This document shows, piece by piece, positions 1 to 64,000 of a stretch of 64,000 nucleotides of DNA. The notes under the pieces were generated by a model. It saw nothing but the letters and a program-made list of their open reading frames with translations. It was not told the origin of the DNA and ran no database searches. Numbering within the stretch: the first letter of the stretch is position 1; the number at the start of each line of letters is the position of its first letter. The translations under genes were made by a program, and so were the position numbers. Source of the DNA: an uncultured Acidobacteriota bacterium. GTDB taxonomy: Bacteria > Actinomycetota > Acidimicrobiia > Spongiisociales > ZC4RG35. The DNA lies in NCBI GenBank assembly GCA_963828465.1, contig CAWHEU010000022.1:480001-544000 (forward strand), in the 5' to 3' direction.

Positions 1-677
1 AGGACCGCACAAAACAGGCATTTGTCGTAAGCGGACTTGTAGCGAGCGGCCGCATCGAGGGACCTTCGCGGCTTGGGCGGAATGAATGGATAGGCGTAGA
101 TCTGGCCGTGAGGATGATGGAGGGTCACCCCGACATCGGAGCCTCGATTCTCGAACACCAGGACGTACTCGACACCAGGGATCTGGGACAGCGCTTGGGT
201 CCGATCGACTATCGAATCGGCGATCGTGCTCAGTCGGTCATCTGACAGATATGAGAAAGAAGTCTCGTGGTCGCTGCTGAAACAGATGACCTCGCATTGG
301 CCCACGCCACCGGCTACTGCGAGTAGACCGCTGTCGCTCGTGGTCTCGGGCAACGGCGTCAGTGATGGGAATCGGTTCTCGAAAACGACGACGTCATAGT
401 CGGCTGCCGGGATCTCGGTGGCGTGGCCGGGGGTGCTTGGGCAGAGCGGGCACTCGTCGAGGGGAGGGAGATGTGTTCTCTCCTGACGATGCGACGCCAC
501 TATCACCCACTCCTCCTGGAGCGGATCGAAACGCAGTTCGGGATCGATAGAGGACTCCGCCAGATCCCGTGTGTCGAGTTCCGGATGGCCATGGCTGGCT
601 CGGTCGTCGAAATAGATGAGGGCGCGGCCATCAGCGAGGCTGGTCGAAGTCTTGGCCACGGGACGAGCAGCCACCAT
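1..677 (-). CDS. galT: Galactose-1-phosphate uridylyltransferase (3' end runs off window; not in ORF track)
   Basis: Manual translation from ATG at 677: ...WVIVASHRQERTHLP..CPLCP...VVVFENRFPSL...FENRGSDVGVTLHHPHGQIYAYP (HPH catalytic motif); follows the sugar ABC genes. Confidence 0.92.
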   Translation of the reverse strand, partial: MVAARPVAKTSTSLADGRALIYFDDRASHGHPELDTRDLAESSIDPELRFDPLQEEWVIVASHRQERTHLPPLDECPLCPSTPGHATEIPAADYDVVVFENRFPSLTPLPETTSDSGLLAVAGGVGQCEVICFSSDHETSFSYLSDDRLSTIADSIVDRTQALSQIPGVEYVLVFENRGSDVGVTLHHPHGQIYAYPFIPPKPRRSLDAAARYKSAYDKCLFCAV

Positions 678-679
678 CG

Positions 680-1720
680 CTACGTGATCCTTCCGGCCCT
701 GCGGAGCTCGCGCTTGGCGAAGAGGCTTTGAGCCGACACCACGACGATAAGGAATGCGCCACTGACCACGAGCTGGTGGTAGTAGCTCAGAGTCCCGACT
801 TGGTTGATGAGATTCTCGATCACCCCGAGCAGGAGGACACCGGCAAGAGTTCCGGTCAAGCCACCCGACCCTCCCGTGAGCAGGGTCCCTCCGATGACGA
901 CCGCGGCGATGGCCTCCAACTCGAAGCCGGCTCCGATGGTCGACAGACCCGAGGAGGACCTGGCGGCGACGAGCAGACCGGCCAAACCGCCGAGGAAGCC
1001 CATAAGTGTGTAGAGGATGAGCTTGACCCTGACCACCCTCACTCCCATCAGGACTGCTGCCTCCTCGGAGCCACCGATGGCGTAGGTGGAGTGGCCGAGT
1101 CGTGTTCGGTAGAGCACCACCATCCCCAGCAGGAGCACACCCAGGGCGATCCAAGCGGGTAGGCCCACCCCCGCGAACGTGGATTGGCCGAGAGATATCA
1201 CCCACTCGCCCTCCGGGATCAGATGAGTGATATTGCCGTTGTCGGATACCTTGAATGCGAGCCCACGTGCGAAGAGCAGACCGGCCAGGGTGACGATGAA
1301 CGGCGGCATGCGGCCTCTGCTGATCAACAGCCCCTGGGTCAGGCCGATGGCGGTGCACACCGCGAGAGGAACGAGGATCGCCGGACCGGAGCCCCACCGA
1401 GCCGAGTATGCGGTCAGAACCGCCCCCAACGCCAGCATCGACCCGACAGACAGGTCGATTCCGCCGCTGATGATGACGAACGTCATGCCCACCGAGATGA
1501 TCAGGAGGAACGAGCTGGCCACGGCCATGCTGGCGAAGTTCCGGGCACTCAAGAAGGTGGTGCCAAACGCAAACGCACCCGCGGCCACCACCACGATGAG
1601 CACAGGGATGGCGGGAGTGCGTCGGAGGTAGGCCAGCGTGGCGGGCACCAGGCTCCTCGGTTCCACCTCGCCTTCCTGTGGCGGAGGCGCCGGGGGTCGG
1701 GAAAGGTCGAGTGCGCTCAC
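680..1720 (-). CDS. Sugar ABC transporter permease (YjfF-like, galactofuranose-type)
   Basis: GMTFVIISGGIDLSVG and AIAAVVIGGTLLTGG motifs; hydrophobic. Confidence 0.88.
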   Translation of the reverse strand: MSALDLSRPPAPPPQEGEVEPRSLVPATLAYLRRTPAIPVLIVVVAAGAFAFGTTFLSARNFASMAVASSFLLIISVGMTFVIISGGIDLSVGSMLALGAVLTAYSARWGSGPAILVPLAVCTAIGLTQGLLISRGRMPPFIVTLAGLLFARGLAFKVSDNGNITHLIPEGEWVISLGQSTFAGVGLPAWIALGVLLLGMVVLYRTRLGHSTYAIGGSEEAAVLMGVRVVRVKLILYTLMGFLGGLAGLLVAARSSSGLSTIGAGFELEAIAAVVIGGTLLTGGSGGLTGTLAGVLLLGVIENLINQVGTLSYYHQLVVSGAFLIVVVSAQSLFAKRELRRAGRIT

Positions 1721-2682
1721 GTGGAGCCTCGGTCCCGCTGGAAATACACCGCAGCGATGATGATCGCCGCCTGGACCATCCTCGCATCCGCGTCGGAGAG
1801 GTCATGTCGTATGAGGGTCGAGAAAACCAGTTGCATGAGGAACGCACCCGCCACGGTTCCCAGGACCCTGACCTTGCCGCCGCTCAGAGGGGTGCCCCCC
1901 ACGACGACGGCAGTGATGGCACTGAGCTCGATCAGGAGACCGACGAAGCTCGGATCGGCGGCGGCCGATCGGGCAGTGACGAGAGTCCCGGCGATTGCGG
2001 CGAAAACCGCGCAGATGACGTAGACGATGAGGACCACCCGCCGAACCGGCAGGCCGGCCCCCAACGCTGCTCGGGGGTTCCCGCCGATGGCGATAACGTT
2101 TCTGCCGAACTGGGTGCGCCTGACAATCAAGGCAGTCACCAGCGCAAGCAGTCCTGCCAGGAGAGCGGCGATCGGTACCCCCAACAGACGGTTCTGTCCG
2201 AGGGCCGCCAGGGTCGGGTCGAAGATCTCGACAAGCCGGCCGCTGGTGAAGGCGAGCGCAATGCCACGTCCGGCCACGAAAAGGCCGAGGGTGGCGATGA
2301 TGGGCTGGATGCCCAGGAAGGCCACGAGAGACCCATTGAGGAGCCCGGCCAGAACCCCGGCCACAAGCGCCATTCCGATGGCGAGCCAAGGGCTCTGTTC
2401 GACGAAGATGGCGACCATCGCTGCAGCCAGCGCCATGACTGCTCCAACTGAGAGATCGATTCCAGCGGTCCCAATGACCAGGGCCATGCCCAGAGCGACG
2501 ATCACTACCGGTGCCACTTGAACGAGCTGGAGCTGCGCATTGCGTAACGACGCGAAGTTTGGGGTTGCGATGAGGTTGAACAGCACGACGGCGCCGAGGG
2601 CCAGATAGACGCCGTTTTCGCGGATGAAACGCCAAGCTTTCTCGGAGGTGACTGCCGGCGCTGGGCTCGTGATGGCTGTCAT
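1717..2682 (-). CDS. Sugar ABC transporter permease (YtfT-like)
   Basis: GMALVIGTAGIDLSVG, AITAVVVGGTPLSGG. Confidence 0.88.
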   Translation of the reverse strand: MTAITSPAPAVTSEKAWRFIRENGVYLALGAVVLFNLIATPNFASLRNAQLQLVQVAPVVIVALGMALVIGTAGIDLSVGAVMALAAAMVAIFVEQSPWLAIGMALVAGVLAGLLNGSLVAFLGIQPIIATLGLFVAGRGIALAFTSGRLVEIFDPTLAALGQNRLLGVPIAALLAGLLALVTALIVRRTQFGRNVIAIGGNPRAALGAGLPVRRVVLIVYVICAVFAAIAGTLVTARSAAADPSFVGLLIELSAITAVVVGGTPLSGGKVRVLGTVAGAFLMQLVFSTLIRHDLSDADARMVQAAIIIAAVYFQRDRGST

Positions 2683-4229
2683 GGCGACTCCGGTCGAATG
2701 TCGGTGACAGCATGCGCGATGAGGTCCATGACCGCGTCCTCATGGATGGCCTCGCCTTGGAGCTCGCCGACGACCATTCCTTCCTTGAGGACGAAGACCC
2801 GATTCGATCCCTCGATTACATCCTCGAGTTCTGAAGAGATGAGGATGACCGCTAGACCGCCGACGGCCAGCTCGTCGATAAGGGCCTGGATCTCGGCCTT
2901 GGCCCCGACATCGATTCCCCGGGTGGGCTCGTCGAGGAGCACGACATCGGGGTCGTTGCACAGGAGGCGCGCCAGCAAGACCTTCTGCTGGTTGCCTCCG
3001 GAGAGCTCGCCGACGCTTTGATCCAGATCGGTCACCTTGATCTGAAGGCGATCGACGTACTTGCCGACGATCTCCTCCACCTTGGAGCTCGATACGAAGC
3101 CCCATTTCGCGACCGAACGGCCAGCTGCCAGGGTGATGTTGTCCTTTACTGACATGGTGGGGACGATCCCCTCGGCCTTCCGGTCTTCGGGGAGCAGGCC
3201 AACTCCCTCGGAGACGGCGGCAGCGGGGGAGCCACGCTTGAGGACGACTTGATTCACCTTGATCTCACCATCGTCGAGACGCAGCAACCCAAAGATCCCC
3301 TGAACCGTTTCACTTCGCCCTGATCCCAGGAGGCCGGCAAGCCCGACCACCTCACCAGCACGCACATCCACGCTGACATCAGAGAGGACGCGGTGACGGC
3401 TCAAGCCTGACGCGGCGAGCACCGGTTCGCCGATGCTGCGGCCCTCGATGTCGAACGCGGTCTTACCGGAGGAACGGACGTCTTGGACGTCACGGCCCAA
3501 CATTGTGGCGACGAGCTCGAGCCGGGTGATCTCGGCAACCGGTCCGGTATGGACTCTGCGACCGTCACGTAGGACGGTCACCTGATCGCACAACTCGAAT
3601 ATCTCATCGAGATCGTGACTCACGTAGAGCAGGGCGACGCCGTCGTCGCGGAGGATTCGAATCACCCGAAACAGCTGCTCGACTTCGTTGGGCTCCAGAG
3701 ACGAAGTCGGTTCATCGAGGATCACCACCTTCGCGTCGGTAGATACAGCGCGGACGATGGCGATCATCTGTTGGACGGCGACCCCGACCGAGCCGAGCGG
3801 TCGTCGTTCGTCGACAGATATGCCATATCTACGGAGAAGTCGGGCCGCATCTGCGTTCATCTTCTTGACATCGACGAGGCCGAAACCACGCATCGGCTCC
3901 CGGCCGAGGAGGAGGTTCTGGGCCACGGTCATAAACGGCTCGAGGTTGATCTCCTGGAAGGTGGTGCTGATGCCTGCCTCCCACGCTTGGCGGGGACCGG
4001 CAAATGAAACCGGCTCGCCGTCCAGGCGGAGCTCGCCCTCATCGGCGCGATACACCCCGTTGATCAGCTTGATGAGGGTCGACTTGCCGGCACCGTTCTC
4101 ACCGACGAGAGCGTGAACCTCCCCTCGGTAGATGTCTAGAGAGACCGCATCGAGGGCAATGACTCCCGGAAACCGCTTGGTGAGATCGATCGCTTGGAGC
4201 GTCGGTTCGCCACGGGTCACGGGAGTCAC
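2679..4229 (-). CDS. Sugar ABC transporter ATP-binding protein (tandem NBD, RbsA/YtfR-like)
   Basis: GENGAGKST, LSGGNQQKV, LDEPTRGIDVGAK. Confidence 0.93.
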   Translation of the reverse strand: MTPVTRGEPTLQAIDLTKRFPGVIALDAVSLDIYRGEVHALVGENGAGKSTLIKLINGVYRADEGELRLDGEPVSFAGPRQAWEAGISTTFQEINLEPFMTVAQNLLLGREPMRGFGLVDVKKMNADAARLLRRYGISVDERRPLGSVGVAVQQMIAIVRAVSTDAKVVILDEPTSSLEPNEVEQLFRVIRILRDDGVALLYVSHDLDEIFELCDQVTVLRDGRRVHTGPVAEITRLELVATMLGRDVQDVRSSGKTAFDIEGRSIGEPVLAASGLSRHRVLSDVSVDVRAGEVVGLAGLLGSGRSETVQGIFGLLRLDDGEIKVNQVVLKRGSPAAAVSEGVGLLPEDRKAEGIVPTMSVKDNITLAAGRSVAKWGFVSSSKVEEIVGKYVDRLQIKVTDLDQSVGELSGGNQQKVLLARLLCNDPDVVLLDEPTRGIDVGAKAEIQALIDELAVGGLAVILISSELEDVIEGSNRVFVLKEGMVVGELQGEAIHEDAVMDLIAHAVTDIRPESP

Positions 4230-4283
4230 CGCCCTTGTCGTCGTCGAAATTACCGGAGAGAAGTCTCGCCGCCTCGGGGATTT

Positions 4284-5453
4284 CTAGTAGGCGTTCGCCA
4301 GTTCGGCCTCGGCGTTCTCGGGGGTGTACTCCTTGTCGGAGATGATGGTCACCTCGGGAACTCCTTCCCCGTTGTAGAACAGGTCGAGAGCCCGGAAAGC
4401 GAGCGGTCCGAATCGGGGATTGGACTCGATCACACCGGAGATCCATCCGTCGATGATGCCCTGGACCGCGCCCTGGGTCCCGTCGATGGTGATGATGGCC
4501 ACATCGCCCGGGGCATACCCGGCCGCCTGCAACGCGGCCACCGCCCCAAGCGCCATCTCATCGTTGTGGGCGTAGATCGCGGTGATCTCCGGGTTGCTCG
4601 TGATGAGCTGCTCGGTCACGGTCTGGCCCATGGCCCGCTCGTAGTTGGCGGCCTGTTGTGCGACGATCTCGAGATTCGACCCTTCCGCCTCTAGCTGCTC
4701 GAGGAACCCGTTGTTGCGGTCAGTGGTGACGTTCACACCCGGGGCCCCGAGGAGAATGGCGACATTCCCTTCGTCACCGGTTACGGCCATCATGGCGTCG
4801 GCGGCCCGACGACCCTGCTCGACGAAATCGGAGCCAACCCATCCGATGAAATCGGTGCATGCGGTCTTCGTGGTCAGCTGACGATCGATCGTCATGATCG
4901 GAATGCCCGCCTCTTGGGCGTAGGTGAGCGCGGGGTCCAAGCCTTCGGAATTCAACGGCGAGATGATCAGAGCGTTCGCACCCTGATCCACCATGCTCTG
5001 AATATCCGAGATCTCCTTGTTGAGATCGGATTCGGCATTGGTGGTTATCAACTCGATCCCGAGCTTCTCGGCCTCCGAGACGATTGATTCGGTCTCCGCG
5101 ATGCGGAACGGGTTTGCCTCTCGTTCCGACTGAGCGAACCCGACCAGACCTTCGAGTAGATCGACGTGTTCGACTCCACCGTTGTAGTCCCCGTAGACGC
5201 AGGTCTCACCCTCGGTCCGGTCGACCTGCTGTGCAGCCTCGTCGGTCTCCAGACCGCCCGCCGCCGTAGTCTCCGTGGCCCCTTCAGTCGTGTCGGGTGC
5301 TGCTGTCGTAGCCGGCGCCTCAGTTGTCGCCACACTCGTGTCCGTTGCCCCCGATGTCGTGGTGTCGCCTCCCTCGGTGCCGCAGGCGGCAACGAGGAGA
5401 GCGAGAACCGTGAATAGCACCACGGTCTTCGCCATGGTTCGCTGATGTCGCAT
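4284..5453 (-). CDS. Sugar ABC substrate-binding lipoprotein (YtfQ-like)
   Basis: Lipobox LVAAC, Thr-rich linker, NPFRIAETES, YAHNDEMALGA. Confidence 0.88.
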   Translation of the reverse strand: MRHQRTMAKTVVLFTVLALLVAACGTEGGDTTTSGATDTSVATTEAPATTAAPDTTEGATETTAAGGLETDEAAQQVDRTEGETCVYGDYNGGVEHVDLLEGLVGFAQSEREANPFRIAETESIVSEAEKLGIELITTNAESDLNKEISDIQSMVDQGANALIISPLNSEGLDPALTYAQEAGIPIMTIDRQLTTKTACTDFIGWVGSDFVEQGRRAADAMMAVTGDEGNVAILLGAPGVNVTTDRNNGFLEQLEAEGSNLEIVAQQAANYERAMGQTVTEQLITSNPEITAIYAHNDEMALGAVAALQAAGYAPGDVAIITIDGTQGAVQGIIDGWISGVIESNPRFGPLAFRALDLFYNGEGVPEVTIISDKEYTPENAEAELANAY

Positions 5454-5707
5454 GGATCATCCTCCTCCGGGTCTTCATGCGTGGCGAGGCTCTACGTCCA
5501 GAAGCGAACGAGAGTTACCAATTACGATCGTTACCGTATCAACTCTGATCAACGGCGTCAACCGGGACCCACACCTTTGCGGCCCTATTCATAGGGCGAT
5601 TTCTGCCGAAGTCGTTGTAGAAGATGATCTGTGTTCAGGGTCGGGAAACTTGCTCATTTATGAACAATAGACTTCACTAACGATCAAATACGGTATAACG
5701 TGATGAC

Positions 5708-6508
5708 ATGATCCCAGCGGAACGAAGAAGGCGCATCCTTTCGAGGACGAGGGCGGCCGGAGTCGTGTCCACCCAAGCGCTGGCCGATGAGCTAGGCGTT
5801 TCTGGGCTGACGGTGCGACGCGACTTGAAGAGAATGGCTGACGAGGGTTTGCTGGTCAGGACTCGAGGTGGTGCCTCGATGAGGGACTCCATGGCCCGGG
5901 AGTTGAGCTATCTCGAGAAAACTGCCGAAGCACACGATGAGAAGATCTCAATCGCCGTGGCAGCCGCCGGGCTGATCGAGGCTGGGGATTCGATCATCAT
6001 CGGGCCCGGCACCTCGACTTTGGAACTGGCCAACCAGATAAAGCTCGTGCCCGATCTCACAGTTGTCACCAATTCCCTGCTTGTAATCGATGCCCTGATG
6101 AATGTCTCGACGATCCAAGTCGAAGCAACCGCCGGCTCGCTCCGGCGTTCCATCCGGGCCTTGGTGGGCCCTCTCACCGAAGAGAGTTTGCGGTCGCTCC
6201 GGGTGAACAAGGTCTTCATGTCGGGGAACGGGCTGTCCCGGGCCCGAGGGCTCACAACCCCGGAGGTGACCGTTGCAGCTTCGGATCGCGCCCTTGCCGG
6301 TGCAGGTGAGCGGAGAGTGGTCCTCGCCGATTACACCAAGATCGGCAAGGACACGATGTGGCAGACGATGAGTGTCGCCGACATCGACATCCTCGTCACT
6401 GACGACAAGGCTCCGGTCGCGGAGCTCGATGCTCTGCGTCGCGATGGGGTCGAAGTGATCGTGGCAAGAGTGGCGGGTCGATCCGCTGCTCGCGACGTCG
6501 ACAGTTGA
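5708..6508 (+). CDS. DeoR/GlpR-family transcriptional regulator
   Basis: HTH VSGLTVRRDL, RTRGGA, LTVVTNS; divergent from the sugar operon. Confidence 0.92.
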   Translation: MIPAERRRRILSRTRAAGVVSTQALADELGVSGLTVRRDLKRMADEGLLVRTRGGASMRDSMARELSYLEKTAEAHDEKISIAVAAAGLIEAGDSIIIGPGTSTLELANQIKLVPDLTVVTNSLLVIDALMNVSTIQVEATAGSLRRSIRALVGPLTEESLRSLRVNKVFMSGNGLSRARGLTTPEVTVAASDRALAGAGERRVVLADYTKIGKDTMWQTMSVADIDILVTDDKAPVAELDALRRDGVEVIVARVAGRSAARDVDS

Positions 6509-6552
6509 CGATTTGACCGCCGGGTCGACACATCCCTGGTCATAATCAGCCG

Positions 6553-8166
6553 ATGCCGAGGTCCACGCCTTGGTGGCGTAGCGCCGTCGTGTACCAGGTG
6601 TATCTGCGCTCCTTCGCCGATGGGAATGGCGACGGGACCGGCGACATTGCCGGCCTCCGGTCGCGTCTTCCCTACATCCGGTCGCTGGGTGTCGACGCCA
6701 TTTGGATAAACCCCTGGTACGTGTCGCCGTTGAACGACGGTGGATATGACGTCGCCGACTATCGCAGGATCGACCCCCGGTTCGGCACGCTAGAGGACGC
6801 GATCGGGCTCATTGAGGAAGCGAACGGTCTCGGGCTGCGCGGTTCTGCTGGATCTGGTGCCCAATCACACATCCTCCGAACACGCTGGTTCCAGGAGGCT
6901 ATTGCGGCCGCGCCGGGGAGTCAGGCTCGCGCCCGCTATCACTTCCGACCTGGCCGTGGCCCGGACGGTGCGCGAGCCGCCGACCGATTGGAGCAGCGAC
7001 TTCGGGGGGTCGAACCTGGAGCCGGGTCGCCGACGGTGAGTGGTATCTCCATCTGTTCGACTCCAGCCAGCCCGACCTCAATTGGGCCAACCCCGAAGTC
7101 AGGGCCGAGTTCGTCGACATCATCAGGTTCTGGCTGGATCGCGGGGCAAGTGGGTTCCGGGTCGACGTGGCCAATGGCCTGGAGAAGGCCCCGACCTACC
7201 CCGATTTCGGTGCCGTCGAGCAAGCCGAAGGGGATCCCCGGTGGGGACCTCCACCCGTACTCCGATCGTGATCCCCTCCACGAGATCGTTCGGGAATGGA
7301 GGAGTGTCGTCGACGAGTATCCCGATGCGATCCTCGTCGCCGAGGCCTGGGTCGAGAATTGGGACAGGCTGGCTCGCTATCTCCGGCCCGATGAGTACCA
7401 CCAGGCGTTCAATTTCGAGTTCATGGAGACACCGTGGGAGGAGGAGGCGATGAGGTCGGCGATCTCCATCGCAGTTCCCACCTCTGCTGCGGTGGGGGCA
7501 GTCCCGACATGGGTGCTCTCCAACCACGACATCGTGCGACAGGTCACCCGGTATGGGCTGCCTCAGACCATGGATGCCAGGGACTGGCTGCTCGATGGCG
7601 ACCGGGAGTTGTTCGATGCCGGGCTGGGCCTACGCCGGGCGAGGGCGGCGGCGCTCCTGATGCTGGGGTTGCCCGGCTCGGCATACATGTACCAGGGTGA
7701 GGAATTGGGGCTTCCCGAAGTGCACGACCTCCCCTTGGAGGTCCTGGACGATCCGACGTACACCCGCTCGGAGCAAACCATGAAAGGCCGTGATGGTTGC
7801 CGGGTCCCAATTCCGTGGACGGCCGAGGGCGCCTCCTTCGGTTTCGGGTCGGACGGGTCGTGGCTGCCCCAGCCGGCGGATTGGGGCGGGCTTTCGGTGG
7901 AATCTCAGGAGGGAGTGCCCGATTCCATGCTCGAGCTCTACCGGGATGCAATTCGGATGCGGGACCATCACCTGGCCGGATCCGAGTCCTTCGAGTGGGT
8001 CGGGGCCGGCGTCGGATGTCTTGCCTTTCAGCGGGAATCGGTCTTGGTGGTCGTCAACTTCGGGCCGAAGGCGGCCGTCATGCCCGAGGGAGAGATCCTG
8101 CTCGCGAGCTCGAGGCTCGTGGAGGACCATCTACCCCCGGACACGACAGTTTGGGTAGGCGTCTGA
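6553..8166 (+). CDS. GH13 alpha-glucosidase/oligo-1,6-glucosidase (several compensating indels at ~6840-7230)
   Basis: WWRSAVVYQVYLRSFADGNGDG, DGGYDVADY, YQGEELG; the motifs DLVPNHTS, WYLHLFDSSQPDLNW and GFRVDVA lie in shifted frames. Confidence 0.85.
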   Translation: MPRSTPWWRSAVVYQVYLRSFADGNGDGTGDIAGLRSRLPYIRSLGVDAIWINPWYVSPLNDGGYDVADYRRIDPRFGTLEDAIGLIEEANGLGLRGSAGSGAQSHILRTRWFQEAIAAAPGSQARARYHFRPGRGPDGARAADRLEQRLRGVEPGAGSPTVSGISICSTPASPTSIGPTPKSGPSSSTSSGSGWIAGQVGSGSTWPMAWRRPRPTPISVPSSKPKGIPGGDLHPYSDRDPLHEIVREWRSVVDEYPDAILVAEAWVENWDRLARYLRPDEYHQAFNFEFMETPWEEEAMRSAISIAVPTSAAVGAVPTWVLSNHDIVRQVTRYGLPQTMDARDWLLDGDRELFDAGLGLRRARAAALLMLGLPGSAYMYQGEELGLPEVHDLPLEVLDDPTYTRSEQTMKGRDGCRVPIPWTAEGASFGFGSDGSWLPQPADWGGLSVESQEGVPDSMLELYRDAIRMRDHHLAGSESFEWVGAGVGCLAFQRESVLVVVNFGPKAAVMPEGEILLASSRLVEDHLPPDTTVWVGV

Positions 8167-8188
8167 GTCCAAGGGGACTCAGACGTTT
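8160..8188. terminator. Hairpin between convergent genes (probable bidirectional terminator)
   Basis: CGTCTGAGTCC-AAGG-GGACTCAGACG perfect 11-bp stem followed by TTT. Confidence 0.65.
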
Positions 8189-8192
8189 CAGC

Positions 8193-8860
8193 TCAGGCGG
8201 TGGCGTCCCACGACGCGGTGAGGCCGCGCAGGCCGGCCGTAGCGTCGGGTGACGTGTCACCGTTGTCGCCGCGCAGAGAACGTATGTCGTCGCTCCCGTG
8301 GCGACATCCGACGCCGTCACCGCGACGGTGGCGGATTCTGGGGTTGCCGCGGTGGCCGTGGACCAGCCGCCCGCCCCAACGACGGTGCCGGTGCAGCTGT
8401 CTTGGGCCACGATCACCTGATAGGACCCTGGGGTGGCCGGCGTTGGATTGGACAGGGTCACGTGCCCGTTGAGGGTGACGTTGGCCTCAGCAGTGGCAGC
8501 GGCCTCCAGTGTGAGCAGCTCGACATACGTCGTGCCGCTTACGGTGACCGTGTCTGCTGGGTCGGTTACACCGATCCCGGTGTTTCCGTCCGTCTGGGCC
8601 AGACGACGCATGAACGCCGCCATCTGCTGCCGGGACACGTTGTCCTCGGGGCAGTACTGGGTGTTGGCCGGCGGGTTGCAGCCGATCGTGATCCCGTTCT
8701 CCTGCATCCACGCGATCGACTCGTGGAACTGGTTCGAGTCGGGCACGTCATCGAAGGAGTGGGCGGCGATCACAGCAACCGGCACCGCGATTATCAGCGC
8801 CAGAGTGGCGGCGATCGTGGTCACACGACGACGGGCGCGACCTGATTGAGTATCGGACAT
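8193..8860 (-). CDS. Secreted S-layer homology (SLH) domain protein; indel near 8265, true stop probably 8193
   Basis: Signal peptide; FDDVPDSNQFHESIAWMQENGITIGC...YCPEDNVSRQQMAAFMRRL; the shifted frame continues DNGDTSPDATAGLRGLTASWDATA*. Confidence 0.78.
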
Positions 8861-8985
8861 GGAGTATTCCTTCCTCTGTTCGCGGGTCGGGGCTTAATGG
8901 ACCTCTCGACCCTGGTCATCGCGCCGCATACCACCCGATCCACATCCTGAAACACCGTGTCAACGAACGCCGGTAACCTCGCCAG

Positions 8986-10422
8986 ATGATCGATTTCAGG
9001 CAACGGATCGGTGGCGATTGGGTAGATGCACTAGGTGGCGGGACCTGGGATCTGGTCAATCCGGCCACCGAAGAAGTAATCGAGAAGATCCCGTTTGGTG
9101 ACGGGGAGGATGCTTCAGCAGCCATCGACGCCGCCGCCGATGCCTTCCCGGCCTGGTCACACCTCACCGCATATGACCGGGGGGCGATCCTGGAGAAGGC
9201 CGCCGCCTTCGTCGAGGCCAATCTCGATGATTTCGCCCGAATCACTACCGAGGAGTCGGGCAAACCCTTGGCCCAATCGAGGGGTGAGTGGCAGACCGCC
9301 CCCAACCAGTTCCGCTGGGCGGCCGGCGAGGCACAGCGTCTCTACGGGCGCTGGATTCCCTCGCGATTGCCCAACCGGAGAATCGACGTCACCTATCAGC
9401 CCTTGGGAGTGGTAGGTGTCATCACCGCATGGAACTTCCCGGTGTACAACCAGACGAGGGCCATCTCGTCGGCGCTGGCGGCCGGATGCACGGTCGTGAG
9501 CCGCCCCTCGGAGTTCACACCCCGTTCAGCGATGCTGGTGGCTCATGCGTTCGCCGAGGCCGGGCTCCCCGAAGGTGTTCTCAACGTCATCAACGGCGAT
9601 CCCGAGCCCATGGGCCAGGTCATGCTCGACGACAAACGCTTGAAGAAGATCCAATTCACCGGATCGACCCGTGTGGGGCGGTTGCTCATGGACGGCGCCT
9701 CGAGGACGGTTACGCGGCTCTCTCTCGAGCTCGGAGGCAACGCTCCTGTGCTGGTGTTCCCCGACGCCGGTGACATCGCAGCCGTGGCCAAGAGCGCGAT
9801 GCGGACCAAGGTTCGCAACAACGGCCAGGTGTGCATCGCCCCCCAGCGGTTCTACGTGCACGACTCGGTGGTCGACGAGTTCAACGAGAGTGCTGTAGCC
9901 ACGGCTGAACAACAGGTCGTCGGCAACGGCTTGGATCCGGAAACGACAGTTGGCCCCCTGATCAACGCCCGTCAGCGCGACCGGGTTGTGGACCTCGTAT
10001 CGGCGAGTGTCGACCAGGGTGCTCGGGTGCTCACCGGTGGCGACCGCCCGGATCACGATGGCTATTTCTACAAGCCCACCGTGCTCACCGATGTGAAGCC
10101 CGGGGTGCCTGTCCATGAAGAGGAGATATTCGGGCCGGTGATGCCGGTGATCCCATTCGACGACGTCGACGATGCCATCGCCGTGGCCAACGCCACCGAT
10201 TACGGCCTGGCCGCCTACGTCTACACCCGTGACCTGGCCACCGCCTTCAAGGTGAGCGAAGCGCTCGAGTTCGGGATGATCGGGATCAACGACTGGCACC
10301 CCAGCACCCCCGAGGCGCCATTCGGCGGGGTGAAACAGTCGGGTCTGGGCCGTGAGTCGGGGCTCGAGGGCATCCACGAGTACGTCGAGCCCAAGACCAG
10401 GTACTTCGGCAACCTCGGGTGA
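8986..10422 (+). CDS. gabD: NAD(P)-dependent succinate-semialdehyde dehydrogenase-like aldehyde dehydrogenase
   Basis: ITAWNFP, FTGST, LELGGNAP, NNGQVCIA, EEIFGPV, PFGGVKQSGLGRE. Confidence 0.8.
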   Translation: MIDFRQRIGGDWVDALGGGTWDLVNPATEEVIEKIPFGDGEDASAAIDAAADAFPAWSHLTAYDRGAILEKAAAFVEANLDDFARITTEESGKPLAQSRGEWQTAPNQFRWAAGEAQRLYGRWIPSRLPNRRIDVTYQPLGVVGVITAWNFPVYNQTRAISSALAAGCTVVSRPSEFTPRSAMLVAHAFAEAGLPEGVLNVINGDPEPMGQVMLDDKRLKKIQFTGSTRVGRLLMDGASRTVTRLSLELGGNAPVLVFPDAGDIAAVAKSAMRTKVRNNGQVCIAPQRFYVHDSVVDEFNESAVATAEQQVVGNGLDPETTVGPLINARQRDRVVDLVSASVDQGARVLTGGDRPDHDGYFYKPTVLTDVKPGVPVHEEEIFGPVMPVIPFDDVDDAIAVANATDYGLAAYVYTRDLATAFKVSEALEFGMIGINDWHPSTPEAPFGGVKQSGLGRESGLEGIHEYVEPKTRYFGNLG

Positions 10423-10647
10423 TCAGGTCCTCAATGTCGGTGATAGCCGCCCGAAGCCGTTAACCTGACGTAGCCGCACCGACCGGGAGGCCAGCGCTCA
10501 GACGCTCCACGGTGATCAACGGCAGTACTTCTCATCCGGTCAGACCGCCTCTTCTGCCGATCTCGCGCCAACCCGGTCCCGGGTTCGCATCGAGGGAGAT
10601 CGCACCAACTGACCACAGCCCCGGGACACGGGGCGGAGAGAATCCAA

Positions 10648-12075
10648 TTGTCTACCTTTGCCGAGCTCGGCCTGCCCGAGCCCTTTACCGAGATGCTCGC
10701 CCGTCGTGGCATCACCAGCCCCTTCCCCATCCAGGCGATGACCATCCCCGATGTCCTCGCCGGACGTGACGTCGCCGGCCGTGCCCCCACCGGGTCAGGC
10801 AAGACTCTTGCGTTCGGGCTGCCCGCGCTCGCCCGCCTAGAGCGTGGCCGGAGTCGCCGGCCCCGGGGCTTGATCCTTTCCCCGACGAGGGAGCTGGCCG
10901 ATCAGATCTTCACCGAGCTCCAGCCGCTGGCGAAGGCGGTGAGTCGCTCCATGGTGGCCGTATACGGCGGTGTCTCCTACGGCCCGCAACGTTCGCGCCT
11001 CCAGCAGGGGATCGACCTGCTGGTGGCATGCCCGGGACGTCTCGAGGACCTGATCGACCAGGGAGTCGTAGACCTTCGGGAGGTGGATCTGGTGGTAGTC
11101 GACGAGGCGGACCGGATGGCGGACATGGGATTTCTCCCTGCCGTCAAGCGAATCCTCGACATGACGTCATCCGAGCGCCAGACGATCCTGTTCTCGGCGA
11201 CGCTCGACGGAGACGTCGCCGTGTTGACCCAGCGGTACCAGCGCGACCCAGTTCGACACGAGTCCGAGCTACAGGACGACGACATCGCGAATGCCGAGCA
11301 TCATTTCTGGAAGGTGGAGAGGGCGGATCGCACCGCTCATGTCGCCAGGGTGGTCACTTCTGCCAGCCCCACGATCGTGTTCACCCGAACCCGGCATGGA
11401 GCTGATCGGCTGGCCAAGCAGCTGGCGGGCGCCGGAGTCACGGCCGTTGCTCTGCATGGTGGGCGGTCACAGCAGCAGCGGAATCGTGCGCTCAAGGATT
11501 TCGCCAACGGGCGCAGCCAGGCCCTTGTGGCCACCGACGTGGCGGCCCGGGGCATTCACGTCGAGGGGGTTGCCAGCGTGATCCACTTCGATCCGCCCGA
11601 GGACGAGAAGACATATGTGCACCGTTCGGGGCGGACCGCCCGGGCCGGCGCAAGCGGGATGGTGGTCTCACTCGTCGATGGGAGCCAGGTGAAGAATGCC
11701 CAGAGGATGCAACGGGCCCTGGGTCTGGATTCCGCAATGGTGACAGGACCCGCGCCTCGTATGCCCAAGGAGCGAGTTCCCTCGACGTCGAGACCTGAAC
11801 ATCCACGCCGATCGGGCGACAACGAGTCGATCTACGTGGGCAACCTGCCGTTCAGCGTCACCGGGGAGGATCTGGAACGGATCTTCGCCAAACACGGAAG
11901 CGTCCACTCGGCCACAGTCGTCACCCATCGGGACTCGAGGAAGTCGCGTGGTTTCGGCTTCGTAGAGATGACTCCCAAGGCATCGAACGCCGCCATCGCA
12001 GCTCTCGACGGCTCGAGTGTCTCTGGACGTCGGTTGAAGGTGAGGGCAGCCAGGCCCGGAGTCGCCCACCCCTAA
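10648..12075 (+). CDS. DEAD-box RNA helicase with C-terminal RRM
   Basis: PTGSGKT, PTRELA, DEAD, SAT, HRSGRTARAG; C-terminal IYVGNL...RGFGFVEM. Confidence 0.93.
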   Translation: MSTFAELGLPEPFTEMLARRGITSPFPIQAMTIPDVLAGRDVAGRAPTGSGKTLAFGLPALARLERGRSRRPRGLILSPTRELADQIFTELQPLAKAVSRSMVAVYGGVSYGPQRSRLQQGIDLLVACPGRLEDLIDQGVVDLREVDLVVVDEADRMADMGFLPAVKRILDMTSSERQTILFSATLDGDVAVLTQRYQRDPVRHESELQDDDIANAEHHFWKVERADRTAHVARVVTSASPTIVFTRTRHGADRLAKQLAGAGVTAVALHGGRSQQQRNRALKDFANGRSQALVATDVAARGIHVEGVASVIHFDPPEDEKTYVHRSGRTARAGASGMVVSLVDGSQVKNAQRMQRALGLDSAMVTGPAPRMPKERVPSTSRPEHPRRSGDNESIYVGNLPFSVTGEDLERIFAKHGSVHSATVVTHRDSRKSRGFGFVEMTPKASNAAIAALDGSSVSGRRLKVRAARPGVAHP

Positions 12076-12085
12076 CCTGCCCCCG

Positions 12086-12871
12086 GTGATCGAGGCTGCG
12101 GCAGTCCCGCGCTGGAAGTTCGTCCTGATCGGGCTCGCCGCAGGTCTCCTCTCCGGAGGATTCGGGATTGGTGGGGGCATCGTCATGGTCCCTCTGCTGG
12201 TGGCGGTCGGCCTCGACCGTCATCGTGCCCACGCGACATCCCTGGCCAGCATCCTCCCCATAGCGGCCGCGGGGGCGGTCACTTTTGCCCTCTCCGGCGA
12301 GGTCAACTTGGGTCTTGGGGTGCTCGTGGGGGTGGGCGGCGTCATCGGATCGATCGTGGGTGCGTCGCTGATGAATCGTCTCAGCACCAGGTCGCTGAGC
12401 ATCTTCTTTGGCCTGGTGCTACTTGCGGCGGGAGTCCGCATGATCTTCAGCACCGACCCTCTCCCACTGGCGGGCGGATTCAACGACTTGACGCTGGGAT
12501 TGATCGCCGTGGGCATTGGTCTCGTCTCCGGGTTTCTGGCCGGCGTGGCCGGAGTCGGAGGCGGCATCGTCATCGTCCCGGCAACGGTGCTGTTGCTCGG
12601 ATTCACCCAGCACGTGGCGCAAGGCACATCGCTTCTGGCCATCATCCTCACCTCGATCGCCGCCACGATCATCAACCGAAAGAACCGCCGCGTACGCCTG
12701 AGGGAGGCCGTGACGGTTGGAGCCGGCGGTGTCGTTGGAGCGGTCCTCGCATCCGTGGCCGCCCTCGGTGTCGACGGCAGGGTCCTATCTGCACTCTTCG
12801 GGGTGTTGGCGGTCCTGGTCGCTGCCCGCACTCTCTACCAGGCTTACGCCTCGGAGCCTCAGCCCGTTTAG
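12086..12871 (+). CDS. TauE/SafE-family sulfite exporter
   Basis: Duplicated GIGGGIVMVP / GVGGGIVIVP...AQGTSL halves. Confidence 0.88.
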   Translation: MIEAAAVPRWKFVLIGLAAGLLSGGFGIGGGIVMVPLLVAVGLDRHRAHATSLASILPIAAAGAVTFALSGEVNLGLGVLVGVGGVIGSIVGASLMNRLSTRSLSIFFGLVLLAAGVRMIFSTDPLPLAGGFNDLTLGLIAVGIGLVSGFLAGVAGVGGGIVIVPATVLLLGFTQHVAQGTSLLAIILTSIAATIINRKNRRVRLREAVTVGAGGVVGAVLASVAALGVDGRVLSALFGVLAVLVAARTLYQAYASEPQPV

Positions 12872-13449
12872 CCGATGATCACCCCATGGTTTCGCATCTC
12901 GTCGATGGCTCGTTGCCCGTCACCGGGCTCGAGATCGACCGATGCGCTGGCATCCGGTATCACAGACGTCTCGTAATCCTTTGCCGCATCGAGGGCCGTC
13001 TCTTTGACGCACCAGTCGAGAGCCAGCCCGACGACGACTACCCGCTGGCAGCCACGCTCCTCGAGCATCCCGCGCAGGGCCGTCGGAGTCTCCTCACCGG
13101 TCACGGGATCGCGCATCGTGAACCCCGAGTATCCGTCCTCGCCGTTGGCACCGTTCTGAACGATCGGACCCGACACCTCGAGGCCGGGATGGAACTCCGC
13201 CCCCCAAGTGCCCTGGACGCAGTGCACCGGCCAGATGCCCCCGTCCTTCTCGAAGTGCGGGGTCGACTCGGGGTGCCAGTCCTGGGTGTAGACCACGAAA
13301 GCGCCGGCCGACAGGGCCCGCATCACCTCGATGTTGACTCTGGGGACCACAGCGTCTCCACCCTGGACGAACAGGCTCCCGTTGGGATCGGCGAAGTCGT
13401 TCTGCACGTCTACAACGACGAGAGCAGTGCTGGTGTCGTAGCTGATCAC
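12868..13449 (-). CDS. pncA: Nicotinamidase/isochorismatase family
   Basis: VVDVQNDF, QDWHP, WPVHCV, GLALDWCV; start refined to GTG 13449, 7 nt after a TAGCCT -10 hexamer. Confidence 0.88.
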   Translation of the reverse strand: MISYDTSTALVVVDVQNDFADPNGSLFVQGGDAVVPRVNIEVMRALSAGAFVVYTQDWHPESTPHFEKDGGIWPVHCVQGTWGAEFHPGLEVSGPIVQNGANGEDGYSGFTMRDPVTGEETPTALRGMLEERGCQRVVVVGLALDWCVKETALDAAKDYETSVIPDASASVDLEPGDGQRAIDEMRNHGVIIG

Positions 13450-13485
13450 GTCCGGCAGGCTACAAGCGGGCAATAGGCTTGGGAC

Positions 13486-14997
13486 ATGGGAATCTCCCGG
13501 GGCGCCCTACTCACTGATCAATACCAGTTGACGATGGCCCAGCTCTACTTCAGACACGGCCTTCACGAACGCGACGCCCGGTTCGAGCACTTCTTCCGGC
13601 GTTATCCCGACTACGGCGAGCACGAGGCCGGATACGCCATCAATGCGGGCTGGGGCTGGCTGGGGAGATGGGCCGATCGTGCCCGCTTCGGCGCCAAGGA
13701 GCGAGACGCCCTCAGAGCTCATCGAGTCGAGGGGCATCGCCTCTTCTCTGACGATTTCATCGAGTGGTTGGGCGGTGTCAGCTGGGATGCCTTGCGCTTC
13801 GAGGCGATGCCGGAAGGGAGGGTCGCCCACGCCAACGTCCCTCTAACGGTCGTCGAAGGACCGCTCGGAGTCGCCCAGATTCTGGAGACATCGCTGCTCA
13901 ATCATCTCAACTTTCACACCCTTGTCGCCACCAAGGCATCGAGGGTGGTGGAGGCGACAAGGGGTGGCGCCGTCCTCGAGTTCGGCTTGCGCCGGGCCCC
14001 CGACGAGGGTGGCATCGCGGCGACAAGGGCTGCCTTGATCGGGGGTGTGAACGCATCCTCCAACGTCGGAATCTCCCATGAGATGGGGGTCATGCCGCAG
14101 GGGACCCATGCTCACTCGATGGTGCAGGTCTTCATGGCGTTGGGCGATGGAGAATTGGGCGCCTTTCGCGCCTATGCCGACATGTACCCCGACGAATGCA
14201 TCCTGCTCGTCGACACCATCGACAGCTTGGAGTCGGGAATACCGAATGCGATCACCGTTTTCGAGGAGCTGAGGGCCCGTGGCCACAGCCCCGTCGGCAT
14301 TCGCCTCGACTCGGGCGACCTCGCTCATCTGTCGGTTCTGGCATCGCAGATGCTGGACAAGGCCGGATTCCACGACGTGCACATCGTTCTCTCCAGCGGT
14401 CTCGACGAACTGACCATCTTCCAGATCCTCACCCAGGTCACAGATGAAGCTCCCCGCTACGGGGCGGATCCTGATCGGGTGATCCGTCGGCTCCTCTACG
14501 GGGTGGGAACCAAGATGGCGACGTCGGACGGGCGTCCATACCTGGACGGCGTCTACAAGCTGGTCGCGATCGCCGACCGGGACGAATGGCGACCGGCGAT
14601 CAAGGTTTCGGACACTCCCGCCAAGATTGTGAACCCGGGCCGCAAACGGGTCCATCGCCTCTACGACCAACGAGGGCTCGCCACCGTGGACCTCATGGGA
14701 TTGGCCGACGAGACGCTTGGATTCCCTCTCGAGGTGCGACATCATCGCGAGACCGGCATCGGGCGGACCCTGGACGAGTCGAGGGTCTCGGCTTCCGAGG
14801 AGCTACTCGAACCGGCGACCCTCGTGGCACCGTCCGATGACCCTGCTGTCGTAGCGGAAGCCAGAAAGCGCCGGGTGTCCGACCTCGAGCGTCTCGACCC
14901 GGGCGTCAAGCGTCTGGTCAACCCCCACGTGTATCACGTGTCGGTGACCAGACGCCTTGCCGACCTCAAGACCCGGCTCATTGAGGAAACGCTCTAG
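13486..14997 (+). CDS. pncB: Nicotinate phosphoribosyltransferase
   Basis: LLTDQYQLTM, EFGLRRA, GTHAHS, LLVDTID, GIRLDSGD, GVYKLV. Confidence 0.92.
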   Translation: MGISRGALLTDQYQLTMAQLYFRHGLHERDARFEHFFRRYPDYGEHEAGYAINAGWGWLGRWADRARFGAKERDALRAHRVEGHRLFSDDFIEWLGGVSWDALRFEAMPEGRVAHANVPLTVVEGPLGVAQILETSLLNHLNFHTLVATKASRVVEATRGGAVLEFGLRRAPDEGGIAATRAALIGGVNASSNVGISHEMGVMPQGTHAHSMVQVFMALGDGELGAFRAYADMYPDECILLVDTIDSLESGIPNAITVFEELRARGHSPVGIRLDSGDLAHLSVLASQMLDKAGFHDVHIVLSSGLDELTIFQILTQVTDEAPRYGADPDRVIRRLLYGVGTKMATSDGRPYLDGVYKLVAIADRDEWRPAIKVSDTPAKIVNPGRKRVHRLYDQRGLATVDLMGLADETLGFPLEVRHHRETGIGRTLDESRVSASEELLEPATLVAPSDDPAVVAEARKRRVSDLERLDPGVKRLVNPHVYHVSVTRRLADLKTRLIEETL

Positions 14998-15248
14998 CCG
15001 AGGTCGTCTCCCTGACCCGAGACGGGAACAGGGGTGGTTTCCTCATCGTCGGCCGACCTCGTCACGAACACAGGCACCAGGACCGCAAGTCCCACGACGA
15101 GCAGCAGAACCGGCCAGAACCATGCTCCGAGAGAGGTCACCGCGTCGATCAGGTCCAGCGGGGTCTGAGGTACCAGGAAGACGAGCCCGACCAGTGCGGC
15201 CACCAGGCCGGAGATGAAGGAGATGGCATCGAATCTGTGTGATTTCAT
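14994..15248 (-). CDS. Small two-TM membrane protein of the PspC locus
   Basis: HRFDAISFISGL start, two hydrophobic helices, directly downstream of the PspC gene. Confidence 0.7.
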   Translation of the reverse strand: MKSHRFDAISFISGLVAALVGLVFLVPQTPLDLIDAVTSLGAWFWPVLLLVVGLAVLVPVFVTRSADDEETTPVPVSGQGDDLG

Positions 15249-15268
15249 CGTTCAAGTTCCTTTCGTCT

Positions 15269-16465
15269 TCAGCGTCCGACGTGGATGTCGATGTTGCCCA
15301 GATCGACCGCCGCATCAAGAACGACTGTCCCTTCGGGTCCCGGGTTGTCGAATTGCAGGGTCGGATTGCCCAGACCCGACGACTCCCGTCCGAAGGCGCC
15401 GACATGGCCGACGTCAACCGACGCCTCACCCTCGAGGCCGACGCCTGGGGGAATCCAGATCTCGATGTTGCCGGCATCGACTCGGGCCTCGAGATCAACG
15501 GTCTCACCATCCCAGGGAAGGTCGGTCAGGTCGATGACCAGGTTGCCGACATCGATGGCGTAGCTGTCCTCGAGCTCAGCGAAGGTATCCGGCGAAACGG
15601 TCCTGTCGAACTCCTCCGAATTCCAGTCGTACTCGAACACGGGGGAGAAGAGGAGCGTCGGCACCAGGAGGGCAGCGATGAGGATCAGCCACCTCGCCCG
15701 TCCCACGAAGCCACCGACGATGAGGCCCAACCCGATGACGACCGTGGCCAGCGCCATGTAATGGCGGGGTTGTGGCTCGATCGGTAGCCCCGGGATGTTG
15801 TCCAGGATGGCAAGAATGCCGAGGCTGACCAGCATCACGCCGATCGTGATACGCCCCAGATATGAGGTCTCCTTCGGCTTGGCCGGCGGCGGAGGCAGGA
15901 CAGGTGGGGTCGGAGTGGGCGTCGGAGGGGGACCTGCGTCGCCGGGCCCGGATGGTGCCACGGGCTCAACTGTGGAGGTCACAGGTGTCTGAGTCGTTGT
16001 CATTTGTTGAACTCCCTCCTTTTCGTCGTTCTTTCCCTCGTTCCTCACCAGGCGCGGGAGATCGCCCGTGTAGAGGAGGACACCAACCACCAGCAGTCCA
16101 ACCGACCAGACGATGCCGGTGGAGAGGAAAGTGAAGTTGTCGAGGAGGATCAGGATGGCCAGAAAGACCAGGCCAATGCCGAGCCAGGATCTCGACGTCG
16201 ATGCGCCCGAGAAGATCCGCTGAGCCGGCGTCTCGGTCTCGTCATCCGAGCGGATGAGAAACCACCCGGCCGCGTAGAGAGCGATGCCAAGGCCGCCGGC
16301 AAAGGTGAGCAGGACGAAGATCACCCGCATCAGCAGCACGGGCACGTCGTAGCGGTTGGCGAACCCCTGGGCGACGCCGGCCACGATCCGACCCTCACGG
16401 GGGCGGACGAGCTCCCGGGTGATCACGGGGGCCTCAGGGGCCTCAGTTGTGTTGGTTTGTTCCAT
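15269..16465 (-). CDS. PspC-domain membrane protein with C-terminal LiaF/DUF2154-like beta domain
   Basis: LVRPREGRIVAGVAQGFA...GIALYAAGWFLI; C-terminal GNLVIDL / GNIEI repeats. Confidence 0.85.
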   Translation of the reverse strand: MEQTNTTEAPEAPVITRELVRPREGRIVAGVAQGFANRYDVPVLLMRVIFVLLTFAGGLGIALYAAGWFLIRSDDETETPAQRIFSGASTSRSWLGIGLVFLAILILLDNFTFLSTGIVWSVGLLVVGVLLYTGDLPRLVRNEGKNDEKEGVQQMTTTQTPVTSTVEPVAPSGPGDAGPPPTPTPTPPVLPPPPAKPKETSYLGRITIGVMLVSLGILAILDNIPGLPIEPQPRHYMALATVVIGLGLIVGGFVGRARWLILIAALLVPTLLFSPVFEYDWNSEEFDRTVSPDTFAELEDSYAIDVGNLVIDLTDLPWDGETVDLEARVDAGNIEIWIPPGVGLEGEASVDVGHVGAFGRESSGLGNPTLQFDNPGPEGTVVLDAAVDLGNIDIHVGR

Positions 16466-16500
16466 TCCCCGATTCGACCGTTTCCGCCCCGGATCTTCAA

Positions 16501-16549
16501 TCGGGGACGACCCTGAGACATCCCCGAGGGTTCTCGGGGATGTCCCTTA
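16501..16549. promoter_or_regulatory. Palindromic operator boxes between the divergent pspC and histidine-kinase genes
   Basis: TCGGGG-N4-CCCTGA (16501), perfect IR GACATCCCCGAG-GGTT-CTCGGGGATGTC (16517-16544), TCGGGG-N4-CCCTTA (16534). Confidence 0.6.
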
Positions 16550-16584
16550 TTGAGGTTGGGGCCAGTCGCCGCGATCATTTCATC

Positions 16585-17751
16585 GTGACTCAAATCGGGC
16601 AGCTCCGTTTCCGACGTCGCGGCCGCGATCGCATCGTCGCCGGTGTTGCCGGGGGCCTCGGCGACACTCTTGGAGTCAGTGACGCCTTCGTGCGGGCCGC
16701 CTTCGTCACACTCAGCATGGTCTGGGGTCTCGGGGTGCTCGTCTACCTGGCGTTGTGGCTTATGGCGTTGGACCGGGTCGAGGACACCCACCCCGAGCCG
16801 GTGGCGACGCATCAGGCGGTGGGTCTTGGCCTGGCCTTCGGCGGATCCATGCTCTTTCTGGGAGCCCTTGGGTGGTGGCCGTCGAACGCTCTGGTTCTCA
16901 CCGTGGGGGCTATCAGTTTTGGCACGGCTGCCCTCACCGATCGGAACATGCCTGGCCCTCTCGCCGCCCTGGTGGACCCGAGTGTCGACCGACCCGGACG
17001 TCTCCGCATGGTGGTTGGGGTGGCGCTCCTGATTGGGGGTCTCGCCGTCTTCTCGTCGAGCGTTGGGCCGATCTCCGGGATCGGTCCCGTGGTCCTCGCC
17101 GTCGCGCTCACCGGGTTCGGGATCCTGGTGGCCTTCGGGCCGTGGGTCACTCGTCTTGCCCGGGATCTCGGCACCGAGCGACGAGAGCGGATCCGTCAAG
17201 AGGAAAGGGCCGAGGTGGCGGCCCACCTCCATGATTCGGTCCTGCAGACGCTGGCATTGATCCAGCGAAGCGATGATCCGGCCCGTATGTCGATACTCGC
17301 CCGTCATCAGGAATCCGAGCTTCGGGATTGGCTCTACGGGAATGCCCCCCTCGAGGGCGCCGACCTCCTCTCTACTGCCCTCAAGGCCTCTGCTCAGAGG
17401 ATCGAGGCCGATCACCAGGTGCCTATCGATGTGGTCGTCGTAGGGGATCACCCATTGAACGAGGACACCCGGGCCCTACTCGGGGCGGCCAATGAGGCGA
17501 TGGTCAACGCGGCCAAGCACTCCGGGGCCGAGCGCATATCCCTCTACTTCGAAGCCGAGGACAATGAGCTCATTGTGTATGTGACCGATCAGGGAAAGGG
17601 CTTCGAACCAACGGGTGTCGCCAACGACCGGCGGGGCATCGCGGAATCCATCAAGGCGAGGGTGGAACGGGCCGGGGGCGAGGCCGACATCGAAAGTGAG
17701 CCCGGCGAGGGGACCGAGGTCGTGCTCAGGATGCCGGTGGCGGCCGGATGA
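16585..17751 (+). CDS. PspC-domain sensor histidine kinase
   Basis: RDRIVAGVAGGL, AHLHDSVLQTLALIQ, EAMVNAAKH, DQGKGF; start refined to GTG 16585. Confidence 0.9.
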   Translation: MTQIGQLRFRRRGRDRIVAGVAGGLGDTLGVSDAFVRAAFVTLSMVWGLGVLVYLALWLMALDRVEDTHPEPVATHQAVGLGLAFGGSMLFLGALGWWPSNALVLTVGAISFGTAALTDRNMPGPLAALVDPSVDRPGRLRMVVGVALLIGGLAVFSSSVGPISGIGPVVLAVALTGFGILVAFGPWVTRLARDLGTERRERIRQEERAEVAAHLHDSVLQTLALIQRSDDPARMSILARHQESELRDWLYGNAPLEGADLLSTALKASAQRIEADHQVPIDVVVVGDHPLNEDTRALLGAANEAMVNAAKHSGAERISLYFEAEDNELIVYVTDQGKGFEPTGVANDRRGIAESIKARVERAGGEADIESEPGEGTEVVLRMPVAAG

Positions 17752-18383
17752 GGGTCAAGGTCTATCTGGTCGACGATCACAGGCTCTTTCTGGCCGGCGT
17801 GAAGGCAGAGCTCTCCGAGGAATTCGCCATCGTGGGATCCGCCTACGACGTCGATACGGCGATCGAAGAGATTCGAGGGCTCGAGCCCGATGTCGTATTG
17901 ATCGATGTCCACATGCCCGACGGCGGTGGGATCGTCGTTGTCGAGGGCGTCGGGGAGACGAATCCGGAGGTGAAGTTCCTCGCCCTCTCGGTCTCGGATC
18001 AGGCCGAGGACGTGATCGGGATGATCAGGGCCGGCGCCCGCGGCTACGTGACCAAGACCATCGAGCCGGGAGACTTGGTCGATGCGGTGCGTCGGATCGA
18101 TGCCGGTGACGCGGTCTTCTCGCCACGTCTCGCCGGGTTTGTCCTCGATGCCTTCGCCGGCGTGATGCCTACCGAGGATGATCCCGAGCTCGACCAGCTG
18201 ACCACCAGGGAGAAGGATGTCCTCCGACTGATCGCCAGGGGGTTCGCCTACAAGCAGGTGGCGCGGAAGCTCAACATCTCGATCAAGACTGTCGAGACCC
18301 ACGTCTCGTCCGTGTTGCGAAAGCTCCAGCTATCCAACCGTCATGAGCTGGCGAGATGGGCGTCGAAGAGAAGGATTGTCTGA
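17748..18383 (+). CDS. NarL/LuxR-family response regulator
   Basis: LVDDH, DVHMP, GYVTK, LTTREKDVL...ISIKTVETHVSSVLRKL. Confidence 0.93.
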   Translation: MRVKVYLVDDHRLFLAGVKAELSEEFAIVGSAYDVDTAIEEIRGLEPDVVLIDVHMPDGGGIVVVEGVGETNPEVKFLALSVSDQAEDVIGMIRAGARGYVTKTIEPGDLVDAVRRIDAGDAVFSPRLAGFVLDAFAGVMPTEDDPELDQLTTREKDVLRLIARGFAYKQVARKLNISIKTVETHVSSVLRKLQLSNRHELARWASKRRIV

Positions 18384-18389
18384 CCCGGG

Positions 18390-18848
18390 CTAGGCGACGA
18401 CCTCCACCAAGGGCCGTGTCGTCGCCTCGACGCCACCAAGGGCGACGAGACCCCCGACCCGCACGATCGGAGCGTCCGGGTCGTCCACCGGCCGGGTCAG
18501 ATCCTCGATACGACCTGCCGCGACGGTCCCATCGAATACGACCTTCCAACCGGGCGGGACCACCAGGCTCAAACCGCCGAAAGCCACCAGGATGTCCAGG
18601 TAGATCCCGGTCGGAGCGGGGACCACCCGGCGCAGGTCGATCAGGGTGCCACCGAACAATGTCGTGACCTTGCCCCCGAAGAAGGGGTCGGCAGCCGAGA
18701 TCAGCTTTTCGCCGCCAAAGATGTTCACCAGATCGATTTCCTCTGTCTCCTCCGTGGCATGGGACTGGAGGAGTAACTTGGCTGCCAGCGCGGCACCGAG
18801 AAGGGCGACGACGGCATACCGAACGAGCCGAAAGATGAGACCGAGCAT
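18390..18848 (-). CDS. LiaF/DUF2154-like cell-envelope stress protein
   Basis: FGGTLIDLR, FGGLSLVVPPGWKV. Confidence 0.7.
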   Translation of the reverse strand: MLGLIFRLVRYAVVALLGAALAAKLLLQSHATEETEEIDLVNIFGGEKLISAADPFFGGKVTTLFGGTLIDLRRVVPAPTGIYLDILVAFGGLSLVVPPGWKVVFDGTVAAGRIEDLTRPVDDPDAPIVRVGGLVALGGVEATTRPLVEVVA

Positions 18849-18857
18849 TTTTGTACC

Positions 18858-19460
18858 TTACGTCGGCAGACGCTCGCCGGCTTCCACGCCGAGCCCCAGG
18901 TGGTTGCTGGCTGGGGCCAGCGGGCAGGACCACCGGCTCGAGTGCACGCACGATGGGTGATAGGCGTAGTTGAAGTCGAGAACGATCAGATCGCCGTCGT
19001 GGCCGAGGTCGGCGCCTTTCACCGTGTCGAGGAGATAGCGACCTCCGCCGTAGGTGGTGTCACCGTTCCCTGCGTCGCGAAAGGGGAGGAAGATCCCACC
19101 GCCGTAGGCATCCAGCCACAGCACCTCGAGCCGGCACTCCTGACCGGCCAGTTCGAAATCCACCGTGCCAATTGTGAGGAATCGTGTCGAGCCTTCTCCG
19201 GAGTGGTCGAGAACGGCCGCCTGGTCGTCGATTGGCGTGAAACGACCGGTCGTCCGCCATTTGGAGTCGTGGTCGTAATAGGGGAGACCTGTGAACGATT
19301 CCCCGTCTTCGATGGGCGATTGCGGATGATTGGCGAAGAGCGCATCCCGAGCGGCGACCCAATCCTCCCACGGGCCAGGTCCGGCACCACCCTCTCGCGC
19401 CAGCCGGTACATGTCGTTGACGCGCCGTCTGTAATCCCAGAGATCGAGCGTCTCGCTCAC
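18858..19460 (-). CDS. DUF1684 family protein
   Basis: FLPFRDAGNGDTTYGGGRYL, LDFNYAYHPSC...WSCPLAP. Confidence 0.88.
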   Translation of the reverse strand: MSETLDLWDYRRRVNDMYRLAREGGAGPGPWEDWVAARDALFANHPQSPIEDGESFTGLPYYDHDSKWRTTGRFTPIDDQAAVLDHSGEGSTRFLTIGTVDFELAGQECRLEVLWLDAYGGGIFLPFRDAGNGDTTYGGGRYLLDTVKGADLGHDGDLIVLDFNYAYHPSCVHSSRWSCPLAPASNHLGLGVEAGERLPT

Positions 19461-19466
19461 CGCCTC

Positions 19467-19507
19467 AACTTAATTGCCTTGACGTTTCGCCCTCGGGCCG
19501 CCAATCT
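19467..19507 (+). promoter_or_regulatory. WhiB7-type promoter: AT-rich tract, -35 TTGACG, 17-nt spacer, -10 CAATCT
   Basis: AACTTAATT at 19467-19475; TTGACG 19479-19484; CAATCT 19502-19507. Confidence 0.65.
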
Positions 19508-19533
19508 TGCGGCGTCGAGAGAATGAGGCAGCT

Positions 19534-19644
19534 ATGAAGCAGCGGATGACGAATCCCAACGGAACCCCAGGGCTTTTCGACGCGTCCGTTTCCGCTGCCG
19601 GCGACGACGTGCCGAACACCCGAAGGCGGCCTCTGATCACATGA
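19534..19644 (+). CDS. whiB7 leader peptide (uORF, 36 aa, MKQRMTNPNGTPGLFDASVSAAGDDVPNTRRRPLIT)
   Basis: GAGG before ATG; its 3' end GGCGGCCTC (19625-19633) is complementary to the terminator 5' arm. Confidence 0.7.
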   Translation: MKQRMTNPNGTPGLFDASVSAAGDDVPNTRRRPLIT

Positions 19645-19671
19645 TGTGACATTCCAGCAACTGTCTGTTGT

Positions 19672-19705
19672 GAGGCCGCCGGAGAACCCGGCGGCTTTTT
19701 GTTTT
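19672..19705 (+). terminator. Intrinsic terminator/attenuator in the whiB7 leader
   Basis: GCCGCCGG-AGAAC-CCGGCGGC-TTTTTGTTTT upstream of the whiB7 start. Confidence 0.85.
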
Positions 19706-19737
19706 CCGCCCACGACACGACAAAAGGACTCGACCAA

Positions 19738-20052
19738 ATGAAAACCCATCTAAGACAACTGCAAGAGCTCGGACGATGTAGCAGCGAGGGCAGCCATGAG
19801 CTGTTCTTCTCTGAGAAGCCCGCGGAGTTGGCTGCAGCGCAGCGAATCTGCGGAACTTGCCCCGTCCGGGTCCAATGCCTCGAGATCGCCCTGCGCGATG
19901 GTCACGAATGGGGGGTATGGGGTGGTGTCATCTTCTGGGATGGCCAGCCCTACCACCGCCGTCGTACCAGGGGTCGTCCCCGTCGATCCGAAGCCGGGTT
20001 ACCAATCGAGGCAGATACCCGTGAGCTCTGGGAGCAGGTGAAGTCAGCCTGA
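19738..20052 (+). CDS. whiB7: WhiB7/WblC-type Fe-S transcription factor
   Basis: Four Cys (C..CGTC..C), ELFFSE, WGVWGG, AT-hook RGRPRR, leader attenuator. Confidence 0.85.
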   Translation: MKTHLRQLQELGRCSSEGSHELFFSEKPAELAAAQRICGTCPVRVQCLEIALRDGHEWGVWGGVIFWDGQPYHRRRTRGRPRRSEAGLPIEADTRELWEQVKSA

Positions 20053-20054
20053 GA

Positions 20055-20987
20055 TCAGGAGACCGCCAGCTCCCGGAGACCTCCGGGAGTGGACGGATGA
20101 CGCATCTTGGCGAGGGCTTTGGCCTCGATCTGACGGATGCGCTCCCTTGTCACATTGAAATGTCGTCCCACCTCGTCGAGAGTGGCCGGCTCCTGATTGC
20201 CAAGGCCGTAGCGCATCTCGATGATGGTGCGCTCCCTGTCGGTCAGACGCTCCAGGACGAATTGAAGGTTCTCGATGTTGAGCTTGGAGGCGATCAGCTC
20301 GAAGGGAGCGGCGGCCTCTAGGTCCTCGATGAAATCACCGAGCATGGCGTTGTCGTCGCCGACCGGCTCGAAGATCGAAACCGGCTCGGGGGCGACCTTT
20401 CTCGCCTCGCGGATCTTGTCGACAGTCAGACCAGACTCTTCGGACAGCTCGTCGTCGGTCGGCTTGCGGCCGAGACGTTTCGTCAGATTGGCCTCGGAGC
20501 TCTGCATCTGGGAGATGGTGTCCATCATGTGGACCGGGACCCGGATGGTCCGGCTCTTGTCGGCGATGGCACGGGTGATCGCCTGTCGGATCCACCAGGT
20601 GGCATAGGTGGAGAACTTGAAACCTTTGCGGTACTCGAACTTCTCGACCGCGCGTATCAGGCCCAGATTGCCTTCCTGAACCAGGTCGAGGAAGGGGAGA
20701 CGGGCGTGCCCGTAACGCTTCGCAATGGAAACGACGAGGCGGAGGTTGGAGCGGATGAAAGTCTGTCGGGCTTCTTCGCCGGCACGGACCATCTGGGCCA
20801 GCTGGCGGCGCTTGGTCTGGTCCTTCTCGGACTCGAGTGCCAAATCGGCCTTCCGCCCGGTTTCGATGGCCTTGGCCAACCGGACTTCGTCCTCGGCGGT
20901 GAGCAGGTTGAACAAGCCGATCCCGTCCAGATACTGGCGGATCGCCTCGTCACTTACTTCACGTTCGATGGAGCTGCTTCTACCCAT
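20055..20987 (-). CDS. Sigma-70 factor, group 1/2 type lacking region 1.1
   Basis: [53 protein letters not shown]; GGAGG before ATG 20987. Confidence 0.9.
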
Positions 20988-21143
20988 GACTCGGCCTCCA
21001 GCCAGGGTAGGAACACCCCTGGCCACTCTTTGGGATTGTCGATACCTGTATCGGCAGTTATCCCCACAATGTTGAATGGGCTCAGGGACTCATTTCTCGT
21101 AGACTTTCGCGGTCCCACCACGGCGCTTCGAGGGCCGGGTCGC

Positions 21144-21217
21144 GGGCGTTTAGCTCAGTTGGCTAGAGCACTGCCCTTACAAGGCAGGAGTCGGGGGTTC
21201 GAGTCCCTCAACGCCCA
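21144..21217 (+). tRNA. tRNA-Val (anticodon TAC); CCA not fully encoded (followed by CCG)
   Basis: GGGCGTT/AACGCCC acceptor stem, TAGCTCAGTTGG D-arm, CTGCC-CTTACAA-GGCAG, GGTTCGAGTCC. Confidence 0.95.
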
Positions 21218-21220
21218 CCG

Positions 21221-21874
21221 GTGAAGCAGCCACATCGATCCGACCCCGACTTCATTGTGTTGCACACCCTGCGGTGCATCGGGGTCGCCGGCGAGGAAAG
21301 GGTGGCGGAGGCCTCCGGATTGGAAACCGGCGAGACCGTCATCTACTTGCACGATCTACTCGACCGCGGCCTGGTCACACTCGACCCTGGCCCATTCGGG
21401 GGTTGGGGCGTGACCGAGAGCGGTCGCATCACCGACGAGGAATTGGCCCGGAGCGAGCTCGACTCCGAAGAAAGCCGAATTCATGTGCTCAGGTCCTACG
21501 AATCCTTCCTCGGGCTCAATCCTGCCCTCCTGGATACTTGTGGTGACTGGCAGATGCGAAGGTTCGGCAGCACGCCGATGCTGAACGATCACACCGACCC
21601 CGACTACGACGCCAAGGTGCTATCCCGCCTGATCCGCATCGATGCCTCGGCGCAGCGGATTTGTACCGATCTGGCGAGTCGCCTGATGCGATTCGGTCTT
21701 TACGGCACACGCCTCACGACTGCACTCGAGCGCGCCCTCGCCGGCAACATTGCCTACGTCACCGACACCCTCGATTCGTATCACTCGGTGTGGTTCCAGC
21801 TCCATGAGGATCTTCTGGTCACGCTCGGGATCTCACGTGAGGAAGAGCGAAGGACCTCGTCAGGATCGGCGTAG
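21221..21874 (+). CDS. Conserved actinobacterial protein with N-terminal winged-HTH-like region
   Basis: LVLHTLR-like start, C-terminal DSYHSVWFQLHEDLL motif. Confidence 0.65.
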   Translation: MKQPHRSDPDFIVLHTLRCIGVAGEERVAEASGLETGETVIYLHDLLDRGLVTLDPGPFGGWGVTESGRITDEELARSELDSEESRIHVLRSYESFLGLNPALLDTCGDWQMRRFGSTPMLNDHTDPDYDAKVLSRLIRIDASAQRICTDLASRLMRFGLYGTRLTTALERALAGNIAYVTDTLDSYHSVWFQLHEDLLVTLGISREEERRTSSGSA

Positions 21875-21918
21875 TAGCAGCCAGAATACGCCGGCGACCA
21901 CCGCCGAGCCCAGGCAGA

Positions 21919-22992
21919 TCAGCGGACGAGGAACCCCTTGCCGAGCTCGTCGCTTGGGTCCAGCCACAGCTCGCTGCGACCGGTGATGTGAGCAGTCCCG
22001 GTCACCTCGGGAATCACTGCCGGGATACCGCCGACGTCGGTCGTCTCCACCACCCGACCGGTGAAAGTGCTCCCCAGGATGCTTTCGACTGTGATCGACT
22101 CGGCGGTCGCCACCTCACCTCGGGCGTGATGAATGGCAAGACGGCCGCTGACTCCGGTGCCGGTGGGAGAGCGGTCGACTTCTCCATCGGCGAATATGCA
22201 CACGTTCCGGGAATGGTGCTCCGGATTCTGGGCCGGGCCGACAAAGATCACGCCATAGAGAAAGCCGAGGCCGGGCTCCAGGGGGTGCTCGATCGGCCCT
22301 GAGTCGACGACCGCCTGCTTGATGGCTCGTCCCGCCTCGATGAGCCGGGGTGTGCTCGACGGATCAATCGAAAGCCCGAGATCTGCGGCCGCCACGTAGG
22401 CGTAGAAGGCACCCCCGAAGGCCAGGTCGTACCGAACCCTCCCTAGCCCGGGGACATCGATGTTTTGGTCCAGGGCGGCGACGAACGAGGGCACATTGCG
22501 GAACGACACCGACTGGACGACCCCGGCCGTGATCTGGGCGGTGGCCTCGATCTGGCCCGCCGGCGTGTCGATTCGAATCACGGTCTCCGGGGCTTCCCCC
22601 GGGAGCATGCCGGTGTCGAGCACGACCTTGGTCAGGGCGATGATGCCGTGCCCACACATCGTGGAGAACCCGTCGTTGTGGATGAAGAGGACCGAGATGT
22701 CGCTCGAAGGGTCCACGGGAGGACCGACGAAGGCGCCGTACATGTCGGGATGACCCCGTGGCTCCCACATCAGGCTGCGCCGCAAGTCATCGAAATGAGC
22801 CTCGGCGAACCGGCGGCGCTCGAGCATGGTTGCCCCCTGGATATCGGGGATGCCCTCGACGACCACCCGAAACGGCTCCCCTCCGGTGTGGGAATCGATG
22901 GCCACCACTCGTCGCCAATCCGGTGGCGGCTCCCAGCCCAGCGGCGCTGTCAGGTCCAAGCGTGTGAGCCTAGGAGGAGGAAGGTTGGCCAC
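21919..22992 (-). CDS. Proline racemase family, Cys/Thr type (probable trans-3-hydroxy-L-proline dehydratase)
   Basis: DSHTGGEP, EPRGHPDMYG, MCGHG, DRSPTGTG. Confidence 0.85.
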   Translation of the reverse strand: MANLPPPRLTRLDLTAPLGWEPPPDWRRVVAIDSHTGGEPFRVVVEGIPDIQGATMLERRRFAEAHFDDLRRSLMWEPRGHPDMYGAFVGPPVDPSSDISVLFIHNDGFSTMCGHGIIALTKVVLDTGMLPGEAPETVIRIDTPAGQIEATAQITAGVVQSVSFRNVPSFVAALDQNIDVPGLGRVRYDLAFGGAFYAYVAAADLGLSIDPSSTPRLIEAGRAIKQAVVDSGPIEHPLEPGLGFLYGVIFVGPAQNPEHHSRNVCIFADGEVDRSPTGTGVSGRLAIHHARGEVATAESITVESILGSTFTGRVVETTDVGGIPAVIPEVTGTAHITGRSELWLDPSDELGKGFLVR

Positions 22993-23018
22993 AGCCGGGC
23001 ACTACCCTCCCGTGCCGA

Positions 23019-23726
23019 ATGGAGATGACGAGCCTTGCCGATCTGCTCGATGTGCAAGATCTAGATCTTCAGATCGATCGTCTCCTCGCCAGACGGCAGT
23101 CTCTTCCCGAGCTCGATGCATACAAGGACGCCCACGAGCGGGAACAGGAGCTAACGGCCGAGATCAAGACGGCGGCCGGTGAGTTGAAGATTCTCGAGCT
23201 CGAGTTCGACAAATCGGAAGGCGAGCTCCAGATGCTCGAGGCCAAGCTGACCGAGCACGAGACCAGGCTGTTTGCCGGCGGCATGAGCGCCCGGGAGACC
23301 GAGCACATGCGGCTCGAGGTGCAGAGCCTGCATGGCCAGCAGGAGGCATTGGAGGAGAGGGTTCTCGCCATGCTGGAGCGCCTCGACCCCGCCCGGGAGC
23401 ACGTCGCCGGACTCGAGGCCCGCCGTGATGCCACCATTCAGGAAAAGGCAGGGCACGAAACCGCCATCAAGTCGGAGTGGAAGCTGATCGACGCCGAGCT
23501 GGCTCGCAAGGAGGAGCGCAAGGCGGAAGCCCTCGTCCCCGTGCCCCCCGACCTCGTCGAGATGTACGAGACACTCCGACGGTCGAAGGAGGGCGTGGCG
23601 ATCGGTCGATTCGAGCATGGTGTCTGCGGAGGGTGTCACATGACGTTGTCGCCGGCCGAGCAGAACGAGGCATTCCAAGCCGACATCCCCCGATGCGTCC
23701 ATTGTCGGCGGATCCTCGTCGCCTGA
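23019..23726 (+). CDS. Coiled-coil protein with C4 zinc ribbon (DUF164/CT398-like)
   Basis: LLDVQDLD start, long helix, CGGCHM...CVHCRRIL. Confidence 0.88.
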   Translation: MEMTSLADLLDVQDLDLQIDRLLARRQSLPELDAYKDAHEREQELTAEIKTAAGELKILELEFDKSEGELQMLEAKLTEHETRLFAGGMSARETEHMRLEVQSLHGQQEALEERVLAMLERLDPAREHVAGLEARRDATIQEKAGHETAIKSEWKLIDAELARKEERKAEALVPVPPDLVEMYETLRRSKEGVAIGRFEHGVCGGCHMTLSPAEQNEAFQADIPRCVHCRRILVA

Positions 23727-23729
23727 GCC

Positions 23730-24269
23730 ATGCTCTTCTGGCACCTCGGGGCCACCCTTTGGTTGTTCCGGTGGATTTTCCGGGATCCGAAGGTGGACGT
23801 GAGATTCCTCCTGACGGGGGCGGTCTTCCCGGACGTCGTCGACCTCGTCGTCGGCACCGGGATCATGGGCGGATCGCTCGCCATCGGAGAGCTCTGGGCC
23901 CACACACTCCTCGCTCCCAGCCTCTATATGGCCGGGGTGCTCCTCTTCACAAGGCGTGGCCGGCGTCGTCGTGCCTTCATGGCGTTCGGGGTGGGGTGGT
24001 TGTTCCATATCCTCCTCGATGGCATGTGGACCGATCCCGAAGTCCTGTTCTGGCCTTTCTTCGGCTGGGAGATGCCGGCTGGAGCCGCGCCGTTCTGGCC
24101 GCAAGCCTGGGAGCGGGCCATGGGTGACCCCTGGCGATGGGTCCTCGACGCCATCGGTCTCGGCTATCTGATCTGGCTTTGGTTCGCCACCGGTCTCAAT
24201 CGAAAGGACCGTCGCGACGGACTTTGGCGGACTGGGCGTATTCCCGACCTGGTGGGTCAGGATGCGTAG
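23730..24269 (+). CDS. Membrane-bound metal-dependent hydrolase (YdjM-like)
   Basis: FWH, GAVFPD, AHT, FHILLD motifs. Confidence 0.75.
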   Translation: MLFWHLGATLWLFRWIFRDPKVDVRFLLTGAVFPDVVDLVVGTGIMGGSLAIGELWAHTLLAPSLYMAGVLLFTRRGRRRRAFMAFGVGWLFHILLDGMWTDPEVLFWPFFGWEMPAGAAPFWPQAWERAMGDPWRWVLDAIGLGYLIWLWFATGLNRKDRRDGLWRTGRIPDLVGQDA

Positions 24270-24915
24270 AGCCCTCGCCGTCGTCTTCCTCACCCTGGCC
24301 GCCTGCTCGGGTGGGGGAGCCACGACAACCGTGACAATCGGCGAGGGTGCATCGGATCCGGTCGCTGCCGTCGAAGAGTTGCAGGGGCTACTGGCCCAGG
24401 GAGACTTCGGGGCGGCAGGCTCGCTGGCCGTTCCCGGTCAGGCAGTGCTCGCGTCCTTGGGTGAAGGAGCGACTCCCTCGGCGGTGGCGGCATCACTGGA
24501 GAACGGCGACGGTGAGGTGGCAGCCAACTTCTGGAACGGCTTTGCCCAGGGCGTTGGAGACGCATTCGCCGGCGAGGTGACCGTCGAGGATCTGGGCACC
24601 ACCAGCGAGGAGGGGGTGGAGTTCTTCGTTGTCGGGGTAACACCCGAAGGGGGTGACCAGCGGGTGATGATCACCCGTGATGTCGGCGGCCAGCGGGTCG
24701 ACCTCTTTGCCACGTTCGGTGCCGGTCTGGCGGAGGGGATGATGGGGCCGGTGGAGTTGTTGCTCGGCTCCTCCAACGACGACTCGCAGCTGATCCTGAG
24801 CGCCCTCCAGGACGTGGTCCCCTCGTTGTTGGTGGCAGCCAACGACGAGAGCCTGTCACCTGATTCGGTGCAACGGATCCTGCAACTGGTGGAGCTGATC
24901 ACCAGAGTCGGCTGA
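24262..24915 (+). CDS. Hypothetical lipoprotein
   Basis: Lipobox LAAC; overlaps upstream stop. Confidence 0.7.
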   Translation: MRRALAVVFLTLAACSGGGATTTVTIGEGASDPVAAVEELQGLLAQGDFGAAGSLAVPGQAVLASLGEGATPSAVAASLENGDGEVAANFWNGFAQGVGDAFAGEVTVEDLGTTSEEGVEFFVVGVTPEGGDQRVMITRDVGGQRVDLFATFGAGLAEGMMGPVELLLGSSNDDSQLILSALQDVVPSLLVAANDESLSPDSVQRILQLVELITRVG

Positions 24916-24921
24916 ACAGAC

Positions 24922-25902
24922 TCAGCCTTTCAATGCCGGCACTACCTCACTCCCCAGGAGCTGGATCAGAGCGGGCTGGTCCAGGGCGGCCATCTGGAAG
25001 GTGACGATGTCGGCGTCGAGGTCCCGGACCAGTGGGAGATATGCCTCGATTATCTCGTCTGCCGTGCGGACCCTCGTGTACCGACCCAGGATCTCCTCTC
25101 GGGGCATGGCGTCGGCCATCTCTCTCAGCTCCGCTGGGTCCACCGCCTCCAACCTGCCCGGTGCCCGCAGGCCTCGCCACGGGAAGATCGCCTCCCATGC
25201 CTCCTCTTCGTCCCCGGCGAAGATCGACCATCGGGTGGCGAGGACGATCGGATTCGGTTGCCCTTGGGCAAGGGCGGCCGCCCTCAGCGGGTCGATGACT
25301 TTCTCCACGGTCTCGGCGGGGTCCTTCACCGATGTGATGACACCTTGGGCCGACTCTCCCGCCAGTGTGGCCGACTTGGGGCCTCCCGCGGCGAGAAGAA
25401 TGGGGACCGGGCCGATGCGTGGGGAGTAGAGCTTGGCCCGATCGGTCTGGTAATAGGCGCCCTCGTAGGTGAGTTTTTCGCCATCCAACAGCCGGCGCAT
25501 GATCTCCAAGGCTTCGGTCATACGGGCATTGCGTTCGGCGTAAGCGGGGAACTCGTATCCCAGCGGTCCCTCGTTGATGTTCTCGCCTGTCCCGACACCG
25601 AGGACGAAGCGGCCACCGGAAAGGCGGTCCAGGGTGGCGGCGGCTTGGGCCACCACTCCGGGGTGATACCTGAACAGGGGGGTCGTGACTCCAGTGATCA
25701 GTTGAACCCGCTCCGTGGCCTGGGCCATCGCCCCGATCGTCGAGAAGGCGAACCCGGACGCCGACACATCGTCGACCCAGGGGTGGAAGTGCTCCGATAT
25801 GACGACAGCATCGAACCCCGCCGCCTCGGCGTGGACAGCCTGTTCGACGAGCTCCTCAGGGTGCCACTGCTCGTGTCCACAGAAGTAGGCGAACATGGGC
25901 AA
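24922..25902 (-). CDS. F420-dependent LLM oxidoreductase (G6PDH-like family)
   Basis: HEQW, SEHFHPW, RYHPGVVAQA, LGVGTGENINE. Confidence 0.87.
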   Translation of the reverse strand: MPMFAYFCGHEQWHPEELVEQAVHAEAAGFDAVVISEHFHPWVDDVSASGFAFSTIGAMAQATERVQLITGVTTPLFRYHPGVVAQAAATLDRLSGGRFVLGVGTGENINEGPLGYEFPAYAERNARMTEALEIMRRLLDGEKLTYEGAYYQTDRAKLYSPRIGPVPILLAAGGPKSATLAGESAQGVITSVKDPAETVEKVIDPLRAAALAQGQPNPIVLATRWSIFAGDEEEAWEAIFPWRGLRAPGRLEAVDPAELREMADAMPREEILGRYTRVRTADEIIEAYLPLVRDLDADIVTFQMAALDQPALIQLLGSEVVPALKG

Positions 25903-25941
25903 GAGCGATCCTTTCCGTGCGAGAGCGGGATCTTGCCAGGT

Positions 25942-27657
25942 CTACTGGTAGGAGACGAAGACGGGGACCGGAGAATGGTCGATGGTGTAAGTCGGGGTCG
26001 CGGTCTCGGGCGAGTCCTCGTCGAAGAAGTTCTTCCAGCCCCACTTCCAATGCGCTTCCTCGGTTCCCGCCGTCAGGAAGGCATAGGTTTCGTCCTTGGT
26101 GGGAATCGGGCCCTGGCCGTCCATCTGGATGACCATCTGCAGCTCGGGTCGCTGCTTCAGCCTTTCCCTGTTCACGATCATTGTCGACTTGAACTGGTGG
26201 ACGATCAGCATCTTCTGGGGCAGGCTGTTGGTCTTGACCAGATCGGCGAGCCAGTTGACAACGGAATTGACCTCGGCTGCACCCACCCGACCGATTTGTC
26301 GCAAGTGCACCTGGTCGGGGAGGAGTCGCCACTCCGGGTCCAGGGCGAGGCCGACGTTCGGCAGCTTGAGCAACTCCTCGTATTGCTTGGCCTGGGTGAG
26401 AAAGTCCTCGCGGCCCGGTTGGAGGTCGAGGATCACGTACATCCCGTTCTCCCGGGCAAACTGAATCCAGGGGGCCAGGCTCTCGGGTGAGGACTCCTCG
26501 CTGTAGTCGCCATCTGTCGGGCCGGAAGCGGCGACGCTCGCGATGATCTCGAATGTGGGGATCACCTGGGCACCGTCGGCGGCGTATTCGGAGAGGAGTG
26601 GCTGCATTCGGGCCAGGGTCTCGGCGGGGCCCTGCTCTCCGAGGGCCCCGAGCCCCCCCGCCACCGGGTGCCCGTAGAACGCGACATATCTTCGCGGCAC
26701 GGACGCGGGAAAAACGTGAAAACCTCCGCCCGGCACCTGCACGCCTCTGATCAGCGTGTCGATCTCCCAGGCCGTTGCGGTGGGCTCGGCGCCCAGGTAG
26801 CGGATGGCGGATGGGGGCCGTCCGGCCAGAGCCGGTCCGACTATGGGATAGCGGAGGATGTTGGCCGGGTCATACGCCACCACCGAGGCGCCAATGGCAC
26901 GACCAGTGGCCGCCGCCGAGAGGATGGACACTGGCTGAGACGCGGGGACCATCCAGGCGAATTCTGACCCGGATGGGGCGGCGAGCCCTCGGATTAGAGC
27001 GGCCGGGTCGATCACGGGAGCAGCGGGGACTGTGGTGTTAGGTGTTTCTACGGCGCGCTGGGGGACCACCACACGATCGCGGATCGTCAGGCCCCCGATG
27101 GTCTCGACGACCGTCGATGCATCGGCGACCGGTGGGAGCGGGACATTTCCAGCCGCGCCCAGGGTGTTTCGGGCGAGAGCGACCGCTTCGGGAATAGCCG
27201 GCCGAAGCAGTCCTGCGTCCGGCGGTGTGGCTACTTCGATACCCCCCATTAGATGGACCGTCAAGGGGTCGAGCCGTTCCAACTCCCCGGCGAGCTCAGA
27301 GTGGGGGTGAAGAAGCGGTGCCCCGAGGGCCGCGGCGAGCTGGGCAGCCACGGCGACCTCGTCGAGGTTGTTCTCGGACACCACCACCGCGTGGTCGGAG
27401 CATGGGAAGATCTCCCTCGACAAAGCCAGGGCATCGCCGGCGACGGAGCCGGTAGCGATCGGTGCCGTGCCTCCAGCTACCGGTGTGCAGACCCGCTGCG
27501 GCGGCGGCGTTGTGGTGACTGGGGTAGGGGCGAGCGTCGTCGACGTAGTGCTCGATGTGGACGTGGTGACTACCGAGATCGTCTCGGTCGGTGTCTCCCC
27601 GACGACAACACTGCACGCGGCTAGGGCGCATAGGAGCAGGCGAAATACGTGTTTCAT
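25942..27657 (-). CDS. Cell-envelope lipoprotein (cell-wall-binding-like N-terminus, conserved C-terminal domain)
   Basis: Lipobox LAAC, T/P linker, VAFYGHP...LDLQPGR...LALDPEWRL...GWKNFFDED. Confidence 0.75.
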   Translation of the reverse strand: MKHVFRLLLCALAACSVVVGETPTETISVVTTSTSSTTSTTLAPTPVTTTPPPQRVCTPVAGGTAPIATGSVAGDALALSREIFPCSDHAVVVSENNLDEVAVAAQLAAALGAPLLHPHSELAGELERLDPLTVHLMGGIEVATPPDAGLLRPAIPEAVALARNTLGAAGNVPLPPVADASTVVETIGGLTIRDRVVVPQRAVETPNTTVPAAPVIDPAALIRGLAAPSGSEFAWMVPASQPVSILSAAATGRAIGASVVAYDPANILRYPIVGPALAGRPPSAIRYLGAEPTATAWEIDTLIRGVQVPGGGFHVFPASVPRRYVAFYGHPVAGGLGALGEQGPAETLARMQPLLSEYAADGAQVIPTFEIIASVAASGPTDGDYSEESSPESLAPWIQFARENGMYVILDLQPGREDFLTQAKQYEELLKLPNVGLALDPEWRLLPDQVHLRQIGRVGAAEVNSVVNWLADLVKTNSLPQKMLIVHQFKSTMIVNRERLKQRPELQMVIQMDGQGPIPTKDETYAFLTAGTEEAHWKWGWKNFFDEDSPETATPTYTIDHSPVPVFVSYQ

Positions 27658-27693
27658 GGGGGGGAACCGGGGTCAGGGTACCGATGTCTGGTT

Positions 27694-28887
27694 TCAATCT
27701 CGGCGACGCGCCTGCCAGACCAAACCGATAGAGACGAGGGCAGCGCCAATGACCCAAACGCTCAGAGGCACGTAGAACGAGAGAAAGGCGCACGAGATCA
27801 GCCCCAGCCATGCGGTCCAGCGCCGGCGGTCGAGTGCGAGCGCCGACAGGTTGGTGATCCCGTAATAGAGAAGGATGGTGAAGGCGGAAAAGCTCCAGGC
27901 GATGGCGAGGTCGCCCACCCCGACGATGATGAGGACAGGTACAGCACTGATCGAGATCGCGGTCGCCGGAGAAGAGCGATGATCGAGCCTGGAGAGACGC
28001 CGCGGCATGTCGTTGCGTCGACCCATGGCCAGCCAGACGCGGGATAGGCCGAGTATCAGGTTGAGAAGGGCACCGAGCATCGCAGCGATCCCGCCGATCG
28101 TGACCACGTACGGCCCCGTCACGAGGTCGACCAAGGTCGCACCGCCCTCTATGCCGGATCCCCAATGCTCACCACCCAGCGACCTCCCTCCGATGGCGAC
28201 CAATCCGTAGAGGCACACTGCGAGGGCGAGGGTCCACATCACCGCCCTGGGAATGGTGACCTCGGGTCGGCGCACTTCCTCGCCGAGGGTGGCGATTCGG
28301 CCGTACCCGGTGTAGGCGACGAAAAGGAAAGAGATCGCTGGGAGAAGACCGAGTCGAATCGAGTCCCCGTCGATTGGCGGTTGGGGACTGGCCTGGGTCA
28401 GAGCGGCGAACCCGAAGACAAGGAGCGCGCCCACGGTCACGATGACGAGGACCGAATTGACAATGATCGTTCGTTTGAGACCGGCCAAGACGAGCGCTGT
28501 CAACACCACCACGGCCACGCCCGCCGATATCCGGGGATCCCACGGTGCGTCGAGGAACGCCGCCACGCCGAGGGCGGCGGCAGCTGCCGATGCGGTTTTG
28601 GCCAGGAGGAAGAGCCAGCCGGCCGTGAATCCCCAGGATGCTCCAAGGGTGCGGTACCCGTATTCGTAGGCACCGCCGGCCACGGGAAATCGGCCGGCGA
28701 GAAAGGCGGAGGAAAGACCGTTGAAGAGGGCGACTGCACCAGCGACCGGGATCGCCATCAGGACGGCGTCACCCCACAGTCCGGAGGCGACCCCGATGGC
28801 GACGAAGGCCCCGGTGCCGAGTATCGACCCCAGCCCGGTGACGATCGCCCCGCCGAGACCCATCTCACGGCGGAGGACCTGGGCCAT
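27694..28887 (-). CDS. APC-family amino-acid permease
   Basis: ATG 28887 overlaps the upstream TGA; GLGSILGTG, FVAYTGYGRIATLGEEV. Confidence 0.88.
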   Translation of the reverse strand: MAQVLRREMGLGGAIVTGLGSILGTGAFVAIGVASGLWGDAVLMAIPVAGAVALFNGLSSAFLAGRFPVAGGAYEYGYRTLGASWGFTAGWLFLLAKTASAAAAALGVAAFLDAPWDPRISAGVAVVVLTALVLAGLKRTIIVNSVLVIVTVGALLVFGFAALTQASPQPPIDGDSIRLGLLPAISFLFVAYTGYGRIATLGEEVRRPEVTIPRAVMWTLALAVCLYGLVAIGGRSLGGEHWGSGIEGGATLVDLVTGPYVVTIGGIAAMLGALLNLILGLSRVWLAMGRRNDMPRRLSRLDHRSSPATAISISAVPVLIIVGVGDLAIAWSFSAFTILLYYGITNLSALALDRRRWTAWLGLISCAFLSFYVPLSVWVIGAALVSIGLVWQARRRD

Positions 28888-29571
28888 CAGAAGAGGCTGT
28901 CTGTCTCTGCCTTTTCCCGCAGCTCGGGTCCGTTGTTCTTCACCGAGTTCACCCTGCTCGACACGGCATGCTCCATGATCATGTCGGGATCGATTGGTTG
29001 AAGGAGGCCCGCCACCTCCTCGGGGTCGCGGCAGGTCACGGTCGAGCCACGCGTTCCATACCGAGGGGACGAGGGAAACCGGCATCCGGTCGTGGAGCGC
29101 TGAGACCGGTCCCTCGGCGCCGGTGGTGATGATGGAACAGGTGCGATTCCAGATTTCGGTGTCCGGATCGAGTCTCGAGGCCCAGATCCCGGCGAACGCC
29201 ATTGGGTGTCCATCGGCGCGGTAGACCCAGTGGGGGGTCCGCCCCAATTCTTTGGGCTCCCACTCATAGAAGCCGTCGGCCGGGATCAGACAGCGTCTCC
29301 GGGAAAAGGAATCTCTGAATGCCGACGTGCTTGCGACTGTTTCGGCTCGGGCGTTGATGTGTATCGAGCGGGCGTCCTTGGCCCAGTGGGGCACCAGCCC
29401 CCAGGGCATCGAGCCGAGGGACCTCACCCCGTCACGCTCGGCGATGACATAAACGGGGTCGGTAGGAGCTACGTTCCAATTCGGCTCGATCCGCTGGGCC
29501 AGGACTTCGTCTACACCGAAGTACTCGGCGTAGAAATCGAGGTCACCGGTGATCGAGAAACGACCGCACAC
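28887..29571 (-). CDS. SOS response-associated peptidase (SRAP/HMCES/YedK family); single indel near 29030
   Basis: MCGRF, WGLVP, NARAET, PADGFYEW, HDRMP; true C-terminus VSSRVNSVKNNGP lies in ORF 28887..29267. Confidence 0.88.
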
Positions 29572-29600
29572 AGCCCGAGGTTAGAGGCAGGATCGACATC

Positions 29601-30311
29601 TCATCCCTCGGAGCGGAGGGTTACGAGGGTCTCGAGGAGATCGGCGAGGGCCGACGGGTCAGGGACGGTGACCTTGGCCAGGCTGGGGCCGAGACCGACA
29701 TGGACACCGAGGTCGCCGGGCCCGAGCGCGGCAAAGGCTGTCTCGTCGGTCACATCGTCGCCCATGAACAGCACACGGTCGGCCCCTACCTCATTTTTGA
29801 CCTTCCGCAGTGCGACACCCTTGTCCACCGAGGAGTCGGACAGCTCGACGATCTTCTTGCCATCGAGAACCTTCAGCCCATCGATCGTCGAGGCGCGGCG
29901 CCGCAGCTCCTCCACCACGGCATCGGGGTCGGCCGCGAGGCGGTAGTGGAATCCGACCGACCGCGCCTTGTGCTCGGCCCGGGATCCCGGCGCGGCCTGC
30001 GTGGCCGCGTCGACCAACCGGCGTGCCTCAGTGAGCGCCGGAGATTCGGGGCCGGTGCCGGCCCCATGGTCGGCGCCGTGCTCTCCGATGAGAATGAATG
30101 ACGGATGGTCGAATCGCTCCACGAGATCGGCGCGGCGACGACCACTGATCACAGCCACCGTCGTGTCTTCGATGCCGGCCAAGGCCTCGAGAGCAGCCTT
30201 TGACCGGGCGAGTGGCGTGGCCAGGTCGGGGTCTTCGACGATCTCCGCCAGCGTGCCGTCGAAATCACTGGCGACGAGCAGGCGCTTGGTTGTCGCCAGC
30301 TCCTCGATCAT
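29601..30311 (-). CDS. otsB: Trehalose-6-phosphate phosphatase
   Basis: DFDGTL, ISGR, GEHG, DKG, GDDVTDE. Confidence 0.9.
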   Translation of the reverse strand: MIEELATTKRLLVASDFDGTLAEIVEDPDLATPLARSKAALEALAGIEDTTVAVISGRRRADLVERFDHPSFILIGEHGADHGAGTGPESPALTEARRLVDAATQAAPGSRAEHKARSVGFHYRLAADPDAVVEELRRRASTIDGLKVLDGKKIVELSDSSVDKGVALRKVKNEVGADRVLFMGDDVTDETAFAALGPGDLGVHVGLGPSLAKVTVPDPSALADLLETLVTLRSEG

Positions 30312-31693
30312 CCTTCGATCGCCTCGAGATTCTGGCGGGCCCACGTGTGGACGTCGAGCCTTCCCACCGTTCTCCTCAGCCTCGACATCCGTCTTGTTTG
30401 TTCCTCGGGGTCCATGACGACTGCCTCATGCAGAGCCACTGCCAGACCGTCGAGGTCGTACGGGTTCACGATGAGAGCGTCGGTTAGGCGCTCGGCTGCG
30501 CCGGCGAACTCGCTGAGAATCAAGGCACCCCGGTTGTCGTTTCGGGTTGCGACGTACTCCAGTGCCACGAGATTCATGCCGTCACGCAACGGCGTGATCA
30601 TCATCACGTCGGCGGCGAGATAGGCCCCGACCAGGTCTTCGAAGGAGTAGTTCCGATAGAGGTAATGAACCGGCGTCCATGACGCTCGGGCGAACCTTCC
30701 GTTGATCCGGCCCACCATCTCCTCGACCCGGCGTCGAATCGCCTGGTACTCGCCGACGTCCTCGCGGCTGGGCACGGCGATCTGGATGAACGAGACCTTT
30801 CCGATGAGCTCCGGATGGCGCTGCAACATGACCTCGAATGCACGGAGCCTGAGGTCGATCCCCTTGGAGTAATCGAGCCGGTCGACACCGAGGATCACAT
30901 GTTCAGGGTCTCCCAGATCGCTGCGGAGCCGTTCGGCGGCTTCTTTTGCCTCGGGGGCATTTCCCGCGGCCTTGCTCTGAGCGAGATCGACCGAGATCGG
31001 CACCGCCTGGGCCCTCACCAGACGGCCGTCGTACTCGAGGGCCGAGGCGGGGCCTTGTGCGCCCGTGATCTCGCGGGCGGCGGCAGCGAAGTTGAGCACG
31101 GCGCGCCGGGTCTGGAAGCCGAGGTAGTCGGCCCCGAGGAGACCTTCGAGGACCTGACGCCGCCAAGGAAGCCGCTCGAAGATGTCGACCGGTGGGAACG
31201 GGATGTGGAGGAAGAACCCGATCCTCACCCCAGGCAGTCGCTGGCGGACCATGGCCGGGACCAGTTGCAGCTGGTAGTCGTGCACCCAGACCTTGCCCTC
31301 GGGCCCGGCCGCACGAGCGACCGCCCGGGCGAAACGATCATTCACCTCCTGGTGGGGGTGCCACCAGTGCCGATGGAATTCGAGGGGACGGATGGCGTCG
31401 TGGTAGAGGGGCCATATCGTCCCGCTGCAGAAGCCGTCGTAGTGGTTCTCGACCTCTGACTCGGAGAGCACGACCGGCCGGTTCCGGATACCTGCGGCCG
31501 TGAACGACTTGGTGTCGCCACCGGGTCCCCCGTTCCAGCCCACCCACACCCCTCCGTTCTCACGGAGCACAGGCGCCAGGGCAGAGACGAGACCGCCGGG
31601 GCTGGTCTTCCATTTGCCGCTCCGCTCGTCCCAGGCGACGGGGAGACGATGGGCAGCCACCACGAGAGGGCTCCGGCCGCCATCTGGTTCCAC
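30308..31693 (-). CDS. otsA: Trehalose-6-phosphate synthase
   Basis: PGGLVSAL, WVHDYQL, FFLHIPFP, GVDRLDYSKG, DGMNLVA, LSEFAGA. Confidence 0.93.
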   Translation of the reverse strand: MEPDGGRSPLVVAAHRLPVAWDERSGKWKTSPGGLVSALAPVLRENGGVWVGWNGGPGGDTKSFTAAGIRNRPVVLSESEVENHYDGFCSGTIWPLYHDAIRPLEFHRHWWHPHQEVNDRFARAVARAAGPEGKVWVHDYQLQLVPAMVRQRLPGVRIGFFLHIPFPPVDIFERLPWRRQVLEGLLGADYLGFQTRRAVLNFAAAAREITGAQGPASALEYDGRLVRAQAVPISVDLAQSKAAGNAPEAKEAAERLRSDLGDPEHVILGVDRLDYSKGIDLRLRAFEVMLQRHPELIGKVSFIQIAVPSREDVGEYQAIRRRVEEMVGRINGRFARASWTPVHYLYRNYSFEDLVGAYLAADVMMITPLRDGMNLVALEYVATRNDNRGALILSEFAGAAERLTDALIVNPYDLDGLAVALHEAVVMDPEEQTRRMSRLRRTVGRLDVHTWARQNLEAIEG

Positions 31694-31776
31694 GGCTACG
31701 ACGATACCCGCTGCCCCGGACCCCCCAACCCGGCCATTTCGACGCCGCAGCACCGGGAGAATGGGAACATCGGGGC

Positions 31777-32154
31777 GTGCTGGCCGCGTTGAACATCGTG
31801 GCGATCGGTCTCGGCCTCGGAGCCGGGAGCCTCGCCGCCACCATTCTCGCTCTGACACTGGGCGGGCTACTGACGGTCGCCGGTGTGGAGGGAGGGGCCG
31901 ACATCGGCCTTGTCGTAGGAGTCGTGCTCGGATTGGCCGTGGCGGGCTGGGTCTCGGGTCAGATGGCCCGGCACTCCGAACGATTCCATGGCGCGGTGAC
32001 AGGATTGCTCCTGGCAGGGCTCATCGTCGTTGTGGCCAGGCTGGGAGGCAGCCCCGCGCCGACCGTGTCGGTGTTGTGGCTGGCACTGGTCGCTGCGGTC
32101 ATCGCCGGTTTCACCGGCTGGCTGGCCGGTCGACGAAAGCGATCCGGCCCGTAG
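31777..32154 (+). CDS. Four-TM hypothetical membrane protein
   Basis: Hydrophobic ORF with host-like codon usage. Confidence 0.65.
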   Translation: MLAALNIVAIGLGLGAGSLAATILALTLGGLLTVAGVEGGADIGLVVGVVLGLAVAGWVSGQMARHSERFHGAVTGLLLAGLIVVVARLGGSPAPTVSVLWLALVAAVIAGFTGWLAGRRKRSGP

Positions 32155-32160
32155 AATGAT

Positions 32161-32509
32161 GTAGTGAGCCCGCTGGGCGACCGCGGTCGAGAGATCGAGG
32201 AAAGTCCGGACTCCACAGGGCGTGGTGCTGGGTAACACCCAGGCGGGGTGACCCGACGGAAAGTGCAGCAGAGAGCAGACCGCCGATGGCCCGAGAGGGC
32301 ACAGGCAAGGGTGAAACGGTGAGGTAAGAGCTCACCAGCGTCGCAGGCGACTGCGACGGCTCGGCAAACCCCACCAGGAGCAAGGCCAAGCAGGGACGTC
32401 GGCGGCCCGTCGATCAAGTCCTGGGTAGGCCGCATGAGCGCATCGGCAACGGTGCGCCCAGATGGATGGTCGTCCTCGACAGAATCCGGCTTACAGGCGG
32501 ACTCATTAC
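32161..32509 (+). ncRNA. rnpB: RNase P RNA (bacterial type A)
   Basis: GAGGAAAGTCCGGACTC, GGAAAGTGCAGCAGAGAG, GGGTGAAACGGTGAGGTAAGAGC, GGCAAACCCCACCAGGAGCAAGGC, ACAGAATCCGGCTTAC; 5'/3' P1 pairing. Confidence 0.97.
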
Positions 32510-32547
32510 GCCAAACCCCCTCTAACCAGGGGGTTTGGCCTTTTCTA
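32478..32547 (+). repeat. att-like direct repeat, copy 1 (rnpB 3' end plus terminator hairpin)
   Basis: GACAGAATCCGGCTTACAGGCGGACTCA-tta-CGCCAAACCCCCTCTAACCAGGGGGTTTGGCCTTTTCTA; 67/70 identical to 35648-35717. Confidence 0.93.
32510..32545 (+). terminator. rnpB intrinsic terminator (duplicated at 35680-35715)
   Basis: GCCAAACCCCCT-CTAACC-AGGGGGTTTGGC-CTTTTC. Confidence 0.8.
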
Positions 32548-32720
32548 GACGTTCTCCGAAGCCGCCATTGCACGAGGATTCAACAAGAGCGCCGGTCCAA
32601 GCTGAGAATCGACTGCTTCGGTGGTCCGCTGGTCATCGTCAGGCCAGAGGTGCGAGTACGTGTCGAGCGTCTCCTGCGCGGTGGCATGGCCCAACCGTCG
32701 CTGCACGACGGTCACTGAAC
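32545..32720 (-). pseudogene. C-terminal remnant of a tyrosine recombinase/integrase
   Basis: SVTVVQRRLGHATAQETLDTYSHLWPDDDQRTTEAVD (LGH box II plus catalytic Tyr); N-terminal part absent; stop codon lies in the repeat end. Confidence 0.85.
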
Positions 32721-32788
32721 AAGGGTGGGGCAAGCCCCGGTGACTGTAAGAGGACCTCACTTCTGTCACTGCCAGTCCATACGTTCCG

Positions 32789-32899
32789 ATGATGACCGAT
32801 TGTCCGAACTGCGACCACCCGGTGATCTATCACAACGAGCATGGATGTTTTGCCGCACCGGATTGTGACTGCACCGAACAGTCCGACCGCGCAAATTGA
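32789..32899 (+). CDS. 36-aa Cys/His-rich putative metal-binding peptide
   Basis: MMTDCPNCDHPVIYHNEHGCFAAPDCDCTEQSDRAN; below the ORF-track cutoff. Confidence 0.5.
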   Translation: MMTDCPNCDHPVIYHNEHGCFAAPDCDCTEQSDRAN

Positions 32900-33063
32900 G
32901 ATGGTGCGGGCGGCGGCCTGACCGACGCGAGCAAGGGAAGGTTCGCGAAAAGTCGATGGACCCCAAACGACGCCATGAGCGATTGCATGGGTGAGGACTC
33001 CCTGGGCGTTCAGGTCCTCGAGGAAGGTCCCGGTCTCACCAACTGGCCGAGGGCGCTTCCGGG

Positions 33064-33110
33064 ACGACGAGACCCCCTGGGTTTGATGTGGGCCAGGGGG
33101 TCTGTCGTTT
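33064..33110. repeat. Hairpin H1 (related to H2)
   Basis: ACGAC-G-AGACCCCCTGG...CCAGGGGGTCT-GTCGT-TT. Confidence 0.75.
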
Positions 33111-33223
33111 ACCCGCTTCGCTCCGAACGACTGTACCCGGCCACGCCGGGCCGATTGAGTGGGCAGCAATAAGTGTTTGGTGCGGGGGGCGCCTTGTGCG
33201 TCCGCTACGAACCCGCACAAATC

Positions 33224-33282
33224 GACAACCCCCCAAAGCTCGTCGAATCACGTCAGAAACGGCCAGCCATTGGGGGGTTCTC
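33224..33282 (+). repeat. Internal repeat R1 (59-bp imperfect palindrome)
   Basis: GACAACCCCCCAAAGCTCGTCGAATCACGTCAGAAACGGCCAGCCATTGGGGGGTTCTC. Confidence 0.85.
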
Positions 33283-33308
33283 TCTTGCGTGATCCCTAAT
33301 CTCCGCTG

Positions 33309-33836
33309 GTGGATCACTTCTTTGGAGAAGACCTCCTCTTTGAAGTGCCCGTTTATCGGATCTCCTACGACGAGTTTCACAAGGAGTTAAAAGACACCAT
33401 TCTGGAGACCGCAAGGAACATGGAAGGCTCAGACTCATGGGGTCAGCTTCCTCACGCGGAGATCCGCGAGGAAGCTGAGAGATGGGCGCTGCGAAGGTAT
33501 GGTCGCCCGTACTGGTACAACGAGATGATCGGTGTCATCCGCATATACCAAGACGGCGGATCGATCAAGGGTCAATTCTGGGGTCAGCCTCAGAAGTCAT
33601 TTCGTCGGAACTTCCGCCATTACAACTACCGGGACCGGGGTCGTGTCATCGAAATCCATGAACCGCCAGGTGACCTGACCTCGATGGATGTGTATGAGGA
33701 GCTGAGGGATGACCTTCGTGGCCTCACTCGAAAGGGTGGAACACTCGAGCGCAGACACGTCGATCTGAGCACGTTTGAGCGGCTTGGGCCCTACATCGAT
33801 TGGTTGAAGGTGTTGGGCTGGCGACAGGGCACCTAG
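33309..33836 (+). CDS. Orphan cytoplasmic protein (island cargo)
   Basis: 175-aa ORF starting 26 nt after R1; codon usage unlike the host. Confidence 0.75.
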   Translation: MDHFFGEDLLFEVPVYRISYDEFHKELKDTILETARNMEGSDSWGQLPHAEIREEAERWALRRYGRPYWYNEMIGVIRIYQDGGSIKGQFWGQPQKSFRRNFRHYNYRDRGRVIEIHEPPGDLTSMDVYEELRDDLRGLTRKGGTLERRHVDLSTFERLGPYIDWLKVLGWRQGT

Positions 33837-34081
33837 GTCCGGGCCCGCAGCACCGTAATGAAGAGGCCTACCGGGGGCCCGTGATGTTGGACGATTGGCG
33901 ATGCGTGCAGTGGTTGTCACGATGTCGAGGCCCCAACAAACCAGTTACGAAGACGCGTCGATCCTCACGGGTTAGGCACGACCAAAGTTTCGCGCTTTCG
34001 TTTTCGCGCCGTGGAAATTGGGAAAGTGAGTGCCCGAATAGGAGTGCAGGGCGTCCAAGTCCGGCGAGCTCCGTTCCACAC

Positions 34082-34132
34082 ACGACGAATCCCCCTGGAT
34101 TTGGGGGAGGCTCCAGGGGGATTCTGTCGTTT
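34082..34132. repeat. Hairpin H2 (related to H1)
   Basis: ACGAC-GAATCCCCCTGGA...TCCAGGGGGATTC-T-GTCGT-TT. Confidence 0.75.
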
Positions 34133-34199
34133 CCCTCCGTTGAGATTGCACCGAGGAGGACCGAATGGCTGGATATCAGGACGGAGAGCTGGCGGCAAC

Positions 34200-34706
34200 G
34201 TGATCGTCCTCATCCGCCTCTGGGCTTTTCTCCGCTACGTCTTGGCGTTGGCCGGGTTTGTGTGCCTCCTCCTCACGGTGAGCACTGTCACCGGGTGGTT
34301 CACCGTGTCCGCCGAGGGCGCGCAGCTCGAGTGGTATTGGCTGCTCGCCGCAGCGTTCATGCTCGGCTTCCTCAGCACCGTCGGTGACACGCCATTCCCA
34401 GGTGTCTCCCGCGATGGACCTCGCCAGGTGGCTCCGGATCGGCTGGCTCCCAGTCTCGGTCATCCCATTCCGGAAGTTATCCGGGCGATGCTTGTCGCAG
34501 GAGTTTGGGGAGGTCTCACCTACCTGCTTGGCCTCCATCCGATCGTGATTTTTGCTGTAGCGGCCCTCGTCGGGATCGGCTTATCACTCCGCCGACAGAG
34601 GAGAGGGCGGCACGGTGTAGCAGCTAGAGACAGGCTGAGGAGATCCCAAATTCAGGACCGCTCTGAAACAGGGCCGAAGCCAATGATTGGGAGCTGGTGG
34701 CCATGA
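34200..34706 (+). CDS. Orphan four-TM membrane protein (island cargo)
   Basis: Four hydrophobic segments; GTG overlaps the TGA of a 12-codon ORF (34165-34203, GGAGG RBS), so either translational coupling or an indel. Confidence 0.6.
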   Translation: MIVLIRLWAFLRYVLALAGFVCLLLTVSTVTGWFTVSAEGAQLEWYWLLAAAFMLGFLSTVGDTPFPGVSRDGPRQVAPDRLAPSLGHPIPEVIRAMLVAGVWGGLTYLLGLHPIVIFAVAALVGIGLSLRRQRRGRHGVAARDRLRRSQIQDRSETGPKPMIGSWWP

Positions 34707-34759
34707 GGCAATCCCCGTCGGGGGGTTCTCTATTCGTGACATGTGGAATCGAAAAAAGA

Positions 34760-34803
34760 CTCGTCGCATCACGTCAGAAACGGCCAGCCATTGGGGGGTT
34801 CTC
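34760..34803 (+). repeat. Internal repeat R2
   Basis: 43/44 identical to 33239-33282; a short partial copy (AATCCCC-GTC-GGGGGGTTCTC) lies at 34710-34730. Confidence 0.88.
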
Positions 34804-34842
34804 AGCCTTCGCGGTATCTGTCGCACGGAATAACTTGATCGC

Positions 34843-35335
34843 ATGAACGAATGGCTGACGGCCCTAGCCATCCTCGCTCCCCTGCTTGGAGTCTGGATTG
34901 GCGGCGTGCTTGAACGTCGCTCCCGATCGGAAGAACGAGAGCGATTAGAGCGGTGGGAACTCGTTAAAGACTCTTCGCGCATCCTGGGACGAGTGGGCCT
35001 CCTGCTGCGAACGAGCGACCCAAAGACCTATCACCTCTTCGTCCTGCCAGGGAGTGACTCTGCAACGAAGATCACGGAGAAGAGCGACGAAGCCGGCGCG
35101 CTGGCTCCGATGATGTCGGAGCTCGCGGTCCGATGGCCAGCTGCTGCAGACGATCTTCTCATCCTCGAGAAGGGAACTCGGGATGCTTGCAATCAACCTC
35201 GGCCTGGTGGTTCTCACCTCAGACGATCCTGAGAGCGACCAACTGGACCCGGCGATTCGTTCGCACGGAAAGGCGACAGCGGCTCTGGATCGACTCACGA
35301 AACGTCTGCACAGTCGCGAGCCAGCAATCAACTAA
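34843..35335 (+). CDS. Orphan protein with N-terminal TM helix (island cargo); indel near 35173
   Basis: MNEWLTALAILAPLLGVWIGG..., continuing in the shifted frame ELGMLAINLGLVVL...HSREPAIN* to TAA 35335. Confidence 0.65.
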
Positions 35336-35470
35336 GGCCAGCATTGCATTCTTTGAGAGTCCGATGCCGGCGAAGTTTTTTCGCCACCCTCTCCGGCCTT
35401 CCCGAACTCGACTCTCCAGGTCCTAGTCTTTCGTTGACCACATCAACCGGCTGCGGCCCCTGTCCGGTGT

Positions 35471-35500
35471 TCTGGAAGCGGCCAGCCCATTGGGGTTCTC
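35471..35500 (+). repeat. Internal repeat R3 (degenerate)
   Basis: TCTGGAAGCGGCCAGCCCATTGGGGTTCTC vs R1/R2 TCAGAAACGGCCAGCCATTGGGGGGTTCTC. Confidence 0.7.
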
Positions 35501-35514
35501 TGTCCGACGCTCCC

Positions 35515-35634
35515 ATTCAACAGATATTCAACAAGAGGCCGTTGAATCAGGTAGAAACGTGTAGAAGCAGGTAGAACCGTCGGGATGGTGTTTCCCCAGG
35601 TCACCGCCGGAAAACGGCACGTCTTCCCAGGTCA
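35515..35634. promoter_or_regulatory. Candidate integrase arm-type / accessory-factor binding sites
   Basis: ATTCAACA at 35515 and 35526, inverted GTTGAAT at 35541, GTAGAA x3 at 10-bp spacing (35551/35561/35571), CCCAGGTCA x2 (35595, 35626); ATTCAACAAGAG also at 32578. Confidence 0.6.
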
Positions 35635-35647
35635 GAAAGGTGCCGGT

Positions 35648-35717
35648 GACAGAATCCGGCTTACAGGCGGACTCACCTCGCCAAACCCCCTCTAACCAGG
35701 GGGTTTGGCCTTTTCTA
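35648..35717 (+). repeat. att-like direct repeat, copy 2
   Basis: Duplicate of the rnpB 3' end plus terminator; differs only at cct vs tta. Confidence 0.93.
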
Positions 35718-35924
35718 AGCCTTACGCGGTCCCCGTGAACCGGAGTGCGGGCTACTGGTCGGCCTGGTATGTCTGCCGCGTTGGATGTTTTCGGGTGGCA
35801 CTGGGGCGGCATATGTTCCGCACGATTCGGACATAGCGCCAACGTGCATCCATGGCGATTTGGCGTTCGCTCTGATAATCCACTCGCCGCAATGCCGACA
35901 CAGGGCGTCGGGTTTGTTCGACAT
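35715..35924 (-). CDS. Small phage-like CxxC...WxH...C protein
   Basis: MSNKPDALCRHCGEWIIRANAKSPWMHVGAMSESCG; stop lies in the repeat end. Confidence 0.45.
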   Translation of the reverse strand: MSNKPDALCRHCGEWIIRANAKSPWMHVGAMSESCGTYAAPVPPENIQRGRHTRPTSSPHSGSRGPRKA

Positions 35925-36033
35925 CGGTTCCGTTATCGGTATCGAGCGGGAATTCCTGTACCGCGGCGGCCCGGCGTGCGGATCGGGCGACGAATCCCCC
36001 GCTGATATCGACCGTCAAGGGTTCGGTTCGCCT

Positions 36034-36432
36034 CTACGACGAAATCGCGGCGACGGCGCTGACCTCGATCAGCGCACCGGGCACTCCTAGCGCGGCCACC
36101 CGAGCGCCTACAACCGGCGGGGTCGCTCCCGCCAACTCGGCGGCTGCGACCGGATAGGCCGCATCGAGGTCGACGCCGTCGACGAACAGAACCGTCATCA
36201 TCACCAGGTCCTGGACGCTTGCGCCGGACGCGGCCAGCGCGATGTGCAGGTTCTTCATCACCTGTTGGGTCTGGGCGGCGACGTCGTCGCCACCGACGAG
36301 GGCCCCATCGCCGTCGACGGCGTTCTGGCCACCGATGTATACGGTCGTAGCGCCCGGCGGCACGACCGCGACGTGCGTGAAAGCTGGGGATTGCACAAGT
36401 CCTTCTGGCCGAAGCAGTGACGTCTGCGCCAT
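36034..36432 (-). CDS. RidA/YjgF-family protein
   Basis: FTHVAVV, VYIGGQ, QTQQVMKNL, LIEVSAVA; GAGGAG RBS. Confidence 0.87.
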   Translation of the reverse strand: MAQTSLLRPEGLVQSPAFTHVAVVPPGATTVYIGGQNAVDGDGALVGGDDVAAQTQQVMKNLHIALAASGASVQDLVMMTVLFVDGVDLDAAYPVAAAELAGATPPVVGARVAALGVPGALIEVSAVAAISS

Positions 36433-36584
36433 GCGTCCATCTCCTCAGTCCCGACCGTCGGCCGGGTCATTAAGGGCACGATGCTACGCGTCGGCGACCG
36501 GCTCACAGGCACCTGCTCCGGGTCTCACGCAGGACTGTGCACCGGCGTGCCCAAGCTCCTTGCGCGGCTCCCTTCGACCAGGGG

Positions 36585-37367
36585 CTAGTGCGGGAGATCG
36601 AGCTCTACCCACACGGCGGCGTGGTCGCTCAGCTTGCCGTCGAGCCAGTCTTCGCGGTAACCGCACCGCGCTGCCCGCGCCGATTGGGACGCATACACGT
36701 GGTCGTAACGGCGCCGCTTCGGGTGGCGTCCTCTTGGGATGTAACTCGTTGGATTCTCCGCAAACCCATTCAGCCACCGGTAGGCGTCGCTGAGGTCGTG
36801 GTCGCGCAAGCCCCACAGGACCGCACCCTCGGCTTGCTCCCAGCGCTCCGCCAGCTCAGGGTGGCTCGACGCCCAAGTCTCGATCGACCCGTCCTCCTGC
36901 TCTGCCTGTGGGGTGTTGAAGTCGCCGCACAAGATCCGCGGCCCGTGCGCTGGGCGGGCGAGCCGAGCGTAGATGCCTTCGAACGTCTTGAGCTTCTCGA
37001 CCGGCCGGCTCACGCCGGGAGGCAGGTGCGCATTGTGGATCTCTAGGGCGGTGTTAGGAATAGACACCAGCGCTGAAAGCACCTTTTCGGGATAGGGGAT
37101 CTCGCACCCGCCCTCGGGCAGCACTCCGAGCGGCCACCGGCTCGCGATCAGATTGGCATAGCGTCGGCCGGGGCCGATCAGGTGTGTACTGCTCGCGATT
37201 GCAGTTAGACCGGCGTCCGTCAGATGCTTTCGCCAGCCGGGCTCAGACCCATGGGTGACCTCTTGAAGGCAGACGAGAAGCGGCTGCTCGCCGAGAAGCG
37301 CTTAGGCCTGACGCCCGAGGGTGGCGTCTACCCGACCATTGACGTTCCAAGAGAAGAGCTTGAGCAC
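36585..37367 (-). pseudogene. Endonuclease/exonuclease/phosphatase (EEP) family gene with in-frame TAA at codon 22
   Basis: LKLFSWNVNG...RQA*ALL...CLQEV...CGDFNTP...YDHVY...SDH; stop at 37302-37304. Confidence 0.75.
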
Positions 37368-37591
37368 GCTACCGCCTATGCAGTCGCCCCCATCCTCGCC
37401 GATCTGACGCTATGCATTTCCATGCTGCCGACAATCGGATTTCTGTCCGAGAATGCACGACGCGGGCCGGACCGCAGCGGATTCCTGAAATCCAGCGGGT
37501 TCCAGGCGCCCCGGCATAGCCTGAATGTCGTCTGAAACCTTCCCGGCCGCTCGTGGGTCGAACCAGCGGAACCAAGAGGAGGATTGCTCGT

Positions 37592-38272
37592 ATGGTCGTC
37601 AACAAGTACCTGGCCGAGTTCCTGGGGACCTTTGTCCTGGTTTTCTTCGGGTCCATGGGGATCCTCGCCGTCGGTGGTGCCGTTGGAGCCGCCGAGATCG
37701 TTGCGATCTCATTTGCCTTCGGGCTTGCGCTTCTGGCCGGCATCTGGGCCGTGGCGCACATCTCCGGAGCTCACTTCAACCCAGCCGTGACCCTGGCGAT
37801 GCTGATCGACGGCCGGACTTCGTTCGGAGACGCGATCGGGTATTGGGTCGGGCAGTTCGCCGGTGCCACGGTCGCCTCGCTCGTGGTCATGGCGGCTACC
37901 AGCCGCGAGGCAGTCGGGGGGACGGTTACCGGTTACGCGAACCTGACCACCGGGATCATCATGGAGATAATCCTCACCGCCGTCTTCATATGGATGATCA
38001 TGGCTGTCACCAGGACGGGTGGGAGTCATGCCGCTGCCGGCATCGCCCTGACCCTGGTCGGGGTCCATTTGGCCGGCATCCCGTTCTCCGGGGCGTCGGT
38101 GAACCCGGCTCGTTCCTTCGGGCCGGCGGTGGTTTCGGGCGATTTCGACCAGCTCTGGGTCTACATCGTGTTCCCGCTTGTGGGTGGGCTAGTCGCATGG
38201 GGCCTGTACCGGCTGTTCCCAGCGGCAACGCCCTCGGCGGTGGACACGGTGGAAGTCGTGACCGAGACCTGA
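37592..38272 (+). CDS. Aquaporin (MIP family, AqpZ-like)
   Basis: AEFLGT, ISGAHFNPAV, SVNPARSFGPA. Confidence 0.92.
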   Translation: MVVNKYLAEFLGTFVLVFFGSMGILAVGGAVGAAEIVAISFAFGLALLAGIWAVAHISGAHFNPAVTLAMLIDGRTSFGDAIGYWVGQFAGATVASLVVMAATSREAVGGTVTGYANLTTGIIMEIILTAVFIWMIMAVTRTGGSHAAAGIALTLVGVHLAGIPFSGASVNPARSFGPAVVSGDFDQLWVYIVFPLVGGLVAWGLYRLFPAATPSAVDTVEVVTET

Positions 38273-38274
38273 CC

Positions 38275-38733
38275 TCAGGAGAAGAGCGGGTCTTCTCCCA
38301 GATCTTCTAGACCCATCACCCAGCCGGCGGGCAGCGACCAGTGGCGGGCGCCCTTGATCATCGAATCGAGGTGACCCTGCTCGGGATAGTGTTCGCCGTT
38401 GGGTGAGGCCTTGGCTACGAAGGTGAGGCAGTCGTGTTTGTTGCCCTCGCGATCGACCGCCTTGACGTCCCAGTCGGCGACACGCCCTTCACCCTCCTCG
38501 GCGTCGGTTAAGGCCCCGACCTCGCTGTCGGGGACATCGAAGATCCCGCCCCACACGGTATGACCGGACTCAGCGACCAGTGAAGGCAGTCCCTGAGCCT
38601 CGTCGGAGTCGACAAAGACCAGGCGGGTCTCCGGGAAATGGGCCGTGAACAAGAACCTTGCACCCGGCGACACGGCGGCGATCCTGTCAGGGTCGAGGAA
38701 GGATGCGTAAGCGAAGTACAGCGTCGATTTCAC
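38275..38733 (-). CDS. Gamma-glutamylcyclotransferase-like protein
   Basis: LYFAYAS, VWGGIFDV, LTDAEEG. Confidence 0.7.
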   Translation of the reverse strand: MKSTLYFAYASFLDPDRIAAVSPGARFLFTAHFPETRLVFVDSDEAQGLPSLVAESGHTVWGGIFDVPDSEVGALTDAEEGEGRVADWDVKAVDREGNKHDCLTFVAKASPNGEHYPEQGHLDSMIKGARHWSLPAGWVMGLEDLGEDPLFS

Positions 38734-38819
38734 GGGTAGCCGAGTGTAACGAGCGAATGACGGCCGCCGGTGCAAGGCTGGACCAGCCCGCAGGCGGTCG
38801 ATACATCGATAGGTGGTAG

Positions 38820-39209
38820 ATGAGTCTGAAGAACGCGGCCAAATCACCGTATTGGCGTGACGAGTTGCTCGAACTGGAGCAGCGTCTCCTCGACCCGACT
38901 GTGCGCGGGTCCCCGCAAGCCGTAATACCGCTACTGCATCCCGAATTCCTCGAGTTCGGGAGCAGCGGCCGGGTCTACACCAAGGAGATGATGGTGCAGA
39001 TGATGGTGCAGGAGACGCCAGGCGTCGTGAAGATCCGCGACTTCGACGTCCGGGAGATCACGCCCGAGGTGGCCCTGGTCACCTATCGGACCGTCGGGGG
39101 AGAGGGCAAGGAGACGCGCCGCAGCTCGATATGGCTGCGTCGGGAGTCGGGGTGGCAGATCGTGTTCCACCAGGGAACCAGAGTCCACAATCGGCTCTAT
39201 GACGGCTAG
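38820..39209 (+). CDS. DUF4440/NTF2-like protein
   Basis: LLHPEFLEFGSSG, RSSIW...WQIVFHQGT. Confidence 0.85.
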   Translation: MSLKNAAKSPYWRDELLELEQRLLDPTVRGSPQAVIPLLHPEFLEFGSSGRVYTKEMMVQMMVQETPGVVKIRDFDVREITPEVALVTYRTVGGEGKETRRSSIWLRRESGWQIVFHQGTRVHNRLYDG

Positions 39210-39248
39210 CTGCCATAGAGCCAAAGGTGGTCATAGGCTCGTTCGCCC

Positions 39249-40646
39249 TTGAGGCGTTTCGAGCTGTTCCTTATCTTTGGCGAGGCGTTCGCCGTCGCCT
39301 GGCCGGCCGTGTTCGGGGTTCGCACCAGGCGAGGAATCGTCGCCGGTCTCTTGCTCGTGCTCTTCATCGTTCACTGGCAGGCGGAGGGGCTGCGTTGGCA
39401 GATGATCCCGGTTTACGGCGCTGCCTTGGGCCTCGCCATCGGCGACATCCTCTCGGTCGAGCGCCGGCTCGATTGGACTCAGCGGATATCCAGGGGAATA
39501 TTCGGGCTTGCCGGGGTAGCGCTGGGCGCGATCCTCCCTCTCGTCTTGCCTGTCCCCGAGTTGCCCGCGCCCACCGGGCCGGAGCCCATTGGGACCATCA
39601 CTTACGAGCTCGTGGATTCGGAACGTGAGGAGACCTATGGGCCGTCACCGGGACCGGGAAGACGTCTGATGGCGCAAGTCTGGTACCCGGCGTTGGACCA
39701 AGGGGAGGTGGACCCGCTCATCTGGAGTGCGGACTGGGACATCGTCGCGCCCGGGGTTTCTGCGTTGATGGGCTTCCCTGGCTGGTTCTTGAGTCACACC
39801 CAATACAGCCTTTCCCATGCCGGCGAGTCGATTCCCGTCGCCCCGGGTACCTACCCAGTGGTCGTGTACAGCCACGGATGGACCGGCTTCCGGACCAATG
39901 TGGTCCATCAGATCGAGAGTCTGGTGAGCAACGGCTTCATCGTGGTTGCCATCGACCACACCTACGGTGCCGTGACTACTCGTTTCCCTGATGGAGAGGT
40001 CATCGACTACGACCCGGCGGCGTTGCCCGACCCGGCCGAAGTGGGGGAGGAGCCCTACCTCGAAGCCACCGAGGCTTTGGTGGATGTCTTCTCCCAGGAC
40101 ATCGCGAGCGTGGCCAATGCACTCGAGGCGGGACCCAACGGGCCCTTTGGAGCCCTTGCTGAAAGCGTGGACCTGACCAGGCTCGGCGTCTACGGCAACG
40201 AAACCGGCGGAGGCGCTGCCGTGCAATTTTGTCTGGAGGACGAGCGATGTGATGCGGTCCTCGGCCTCGATCCATGGGTCGAGCCGATTCCCGATCGGGT
40301 TCTCGCCATCTCGGCGGTACGGCCCGCCCTCTTCATGAGATCGGATGACTGGAGGGGCACCGACAACGACGCCATTCTGCGCGGGATCGCCGAGCGTTCG
40401 ACGTCTACGAGTTATTGGATCGGGGTGGAGGGGGCCGCTGAGACGGACTTCGTCGGGATGCCATTTCTCTCGCCTCTCGGAGCGAGATTCGGATGGAAGG
40501 GGCCGATCCCGGCCGGCCGCATCGTCCCGATCATCGACCGCTATCTGGTCGGATTCTTCGACGTGTACCTCCTCGGCACCGGCTCCGCCGCCCTCGACAC
40601 CTCCGCATTCGAGGAGGTCAGCCTGGAGGTCGTCCTTCCCGACTAG
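39249..40646 (+). CDS. Membrane-anchored PAF-acetylhydrolase-like alpha/beta-fold protein with non-canonical catalytic motifs
   Basis: TM N-terminus, QVWYPA, YSHGWTG, AIDHTY; GNETGG and GAAETDF where GHSxGG and GxxHxxF are expected. Confidence 0.75.
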   Translation: MRRFELFLIFGEAFAVAWPAVFGVRTRRGIVAGLLLVLFIVHWQAEGLRWQMIPVYGAALGLAIGDILSVERRLDWTQRISRGIFGLAGVALGAILPLVLPVPELPAPTGPEPIGTITYELVDSEREETYGPSPGPGRRLMAQVWYPALDQGEVDPLIWSADWDIVAPGVSALMGFPGWFLSHTQYSLSHAGESIPVAPGTYPVVVYSHGWTGFRTNVVHQIESLVSNGFIVVAIDHTYGAVTTRFPDGEVIDYDPAALPDPAEVGEEPYLEATEALVDVFSQDIASVANALEAGPNGPFGALAESVDLTRLGVYGNETGGGAAVQFCLEDERCDAVLGLDPWVEPIPDRVLAISAVRPALFMRSDDWRGTDNDAILRGIAERSTSTSYWIGVEGAAETDFVGMPFLSPLGARFGWKGPIPAGRIVPIIDRYLVGFFDVYLLGTGSAALDTSAFEEVSLEVVLPD

Positions 40647-41242
40647 GCGTCCGGCCGTTGCTGGGTGTCACCCGTGATCTGCTGGCCGGGCTGCTCACCG
40701 TTGCGGATGGAGTCGATCGTCGCCCCGAGGATGAGGGCGTCCGCCTCTCCGATGATCTTCCCCACCACTGTTCCCTCCGGGTCGATGAAGAAGGTCTCCG
40801 GGATCCCGAACACCCCGTAGGCGATGGCGGTTCGGCTGCCCGGATCGGCCAGATACCGGGTCGTACTCGATGCGCCTGCCTCGGCGAGGTAAGAAAGCGA
40901 TTCTGCCGCCGCCTCCTGGTAGGCGACCTGCACGAAGGTGACGTCTTGGTCGTCGAATGACTCGGAGGCGGCCACCAGGTCATCGTGCTCGTCGCGGCAC
41001 TCCAAGCACCACGAGGCGAAGAAGTTGACCACGACTATGTCACCGCGCAGATCAGACAGGGACGTACCTTCTGAGCCGTCGAGTCCGGCAAGCGTGAACT
41101 CGGGCGCGGGCTTTCCGATGAGTGGGGAATCAACAAGGCCGGGATCACTTCCGAACCGGCTCGCCAGCACCACGGCGAGGACGACCGTTACTCCAACGAC
41201 GGCGAGACCTGCCCAGCGCAGGACCCTCCCGGTCAAGGGCAC
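40643..41242 (-). CDS. ccmG: TlpA/CcmG thiol-disulfide oxidoreductase
   Basis: NFFASWCLEC, YGVFGIPETFFID. Confidence 0.85.
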   Translation of the reverse strand: MPLTGRVLRWAGLAVVGVTVVLAVVLASRFGSDPGLVDSPLIGKPAPEFTLAGLDGSEGTSLSDLRGDIVVVNFFASWCLECRDEHDDLVAASESFDDQDVTFVQVAYQEAAAESLSYLAEAGASSTTRYLADPGSRTAIAYGVFGIPETFFIDPEGTVVGKIIGEADALILGATIDSIRNGEQPGQQITGDTQQRPDA

Positions 41243-42237
41243 TCACCCCCGTCATTTGCCATTCCGAGGTCCGCCTCGATCTGGATCCTGGTCTCGGCGG
41301 CGAGTTCAGGGTCGGCCAGCAGTTCTTCGAAGGTCTCGATCGCCTGGTCGGTTTCCCCTGCCCCGCACCAGAGAACTCGTGCCCTCACGTAGCGGGCAAC
41401 CGATGACGAGGGGTCGATGGCCAGGGCCTCGTCGATGAGACGGGTTGCGGTCTCCACCTCCCCGTTCCCGTCGTACGCCATCCAACCGAGCCGCACCAAT
41501 GCCGTGATTGCCTCAGCGCCGGTGGCGTTGGGGTCCTCTGCCACTACCAGGTAGTGAGGGAACGCGGATCGATAGTCGCCCCCGTCGAAGTACCGCTCGG
41601 CCAGGGCGAGTCGCATCCCGTTGATCTGCGGATCCTCAACGTTGGCGGCGATCACCGCCTCCATGGTTTCGTTGCTGACCTCTGACAGGTCTTGCTCGTC
41701 GATGTCCGCTGCCCCGGCCGCCGCCGCCGGGCGGTCCTGTAGCGAGTTGGCGGCCACAACCACAATCCCGGCAAAGGCCAGGACCAGCACCACACCACCG
41801 ATCACCAGTCGGGTCCGACTCTTCCCGGGTGAAGTGGCCTCGTCGGCTCTCTGGCCAGGATGACGCCGCCACCACAGGATCACTGCAATCCCGACCGCCA
41901 GGGCCACCACGGGCGCGACCCAGAGCACCAGTGTGTTGCCGGAGGCCGGCGGGTCGAGGAGGACTGCCCCGGTGTAAGAGCCCAGGAGCTCGTCGATTAT
42001 CTGCTGGTCGGGCACGCCGGATGAAACCCGCTCAGAAACGAGGTCCATCATGTCCTCAGCCATCTGGGAAGGGGAGTTGGCGATGGACTCTCCCTGGCAC
42101 ACCGGGCACTTGATGCGGGTCCCGATCTGCTCGACCCGGTCCGATGTCGCCGGCTGGGTCGAAGTGAGGAGGAGCAGCACCACCGCCATCACCGCGATGA
42201 CGGCCACCGAGGCGATGTTGCGGGTGCGCTCAGACAT
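41233..42237 (-). CDS. ccmH: CcmH with TPR (CcmI-like) extension
   Basis: IKCPVCQGESIANS, LWVAP, TPR-like helices. Confidence 0.85.
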   Translation of the reverse strand: MSERTRNIASVAVIAVMAVVLLLLTSTQPATSDRVEQIGTRIKCPVCQGESIANSPSQMAEDMMDLVSERVSSGVPDQQIIDELLGSYTGAVLLDPPASGNTLVLWVAPVVALAVGIAVILWWRRHPGQRADEATSPGKSRTRLVIGGVVLVLAFAGIVVVAANSLQDRPAAAAGAADIDEQDLSEVSNETMEAVIAANVEDPQINGMRLALAERYFDGGDYRSAFPHYLVVAEDPNATGAEAITALVRLGWMAYDGNGEVETATRLIDEALAIDPSSSVARYVRARVLWCGAGETDQAIETFEELLADPELAAETRIQIEADLGMANDGGECP

Positions 42238-44239
42238 CGGCCAGCACCAGTGGTTCCTCGGCGACCTGATCACGGCGTCTCACTGTCAGCGACCAGAAGC
42301 CGCCCGCGGCTGTCGTCACGCCGCCAAGCCACAGCAGCCAGATCATCGGCGAGGTGTCGAGGCCGAGCTGAACCGTCTCGGCGTCGAGGTTTCGCAGGGT
42401 GAGGTAGAGATCGCCGCTGGGCCGGCTCATCACGGCGGGGGTGATGATGCCGCCCATCTCGGTGTCGTAGAAGTTCGCGCTCGGCTCGAGCACGGTGATG
42501 GTGCGATCGTCACGGCTGACCTCGACTCGAACACCCTGGACGACACGATTGGGCTCTTCGCGGCGGAACGGCGCGTCGTAAGTGAGGGTGTACCCGGCGA
42601 ATTCGACCGATTCGCCAGGCGCCAGTTCCACTTCTGTGTGGAGGGGGAGGTTGGCGGCAAACGCGATGCCAATGGCGACGAGGACGACACCGATATGGCT
42701 GAGTTGGCCGGCCCAGAACGATTGGTCGTTCCCGATGACGGTCCTCGCCTCCTGATGGAGCGAAAGCCCAGATTTGGCCTTGCGGGCGCCGGCGAATTCG
42801 AGGAGCAGCCCGCCGATCGCCGCTGCCACGAAGACGCCGAGGACGATGGCGAGGATCACCCAGGCGACTCGGGTCACGGTCAGGGCAACGACCAAACCCG
42901 AGGTCAGGGCGACGATCGTCGGCCAGCGAAGCCGTCGCCAGAGCAGGCCAGGTGCCGCCCCACGCCACGGCGTGACCGGGCCGAACCCCATCGTCAGGAG
43001 CAACATGAAGGAGAGGGGAACCGCGAGGCGATTGAAGAAAGGCTCGCCCACTCCGACCTGAGTCCCGGTGAACGCCTCGAGCAGGAGGGGGTACGTGGTG
43101 CCGATCAGAACCACGAAGGCGTAGACGGTCAGCAGCAGGTTGTTGACCAGAAAAGTGCCCTCACGGGATACGAATGTCTCGATACGGGGTGACGACGCCA
43201 CCAGGTGAGAACGCATGGCGAAGAGGGTGAACGAGCCGGCCAGCACCAACACCAGGAAGCCGAGGAGCGCCGGCCCGATGGCGGATTGGGTGAATGAGTG
43301 GACGGAGTTGATCGTCCCCGACCGGGTGAGAAAGGTGCCGAGGATGGTGAGAGCGAAGGCGCTGATCACGAGTACGAAGTTCCATGCCTGGAGCATCCCT
43401 CGCCGTTGCTGAACCAACCCGGAGTGGATGAAGGCGGTAGCGGCGAGCCAGGGCATAAGCGAAGCGTTCTCAACGGGGTCCCAGGCCCAGTAACCGCCCC
43501 AGGAAAGGACCTCATACGCCCACCAGCCACCCAACGTGATCCCAAGCGTCAGGAATGACCATGCGACCAGCGTCGAACGGTGGCTTCGACGCAACCACTC
43601 GGGGCCGGGGACCCCGAGGGCAAGTGCCCCGATTGCATAGGCGAATGGCACCGTGAGCCCGACATAGCCGATGTACAGGACCGGCGGATGGACCGCCATG
43701 AGGAAATGGTTCTGAAGGAGCGGGTTCGGGCCCGGCCCGTTGGCAGGTACGTCGGCTGCCGTGAACGGCCACGCGCTCGAAGCTGCGCACCCGGTGGCGA
43801 GAGCGTCCACACACACCTCGAACGGGTTGGCCACGGTGATCATGAGACCGAAGAAGAAGACGCCGACTCCAGCCATCACAGCCACGGCGGCCGATCCCAA
43901 GCGATCGGACGCCTGGCGCACCACTACCCAGGTGAAGACGGCCAGGACCAGGCCCCAGAGGATTATCGAGCCCTCGAGGGCGGCCCAGGCCGTGGCGACG
44001 TCGAAGGGAAATGGGGTGGCGCTGGAGTGGTGGTTGGCGACATAGGCCAGGCTGAAATCGTCGGTCAGCAGGGCGACCTGCATCGCGACCATCGAGATGA
44101 CCGCTCCCGCCAGGACCAGCTTTCCCGGTGTCCGAATGTCCGCCTCCCCGCCTCGTGCGCGGCGGATGCCCCTCACCACGAGAAGGATCGACCCGATCAG
44201 GGCTGCGATCACTCCGGCCGATCCGAGAAAGGCCAGCAT
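42230..44239 (-). CDS. ccmF: Cytochrome c heme lyase CcmF
   Basis: AVHPP, WAYEVLSWGGYWAWDPVENASLMPW, LTRSG..SVHSF. Confidence 0.95.
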   Translation of the reverse strand: MLAFLGSAGVIAALIGSILLVVRGIRRARGGEADIRTPGKLVLAGAVISMVAMQVALLTDDFSLAYVANHHSSATPFPFDVATAWAALEGSIILWGLVLAVFTWVVVRQASDRLGSAAVAVMAGVGVFFFGLMITVANPFEVCVDALATGCAASSAWPFTAADVPANGPGPNPLLQNHFLMAVHPPVLYIGYVGLTVPFAYAIGALALGVPGPEWLRRSHRSTLVAWSFLTLGITLGGWWAYEVLSWGGYWAWDPVENASLMPWLAATAFIHSGLVQQRRGMLQAWNFVLVISAFALTILGTFLTRSGTINSVHSFTQSAIGPALLGFLVLVLAGSFTLFAMRSHLVASSPRIETFVSREGTFLVNNLLLTVYAFVVLIGTTYPLLLEAFTGTQVGVGEPFFNRLAVPLSFMLLLTMGFGPVTPWRGAAPGLLWRRLRWPTIVALTSGLVVALTVTRVAWVILAIVLGVFVAAAIGGLLLEFAGARKAKSGLSLHQEARTVIGNDQSFWAGQLSHIGVVLVAIGIAFAANLPLHTEVELAPGESVEFAGYTLTYDAPFRREEPNRVVQGVRVEVSRDDRTITVLEPSANFYDTEMGGIITPAVMSRPSGDLYLTLRNLDAETVQLGLDTSPMIWLLWLGGVTTAAGGFWSLTVRRRDQVAEEPLVLADV

Positions 44240-44646
44240 CAACCCTCCGGGTAGCCCCCGCCCTCCTCGGGGACCTCGTAGTTCTCGTCGTGTCGGATCA
44301 GCGCGGAATCGGCCTGGAACGTGTCCCCGGACCACGCACCTTCGAGAAGGAGGGGGACCTCCTCGGCGAAGAGCGACGGCTGGGGGCCGTTGAGGACGAC
44401 CGGGATGTCAGCCCCTCCGTCGGTCACCTCGAAAGAGGTCGACTCGTCGGCTTCCACCACAGTCCCGGCCACGACGATGCCGGCGAGCCGGAACCGCTCG
44501 CCGTCGGGGAAGTCGGCACGCTGGTCCACCGCCTCGGATGGGTAGAGGTAGTAGGTGAGGCTGTCGTTCAGTCCGGTGAATGTGAGGGCGAGCACGATGG
44601 CAATAACCCCCCCGATGCCGAGGTAGACGAATCGGCGGTGACTCAC
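44239..44646 (-). CDS. ccmE: Heme chaperone CcmE
   Basis: YYLYPSE, RFRLAG, HDENY (HxxxY). Confidence 0.92.
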   Translation of the reverse strand: MSHRRFVYLGIGGVIAIVLALTFTGLNDSLTYYLYPSEAVDQRADFPDGERFRLAGIVVAGTVVEADESTSFEVTDGGADIPVVLNGPQPSLFAEEVPLLLEGAWSGDTFQADSALIRHDENYEVPEEGGGYPEG

Positions 44647-44648
44647 CG

Positions 44649-44753
44649 TCAGCCCTTGGCTCGCCGATATCGCAGATGGAGACGGGCTGCGTACCAGACG
44701 AAAGCTGCGTAGCAGATGAAGAATGTGCCGAAGACGATGACCTGATCAGACAT
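44649..44753 (-). CDS. ccmD: CcmD-like small membrane protein (34 aa; not in ORF track)
   Basis: MSDQVIVFGTFFICYAAFVWYAARLHLRYRRAKG between ccmC and ccmE. Confidence 0.65.
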   Translation of the reverse strand: MSDQVIVFGTFFICYAAFVWYAARLHLRYRRAKG

Positions 44754-45456
44754 CCTCGACCTCGGAGAGCAGGGGAGTGGCCACGGCATCGCCTGCTGGG
44801 ACGGTCTCGCCTGACCTCGACTCCTCGGCCTTGGCCACCTCGACTCGGGCTGCGGTCAGCGCGACATAGAGCAGCGTGAAGGCGAGGAAGTTGACCAGCA
44901 GGGCGATCACCATCTCGTCCGGCATCGTGGCCCCGTCGGGCCGGATCGACTGGGTCTGGTGCAGCGAACGGAACAGGTTGACCGAGAAATAGACCAGCGG
45001 CACCTGGACCACGGCAATGGCGCCGAGGATGGCCGAGCGTCTCGCCCTCATGACCGGGTCGGGGGTGGCCCGGCGCAGGGCCAGATAGCCGATGTAGACG
45101 AAGAACATGACCGCGGTCGATGCCATGCGCGGATCGGCCCAGTCCCAGGCCCTGCCCCAGACCGCCTGCCCCCACACCATGCCGGTGAACAGACCGGTCG
45201 CGGTGAACAGGACGCCGGTCTCCACGGATGCCTCGGCGATTCGGTCCCATCGGTCTGTCTTCCGCACCAGCCAGAGGATGGAGGCCAGGGCTGTGACACC
45301 GAACGCTAGGAAGGCGACCCACATCGAGGGGGCGTGGATGTTGACGATCCGGGTGAATTCGCCCTGGAGACGGTCGGTGGGCGATGTGAGCGTGAGATAG
45401 AGGCCCGCAACCATCGCCGCAGCGGCGATCGCCATCAGAATGCGGACTCGTTTCAT
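44746..45456 (-). CDS. ccmC: Heme exporter CcmC
   Basis: IHAP, WGQAVWGRAWDWADPR, SLHQ. Confidence 0.9.
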   Translation of the reverse strand: MKRVRILMAIAAAAMVAGLYLTLTSPTDRLQGEFTRIVNIHAPSMWVAFLAFGVTALASILWLVRKTDRWDRIAEASVETGVLFTATGLFTGMVWGQAVWGRAWDWADPRMASTAVMFFVYIGYLALRRATPDPVMRARRSAILGAIAVVQVPLVYFSVNLFRSLHQTQSIRPDGATMPDEMVIALLVNFLAFTLLYVALTAARVEVAKAEESRSGETVPAGDAVATPLLSEVEDV

Positions 45457-46127
45457 CTCGAAGCCTCCTCGAGCGGTCGGGCCAGCGCGACGCCGGCCAC
45501 GGCCAGCGCCAGGTCGGTCGCGACCAGCAGCAACAACCACGGCAGGATACTTGTGTCCCGGGTTAGTGATTCCAGGGTCTGGGAGCCTCCAATAACGAGG
45601 GGGATCGCCAGTGGGGCGACGATGAGGGATGCAAGGACGGTGCGACTCCGCAATCCCGCCGTGACCTCCCCGGCGAGCGTCCCGAGCTCGGTCAGTCCCA
45701 CCGCGGTCAGGAGCACGGCGAGGATGACCGCGCCTGGCCAGCCTGAGGGGAGGCGGGGGCTGTACAGGACGAACGTCGCCACCAGGAGGACAATCATGAA
45801 ACCCAACATGAGCACCGAGCCGGACATGGTCCGACCGACGAATCGGGCGGCCGGATCGACTCCGAGGAGCGCGTAGAGGTCCCTTCTCTCCGGCCGGTCG
45901 TCAGCGGCCTGGCGCAAGGCCACCTGCATCCCGAACAGGACGCCGATCGCCCAGAAGACGGCGGGCCCGAGCTGCGTGATGGCGGAGAGGTCCACGCCGA
46001 GGGCAAGGGGGAATACGAGGAGAGCGATGATGGCGAAAGGCAGGATTATCCGCAGGACGTCGCCCATCCGTCGTTCTACCCGGAGGTCGACGCGGCTGAT
46101 CTCGATGGCCTGGTCCCAGAACGTCAT
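45453..46127 (-). CDS. ccmB: Heme exporter CcmB
   Basis: DLRVE start, six TM, PLAIPLVI; gene order. Confidence 0.8.
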   Translation of the reverse strand: MTFWDQAIEISRVDLRVERRMGDVLRIILPFAIIALLVFPLALGVDLSAITQLGPAVFWAIGVLFGMQVALRQAADDRPERRDLYALLGVDPAARFVGRTMSGSVLMLGFMIVLLVATFVLYSPRLPSGWPGAVILAVLLTAVGLTELGTLAGEVTAGLRSRTVLASLIVAPLAIPLVIGGSQTLESLTRDTSILPWLLLLVATDLALAVAGVALARPLEEASR

Positions 46128-46783
46128 GCCGCCAGCTCCAGACGGCCGGCAGAGATAGCCATCACCCGGCCGGCTCGCTCGGCGAGATGCGCGGCATCGT
46201 GCGAAACCATCACAACCGCGCCGCCGTTCTCGGTAGTTCGGGTGATCAGAGCATCGATCAACTGTTGGGCGTCGACGTCGAGACCCGAAAACGCTTCATC
46301 GAGCAGGAGGAGCCTGGGCCGGGTTATGAGCAGCCTGGCCGCCTCGGTACGACGCAACATGCCGTATGAGCTCTGTTCGACCTTCCGGTCCGCAGCCTCT
46401 GCCAGCCCTACGACCTGCAGGGCGCGCTCGATCCGGGCCGTGTCCCCACCGAACAGACGGGTGGCATGATCCAGATTCTCCCGAAGAGTCAGCTCTCCGA
46501 CCACGGTGGGGATGTGGCCGACGAGGCCGATCTCGCGCCGGATCCCGTAAACCTCGGAGGTGCCGAGCGCCGCCCCCAGAACACGGCCTGTGCCTTGGGC
46601 GGGGGCTGTCAGGGTGGCGAGGAGCCGGAGGAGCGTCGTCTTGCCCGATCCGTTCGGACCGGCGATCCCGAGGACCTCGGCGGTACCCACCGACAGGGTG
46701 AGGTCGCGCAGGATCGTCTGACCACCGAGCGAAACACCTGCATCCTCGAGTTCGACATGGGTGCCCACCCGGTCAAGTCTCAT
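46124..46783 (-). CDS. ccmA: Heme ABC exporter ATPase CcmA
   Basis: GPNGSGKTT, LTLRENL, SYGMLRR, LLDEAF. Confidence 0.85.
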   Translation of the reverse strand: MRLDRVGTHVELEDAGVSLGGQTILRDLTLSVGTAEVLGIAGPNGSGKTTLLRLLATLTAPAQGTGRVLGAALGTSEVYGIRREIGLVGHIPTVVGELTLRENLDHATRLFGGDTARIERALQVVGLAEAADRKVEQSSYGMLRRTEAARLLITRPRLLLLDEAFSGLDVDAQQLIDALITRTTENGGAVVMVSHDAAHLAERAGRVMAISAGRLELAA

Positions 46784-46838
46784 TGGGCACGGGGTCAGAC
46801 TCAAGTTGTCGGAATGCCTCATTAGCTTCAGCGGGGGT

Positions 46839-47543
46839 ATGAGCCAGGAGATCGTCATCGACCCGCGTTTCCGGGGCCCGCCAAACAGCGCCAACGGTGG
46901 ATATGCCTGTGGCGTCGTAGGCGAGGGGATCGACGGTGTCGCCACGGCTACATTGCGTCGCCCCCCACGGCTCGATGTCCCCATGATCCTGATCGAAAAC
47001 GGGCGGCAGGTCCGGCTGATGGACGGCGACGATCTCGTCGGTGAAGCCGTGCCGGACACCCTCGACATAGTCGTCCCAACTGGCCCGGACTTCGACACCG
47101 CGGTGGCGGCATCCAGAAGCTATGCAGGCTTCGAAGCCCACCCGTTCCCGACTTGCTTCGTCTGCGGGCCCGAGCGCGAGCCGGGCGACGGGCTCCGCAT
47201 CTTCCCCGGTCGTCTCGACGGTTCGCCGGTGGTGGCCGCCCCATGGGCACCCGATGAGTCGCTAGTCGGTGCCGAAGGCGTGGTGGAGCGGCGTCATGTC
47301 TGGGCCGCCCTCGATTGCCCGTCATATTTCGGGCTCGAGAACACTCCGATGGCCCTGCTCGGCCGTCTCACGGCGCGGATCGACCGGCTGCCCGAGATCG
47401 GGGAGCGTCTGACCATCATCGGCTGGCCGATGGGCATGGAAGGTCGAAAGCACTTCGCCGGGTCGGCCTTGCTCGATGCTGACGGCGACGAAGTGGCCGT
47501 CGCCGCGGCGACGTGGATCGAGATCGACCGACTACCGCTCTGA
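46839..47543 (+). CDS. Double hot-dog/thioesterase-like protein
   Basis: RFRGPPNSANGGY, CFVCG, WAALDCP. Confidence 0.75.
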   Translation: MSQEIVIDPRFRGPPNSANGGYACGVVGEGIDGVATATLRRPPRLDVPMILIENGRQVRLMDGDDLVGEAVPDTLDIVVPTGPDFDTAVAASRSYAGFEAHPFPTCFVCGPEREPGDGLRIFPGRLDGSPVVAAPWAPDESLVGAEGVVERRHVWAALDCPSYFGLENTPMALLGRLTARIDRLPEIGERLTIIGWPMGMEGRKHFAGSALLDADGDEVAVAAATWIEIDRLPL

Positions 47544-49169
47544 GCGGGCTCCAAGACGGACGACGGGCCGAACGGGCAGGGCGAGACTGCCGGTGGCGTC
47601 GATCAGACGCATGGGTGTGGATTTCATCCAGTTCCAGATCAGACGTGCCTCCTCGGCGGTCTCGACAGAGTCCGGGACGTCGTTTCCCGGTTCATCTCCG
47701 ACATCGGGCGTGGGTCGGAGAGGCGGACTCGAGCCGGCACGCCAGGTGCAGACGAGCCGTCCGTGATCCACGACAACGTGGGACCCGTCTTGCCCCTCCA
47801 TCTCGCAGACTCCCAGGCCACCCAGGGCAACCCAGGTTCGGCTGATCTCGATGGCCCGGGCCAGGGCGTCGTGACGGTCCCGCGCCCATCCGGCCTCCTC
47901 GTATCGCTGCTCCGATGAGAGCTGTTCCATCCGCTCGACCAGCGGTTCGAGCACTAGCTCGGATCGGCAGGAGATCCCTTCGACGATCTGGTCGACCACG
48001 TGCTGGTACTCGATCGGATCCAAAGAGCCGTCGCATGGGCAGAGCGCTGCTCCCATCTGGGCGGGTGCGCAGCGCGCCGACCGGGTACCGGGTCGCGAGG
48101 AACAGCGTCTGATCATGGTGGCGTCCCAGAGTGCCGACACCACCAGGTCGGCGGCCGTCTTGGATCGAAAGGGCCCGAGATGGGCCAATGCATTCGTCTT
48201 GAGAGTCCTCACCACAGACAGCCTCGGGAAGGGCTCGGCGGTCAGTTTCACCCAATGTGAGGACTTTGGGGGTCGGGACCGTCGGTTGTAGCGGGGGCGG
48301 TAGGTGTGGATGAGTCGAAGCTCGGTAATCTCCGCTTCCAGGGGCGTGGGGCACACGATGTGGTCGACGGAGTCGAGCTCACGCATGAGGCTGCCGATAG
48401 TCCGCCGCTGGTCTCCATAGAAGTACTGGCGAACCCTCGCCCTGAGATTGGTGGCCTTGCCCACGTAGATGGGCGTGCCATGCCGGTCCCGGAACAGATA
48501 GACGCCCGGTTGACGGGGGAGGGAGTCGGTCAAGGCGATCTTGGAGTAGTGGGCGGAGCCACGGGCACGAGGGAGTTGGAGCAGGTCGTCGAGGTTGGTC
48601 ACACCGAGGCTGCCGGCCCGCTCCAAGAGCCCGTGGAGGACATGAGCGGTGGCACGGGCATCATCGAGTGCGCGGTGGATGGGTGTCACCGGGCTGCGGA
48701 AATGGGCAGCGAGGGTCTGCAGCCGCATATTCCGCACCTCCTCTCTGACCAGCCGACGTCCCAGCCCGGCGGTGTCCACGGTGTCGTTGCTCAACGACGG
48801 ATAGCCGTGCAGAGCCGCCGCCGCGTTGAGAAACGAGATGTCGAAGCGAATGTTGTGGCCCACGATTACCGCGTTGTCGATGAACTCGAGGAAGGTGGGA
48901 AGAGCAGTGCCGATGTCGGGGGCCTCGACCACCATCGCCTCGGTGATGCCGGTCAGGATCGTGATCAACGGCGGGATGGGAAGCCCGGGATCGACCAGGG
49001 TCTGAAAGGTCCCGAGCAACTCACCACCCCGGTACTTGACCGCTCCGATCTCGGTGATGGCGCAATCCCGGGGCGATCCACCGGTTGTCTCCAGGTCCAA
49101 GACGCAGAAGGTGACGTCGAAAAGCGGCGTGGAGAGATCGTCGAAGCTGGGCTGGAGCAGGGCTGACAC
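47532..49169 (-). CDS. DEDD exonuclease (DnaQ-like) + GIY-YIG/UvrC-like fusion
   Basis: DLETTG, HNIRFD, HRALDDA; PGVYLF...YVGKA...RVRQYF. Confidence 0.9.
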   Translation of the reverse strand: MSALLQPSFDDLSTPLFDVTFCVLDLETTGGSPRDCAITEIGAVKYRGGELLGTFQTLVDPGLPIPPLITILTGITEAMVVEAPDIGTALPTFLEFIDNAVIVGHNIRFDISFLNAAAALHGYPSLSNDTVDTAGLGRRLVREEVRNMRLQTLAAHFRSPVTPIHRALDDARATAHVLHGLLERAGSLGVTNLDDLLQLPRARGSAHYSKIALTDSLPRQPGVYLFRDRHGTPIYVGKATNLRARVRQYFYGDQRRTIGSLMRELDSVDHIVCPTPLEAEITELRLIHTYRPRYNRRSRPPKSSHWVKLTAEPFPRLSVVRTLKTNALAHLGPFRSKTAADLVVSALWDATMIRRCSSRPGTRSARCAPAQMGAALCPCDGSLDPIEYQHVVDQIVEGISCRSELVLEPLVERMEQLSSEQRYEEAGWARDRHDALARAIEISRTWVALGGLGVCEMEGQDGSHVVVDHGRLVCTWRAGSSPPLRPTPDVGDEPGNDVPDSVETAEEARLIWNWMKSTPMRLIDATGSLALPVRPVVRLGARSER

Positions 49170-49185
49170 GCCCTCCCGAGGCTAA

Positions 49186-49201
49186 TCGAACATATGTTCG
49201 G
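49186..49201. promoter_or_regulatory. LexA (SOS) box
   Basis: TCGAAC-ATAT-GTTCGG next to the TAGCCT -10 of the nuclease gene. Confidence 0.85.
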
Positions 49202-49209
49202 TGCAAGGA

Positions 49210-49977
49210 CTAAGCAGATCGCTGCCGCAAGGCCTCGTAAGCGAGCACGGCCATGGAGACCGACACATTGAGGGAGTCCGTCGATCCGTGCATCGGCACG
49301 GAGACAGTCGTATCGGAGGCGGTGAGCGCCGATCCGGTGAGACCGGAGTGCTCGGCGCCGACGAGAAGGGCAATGGGTCCAGTCAGGTCGGCCTCCCAAA
49401 GCAGAACGGGGGCGCCAGGGTCGGCGGCCACGATCCGAGCCTGATGATTCCGGGCCCAGGCAATGGCGTCATCGAGGCCGGCGACGGCCAGCGGCACCGA
49501 GAAGATGGCTCCGGTCGATGCTCGCACCACGTTCGGGCTGAAAGCATCGGTTTGAGGATCCGCTGCGATCAAGGCGTCGGCCCCCACAGCGTCGGCAGTG
49601 CGGAGCAAGGCTCCAAGGTTCCCTGGCTTCTCGATCGCCTCCGCGATCAAGAACAGAGGATCGAGCCCTGGTGTCAAATGGTCGAGGGTGACATCCAACT
49701 GCCTGAAGACGCCGATCACACCTTGCGACCGGCCCCGATACGAGGCGCGGTCCAGGGCCTCGGCTGTCACCGACACCTCGGTCCCGGCGCGATGCGGTGC
49801 ACCTGAGAGGTGGGCCGGGTCGTAGTAGATCTCGAGAGGCTGGTGACCATGGGCGACAGCCCGATTCAGGTCTCTAATGCCCTCGACGAGGAACACCGAC
49901 TCCCGATCGCGCTGGTTGCGCTCACGAAGCGCGACCAGGCGCTTTATCCGTGGATTCGCCGCCGAGGTGATGTCCAT
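49210..49977 (-). CDS. TrmH/SpoU RNA methyltransferase
   Basis: EKPGNLGALLR, VGAEHSG, DSLNVS. Confidence 0.9.
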   Translation of the reverse strand: MDITSAANPRIKRLVALRERNQRDRESVFLVEGIRDLNRAVAHGHQPLEIYYDPAHLSGAPHRAGTEVSVTAEALDRASYRGRSQGVIGVFRQLDVTLDHLTPGLDPLFLIAEAIEKPGNLGALLRTADAVGADALIAADPQTDAFSPNVVRASTGAIFSVPLAVAGLDDAIAWARNHQARIVAADPGAPVLLWEADLTGPIALLVGAEHSGLTGSALTASDTTVSVPMHGSTDSLNVSVSMAVLAYEALRQRSA

Positions 49978-50573
49978 CAGACCGCCCAACGCTCGCGGTG
50001 AACGACGGTGGCGCGGGGTCGTCTGCCCCGGGCCAGGCTTCCTGACCGGCGGTCAGGCATTGGATGGCCGACGGTCACCACGCCTATCGGGCTCTGGTGC
50101 TCGGGGATGGCAAGCAAGACGGCGAGGTCTTGCATCGAATGGACCCCGAGGAAGCCGGCGGCCAGTCCCTCGTTCACCGCGGCCAGGAGGACGGCCATCA
50201 TCGCCGCTCCAGCGTCGACCCACCAGTAAGGGACCGGCCAGTCGATCTCCTCCCCATCGGGGCCTAGCTTGTCAGGCTCCCGATAACGCTCCCGGTAGAT
50301 CGCCTCGCTGACGGTGATCACGATATGGGCTGGGGCTGTCGAGATCCATGGGTCGAAACCACCGGCGACGTACTCGTCTTCTTCGGCGAGGTGGGCGATC
50401 GATTTGCGGGTGGCTGCATCGGTCACGACCACGAATCCCATTCCCTGGCTGTATCCCGCCGACGGAGCGCGGAGCCCGGCATCGACGATCCTGTCGAGAG
50501 CCTCGGGCGGGACCGGATCGGGCATGTAGTTGCGCACCATGCGGCGCTTGCGGATTACTTCGTCGAATTCCAT
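49977..50573 (-). CDS. Nitroreductase family protein
   Basis: RRMVRNY, APSAGYSQ, DAGAAMMAVLLAA. Confidence 0.88.
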   Translation of the reverse strand: MEFDEVIRKRRMVRNYMPDPVPPEALDRIVDAGLRAPSAGYSQGMGFVVVTDAATRKSIAHLAEEDEYVAGGFDPWISTAPAHIVITVSEAIYRERYREPDKLGPDGEEIDWPVPYWWVDAGAAMMAVLLAAVNEGLAAGFLGVHSMQDLAVLLAIPEHQSPIGVVTVGHPMPDRRSGSLARGRRPRATVVHRERWAV

Positions 50574-50713
50574 GGGGGCAATCTTGTCACTTCCGCGCCC
50601 CCACCGAGCGCAGAAACTGATCGGTGACATCGGTCGTTGAATGGCTTATGGTGTCGGCGGCGGTTCAGGGTCGCCCAAGCCAGGACCGCGATTGACACGG
50701 AGGGAGCGGGCGA

Positions 50714-51613
50714 GTGACCGCATCGGCGGGGACCGAGATGACGGTGGTTTGGACACGGGGTAACGGTTGCTCCGAGTTGGCGTCTCTTCTTTCCGAAGGC
50801 GTGCCCGACCGGATCACCGGGGACCTCGTCGGGCAGTGCATCAGCCACCGGGCCGATCTTCTCGTCTCACGCAGATTCCCGGGATCGTTCGATCTGGTGA
50901 GTGTCGCCGTCCCCCTCGACTTCGTAGCCGAGAACGTAAAGCGGGTGGTCTCGGCCGTGGCCGGCGGGCCCCATTCGTTCCTGGCTGCAGACACCGCGTC
51001 GCGTCTGGGGCGCGGTCTGGCTGTCGAGTCCGAGATGCTTTCTGCAATCCGGCCGGGCGATGATCCGAGGGAAGCCGAGGATCTGCTCGACCACATCGGG
51101 CTGTCGGTTCCGGAGATGGGTGGCCGCGTCGTGGAAGTCGAGGGTATTTCCGAGCTCGTGGAGACTCTCGACGAGGGGACACTCGTGGTGTTCGGAGCCC
51201 CTGGTGGGTCCTGGTTGCAGCGGTCGATGTTCGGCCCGGGAGCGAGGCTACGGAGCAAGGCTCCGGCCGGGGCGATCATGGTGCGCAGTGCCCCGGACCG
51301 GGTCTTCCGCTGGATGGGGGAACCGGTGTTCGTCAGTCCTCTGCGGCTGGCCGACGACACCCTCCGCCTACACGAGGAAAACGTTCTGGCGGTTGCCGAC
51401 GAGGGAATGCTCATCGGCCTGGTGCGTCGGAATCGTCTCGAGGGGGCCGGCGATTCCCCGGTGGGCTCAGTGATGGAGGAGGCTCTGTCGGCAAAAGTCG
51501 ATGAGACCATCGCCGAGGCCATGGTGCTCGAGCCGACGTTCGGGCGGGATCCGATCCCTGTCACCGACCACGACGAGCACCTCGTCGGCGGATTGTCATT
51601 GCCAGTGGCCTGA
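50714..51613 (+). CDS. USP-like + CBS-domain protein
   Basis: AVAGGPHS, C-terminal CBS-like pair (PVTDHDEHLVG). Confidence 0.6.
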   Translation: MTASAGTEMTVVWTRGNGCSELASLLSEGVPDRITGDLVGQCISHRADLLVSRRFPGSFDLVSVAVPLDFVAENVKRVVSAVAGGPHSFLAADTASRLGRGLAVESEMLSAIRPGDDPREAEDLLDHIGLSVPEMGGRVVEVEGISELVETLDEGTLVVFGAPGGSWLQRSMFGPGARLRSKAPAGAIMVRSAPDRVFRWMGEPVFVSPLRLADDTLRLHEENVLAVADEGMLIGLVRRNRLEGAGDSPVGSVMEEALSAKVDETIAEAMVLEPTFGRDPIPVTDHDEHLVGGLSLPVA

Positions 51614-51634
51614 ATCCGTGCAGAATCTCCGGCG

Positions 51635-52546
51635 GTGAAATCGAGGGTTTCCTTCTGGAGTTTTTTCTGGGTCGTTATCGGCCTGGTGGTGGTATTCCAT
51701 ATCGCCGGCGGGTGGTACTTCTCGAGCGAGCTGATCCAGGATGGATTCGTGCCTGCGCCGGAGCCGATCATGCCCCCACAAGGCTCATACGAGTTGGAAG
51801 AGGTGACCTACAGCACTCCGTTGGGGGAGATGGACGCCTGGTATCTCCCCGCCGATGGTCCGACCTGGGTCATCCACATCCACGGACTTGGGACCACACC
51901 CGCAGAGGCTGAGCCATTGTTCGCTCCTCTGCAAGGCGCCGGTTATCCCCAACTGTCGATCACCTATCGCAACGATGACGGGCAGCCGATGGATCCGTCG
52001 GGCTATTACCAATACGGCGCCACTGAATGGGAGGACCTTGCCGGCGCCGTCGAGCACGCCGTAGCCAACGGGGCGCAGAATGTCGTCCTCAGCGGATTCT
52101 CGACCGGTGGCGCCCATGTGATGTCCTTCTTATCCCGCCAGCCGCAAGAGATCGTCAGCGGGGTCCTGTTGGACGCGCCCAACGTCGACTTCGGCCGCAC
52201 GGTCGACTACGCAGCAAGTCAGAGGGACCTTCCGGTCTTACCGCTCCCGGTCCCGGCAACAGTGTCGGCGACGGCCAAGTTCATCACCTCGTTGCGCATA
52301 GGAATCAACTGGAAGCTCCTCGACTACATATCCGATGCCGACGAGACCATTCGCCAACCGGTCCTGATCCATCATGGGACCGAAGACCTCACGGTCCCGC
52401 TCGAGACGAGCCTCGATCTCCAGGCCACGAACCCCGATCTGATCCAGCTGATCACAGTCGAGGGCGCTGGTCACATCGAGTCATTCGACGTCGACCGGCA
52501 AGGCTATGTGGACTCGGTGGTCGCATTTCTCGCCGAGCTGGGATGA
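51635..52546 (+). CDS. Alpha/beta hydrolase with N-terminal TM
   Basis: IHGLG, GFSTGG, HGTEDLTVP, GAGH. Confidence 0.87.
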   Translation: MKSRVSFWSFFWVVIGLVVVFHIAGGWYFSSELIQDGFVPAPEPIMPPQGSYELEEVTYSTPLGEMDAWYLPADGPTWVIHIHGLGTTPAEAEPLFAPLQGAGYPQLSITYRNDDGQPMDPSGYYQYGATEWEDLAGAVEHAVANGAQNVVLSGFSTGGAHVMSFLSRQPQEIVSGVLLDAPNVDFGRTVDYAASQRDLPVLPLPVPATVSATAKFITSLRIGINWKLLDYISDADETIRQPVLIHHGTEDLTVPLETSLDLQATNPDLIQLITVEGAGHIESFDVDRQGYVDSVVAFLAELG

Positions 52547-52581
52547 CCTGAGCTCACCTACTGTGCGCCTGGCGCTAGGAG

Positions 52582-53691
52582 GTGCTGGTGGCCGGCGACC
52601 CGATGATCCGTCTCGAGAACGTGAAGAAGGTCTTTGCCGGGAGTTCTCGCGCCGCCGTGACCGACCTGAGTCTCGATATCGGACGCGGGGAGTGCGTGAC
52701 GCTCATCGGCCCATCGGGCTGCGGGAAGACGACCACCCTCAAGATGATCAACCGGATCATCGAGCCCACGTCCGGACGGATCGAGATCGATGGCCGCGAT
52801 GCCATGGCCATCCCTGCTCACGAGTTGCGCCGATCAATCGGCTACGTGATCCAGCAGATCGGATTGTTTCCCCATCGCACCATCGCCCAGAACATAGGCA
52901 CCGTCCCGGCCCTTCTCGGCTGGGACCAGGCGAGGATCGATGAGCGCGTGGCCGAACTGGTGGAGATCGTCGGGCTGGATGCCGAGATGATGGCTCGCTA
53001 CCCGTCTGAGCTGTCCGGAGGCCAACAGCAGCGTGCAGGCGTGGCTCGCGCTCTTGCCGCCGATCCACCCGTCCTGCTCATGGACGAGCCCTTCGGGGCG
53101 GTCGATCCGATCGTCAGGAAGAGGCTCCAGTATGAGTTTCAAGACTTGCAAGGTCGTTTGGGCAAGACTGTCGTTTTCGTTACCCACGACGTCGACGAGG
53201 CGATCCTGCTGGGGGATCGGATGGCGATCCTCAACATCGGGGGAATCGTCGAGCAATACGACATTCCCGAGAAGGTCCTGGCCGAGCCGGCGAGTGATTT
53301 CGTGGAGAGATTCCTCGGCGGAGAGCGTGGCCTGAAGCGCCTCGCACTGCTTCCGATCAACGAGGCGGACCTGGAGCACGGGCCATTCGTCGACGTCTCG
53401 ACGACCCCGGCCGAGGCTCATCGGGTCATGGAGCAGCACGGAGTCGATTGGCTCGGCCTCCTCGATGGCGAACGGCTATTGGGATGGGTCGACGGAGACC
53501 TCGTCGATTCCCAACCGCTGCGCGATCTCGATCCGAGACCCTTCCTCGTCACGCTGGACACCGAATCGACGTTGCGATCCGCCCTCGACGCGGTCGTCAC
53601 CAGCCACGCTCGGGTGGCGGTGGTGGTCGATGACGGGATCTATCGAGGGATGCTCGACCTGGAGTCGATTGCCGAGGGGATCACCGAATGA
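52582..53691 (+). CDS. Osmoprotectant ABC ATPase with CBS domains (OpuCA/OsmV-like)
   Basis: GPSGCGKTT, GYVIQQIGLFPH, LSGGQQQR, MDEPFGAVDP. Confidence 0.92.
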   Translation: MLVAGDPMIRLENVKKVFAGSSRAAVTDLSLDIGRGECVTLIGPSGCGKTTTLKMINRIIEPTSGRIEIDGRDAMAIPAHELRRSIGYVIQQIGLFPHRTIAQNIGTVPALLGWDQARIDERVAELVEIVGLDAEMMARYPSELSGGQQQRAGVARALAADPPVLLMDEPFGAVDPIVRKRLQYEFQDLQGRLGKTVVFVTHDVDEAILLGDRMAILNIGGIVEQYDIPEKVLAEPASDFVERFLGGERGLKRLALLPINEADLEHGPFVDVSTTPAEAHRVMEQHGVDWLGLLDGERLLGWVDGDLVDSQPLRDLDPRPFLVTLDTESTLRSALDAVVTSHARVAVVVDDGIYRGMLDLESIAEGITE

Positions 53692-54350
53692 TGGTCCTGG
53701 GGCAAACCGCCCCATTGGTCGACTGGGATTGGATCGGTCGCAACATCGACCAGATCGCCGACCGCACCTGGGAGCACCTGAGTTTGACCGCTGTCTCCGT
53801 CGGGATCGGTCTGGTGGTATCCGTCGCGCTGGCGATCGTCGCTCTCCGCTGGCGGTGGTCTTACACGCCCATCACCTGGGTCACGGGGCTTCTCTACACG
53901 ATCCCGTCGCTCGCCCTCTTCGCCCTCCTGGTGCCCGTCGTCGGGCTCAACGCCACCAACGCCGTGATTGCCCTCACCTCGTACACGCTGCTCATCATCA
54001 TCCGCAACCTCGTGGCGGGCATCGACGGTGTCCCCGATGCGGTGCTGGAGGCGGCGGACGGCATGGGATACACGAGGCGGGCCAGGTTTTGGAAGATGGA
54101 GGTGCCTCTCGCCCTCCCGGTGATCATCGCCGGGCTTCGCATCGCCACAGTGACCACTGTCGGCCTGGTGACGGTGACCGCCGTTCTCGGCCTCGGTGGC
54201 TACGGGTATTTCATCCTGCGCGGGCTCAACACGTTCTTCTGGACTCAGATCCTGGTCGGGGTCGTCCTCTCGGTCGTGCTGGCGACGATCCTCGACATCG
54301 GGTTTCTCTTTCTGCAGAAAGTCCTCAGCCCTTGGGCGCGGAGGGCCTGA
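53688..54350 (+). CDS. Osmoprotectant ABC permease
   Basis: YTIPSLAL, EAADGMG, PVIIAGLR. Confidence 0.9.
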   Translation: MMVLGQTAPLVDWDWIGRNIDQIADRTWEHLSLTAVSVGIGLVVSVALAIVALRWRWSYTPITWVTGLLYTIPSLALFALLVPVVGLNATNAVIALTSYTLLIIIRNLVAGIDGVPDAVLEAADGMGYTRRARFWKMEVPLALPVIIAGLRIATVTTVGLVTVTAVLGLGGYGYFILRGLNTFFWTQILVGVVLSVVLATILDIGFLFLQKVLSPWARRA

Positions 54351-55036
54351 TGACGACGTGGGAGTCCGTCCAGGAGTTTCTCTCGGAGCCCACCACGTGG
54401 TCGGGGCCGGATTCGATCTGGGCCCGGCTCGGGGAGCACATCTGGGTGTCGGTGGTGGCGGTGATCATCGCCGGGATCCTGGTGCTGCCGTTGGCGGTTT
54501 GGCTCGGTCACATCCGACGCGGCTCGGCAGTCGCCACAGCCGTCGTCAACATCGGGCGGGCCGTCCCCTCGTTCGGGATCCTGGCCATCGCCTTCCTCGT
54601 CCTGGTGCAGATGGGCGCAGGGGTAGGTGAGCCCTGGGCCGTCCTCGTGGCCCTCGTCGCGCTGGCTGCCCCTCCGATGTTCACCAACACCGTGGCCGGG
54701 ATCCAGGCAGTCGAGCCGGCGACGATCGAGTCGGCTCGGGGCATGGGCTTGACAGAGCGAGAGGTGTTGACCGGAGTCGAGCTGCCGCTTTCGGCGCCGC
54801 TGATGATGGAGGGTCTGCGAATCGCCTTCGTCCAGGTCATCGCCACCGCCACTCTGGGCGCCCTTGTCGCCTGGGGCGGGCTGGGCAGGTACATCGTCGA
54901 CGGATTTGCCAGACAAGACATGGGACGGCTGATCGTCGGGGCGGTCCTGGTCGGCCTTCTGGCCATCGCAGCCGAGTTGGGACTGTCGGCCATGCAGAGA
55001 GCTACGACTCCACACGGGATCAGGCCGGCCCGTTAA
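54350..55036 (+). CDS. Osmoprotectant ABC permease
   Basis: NIGRAVPS, ESARGMG, GGLGRYI. Confidence 0.9.
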   Translation: MTTWESVQEFLSEPTTWSGPDSIWARLGEHIWVSVVAVIIAGILVLPLAVWLGHIRRGSAVATAVVNIGRAVPSFGILAIAFLVLVQMGAGVGEPWAVLVALVALAAPPMFTNTVAGIQAVEPATIESARGMGLTEREVLTGVELPLSAPLMMEGLRIAFVQVIATATLGALVAWGGLGRYIVDGFARQDMGRLIVGAVLVGLLAIAAELGLSAMQRATTPHGIRPAR

Positions 55037-55125
55037 CGGGAATCTGCCGAAACTCTCTACGGTTTGCCAGGTGGGCCCTGGTGGAAAGACTGGGCCTGTT
55101 TTACAACCTAGAGAAGGAGATACCC

Positions 55126-56049
55126 ATGCGGAAACCATTCCGCGCTCGCGCCGTTGGGGCGATCCTGGGTCTGGCGCTCGTGGCCACGGCCTGTGGATCG
55201 GGTGACGGCGCCGAAGAGGGCACCCCGCCCGAAGGCGACCCGATCAGGGTTGCGTCCTTCAACTTCAACGAATCAGCGATTGTGGCCGAGATCTACGCCC
55301 AGGGCCTCGAGGCGAACGGCTACACGGTGGAGCGGCAGCTCAACCTGGGGAACCGCGAGGTGGTCAAGCCGGCGCTCGAGGAGGGCGAGATCGATCTGAT
55401 CCCTGAGTACACCGGGACCGTTGCCGGGTTCCTCGGGGCGGAGGCCTCCGCCGACTCCGACGCCACCTGGGAAGCAGCCAGCGCTGCGTGGGAGGAATTG
55501 GGGATCACTCTGCTTGCCTACAGCCCTGCGCAGGACAAGAACGCCTACGTCGTGACCGGGGAGACTGCCGAGGAATTCGGTCTTACGACTGTCTCCGATC
55601 TCGAGCCGGTTGCGGGCGAGATGATCTTCGGAGGACCGCCGGAGTGCCCGGAACGTCCGCTTTGCCTGCAGGGACTGCAGGAGGTCTACGGCCTGGAGTT
55701 CGCCGAGTTCGTCCCTCTCGATGTCGGTGGGCCGATCACCGTGGCTGCCCTGGAAGGCGGGGAGATCGACGTCGGCCTGCTGTTCACCACATCGGGCGTC
55801 ATCGCCGCCAACGAGTGGGTTTCACTCGAAGACGACATGGGCCTGAACCCGGCCGAGAACATCGTCCCGGCCATTCGCACCGAAGTGGTCGAGGCCTATG
55901 GCGACGACCTGGTCGCACTGCTCGACTCGTATTCGGAGGCTCTGACTACCGAGGACCTCACTGCGATGAACGCACGGGCCGACCTCGATCAGGAGGACCC
56001 GGCGCTGATCGCCGAAGAGTGGCTAACCACCAACGGGTTCCTCGAGTAG
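55126..56049 (+). CDS. Osmoprotectant ABC substrate-binding lipoprotein (OsmF-like)
   Basis: Lipobox ATAC, FNESAIVAEIY, PEYTG, CPERPLC. Confidence 0.9.
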   Translation: MRKPFRARAVGAILGLALVATACGSGDGAEEGTPPEGDPIRVASFNFNESAIVAEIYAQGLEANGYTVERQLNLGNREVVKPALEEGEIDLIPEYTGTVAGFLGAEASADSDATWEAASAAWEELGITLLAYSPAQDKNAYVVTGETAEEFGLTTVSDLEPVAGEMIFGGPPECPERPLCLQGLQEVYGLEFAEFVPLDVGGPITVAALEGGEIDVGLLFTTSGVIAANEWVSLEDDMGLNPAENIVPAIRTEVVEAYGDDLVALLDSYSEALTTEDLTAMNARADLDQEDPALIAEEWLTTNGFLE

Positions 56050-56093
56050 ATCTGTCACAGGCGTCTCGTACCTTCGTCAACAGGAGGTACGAG

Positions 56094-56282
56094 ATGCTGA
56101 TCGATTGCGAGCAATGCGCGATGCAGGGCACGAGCGCCTGCGACGACTGTGTCGTCACCTTTATCCTGGCGGACGGCCCGGTGGACCTCGACGAGTCAGA
56201 GGTCAACGCACTGGCCAATCTGGCTGGGGAAGGATTGGTCCCGCGTCTTCGCCTGGTCCCCACGGAGAGACAGGCCGGGTGA
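56094..56282 (+). CDS. Small conserved actinobacterial CxxC-x7-CxxC protein
   Basis: MLIDCEQCAMQGTSACDDCVV...GLVPRLRL; AGGAGG RBS. Confidence 0.82.
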   Translation: MLIDCEQCAMQGTSACDDCVVTFILADGPVDLDESEVNALANLAGEGLVPRLRLVPTERQAG

Positions 56283-56321
56283 GCCGGTTCGATACCGAGG
56301 GCCAATTACCCTCGCCCGGGC

Positions 56322-56633
56322 ATGGTCAAGTTCTATTCGATCGCTCTCGCCCTGGGTGTGATCGGTCTGATCGTGGTGATTCTCGGGGGCGCGTTCGCCG
56401 AGAACGTGAACCGCGAGGAGAGTGACCCGGGGCAGCGGATCGGACGCGGGGGCAGGGCGGCGATAGGTGCCCTGGTCGGATTCGGCATGGCCGGTCTCTC
56501 GGCCGAGTTCTCCACACTGGACCTGACCTGGCAGGTAGCCCTGCTCATCGCCGTCGTCGGGGCGGCGGCCGGGGCTCTTTGGGCGTGGTACGCCTCACGC
56601 AACGACGCTGGGTCCGATGCTGGTCCTGTCTGA
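56322..56633 (+). CDS. Small three-TM membrane protein
   Basis: Hydrophobic; GFGMAGL motif. Confidence 0.65.
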   Translation: MVKFYSIALALGVIGLIVVILGGAFAENVNREESDPGQRIGRGGRAAIGALVGFGMAGLSAEFSTLDLTWQVALLIAVVGAAAGALWAWYASRNDAGSDAGPV

Positions 56634-57391
56634 TATCCATTTCGCAACGGAGCCACTGCGGCGGGTCGTAGCCACAGGGGAGACATTGCTCATCCTCGGC
56701 GACCTGGTGAATCTCACCGACTATCGGACCGGTGAGGGAGCAGTGGCGGACGTCCTGGGTATGGAGTTCGCACGGGCCTCGGCCACAGCACGTGGGGCAG
56801 GCGACTATCAGCAGATGCGAGGTCTCTGGCTGGACACCGTTGGTGACCGTATCGATGAGATCCGGGCCGCCATCGGTGAGGCAATCGACGCACAGTACGC
56901 CAGTGTGTCCGAGGCCCTCGAGGGTGGGCACGGATATGTGATCCACGGGAATGTCGATCGCCCCGGGTCATTGGAGCGGGCACTTCCACCCGGATACGAG
57001 TACGTGCACGGGCAGACCAGGGATATAGAGGGGCTCCGCTTTGGCTTCGTCGGGGGTGGGGCGGCCACCCCTCTGCAGGCCGAAGGGGAGGTCTCAGACG
57101 AGGAGATGAGCCGACTGCTCGACATCCTCGGTGAGGTAGACGTCCTCTGCACCCATGTCGCGCCGGCCCTCGATCCTTTGCAGACCGATGTCGTGACCGG
57201 AAGGGCCGAACGCGGGCTCGGCGCCCCTCCTCGACTACATCCGTGCCACGCCTCCCCGGCTGCACCTGTTCGGCGACGTTCACCAACCTCAGGCGAGCAG
57301 CTGGCGGGTTGGGCCAACACGCTGTCGCAATGTGGGCTATTTCCGGGCCACCGAACGGGCCATGCCCCTGGATCCGGCCGATCTCAGATAG
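56617..57391 (+). CDS. Metallophosphoesterase; single indel near 57215
   Basis: SDIH, LGDL, GNVD, CTH; the shifted frame gives SAPLLDYI...FGDVHQP...NVGYF to TAG 57391. Confidence 0.82.
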
Positions 57392-57424
57392 GCCGCGGGC
57401 TGGCTAACCTCGGATCTCCCAGCC

Positions 57425-57865
57425 ATGACCGAAGGAACTTTCCAGACTCTCGAAATCGACGCACCGGCCGAGGCCCTCTATGACGTGGCGGCGGACATCG
57501 CCTCGTATCCCGAATGGGCAACCGGTGTCAAAGAGGTCGAGGTCTTGGAGCGCACCTCGGATGGGCTCGTGGAAAGGGCGCGCTTCGTCGTCGCAGGCAT
57601 GGTCAAGGAGATCGAGTACGTCCTTCGGTATACGCACGATCGACCCAATGTCCTGAGTTGGGTGGCGGAGGAGGACTCGAAAGACGTGCGGATGCTCGAG
57701 GGGTCGTACACCTTCACCGCTGTGGACGGGGCCACCGAGGTCGTCTACGCACTCACTGTGGAGCCGAATTTCAAGATGCCCGGCTTTCTCCGTCGACAGG
57801 CGGAGAACCAGATCGTCACAACAGCTCTGCGTGGGCTGCGCAAGAGGGTCACGGGCACGGTCTGA
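57425..57865 (+). CDS. SRPBCC/START (polyketide cyclase-like) protein
   Basis: ADIASYPEW, LEGSY, TEVVYAL. Confidence 0.87.
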   Translation: MTEGTFQTLEIDAPAEALYDVAADIASYPEWATGVKEVEVLERTSDGLVERARFVVAGMVKEIEYVLRYTHDRPNVLSWVAEEDSKDVRMLEGSYTFTAVDGATEVVYALTVEPNFKMPGFLRRQAENQIVTTALRGLRKRVTGTV

Positions 57866-57867
57866 GC

Positions 57868-59046
57868 ATGAGGATCGTCCTCGTCACGGGCAAGGGGGGA
57901 GTGGGCAAGACCACGGTCGCCGCCTGCACGGCGCTGCGAGCAGCCGACTCCGGTCATCGGACACTGATCACATCCACCGACCCGGCGCATTCGCTCGCCG
58001 ATGCCCTTGCCGTGAGCCTTGGATCCGATCCGGGCGAGGTCGTTTCCAATCTCGACGGCCAACAGATCGACACCCAGCGCCAGCTCGACCGCTACTGGGG
58101 CTCGATCCGCCGTCAGTTGATGGACGTGCTCGATTGGGGCGGAGCCGGCGGCATCGAGGCCGAGGAGTTCCTCGTCTTCCCCGGGATGGACGAGCTCTTC
58201 GCCCTTCTCGAGGTGAACCGTCATGCCCGATCCGGGCAGTACGACGTGATCGTGGTCGACTGCGCCCCGACCGCCGAAACCCTCCGTCTGCTCTCTCTCC
58301 CCGAGGTCCTGAGCTGGTACTTCGAGAAGGTCCTTCCCACCGAGCGACGGTTGATGAAGGCGGCCAGACCGATCCTGAGTCGGCTCACCGACCTTCCGCT
58401 ACCCCAAGACGAGGTGTTCACTACAGCCCAAACGATCTTCGAGTCGATCGAGGGGGTCAAGGAATTGATGTCGGACCCGGCCGTGACATCGGCCAGGCTG
58501 GTGGTGAACCCGGAGAAGATGGTCATCGACGAGGCGCGGCGCACATACAGCTACCTCGGATTGTTCGGATACGGCGTTGACGGGGTGATCGTCAACCGGG
58601 TCCTGCCCCAGGAGGTGGCCGATCCATACTTCGAGCGCTGGCGGGCCATTCAGAAGGGTCACCTCGAGACTGTGGACGACGCTTTCGCCGAAGTGCCCCG
58701 TCTCCATCTCCGGCTGTTCGACGATGAGATGGTCGGGGTCGATCGATTGCGATTCATGGCCGGGGAGCTCTACGGGGAGCGCGACCCGATTGCCGATTTC
58801 ACGGCCACCCACCCGTTCCGGATCATCGAGGCGGATGGCGGGCTGGCGATGGAGATGGACATACCATTCGTCGAGAAGTCCGATCTCGATGTGTACCGCC
58901 ACGGCCATGAGCTGTACATCCAGGTCGGTCCCTACCGGCGGTCGTTCATCCTGCCCGATGCCCTGCATCGCAGGGAAGTCACCCGAGCCCGTCTCGATGA
59001 GGGCACCCTCACCATTTCGTTCGCCGATCCGGACGCCAGATCATGA
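57868..59046 (+). CDS. ArsA/Get3-family ATPase with HSP20-like C-terminus
   Basis: GKGGVGKTT, STDPAHSL, PGMDE, DCAPTAETLRLL. Confidence 0.92.
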   Translation: MRIVLVTGKGGVGKTTVAACTALRAADSGHRTLITSTDPAHSLADALAVSLGSDPGEVVSNLDGQQIDTQRQLDRYWGSIRRQLMDVLDWGGAGGIEAEEFLVFPGMDELFALLEVNRHARSGQYDVIVVDCAPTAETLRLLSLPEVLSWYFEKVLPTERRLMKAARPILSRLTDLPLPQDEVFTTAQTIFESIEGVKELMSDPAVTSARLVVNPEKMVIDEARRTYSYLGLFGYGVDGVIVNRVLPQEVADPYFERWRAIQKGHLETVDDAFAEVPRLHLRLFDDEMVGVDRLRFMAGELYGERDPIADFTATHPFRIIEADGGLAMEMDIPFVEKSDLDVYRHGHELYIQVGPYRRSFILPDALHRREVTRARLDEGTLTISFADPDARS

Positions 59047-59231
59047 GAGAGCAATCGGACACCATGCAGGCCCTTGGCCGGGCCGGAAGACGAGCGGGGT
59101 ACCACCTGATTCAGGCGGTGATCGAAGGGCTCAAGGCGGTCGAGGCAGTGTTCGAAGAAGTAAGCAAGATCGGCGACAAGCAGGACTCCACGACCGAGGA
59201 GCCTCCACGAACCAGGATCGATATCGAATGA
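59043..59231 (+). CDS. Small hypothetical protein
   Basis: ATGA overlaps on both sides; ends RIDIE. Confidence 0.65.
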   Translation: MREQSDTMQALGRAGRRAGYHLIQAVIEGLKAVEAVFEEVSKIGDKQDSTTEEPPRTRIDIE

Positions 59232-59662
59232 CCGACGAGCGTCGCCCAATCAGGCCCGATGATGTGATACCCCCCAGCGGGGGATCGTCGTCGGTACAGA
59301 CGCGTCAGTTGGTCAAGGACGCCGCGCTGATGCTGCCCAATCTGGTCAAGCTGGTGGGCCGCTTGTTGAAGGATCCGAGGGTTCCCCGGCGGTCGAAGAT
59401 CGCTCTGGGCATGGCTGCGGCATATGTGGCCAGCCCGATCGATCTCGTTCCGGAGTTCATCCCCGTGATCGGTTGGGCTGATGACGTGATTTTCATGATG
59501 TTCGCCATCGACTCGTTGATCGAGAGGGCAGGTCCCGAGGTCGTGGCGGAACACTGGGACGGGCCGGGAGACCTTCTTTCGATGATTCGAGAGGTGACCG
59601 GAGTGGCCCGCAGCATCATCCCGAAGCGTTTGAGCCAGGCCCTGGATCGCATCTCCGGGTAG
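59228..59662 (+). CDS. DUF1232/YkvA family protein
   Basis: DPRVP, YVASPIDLVPEFIPVIGWADD. Confidence 0.88.
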   Translation: MTDERRPIRPDDVIPPSGGSSSVQTRQLVKDAALMLPNLVKLVGRLLKDPRVPRRSKIALGMAAAYVASPIDLVPEFIPVIGWADDVIFMMFAIDSLIERAGPEVVAEHWDGPGDLLSMIREVTGVARSIIPKRLSQALDRISG

Positions 59663-59728
59663 CGCGGCCCGGCTTGCCAACACTCGTCAGCAGGCATTGA
59701 ATCGGGGTTTTTCTCGTCCTGAGCTACT

Positions 59729-60916
59729 TTGACCTATCTCATGTTCGACTTCAGACGGATCGGGTCACTGCCTCCGTATGCCTTTGCCGAGGTCAATCGA
59801 CGGAAGGTCGCGGCCCGTCTCGCCGGCGTGGACGTCATCGATCTCGGGTTCGGCAACCCCGATATCCCGTCTCCCGATCTTGCGGTGGACGCTCTCGTCG
59901 AGGCGGCCAGACAGCCGGCCAATCACCGCTATTCCGCCTCTCGCGGCATCGATGACCTGAGGGAAGCGCTGGCCGGGCGCTATCGCCGCCGCTTCGGAGT
60001 GGAGCTCGACCCGGAAACCGAGGTCATCTCGACGATCGGGTCCAAAGAAGGTCTGTCCCATCTGATGTGGGCCCTTCTCCAACCCGGGGACGCAGCCATC
60101 GTTCCCGATCCCTCCTATCCAATCCACATCTACGCCCCGGTGATAGCCGGGGCGGAGGTACGAACTGCCCCGATCGGCTCCGAGGCCGACTATTTCGATG
60201 TGGTGCATCGGATGTTCCACGACTCGTGGCCCCGGCCGAGGGTGATCATCGTCAGCTTTCCCCACAACCCCACGGCTGCCACAGTCGACCTCGGGTTCTT
60301 CGAGCGACTCGTCGATCTGGCCCGGGAGAACGAAGTCGTCCTCGTCCACGACTTCGCCTATGCCGATATCGGCTTCGACGGCTATCGACCCCCGTCCCTG
60401 CTCGAGGTTCCGGGAGCGAAGGAAGTCGCTGTCGAGATCTACTCGTTGACCAAGGGCCATTCGATGGCAGGTTGGCGGGTCGGATTCATGGCAGGGAACA
60501 GGGATGTGGTAGCGGCCCTGGCCAAGCTGAAGAGCTATCTCGACTACGGGACTTTCCAGCCCATCCAGATAGCGGCCGCCGCCGCCTTGAACGAAGGCGA
60601 TGAGTTCGTCGAAAACGTGAACGTCGTGTACCAGGAGCGCCGGGACATCCTGGTCGACGGTCTGGCCGACCTTGGCTGGAAGATGGATCGCCCGCGAGGG
60701 ACCATGTTCGTCTGGGCTCCCATTCCGGGTCCCTACGAGGACCTCTCTTCGGCCGAGTTCTCGATCCACCTCCTCGAGGCCGCAGGGGTTGCGATCAGTC
60801 CCGGGGTCGGCTTCGGCCCGAGCGGTGAGGGCTTCGTTCGGTTCGCCCTGGTCGAGGAGGGCCCCCGGATCGAGGATGCCGTGGCCCGGATCGGGCAGGC
60901 CCTCGACCGTCTGTAG
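59729..60916 (+). CDS. Class I/II PLP aminotransferase (AlaC/LL-DAP-like)
   Basis: LPPYAF, GSKEGL, PHNPT, HDFAY, SLTKGHSMAGWRVG. Confidence 0.9.
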   Translation: MTYLMFDFRRIGSLPPYAFAEVNRRKVAARLAGVDVIDLGFGNPDIPSPDLAVDALVEAARQPANHRYSASRGIDDLREALAGRYRRRFGVELDPETEVISTIGSKEGLSHLMWALLQPGDAAIVPDPSYPIHIYAPVIAGAEVRTAPIGSEADYFDVVHRMFHDSWPRPRVIIVSFPHNPTAATVDLGFFERLVDLARENEVVLVHDFAYADIGFDGYRPPSLLEVPGAKEVAVEIYSLTKGHSMAGWRVGFMAGNRDVVAALAKLKSYLDYGTFQPIQIAAAAALNEGDEFVENVNVVYQERRDILVDGLADLGWKMDRPRGTMFVWAPIPGPYEDLSSAEFSIHLLEAAGVAISPGVGFGPSGEGFVRFALVEEGPRIEDAVARIGQALDRL

Positions 60917-60925
60917 CCTGGTCCT

Positions 60926-61951
60926 ATGCCTTTCCCGGACGGCACCGCCGACTTCCGCTCCGACACCGTGACCCGCCCCACGCCGGACATGATTCAAGCC
61001 ATGGCGTCGGCGCCACTCGGTGACGACGTCTACTCGGACGATCCGACGGTCAACTTGCTCGAGGAGGAGTCGGCGGCGGTGACCGGCAAGGAGACCGCCA
61101 TCTACGTGCCGACCGGCACGATGGGGAACCAGCTTTCCATCATGGCCCAGACGAACCCGGGCGAAGAGGTCCTCGCCCACGAGGGGAGTCACGTCCGCAG
61201 CATCGAGGCCGGCGCTCCCCAGGCTCTCTCTGGTGTCGGCTTTCGCACCGTGAGCGGAGACGGGGGCCGCATCGAGCCCGAGGACGTGGAGCGGGCCATG
61301 GCCATGTCCGGTTTCTTCCCCAGAATCGGCCTGATGGTGTGGGAGAACACCCACAATCTCTCTGGAGGCCGGGTGATACCTCTCGATGTGATGGAGAAGA
61401 CCTCCGGGGTGGCCAGGGCGCATGGGCTCAAGATCCATATGGATGGGGCCAGGATCTTCAATGCCGTCGCCGCCAGCGGTGTGCCCGTCGATCGTTATGC
61501 CGCGGTGTCGGACACCATCCAGTTCTGCTTCTCGAAGGGGCTGGGGGCGCCAGTTGGGTCCATCGTCTGTGGCCCGGCTGATCTGATCTCCGAAATCCGG
61601 TATCTCCGCAAGCGACTCGGCGGCGGGATGCGTCAGGCCGGGGTGATCGCCGCCGCGGCGCGGGTTGCCCTGGCCGGTCGTGATCGCCTCGTCGAGGACC
61701 ACGCGCTGGCGCGTTTGCTGGGCGACGCAATTGCCGAGAAGTTCCCCAAAGCTGTCGACCCCTCTCTCATAGAGACCAACATGGTCAGGGTTCAGTTCGC
61801 CGCCCTCGGCATCGAATGGCCGGAGATGAAAGGGCGTCTGGACGGCGCCGGCATCAAGGTCAACCCACCACTCGGTGGCGGCTGGCGGATCGTCACCCAT
61901 CGCGATGTCGACGCGTCGGATGCGGACCGTCTGCTCTCGACCCTGCCGTAA
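60926..61951 (+). CDS. ltaE: Low-specificity L-threonine aldolase
   Basis: DFRSDTVTRP, GTMGNQ, ENTHN, HMDGARIFNA, FSKGLGAPVG. Confidence 0.92.
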   Translation: MPFPDGTADFRSDTVTRPTPDMIQAMASAPLGDDVYSDDPTVNLLEEESAAVTGKETAIYVPTGTMGNQLSIMAQTNPGEEVLAHEGSHVRSIEAGAPQALSGVGFRTVSGDGGRIEPEDVERAMAMSGFFPRIGLMVWENTHNLSGGRVIPLDVMEKTSGVARAHGLKIHMDGARIFNAVAASGVPVDRYAAVSDTIQFCFSKGLGAPVGSIVCGPADLISEIRYLRKRLGGGMRQAGVIAAAARVALAGRDRLVEDHALARLLGDAIAEKFPKAVDPSLIETNMVRVQFAALGIEWPEMKGRLDGAGIKVNPPLGGGWRIVTHRDVDASDADRLLSTLP

Positions 61952-61981
61952 CGAGGGAGGGCCGACCCGAGTCGGATACTG

Positions 61982-62923
61982 GTGAGTGTCGGAATCCTGT
62001 TCCCGGGTCAGGGAAGTCAGACCGTGGGAATGGGGGCGGACCTCTTCGATGCGAGAGAGGACCTGCTCGGCGACCGCGCCGATGAGATTCTCGGTTTCTC
62101 CCTGCGATCCCTCTGCTTGGAGGGACCCGAGGAGGAGCTGACCCGCACCCAGCACGCCCAGCCGGCCCTCTTCGCCCTGTCTTATGCCTTGTGGGAGATG
62201 GTCGTCGCAGAGAATCATCTGACCCCTGGCGGCGCGGCCGGGCATTCACTGGGGGAGTACACCGCCCTCGCCGCGGCCGGGGTCTTCGACTTCGACACCG
62301 CCCTCGGTCTCGTGGCGCTGAGGGGGCGGGCCATGGCCCGCGCCGCCGATCGGGAAAGCTCCGGCATGGCGGCGCTGATCGGCGCCGACCGGGAGCAAGC
62401 ATCGGAGGTGACCCAGGCCCGCCGTGATCTTGGCGGCCGTCTGGAAGTGGCCAACTTGAATGCTCCGGGCCAGGTCGTCGTGGCAGGGGGAAAAGACGAT
62501 CTCGAGTGGCTGGGCGAGAACGGATCCCGACTCGGGATCCGGAGAGTGGTGCCGCTCAATGTGGCTGGGGCGTTTCACAGCCAGTTCATGGCCCCGGCGC
62601 GGGAAGAGCTGAAGACGGCCCTCGATGCGGTCGAGCTGTCCGACCCGTGGTTTCCGGTCTGGTCCAACACGACCGCCAGACCACATCAGACCGGCGAGAT
62701 CGGCGATCTCCTTGCTCGTCAGATGGTCGAGCCCGTCCTCTTTTCCGATTCCCTTCTCGACATGTCGGCCGCCGGCATCGACACATTCATCCATGTCGGC
62801 CCCGGCGACGTGACTGCAGGTCTGGCCCGCAGGACCATCGAAGGCGCCGCAGTTCACACGATCTCCCGAATCGACGACGTCCGGACCGCGTTGGATGCCG
62901 TCGTTACGATGGGCGAACACTGA
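61982..62923 (+). CDS. fabD: Malonyl-CoA:ACP transacylase
   Basis: FPGQGSQ, GHSLGEY, GAFHS. Confidence 0.95.
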   Translation: MSVGILFPGQGSQTVGMGADLFDAREDLLGDRADEILGFSLRSLCLEGPEEELTRTQHAQPALFALSYALWEMVVAENHLTPGGAAGHSLGEYTALAAAGVFDFDTALGLVALRGRAMARAADRESSGMAALIGADREQASEVTQARRDLGGRLEVANLNAPGQVVVAGGKDDLEWLGENGSRLGIRRVVPLNVAGAFHSQFMAPAREELKTALDAVELSDPWFPVWSNTTARPHQTGEIGDLLARQMVEPVLFSDSLLDMSAAGIDTFIHVGPGDVTAGLARRTIEGAAVHTISRIDDVRTALDAVVTMGEH

Positions 62924-62933
62924 GGAGACTGGT

Positions 62934-64000
62934 ATGAGAAACGCCGAGATAACAGGCTGGGGCATGTGCATGCCTCCCAACGTGCTCAGCAATCACGATC
63001 TCGAGCAGCTCGTCGACACCTCGGACGAATGGATCACCACGAGGACCGGTATCAAGGAGCGGCGGATCAGCCACGTCGAGGCGTCGGAGCTCGCTGCCGT
63101 AGCCGGTCTACGGGCGCTGGCCGCAGCCGGCAAGACCGTGAACGATCTCGACCTCCTTCTCGTGGCAACCTGCTCGGGCGACTCGATCATCCCCTCCACG
63201 GCGTCGGTCGTGCAGAAGCACATGGGGGCCTGGAACGCCGCGGCCCTCGACCTCAACGCCGCTTGCTCAGGGTTTGTCTACGGGCTGGTTGTAGGCACCA
63301 ACATGATCCGTGGCGGGACCAACAACACGGTCCTGCTCGTCGGAACGGAGAAGCTCCACTTCGTCACCGACTTCACCGACCGGACCACGTGTGTGCTGTT
63401 CGGCGACGGTGCCGGGGCGGTCGTGCTCGAGCCGACCGATGAGCCGGTCGGGCTTCTCTCCTCGGAACTGGGTATGGACGGATCCGTCGGCCACATCCTC
63501 GCCGTGCCCAGGGACGGCAGCTCGGGTGACCCGGGGCCGATCGACCCCCGGGAGTCGGCGATCGGCATGGAAGGGCCCGAGGTCTTCCGGCGTGCGGTCA
63601 CCACGATGGGGGACTCGGCTGCCCGTGCCATCAAGGATGCCGGTCTTTCACTTGACGATGTCGACCTGGTCATCCCGCATCAAGCCAACACCAGGATCAT
63701 CGACGCCACCGCCCGCCGTCTCGGCATCGATGAGAGCAAGGTGTTCGTCAATATCGAGTCGTATGGCAACACTTCAGCCGCCACGATCCCTGTTGCTCTC
63801 ACCGAGGCCCTGGAGCAGGGACGGGTCAAGCCCGGAGACAACATCGTGTTCACCGCATTCGGTGGGGGACTCAGTTGGGGATCGGCCGTGTACCGGTGGG
63901 GGGAGCGCGTCGAGCCGCTCGGCGAGAGCGATGCCGAGCTGCCACCGCCTGATCGCACCGCGATGGAGTTGCTCCAGGCCAATTTCGATTTCTTCGGCCT
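62934..64000 (+). CDS. fabH: 3-oxoacyl-ACP synthase III (runs off window)
   Basis: DTSDEWITTRTGIKERR, NAACSGF, LFGDGAGA, PHQAN, GNTSAA, FGGGLSWG. Confidence 0.95.
   Translation, partial: MRNAEITGWGMCMPPNVLSNHDLEQLVDTSDEWITTRTGIKERRISHVEASELAAVAGLRALAAAGKTVNDLDLLLVATCSGDSIIPSTASVVQKHMGAWNAAALDLNAACSGFVYGLVVGTNMIRGGTNNTVLLVGTEKLHFVTDFTDRTTCVLFGDGAGAVVLEPTDEPVGLLSSELGMDGSVGHILAVPRDGSSGDPGPIDPRESAIGMEGPEVFRRAVTTMGDSAARAIKDAGLSLDDVDLVIPHQANTRIIDATARRLGIDESKVFVNIESYGNTSAATIPVALTEALEQGRVKPGDNIVFTAFGGGLSWGSAVYRWGERVEPLGESDAELPPPDRTAMELLQANFDFFG

Follow-up and report, generated by a model that had tools for sequence, protein, structure and literature searches.

Positions 32478-35717 of the window, a 64,000-nt stretch of a 3.07-Mb genome (G000), are very probably what decay has left of an integrative element that had inserted site-specifically at the 3' end of rnpB, the RNase P RNA gene. 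The 3' end of the target is repeated at both ends of the insert, rnpB itself is whole, an integrase remnant lies inside the insert beside the intact RNA gene, and the uninterrupted site is seen in related genomes. A sequence-only reading of the window had proposed an integrative element at rnpB. The element origin is supported, but the copy in the window is a dead relic rather than an active element.

The window's rnpB (RNase P RNA class A; RF00010, 296.9 bits, full model 1-367) occupies 32165-32509 on the plus strand and is the only copy in the genome. A 70-nt direct repeat is present as attL (32478-32547, plus strand) and, at a spacing of 3170 nt, as attR (35648-35717, plus strand). The copies agree at 67/70 positions (96%) and no third was found in the 3.07-Mb genome, bearing out the earlier claim that the rnpB 3' end and its terminator are duplicated downstream. 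The final 32 nt of rnpB fall within attL, and the repeat takes in the conserved ACAGAAUCCGGCUUA stretch together with the 3' strand of P1 and the gene's 4-nt tail; ACAGAAxCCGGCUUA belongs to the best conserved regions of RNase P RNA in bacteria. The mismatches, three in all, are confined to the unpaired tail, which leaves a perfectly identical core of 28 nt (32478-32505). In attL this core is followed by the 4-nt rnpB tail and a terminator, while attR comprises what would be the displaced rnpB 3' end and a terminator; the same 12-pair hairpin and T-run are found in both copies, at 32510-32539 and 35680-35709. The attR tail (CACCTC) is closer to the CACCAC of relatives than is the attL tail (CATTAC).

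The C-terminus of a tyrosine integrase (32545-32778, minus strand; residues ~297-375 of a 375-aa protein) points into the left copy, as first noted from the sequence. Its ORF (32545-32769, minus strand) encodes 74 aa, with a stop codon that shares nucleotides with the end of attL. The remnant retains LGH and the tyrosine of TYSH; the HELRH box is unreadable and everything upstream is lost. Its identity as an integrase is supported by matches to two PHROG integrase families (phrog_1, E 2.3e-5; phrog_216, E 1.1e-4) and by 63-68% identity to the C-termini of 375-aa integrases. A Pfam search of the 74 aa returned no match, including to PF00589, a family that full-length relatives of the remnant match at E 4e-24. 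In tblastn searches, only residues ~297-375 of the 375-aa relatives map to the window, at 32778-32542, and no full-length integrase of this clade was found elsewhere in the genome. The window's integrase is catalytically incomplete, and because it is reduced to these residues the island is a relic and not a working element.

Full-length integrases matching the remnant do exist, and most of the closest adjoin rnpB. Fifty loci, all from metagenome assemblies or metagenome-assembled genomes (MAGs), were fetched with a 375-aa relative of the remnant (P0006), and rnpB was sought in them with an nhmmer profile and Rfam. At 57% identity or more to P0006, rnpB lies convergently 29-925 nt downstream of the integrase in 11 of 13 loci; the two misfits are L064, which has no rnpB, and L068, where rnpB is 2.5 kb upstream on the same strand. 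Among loci at 40-53% identity the arrangement is found in 5/21 (those five at 46-53%), a set in which at least five contigs end inside the integrase. No rnpB association was found in the 16 loci at 39% identity or less, four of which have a tRNA gene in the place of rnpB. The junction between rnpB and the integrase end is present in 16 separate contigs. Nine loci hold an intact integrase adjoining rnpB (L056, L060, L071, L072, L073, L074, L076, L084 and L096), and in the tree all nine fall into one 15-row group (support 95/91), with the tRNA-adjacent integrases outside it. The six other integrases of this group have no full rnpB alongside; three of them (L058, L078 and L080) have only a fragment resembling the rnpB 3' end. 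An order-wide protein search gave mostly integrases at 35-43% identity among the best 150 matches listed.

Same-genus genomes supply the empty sites. The island interior is present in 0/20 same-genus rnpB loci, except for one 131-nt arm match in G015, and in 9 of these 20 genomes rnpB lies 108-173 nt from an aquaporin gene, the comparison that had been suggested as a check. Aquaporin is the ancestral neighbour of rnpB; in the window it follows the island at 37553-38272 (plus strand), beyond a RidA-like gene (36034-36432, minus strand) and an endonuclease/exonuclease/phosphatase-family gene (36585-37124, minus strand). No integrase remnants were detected in the 20 loci by tblastn with full-length queries (E <= 0.01). 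The relic in G015 is 1.5 kb long; its attR and flank line up collinearly with the plain rnpB end of G019 (87% over 418 nt), and it matches the window at its attL end (95% over 119 nt) and P arm (80% over 201 nt). The rnpB end of G003 corresponds to attR of the window and 4 nt more (97% over 74 nt), and the seven genomes with flanks nearest the window's bear the element-type hairpin as their 'native' rnpB terminator.

Other inserts in these genomes were considered and set aside. Those in G001, G002, G003, G006, G009 and G011 could not be linked to this integrase and carry other cargo (an SBF/ACR3-type transporter, ArsR, GNAT and others). Two pattern matches in G042 lie on two contigs that both end in rnpB and represent an assembly split.

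The island differs in composition from its surroundings, with a GC content of 55-60% within the interval versus 65-69% outside, and a GC3 of 0.61-0.66 for the cargo versus 0.78-0.80 for flanking genes. The cargo had been described as orphan. This holds for a hydrophobic putative ORF of up to 231 aa (34011-34706, plus strand) and a putative 129-aa ORF (34843-35232, plus strand), neither of which matches any family, but not for the 175-aa ORF at 33309-33836 (plus strand), for which nine unannotated homologues were found (52-56% identity, the window's own entry not counted) and no Pfam match. Together with GC by codon position (0.61/0.39/0.66) and a predicted structure at pLDDT 80.9, these homologues establish the 175-aa ORF as a real gene; its protein has no Foldseek match at E <= 0.001, no Atlas match at 0.9 or above and no feature match. 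A 44-nt repeat lies directly upstream of the 175-aa ORF (33239-33282, plus strand) and again, at 98% identity, directly upstream of the 129-aa ORF (34760-34803, plus strand). Neither a fold common to the two copies nor a further copy outside the island was found. Four soil runs, drawn from two studies, contain contigs of the island interior.

Short repeated motifs flank both cores. The P' arm (32567-32584, plus strand), within the integrase 3' end, holds a degenerate ATTGCAC and an ATTCAAC, 11 nt apart start to start, and the same pair occupies the same position in L056, L057, L067, L075, L079 and L088. The P arm (35503-35647, plus strand) adjoins attR and contains two copies of ATTCAAC (35515 and 35526), an inverted GTTGAAT (35541), three of GTAGAA (35551, 35561 and 35571) and two of CCAGGTCA (35596 and 35627). 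This arm is conserved in other relics: ~140 nt of it are common to the window, G015, L061 and L079, with a mean column identity of 78% across the four loci. In every element examined, a direct repeat of 7-8 nt occurs twice in the P' arm, and the motif varies by integrase lineage (ATTCAAC, ATTCCGC, TGACACAA, AGTCCGCA, CTGTCCTCA, CAGTACCCA and ACGGACAC). In the window's group and in L096, the P arm bears the same motif as the P' arm. The paired 7-nt motifs are candidate arm-type sites for the integrase.

Elements with both ends visible are found elsewhere. On a metagenome contig, L096, an 8.1-kb element lies between perfect 29-nt repeats of the rnpB 3' end and includes an intact integrase, a repressor-like HTH gene, a replication gene of primase-helicase type (PriCT/AAA_25), WhiB and a Phage_capsid gene, without a full set of virion genes. 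With these genes in view, a phage satellite or phage-inducible island was considered for L096 only; the idea does not apply to the window's cargo. Short relics are bounded by repeats of 28 nt (L061) and 57 nt (L079). The L078 contig has an attP-like layout, in which a motif pair, the core, a second motif pair and the integrase follow one another, and no terminal overlap that would mark a circle was found on it.

We infer the recombination itself and the order of events from these arrangements. The element would bring with it both a copy of the rnpB 3' end and a terminator, and integration would leave rnpB whole because both are supplied. The resulting attL would consist of the rnpB body, the core and then the element's tail and terminator, adjoining the integrase, and the former rnpB 3' end would come to lie beyond the element, as attR. 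Later loss in this genome would have reduced the integrase to its last ~75 residues, leaving an island that therefore cannot move unaided and that still has both cores, both arms and three cargo ORFs. One feature fits less simply. attR has a terminator of the element type instead of a separate native one, and a single, simple integration accounts for this only with an extra assumption. The proposal that the 3'-end strategy of tRNA and tmRNA islands is here applied to rnpB is supported by the integrase association, the empty sites and the lack of an E. coli-type tandem array.

The retained cores and arms bear on a further explanation, in which the island is non-autonomous yet still mobile, being excised, moved or extended by a relative's integrase in trans like streptococcal cis-mobilizable elements. 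The 28-nt core is perfect in both copies, the P arm has its motifs intact, intact relatives are present in the same class, and the four integrase-poor loci that share the ~140-nt P arm (78%) differ in cargo. However, no integrase of the clade is present in the genome, one P' arm motif is degenerate, and the conserved arms may merely reflect recent decay; no joint across the island, excised circle, empty-site read or attP/attB junction read appears among the short public-run contigs, which break at repeats. Current mobility in trans is unlikely, although it is the best placed of the alternatives to an immobile relic.

An assembly artefact, in which a foreign contig was joined into the MAG through the shared repeat of rnpB 3' end and terminator, is very improbable. 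Public-run contigs do break at the repeats (X2 record 10 begins at 32509, X1 record 7 at 35648), none of the pieces listed from the four runs, all short contigs, bridges a repeat or joins rnpB to the right flank, and contigs of several relatives stop just after rnpB. Against this, the order of rnpB, core and integrase end through to P arm, core and flank was assembled independently in G015, L061, L079 and L096, and the recurrence of the rnpB/integrase-end junction across 16 contigs argues likewise. Slimmer still is the chance of a plain, integrase-free duplication at the 3' end of rnpB. Three to four tandem units of 113 nt overlap the 3' end of the gene in E. coli K-12, and G028 has a 152-nt tandem duplication of its rnpB 3' end, but the window's copies lie 3170 nt apart, have an integrase remnant and conserved arms between them, and agree with the ends of elements whose integrase is intact, which contradicts the E. 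coli-type alternative raised at the outset.

Beyond the decayed element itself, a broader reading in four parts is conceivable, and taken jointly we rate it somewhat below an even chance. rnpB would be a regular, lineage-wide landing site of a dedicated integrase clade in Acidimicrobiia; the carriers of this clade would include a satellite-like island with a capsid gene, a mobilizable element with a relaxase, and small relics; successive rounds of integration and decay may have replaced the rnpB 3' tail and terminator for good in a whole subclade of the genus; and short inserts that lack an integrase but retain cores and arms may still be shuffled in trans. If inserts are shuffled in this way, the gap between rnpB and aquaporin would be a cassette-like hot spot. 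A mobile-element origin is possible for the rnpB 3' tail and terminator, which matters for the use of rnpB as a phylogenetic marker. An integrase that reads a conserved stretch of RNase P RNA would find a landing site in many hosts, and would be of interest for integrase-based genome engineering.

Integration at the 3' ends of stable RNA genes is textbook knowledge for tRNA and tmRNA. No paper naming rnpB as an attachment site was found in the literature searched. Because finders keyed to tRNA and tmRNA genes ignore rnpB, islands at this gene would be missed or filed as intergenic; Islander is restricted to tRNA and tmRNA genes (PMC12424338). A close precedent is the phage phiEf11, whose attachment site in ffs (4.5S RNA) was reported as a novel non-coding-RNA attB (PMC12540744). 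The introduction of that report names tRNA/tmRNA and csRNA as the RNA genes known to be targeted, without mention of rnpB (PMC12540744). phiEf11 likewise has a phage-type integrase aimed at a small, essential, non-tRNA stable RNA gene, although the RNA (ffs rather than rnpB) and the phylum differ.

Like the E. coli K-12 repeats, the window has copies of the rnpB 3' end and terminator downstream of the gene, whereas the K-12 units of 113 nt stand head to tail with no genes, integrase or arms between them. The clade's integrases resemble those of actinobacteriophages (such as Gordonia phage Schmidt and Arthrobacter phage TripleJ) in full-length alignment and in having PF00589 and Phage_int_M; compared as proteins, they reach at most 36% identity among the 12 matches listed. 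There is also a close likeness to tRNA and tmRNA islands (including prophages) with tyrosine integrases. In both, the integrase gene adjoins the RNA gene convergently, the island lies between direct repeats of the target 3' end, a replacement 3' end comes with the element, and occurrence among relatives is sporadic, empty sites being present. Integrases of the same family at greater distance adjoin tRNA-Ala, tRNA-Thr, tRNA-Val and tRNA-Glu genes in the same geometry. Unlike those islands, the element described here targets the RNase P ribozyme gene and also brings a terminator, and its core covers the ACAGAAUCCGGCUUA stretch with the 3' strand of P1 rather than a T-arm or acceptor stem.

The insert downstream of rnpB in the window (32478-35717) is a dead relic of an integrative element that targeted the 3' end of the gene for RNase P RNA. 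Full-length rnpB, a bacterial class A RNase P RNA, occupies 32165-32509 on the forward strand (Rfam, 296.9 bits, model positions 1-367) and is single-copy in the 3.07-Mb window genome, G000. A 70-nt direct repeat lies at 32478-32547 (attL) and 35648-35717 (attR), 67/70 identical at a spacing of 3170 nt. In the Rfam alignment, the repeat starts at the conserved ACAGAAUCCGGCUUA stretch of rnpB and spans the 3' strand of helix P1, then a 4-nt unpaired tail; a 12-pair hairpin and T-run are present in each copy (32510-32539 and 35680-35709). The three mismatches (UUA vs CCU) all fall within the unpaired tail, leaving a perfect core of 28 nt (32478-32505). This duplication of the rnpB 3' end and terminator, claimed by the sequence-only reading, is confirmed, and a genome-wide search of G000 finds no third copy. 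GC content is 55-60% between the copies vs 65-69% outside. A sigma-70-like promoter match at 32130-32157, 8 nt before rnpB begins, is the sole one in 32000-36000, a count no higher than in shuffled sequence.

A 74-aa integrase remnant is encoded on the reverse strand at 32545-32769, its stop codon coinciding with the final three bases of the left copy. The remnant has no Pfam match; PHROG integrase families match it (phrog_1, E 2.3e-5; phrog_216, E 1.1e-4), and a longer-protein search returns 84 matches. Five integrases of 372-375 aa (P0005-P0007, P0009, P0010) are 66-68% identical across 89-96% of the remnant, and comparison with them indicates that the reading frame is kept from CSVTVVQRRLGH...DTYSH through the stop. 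When P0005 and P0006 are compared with the whole window by tblastn, residues ~297-375 alone match, at 32778-32542. The HELRHHYAS box before the remnant is unreadable, and the integrase upstream of this box is gone. The PHROG matches, tblastn and the 66-68% identical integrases bear out the proposed tyrosine-integrase C-terminus facing the left copy. G000 holds no full-length member of the remnant's clade, its sole other match being 28% identical. Four truncated relatives (P0001-P0004, 75-83% identical) retain at most the final ~60% of the integrase (last 85-130 residues); two begin at RRAADQVGI, fused to unrelated N-terminal sequence, one piece sigma-70 region-4-like and the other resembling the upstream HTH gene. 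Breakpoints near residues 285-300 recur in these relatives, the window and locus L095.

On sequence grounds, the family behind the window relic is defined by evidence from other loci. The 375-aa relative P0006 served to fetch 50 loci (15 genome, 34 metagenome, one viral); an rnpB profile was run over every one of them (nhmmer, E <= 0.01), and Rfam additionally over the 15 genome loci. rnpB is present in 17/50 and convergent with the integrase in 16 of those 17, its 3' end 29-925 nt past the integrase stop (29-94 nt in 13/16). Binned by best-segment identity to P0006, rnpB lies downstream in 11 of 13 loci at >=57%, answering in the affirmative whether full-length relatives of the remnant adjoin rnpB. 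The two exceptions are L064, without rnpB, and L068, where rnpB sits 2.5 kb upstream on the integrase's strand and the contig stops 33 nt past the integrase piece. The counts are five of 21 at 40-53% (L060, L072, L076, L084, L096), a bin in which at least 5/21 contigs end inside the integrase, and none of 16 at <=39%. Genes for tRNA-Ala, Thr, Val and Glu take rnpB's position in L066, L070, L091 and L092 of this last bin (tRNA scan of 26/50 loci).

An integrase tree of 23 rows (no stop, at least 280 aa; 15 of 38 extracted rows were left out as broken or short) places 9/9 rnpB-adjacent rows inside one 15-row group (support 95/91) and the tRNA-adjacent rows outside it. Six of the 15 are without a full rnpB; three of these six (L058, L078, L080) have an rnpB-3'-like fragment directly after the integrase. 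An order-wide protein search covered an even draw of 401 genomes, and among the best 150 matches listed, identity of at least 50% occurs in G000, G577 (L057 contig), G646 (L061 contig), G564 and G535. Among the fetched genomes, the matches at >=60% in G577, G646 and G564 (an unpublished genome with one rnpB-adjacent remnant, locus L110) are broken or truncated integrase copies beside rnpB. G535 carries an intact integrase at 52% identity on a 4-kb contig from which rnpB is absent.

An intact element is found at L096, where 8.1 kb is bounded by two perfect 29-nt copies of the rnpB 3' end, one at 3039-3067 and the other at the end of rnpB itself near 11114. Besides an intact 359-aa integrase and the HTH gene immediately upstream of it, the interior encodes a PriCT_1/AAA_25 protein, a WhiB-like protein and a Phage_capsid protein; the ROK, amidase and ABC-transporter genes of the contig are outside this interval. 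The remaining carriers vary, with a TrwC relaxase (L073), a DUF3631 protein (L072), an HTH_17 gene preceding the integrase (L076) or an HTH_3 gene immediately 5' of it (L056, L057, L071, L072). As gene content differs among carriers, the integrase clade is common to several kinds of element. Two loci are short relics with truncated integrases: L061, ~1.7 kb long with a 28-nt repeat, and L079, ~2 kb long with one of 57 nt.

The P arm, a stretch of ~140 nt before attR, is conserved at 78% mean column identity among the window, G015, L061 and L079; it contains two ATTCAAC motifs, an inverted GTTGAAT, three GTAGAA motifs spaced by 10 nt and two copies of CCAGGTCA. On the P' side, within the 3' end of the integrase gene, two direct repeats of 7-8 nt lie ~11 nt apart in every element, and the motif varies with integrase lineage: ATTCAAC and close variants in the window, L056, L057, L061, L067, L075, L079 and L088; ATTCCGC in L071; ATTCCGC/ATTCAGC in L095; TGACACAA in L073; AGTCCGCA in L084; CTGTCCTCA in L096; CAGTACCCA in L076; and ACGGACAC in L072. 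The L096 P arm repeats that element's own P' motif. We infer that the paired motifs are candidate arm-type integrase sites.

The terminator portion of the repeat is identical between attL and attR, and is of the type that adjoins integrases in distant hosts (AAACCCCCTCTAACCAGGGGGTTT). In a same-genus sample of 24 genomes, 20 had a full rnpB match, and all 20 rnpB regions were compared by blastn. In G003, rnpB is uninterrupted and followed by the same terminator, and the match of this region to the window takes in attR and the next four bases (97% over 74 nt). Hairpin variants follow rnpB in 7/20 genomes (G003, G006, G012, G015, G019, G023, G024); six of these rank highest in flank similarity to the window and G024 ranks eighth, and the remaining genomes have unrelated hairpins. 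An earlier element probably decayed in the subclade ancestor, leaving its terminator behind after rnpB, and the present island would then have integrated into an already rebuilt rnpB. The reverse direction, capture by the element family of the host terminator of the window's lineage, is possible. Compared with CACCAC in the relatives, the attR tail (CACCTC) differs by one change and the attL tail (CATTAC) by two, which fits attL as the element-derived side.

A sister relic occurs in G015, where a second rnpB 3' end lies 1486 nt downstream of the first and the two enclose a metallophosphoesterase gene. Its attR, together with the flank, aligns collinearly to G019's plain rnpB end (87% over 418 nt). 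At the attL end, similarity to the window attL is 95% over 119 nt and continues 16 nt past the repeat; at the right end, window 35516-35715 is matched at 80% over 201 nt. Second rnpB 3' ends also occur in G001 (L033, ~1.0 kb downstream) and G011 (L043, ~0.7 kb downstream). Between the two ends lies, in either genome, a single unannotated ORF. Since their terminators differ and ATTCAAC arms are absent, these pairs may be what is left of a different element family at this site.

Whether the 3.2 kb might be conserved core DNA is answered by the same-genus sample. The upstream flank is matched in 20/20 loci and the downstream aquaporin gene in 19/20 (the G013 contig stops 30 nt past rnpB), and the island interior is found in 0/20 apart from a 131-nt match in G015. 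Computed from blastn coordinates, the gap from rnpB end to aquaporin start is 108-173 nt in nine genomes (G004, G005, G007, G008, G010, G014, G016, G018, G024), the empty site sought by the sequence-only reading; without the unpublished G018, the short-gap count is 8/18. It is 280 nt in G023, 548 nt in G019, 1.1-2.4 kb in eight (G001, G002, G003, G006, G009, G011, G012, G015) and 5044 nt in the window. In the closest relative, G012 (upstream flank 97% identical), rnpB is followed by ~470 nt of sequence particular to G012, then by a RidA-like gene and aquaporin, without the island or the phosphatase-family gene. By the gap survey and the G012 layout, rnpB adjoining aquaporin is the ancestral arrangement and the gap is a hot spot. 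Further genes occupy it beyond the island (window 35718-37552; relatives' loci L033-L048): RidA-like and phosphatase-family genes of host-like GC3 (0.79-0.80) in the window, the RidA-like gene alone in G012, an SBF/ACR3-type transporter in G001, G002 and G011 (the last also with ArsR), a GNAT gene in G006 and a PNPOx-like ORF in G003.

Two studies contribute four soil-metagenome runs whose contigs match island-interior sequence at >=99%, and the best-matching run may be the source sample. These contigs break at the repeats, and none of the listed pieces bridges a repeat or shows an excision product, so contiguity in G000 rests on the MAG assembly together with four independent assemblies that have this layout. 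Contig ends are frequent within a few hundred bases of rnpB (G002, G013, G016, G024, G027, G028, G031), consistent with repeats or strain variation there breaking assemblies.

By homology and structure prediction, the 175-aa cargo ORF (33309-33836) is a real gene: nine homologues, none with a Pfam domain, are 52-56% identical, and the model is confident (pLDDT 80.9), with no structural match at E <= 0.001 and no feature match >=0.9. The description of the cargo as orphan holds in part: the ORFs of 231 and 129 aa have no match in family searches. A 44-nt repeat (98%; 33239-33282, 34760-34803) stands upstream of two cargo ORFs, 26 nt from the 175-aa ORF and 39 nt from the 129-aa ORF, with weaker copies at 34715-34734 and 35475-35495. 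As one degenerate copy also immediately precedes the P arm, this repeat seems to delimit units within the cargo. The rest of G000 and all fetched loci are free of it, and its two copies have no common fold.

The claim of an integrative element with the rnpB 3' end as attachment site stands: the finding is real and the reading right. No description of rnpB as an attachment site was found in full-text literature searches; supplementary tables and the TIGER/Islander database may list such islands. One study presents ffs as a novel RNA-gene attB and gives tRNA/tmRNA and csRNA alone as known RNA-gene targets (PMC12540744), and Islander is described in another as restricted to tRNA/tmRNA genes (PMC12424338). 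The nearest sequenced-phage integrases, among 12 matches listed, are <=36% identical. Among other genomes, G389 matches the rnpB 3' motif once in forward and once in reverse orientation, and an rnpB-motif pair in the unpublished G042 was rejected as an island, being an assembly split. In G028 (L055, G028:C22, 1168-1346), the 3' end of rnpB bears a 152-nt tandem duplication, which resembles the 113-nt repeats of E. coli. The window pattern is different from this plain type of 3'-end duplication: in E. coli K-12, 113-nt units overlapping the rnpB 3' end stand in tandem with nothing between them, whereas the window copies are separated by intervening DNA.

Follow-up and report, generated by a model that had tools for sequence, protein, structure and literature searches.

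Background

The attC-type recombination sites of integrons are 57-141 nt long, conserve a fold and little sequence, and follow the R-box consensus RYYYAAC ... GTTRRRY. Gene modules are also found between the 28-bp Xer sites of the pdif modules of Acinetobacter plasmids, which alternate in orientation. Structured RNAs that head operons of phages and satellites are known as well, such as the put RNAs of HK022 and the c4 and CI immunity RNAs of P1, P7 and P4. In the portions available of two publications (PMC9024848, PMC4889954), complete integrons are described as lacking in Actinobacteria, and the accessible part of the literature on Acidimicrobiia and integrons consists of resistome surveys and holds nothing on the element described here.

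By analysing a stretch of 64,000 nucleotides (further called the window), we found positions 32548-35647 to be a 3.1-kb island, now decayed, that has integrated into the 3' end of rnpB, the gene of RNase P RNA. The palindrome that is repeated in it, R, marks the joints between swappable gene modules, the array not being an integron. R and a second hairpin, H1, form a module that characterizes small islands with tyrosine integrases, which in one genus of soil Acidimicrobiia are found next to the genes of tRNAs, tmRNA and RNase P RNA. This module is unmatched in Rfam, Pfam, NCBIfam and PHROG, and its carrier belongs to the barely studied uncultured soil Actinomycetota. To explain these observations, we tentatively propose, at a little less than even probability, that R is part of a transcribed structured RNA heading the cargo of the islands, with recombination between its copies shuffling that cargo.

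Results

An island in the RNase P RNA gene

The preliminary description of this DNA had rightly reported the repeats and had overlooked that they lie in an island integrated in rnpB, as follows from a 70-nt direct repeat, the match to rnpB and a contig with an empty site. The features that delimit the island are:

32130-32157: promoter-like site of rnpB
32165-32509, plus strand: rnpB, RNase P RNA class A, the integration target (Rfam RF00010, 296.9 bits, E 4e-96)
32478-32547, plus strand: attL, left 70-nt direct repeat, being the rnpB 3' end and terminator (96% identity to 35648-35717, family D1)
32510-32539: terminator hairpin of rnpB
32548-32715, minus strand: C-terminal remnant of a tyrosine integrase (from the translation, the last ~55 codons), its stop codon abutting attL
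35503-35537, strand not assigned: weak likeness to the integrase 3'-end stretch beside attL (family D6, 74% over 35 nt; a two-copy family of this size may be due to chance)
35648-35717, plus strand: attR, right 70-nt repeat and native rnpB 3' end (partner of attL in family D1)

The 70-nt repeat covers rnpB positions 32478-32509 and includes the terminator. A single metagenome contig (run X1, record 8; depth 5.6), whose source strain may differ, fuses 22 rnpB letters identical to 32456-32477 straight to 35648-36092 and represents the empty site; because it has the attR version, the three letters in which attL differs (32506-32508) are the version of the island. The four soil DNA runs that were compared with the stretch yielded short contigs only, in which neither a joint at R nor a circle appeared and from which no conclusion on exchange is drawn. 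The integrase remnant matches the C-terminal end of the L014 integrase fragment (BLASTP, E 2e-6), which itself has a Pfam Phage_integrase match, and shares 53% identity with the C-terminal end of a full-length integrase in G021:C170; on its own it has no Pfam match, even at E up to 5.

Repeats of an RNA gene 3' end, an adjoining integrase (here a remnant) and an empty site in related DNA together identify a tyrosine-integrase island. Like islands integrated in tRNA and tmRNA genes, the window island has a repeat of the 3' end of its target, an integrase abutting attL, an empty site in the population and a decaying integrase; unlike these, its target is rnpB, and its family also carries the H1-R module, which to our knowledge has not been known from described genomic islands. 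The part of the literature on rnpB as an island integration site that was accessible deals with cyanophages only and does not touch on this module.

Repeat copies and ORFs within the island

Between the two attachment sites, the following features were located:

32789-32899, plus strand: Cys-rich mini ORF of 36 aa from the ORF list, preceding H1-R in several islands (tblastn matches in L007/L032, L013, L017 and L004/L033)
32902-33196, plus strand: 257-nt insertion (32921-33177) between 19-nt direct repeats of the 5' half of H1 (32902-32920 and 33178-33196, 84%, family D18)
33180-33218, plus strand: H1, first hairpin of the module, long form, co-folding with R1 (107-nt fold, z -3.6) and homologous to H1 of 12 other units
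33224-33282, plus strand: R1, complete hairpin R (covariance model match of 70.2 bits, E 6.6e-20)
33309-33836, plus strand: ORF A, 175 aa, of no known family and found only in the window among all loci compared
34042-34706, plus strand: ORF B module, consisting of a terminator-like hairpin (34088-34132) and a membrane-protein ORF of ~168 aa (34200-34706)
34712-34734, plus strand: mini copy, a short hairpin ending in GGGGGGTTCTC, 3-5 nt past the ORF B stop and scored as terminator-like (family D4)
34757-34803, plus strand: R2, an R copy without the left arm (43/44 identity to R1, model match of 39 bits)
34843-35335, plus strand: ORF C, 129 aa, from the ORF list (no family match in Pfam, NCBIfam and PHROGs)
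35471-35500, plus strand: R3, only the last ~26 nt of R (family D3, 81%), missed by the covariance model

The copies were found where they had first been reported: R1 at 33224-33282 and R2 at 34760-34803 are identical in 43 of 44 letters (family D2), R3 matches in 17 of 21 letters at 35475-35495 and the mini copy in 17 of 20 letters at 34715-34734, and the ORFs start 27 and 40 nt after R1 and R2, in line with the short spacing described before. Two statements on the repeat needed adjustment. The claim of a palindrome holds for R1 as a whole, R2 lacking the left arm and R3 keeping only the end, and the repeat unit, real as such, had been drawn too short on its upstream side, where H1 forms a second hairpin. 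The window contains two occurrences of the 27-nt right part of R, where 100 shuffles give an expectation of 0.00, and three of the 11-mer GGGGGGTTCTC, with 0.15 expected. The hairpin of R1 has a z-score of -4.4 when folded as DNA, none of 200 shuffles folding equally well. A loop variant, GTCAG, is common to R1 and R2 and absent from the other copies compared. Within the source genome, the exact R motif is confined to the rnpB island, and contig C18 carries one diverged unit. An intrinsic-terminator scan called the mini copy only and neither R1 nor R2; compared with an intrinsic terminator (a short GC-rich hairpin with a loop of 3-8 nt and a U tract), the apical part of R measures at least 14 nt.

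The 257-nt insertion contains a 65-aa ORF and a terminator-like hairpin (33071-33110) and parts H1-R1 from its -10-like box, whereas in L013 the mini ORF continues directly into H1; the inserted segment is also present in G021 and G030. R1 is hence a copy separated from its promoter box, and R2 and R3 are truncated relics. As to the ORFs, the 36-aa mini ORF matches no family in Pfam, NCBIfam or PHROGs, and ORF A and ORF B occupy one interval with no site between them. Homologues of the ORF B module occur in four genomes of the genus (G008, G024, G020, G006) at 78-81% on the DNA level and 59-73% in tblastn, on contigs where no R match was found. ORF C probably continues in another frame (35183-35335) and is therefore likely frameshifted.

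A family of two-hairpin modules in small islands

More than 60 copies make up the family of R; each is a hairpin of 55-66 nt, and they come from one genus of uncultured Acidimicrobiia and from soil metagenomes. The covariance model R1 matches 15 of 31 genomes of the genus at E<=0.01 and 4 of 151 genomes sampled from the order, with 1-8 matches per genome when both strands are counted, and pattern scans returned 10 genome stretches and 33 metagenome stretches, often with two or three copies per contig. Nearly all of the copies compared are close to tRNA, tmRNA or rnpB genes, mostly within islands, and integrase genes or fragments accompany many of them; many copies are also found at a distance of about 60 nt from a small winged-helix-like gene called ORF69. 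As would be expected from the preliminary description, related copies in other genomes adjoin variable ORFs. In a typical island the module stands between the backbone, comprising the integrase and in many islands ORF69, and the cargo, and further copies of it separate cargo modules; among the cargo seen are TIR-domain, LapA-like, anti-sigma and crcB genes. No Rfam family covers H1 or R in the window and 14 related loci, either at the gathering score or at E up to 5.

The whole module spans about 125 nt and consists of a -10-like TANNNT box, hairpin H1 and, as its last part, hairpin R. The box lies 5-9 nt upstream of H1 and piles up at two distances from R, its start falling at -66..-50 in 18 of 68 copies and at -49..-33 in 19, against 2 of 68 in each of two control windows; it is absent in about half of the copies. 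H1 precedes R in 55 of the 68 copies and is absent in 13. The loops of the long form of H1 read TTCG in six units, TCCG in one and GTAA in one, on an inner stem with compensatory changes.

Covarying stems, which the preliminary description had listed as support for its gene-capture system, are present. In a model-fitted alignment with 25 of 85 rows from the reverse strand and many copies that are close kin, 91.0% of cells pair against 85.1% in shuffles and 132 cells are changed on both sides against 59.9, neither value being reached in any of 500 shuffles; pairing in slid controls is at most 62.7%, and within the 60 rows of forward orientation it is found in 1000 of 1081 cells. Compensatory changes were missing from the first 13 type A copies, covariation emerging only with the wider family, and neither MAFFT alignment A4 nor the forward rows of A5 yielded a consensus in RNAalifold. 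The stems vary between subtypes while the apical motif GTCGAATCAC is constant, 10-14 nt of the apical part being conserved across subtypes. Among the model pairs, G.U cells outnumber A.C cells by 119 to 19, a bias towards one strand. By minimum free energy of R only, the plus strand is the stabler one in 27 of 68 copies and the minus strand in 41, so that no strand preference appears in this measure. The complement of the apical motif is not enriched near the copies, with 22 matches against a control mean of 13 and maximum of 37.

Homology between islands breaks at R

When different islands are compared, their homology breaks off at R. In all 13 inter-locus pairs with homology on the upstream side only, it ends between -2 and +5 nt from the 3' end of R, and in 7 of the 9 pairs with homology on the downstream side only, it begins at R positions 1-9. 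Diagnostic letters place the crossovers within R at differing points in different pairs. Units of one module and one site are also present in one island and missing in another: a small membrane ORF plus R is present in L013 and L014 and absent from L055, which otherwise has the H1-R-ORF153 module of L013/L014 at 95% identity in a different tRNA locus. Furthermore, the same downstream module is found behind R in four contexts (L050, L060, L075, L058), in which the sequence upstream of R is of three kinds.

Discussion

A proposed structured RNA and shuffling of the cargo

In the explanation that we tentatively favour, a promoter of its own would drive transcription of the module, in the direction of the ORFs in the window, and the transcript would be a structured RNA, either the 5' leader of a cargo gene or a small RNA of about 105-115 nt. 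Because the module is the sole conserved stretch between otherwise unrelated cargo modules, recombination between R copies may add, remove and swap modules, which would give the islands their look of a cassette array. Each form of the transcript has its difficulty: a leader fits badly because the next gene is convergent to R in L062 and at L075 2995, and a terminated small RNA fits badly because a U-rich tail is missing in the copies of subtype B and in L028. Like H1-R, the put, c4 and CI RNAs have two hairpins that closely follow a promoter in a mobile element, combine conserved loops with covarying stems and are present more than once in an element. H1-R differs from them in showing no likeness in sequence or model (Rfam, E up to 5) and no complementary targets.

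A possible integron-like recombination site

A possible, though rather unlikely, alternative is that R is an integron-like, structure-specific site, whose folded single strand would be cut and joined by a tyrosine recombinase encoded in the island or elsewhere, perhaps with the help of ORF69, circular units of a module and R being captured or excised downstream of the module promoter. In a wider form, which we hold to be unlikely and slightly more so, the Acidimicrobiia would possess an integron-like gene-capture platform without an integron integrase, where ordinary tyrosine recombinases of the islands use R, ORF69 acts as helper and circles of module and R are captured behind the module promoter, in small islands hopping between tRNA, tmRNA and rnpB genes. 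The breaks of homology at R, the unit of small membrane ORF and R that L055 lacks and the single downstream module behind R in four contexts would all be expected from such a site. The likeness to attC sites and CALIN arrays extends to the imperfect palindromic hairpin of about 60 nt with AAC and GTT at the inner ends of its outer arms and one strand favoured, to the co-oriented arrays of two or three copies between small orphan ORFs, to ORF starts 20-40 nt past the site, to module homology that breaks at the site and to a promoter-like box that, as in integrons, heads the array.

Against this stand the recombinases, the letters of the site and the manner of exchange. The integron integrase model TIGR02249 scores above its cut-off in none of the 31 genomes of the genus (best about 74 bits against 265), nor in any of the 28 that remain without the unpublished G018, G027 and G028, and 14 control genomes likewise have none above 265 bits. 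The one intact recombinase neighbouring R, in G003, reaches 41 bits against the same cut-off and is Xer-like (135-136 bits). Linkage to one recombinase family, which the preliminary description would have taken as support, failed to appear, the neighbouring integrases being of several kinds and mostly broken. The misfit of the R boxes to RYYYAAC/GTTRRRY, noted from the start, extends to the family: type A reads GAGAAC ... GTTCTC and type B GGGAAC ... GTTCTCC, the AAC and GTT cores being kept in most copies and the outer letters having the opposite purine/pyrimidine pattern. Set beside an attC-type site, R has the hairpin and the covariation, yet 10-14 apical nt are conserved in sequence, and this apex, the partner hairpin H1 and the promoter-like box are conserved parts of a kind that attC sites do not have. 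Co-oriented arrays of ORF and site are seen in the window and in L013 and are broken by the convergent next gene in L062 and at L075 2995. The crossover points vary by pair, as in homologous recombination, and the truncated R2, R3 and the copy at L014 8251 are not clean products of site-specific exchange. Also unlike attC and CALIN, the R arrays sit inside islands integrated in tRNA or rnpB genes, and the absence of IntI from the 31 genomes, the other boxes, the conserved apex, H1 and the unfixed crossovers set them further apart. The non-canonical cassette system suggested earlier is upheld by the related copies, the covariation, the breakpoints and the presence or absence of units; no integron integrase, single recombinase family or fixed crossover was found in its favour.

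The pdif modules resemble the present ones as single-gene modules between short recombination sites, moved among replicons without a linked dedicated recombinase; R differs by its 60-nt hairpin, its direct orientation and the lack of an Xer-site layout.

Possible double-stranded binding sites for ORF69

R and H1 could instead be double-stranded DNA sites for ORF69, a protein resembling winged-helix Xis proteins or repressors; together they would regulate two divergent promoters, that of ORF69-int and that of the cargo, or give the excision complex its shape. We consider this view improbable. In about 10 of 68 copies, the start of ORF69 is found 52-65 nt upstream of R with the gene directed away from R, tblastn detects ORF69 in about 25 R-bearing loci, in L062 it immediately precedes a frameshifted integrase encoded by the same strand, and H1' and R each contain the motif GACTCGTYG ... 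CAC once. Among the genomes of the genus, 8 have both R and ORF69, 3 have R alone, 6 have ORF69 alone and 14 have neither. The predicted model of ORF69 (pLDDT 78.7) has a helix-helix-helix-hairpin layout with winged-helix regulators as best structural matches (Z 5.2-6.2); these matches lie below Z 8 and may therefore show a common arrangement only, while Foldseek against the PDB returned nothing at E<=0.001, and ORF69 has no match in Pfam, NCBIfam or PHROGs and no named family in the protein atlas. What speaks against binding sites of this kind is that the stems of R covary instead of keeping their sequence, that the excess of G.U over A.C favours a folded single strand, that long-form H1 units occur without the shared motif and without a neighbouring ORF69, and that the window island has no ORF69.

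Selfish repeats and decayed fragments as improbable readings

That R is a selfish palindromic repeat of the REP or MITE type, spreading by itself and having no role in the islands, appears quite improbable to us. As in REP/BIME and MITE elements, R is a short palindromic unit with sharp ends, inverted arms (GAGAAC ... GTTCTC), several copies per locus and decayed copies, but its copy number is low (the 1-8 matches per genome given above), its copies are mostly in islands near tRNA, tmRNA or rnpB genes (in the source genome in the island only) rather than scattered through intergenic DNA, the copies compared show no target-site duplication, and among the Pfam matches near copies no transposase or RAYT-like gene was found except one of IS481 type in L029.

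It is highly improbable that R is a decayed fragment, be it the 3' end of an integrase (the minus strand being readable as a peptide) or the attachment-site relic of a tRNA 3' end, for although R3 is followed by the stretch 74% like the integrase 3' end beside attL with its own minus strand open in that frame, and type A copies share TCGAATC and GCCAGCC in the same order with the tRNA-Pro 3' end of L016, loop insertions of 1, 2 and 5 nt between copies would break any frame, there is selection on pairing, other integrases end differently and do not adjoin R, and GCCAGCC is lost in other subtypes that keep the hairpin. No full-length integrase with its 3' end running through R was found among the loci compared, and the idea that R codes for the 3' end of an integrase was abandoned, R3 alone having such a neighbour and the loop indels breaking the frames. 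The tRNA-Pro origin was likewise dropped because only TCGAATC survives in other subtypes. A further candidate, R as the arm of an attachment site at the outer end of the island, was rejected as well, the last copy lying 148 nt from attR in the window and 377 nt in L013.

Conclusions

The window offers a clear case of an island in an RNase P RNA gene, with its empty site in a metagenome contig, and the H1-R module can serve in practice to trace small, decayed islands, together with the cargo they carry, in metagenome-assembled genomes. If R were a recombination site, it would represent a second, integron-independent route to cassette arrays in a phylum where no complete integrons have been found, and would bear on the absence of integrons there. 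If, as we tentatively prefer, the module is a transcribed RNA, it would constitute a new class of structured RNA tied to mobile islands and to a small winged-helix-like protein.

Genomic context of the repeats

The preliminary description of the repeated hairpin R was incomplete in its context, since it overlooked that the copies lie within an island inserted into rnpB, the gene for RNase P RNA. Two 70-nt direct repeats (attL and attR, 96% identical), composed of the last 32 nt of rnpB and its terminator, enclose 3.1 kb of DNA, which we therefore regard as an island integrated in the rnpB 3' end.

32165-32509, rnpB
32478-32547 and 35648-35717, attL and attR
32548-35647, island
32893-32898, homologue of a -10-like box
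33180-33218, H1, a second hairpin upstream of R
33224-33282, R1
34715-34734, mini copy of R
34760-34803, R2
34843-35335, ORF C
35475-35495, R3

Abutting attL on the minus strand is a remnant of a tyrosine integrase (its C-terminal ~55 residues), which itself had no match in Pfam, matches the C-terminal end of an integrase fragment bearing a Pfam hit (E 2e-6) and is 53% identical to that of a full-length integrase in G021:C170. The empty site was found in one contig of a soil DNA run (X1), which fuses 22 rnpB letters straight to the right flank (35648-36092) and carries the attR version at the three letters where the repeats differ. Just outside attR begins an ORF of 69 aa (minus strand, 35715-35924) that contains two CxxC-like pairs and has no Pfam match.

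All four R-type copies of the preliminary description were recovered at its positions, R1 and R2 being identical at 43 of 44 letters, while R3 and the mini copy match at 17 of 21 and 17 of 20 letters. The right 27 nt of R occur twice in the window (0.00 expected) and GGGGGGTTCTC three times (0.15 expected). A whole palindrome is present only in R1, which folds into a long imperfect hairpin (DNA z-score -4.4); R2 has lost the left arm and R3 is down to ~26 nt. Conservation extends from R1 upstream into H1. The island shows decay in its truncated integrase, in a probable frameshift of ORF C and in a 257-nt insertion with flanking 19-nt repeats, which parts H1 from the sequence preceding it in relatives; the box homologue reads CAAATT, not TAAATT. 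The module of box, H1 and R is probably dead here, with R1 severed from the altered box and R2 and R3 left as stumps.

Terminator-like hairpins with common CCCCCTGG ... CCAGGGGG stems, two of them with a TGTCGTTT tail, were also seen in the window (33071-33110, 34088-34132, as well as 32510-32547 and 35680-35717). A similar hairpin occurs in locus L068 and a 29-nt match on contig C29; these may represent another hairpin type that recurs in the genus.

Distribution of R

With the island as BLAST query against 61 relatives, 12 genomes matched, all of the same genus and often with several consecutive matches. The covariance-model search that the preliminary description had proposed, performed with a model built from 13 copies, matched 15 of the 31 genus genomes (E<=0.01; 11 at E<1e-6) and 4 of 151 sampled genomes of the order, where the sole match outside the genus was weak and came from an unpublished genome (G039). 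Pattern scans retrieved 33 stretches from metagenome contigs, many with 2-3 copies, and 10 from genome contigs; eight of these 10 are titled Acidimicrobiia or Acidimicrobiaceae MAGs and two Acidobacteriota, and the labels of the latter two may be wrong. Many copies lie close to tRNA (Thr, Pro, Val, two kinds of Leu, Ala, Gln/Glu), tmRNA or rnpB genes, with three between two tRNA-Leu copies in L075, and they are adjoined by various kinds of integrase gene or gene fragment.

Elsewhere in the window's genome is another, diverged unit (G000:C18:102036-102163, minus strand; L017 8036-8163), ~240 nt from tRNA-Val(gac); it has a TATGTT box, TCCG as its H1 loop and an 11-nt insertion in R. A hot spot follows the tRNA Gly-Cys-Val(gac) cluster (L015, L017, L055, L077), an interval with 6 to 13 kb of cargo differing between genomes, several R subtypes and up to four copies or fragments of ORF69, a small gene treated below. 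The repeat that bounds island L013 (G003:C12) is 40 nt long and consists of the 5' half, not the 3' half, of tRNA-Thr (7210-7285, 10570-10609); a Xer-like integrase reads away from the tRNA 5' end. The island would therefore supply the working tRNA's 5' half and upstream region. The same layout was seen at a tRNA-Met gene in G004:C2 (L078). In the cargo loci examined (L064 653-1432; L075 3096-3446; L045 4224-5122; L062 1368-2165), a TIR-domain protein, LapA-domain membrane proteins and a STAS and anti-sigma kinase pair adjoin R; most other cargo ORFs near R had no family. Near the island locus of G003:C3 (L019), two c-di-GMP-II (GAG type) riboswitch matches lie 1.2 kb apart (14150-14235, 66.5 bits; 15315-15400, 59.9 bits).

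A conserved H1-R module

R forms a hairpin of 55-66 nt in which the outer stem (10-16 bp) is longer than the inner one and the apex carries a conserved motif, GTCGAATCAC, with TGCA after it in most copies. Stems vary between subtypes with pairing kept (GAGAAC/GTTCTC, ACTGAC/GTCAGT, AAGCGAA/TTTCGCTT and a longer GCGGGAAC type). In the model alignment of 85 matches, which includes 25 reverse-strand rows, is fitted to the model and contains many kindred copies, 91.0% of cells were paired against 85.1% in shuffles, and 132 were changed on both sides against 59.9, neither value being reached in any of 500 shuffles; slid controls gave at most 62.7% pairing. On the 60 unique forward rows, 1000 of 1081 cells were paired, with compensatory change in 11 of 20 pairs.

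H1 precedes 55 of 68 distinct R copies. In the long form of H1, the inner stem shows compensatory changes and the loop is TTCG (six units), TCCG (one) or GTAA (one); the motif of the other form, H1' (GACTCGTYG ... CAC), recurs in R. Type B units (e.g. L053 2700-2817, L015 6377-6450) carry TCGATTCGACG, complementary to the adjacent R apical motif, in the 3' strand of H1'; in this subtype alone, H1' and R could base-pair. Upstream of H1, at a distance of 5-9 nt, is a -10-like TANNNT box, starting at -66 to -50 in 18 and at -49 to -33 in 19 of the 68 copies, compared to two in each of two control windows. No strand preference emerged from the folding energy of R by itself; the 119 G.U against 19 A.C cells within the R model pairs indicate that the plus strand, that of the ORFs first described, is the folding strand. 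Neither in the window nor in related loci did H1-R match an Rfam family.

We tentatively favour the reading that R-H1 is a transcribed structured RNA on this strand, on three grounds: TANNNT boxes pile up just ahead of H1, the H1 loops are of tetraloop type and are accompanied by compensatory changes, and G.U cells outnumber A.C cells. It would act as a leader or small RNA at the head of island cargo.

Module joints and the integron question

Among 467 inter-locus pairs of R copies aligned in register, 13 had upstream-only homology, and all 13 alignments stop within -2 to +5 nt of the R 3' end; nine had downstream-only homology, seven of which start at R positions 1-9. A single downstream module is found after R in four contexts, in which the upstream sequence is of three kinds. 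H1-R and the following ORF153 module are shared (95% identity) by L055 at tRNA-Val and L013 at tRNA-Thr, where an extra unit of small membrane ORF and R intervenes. In L014 (7397-7846, G019:C1) a fluoride riboswitch (44.1 bits) and crcB form one module between ORF69 and H1-R, a cargo module with its own regulator. The one-sided homology stopping at R, the swapped contexts and the extra unit together indicate that R marks module joints.

Such joints, like the related copies, agree with the cassette-like system first proposed, in which R would be an integron-like recombination site. The R arrays are, however, not an integron: no integron integrase exceeded the model cut-off in the 31 genus genomes (or in 28, leaving out three unpublished ones), and the R boxes do not fit the attC consensus. 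The G003 recombinase, the only intact one beside an array, is Xer-like and scores 41 bits against an integron-integrase cut-off of 265. Two IntegronFinder papers (PMC9024848, PMC4889954) report complete integrons to be absent from Actinobacteria. An integron-like site appears less likely than the structured RNA.

ORF69 starts 52-65 nt upstream of R, oriented away from it, in ~10 of 68 copies, and tblastn found it in ~25 R-bearing loci. It had no match in Pfam, NCBIfam or PHROG; its predicted structure (pLDDT 78.7) has three helices and a hairpin, and the top structural matches are winged-helix regulators (Z 5.2-6.2), a likeness that is only suggestive. The ORF69 of L062 is closely followed, on its own strand, by a frameshifted integrase, an arrangement resembling a xis-int pair. 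Among the genus genomes R and ORF69 both occur in eight, R only in three, ORF69 only in six and neither in 14. The window island has no ORF69, and that R is an ORF69 operator seems improbable. A broken ORF69 (one TAG) lies elsewhere in that genome (C18:97947-98138). We give still less weight to R as a selfish repeat; in the window's genome the exact motif is confined to the island. That R is a decayed relic is the least probable of these readings.

If R-H1 is a structured RNA, the joints would arise by recombination between R copies, as these are the sole conserved stretches amid otherwise unrelated cargo. Because R is conserved in every context, any point within it could be the crossover; by the diagnostic letters, this falls mid-loop in one pair but in the right arm in another. 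Such varying crossover points agree with homologous exchange no less than with a fixed cut. The transcription, function and recombination mode of the module are all inferred.
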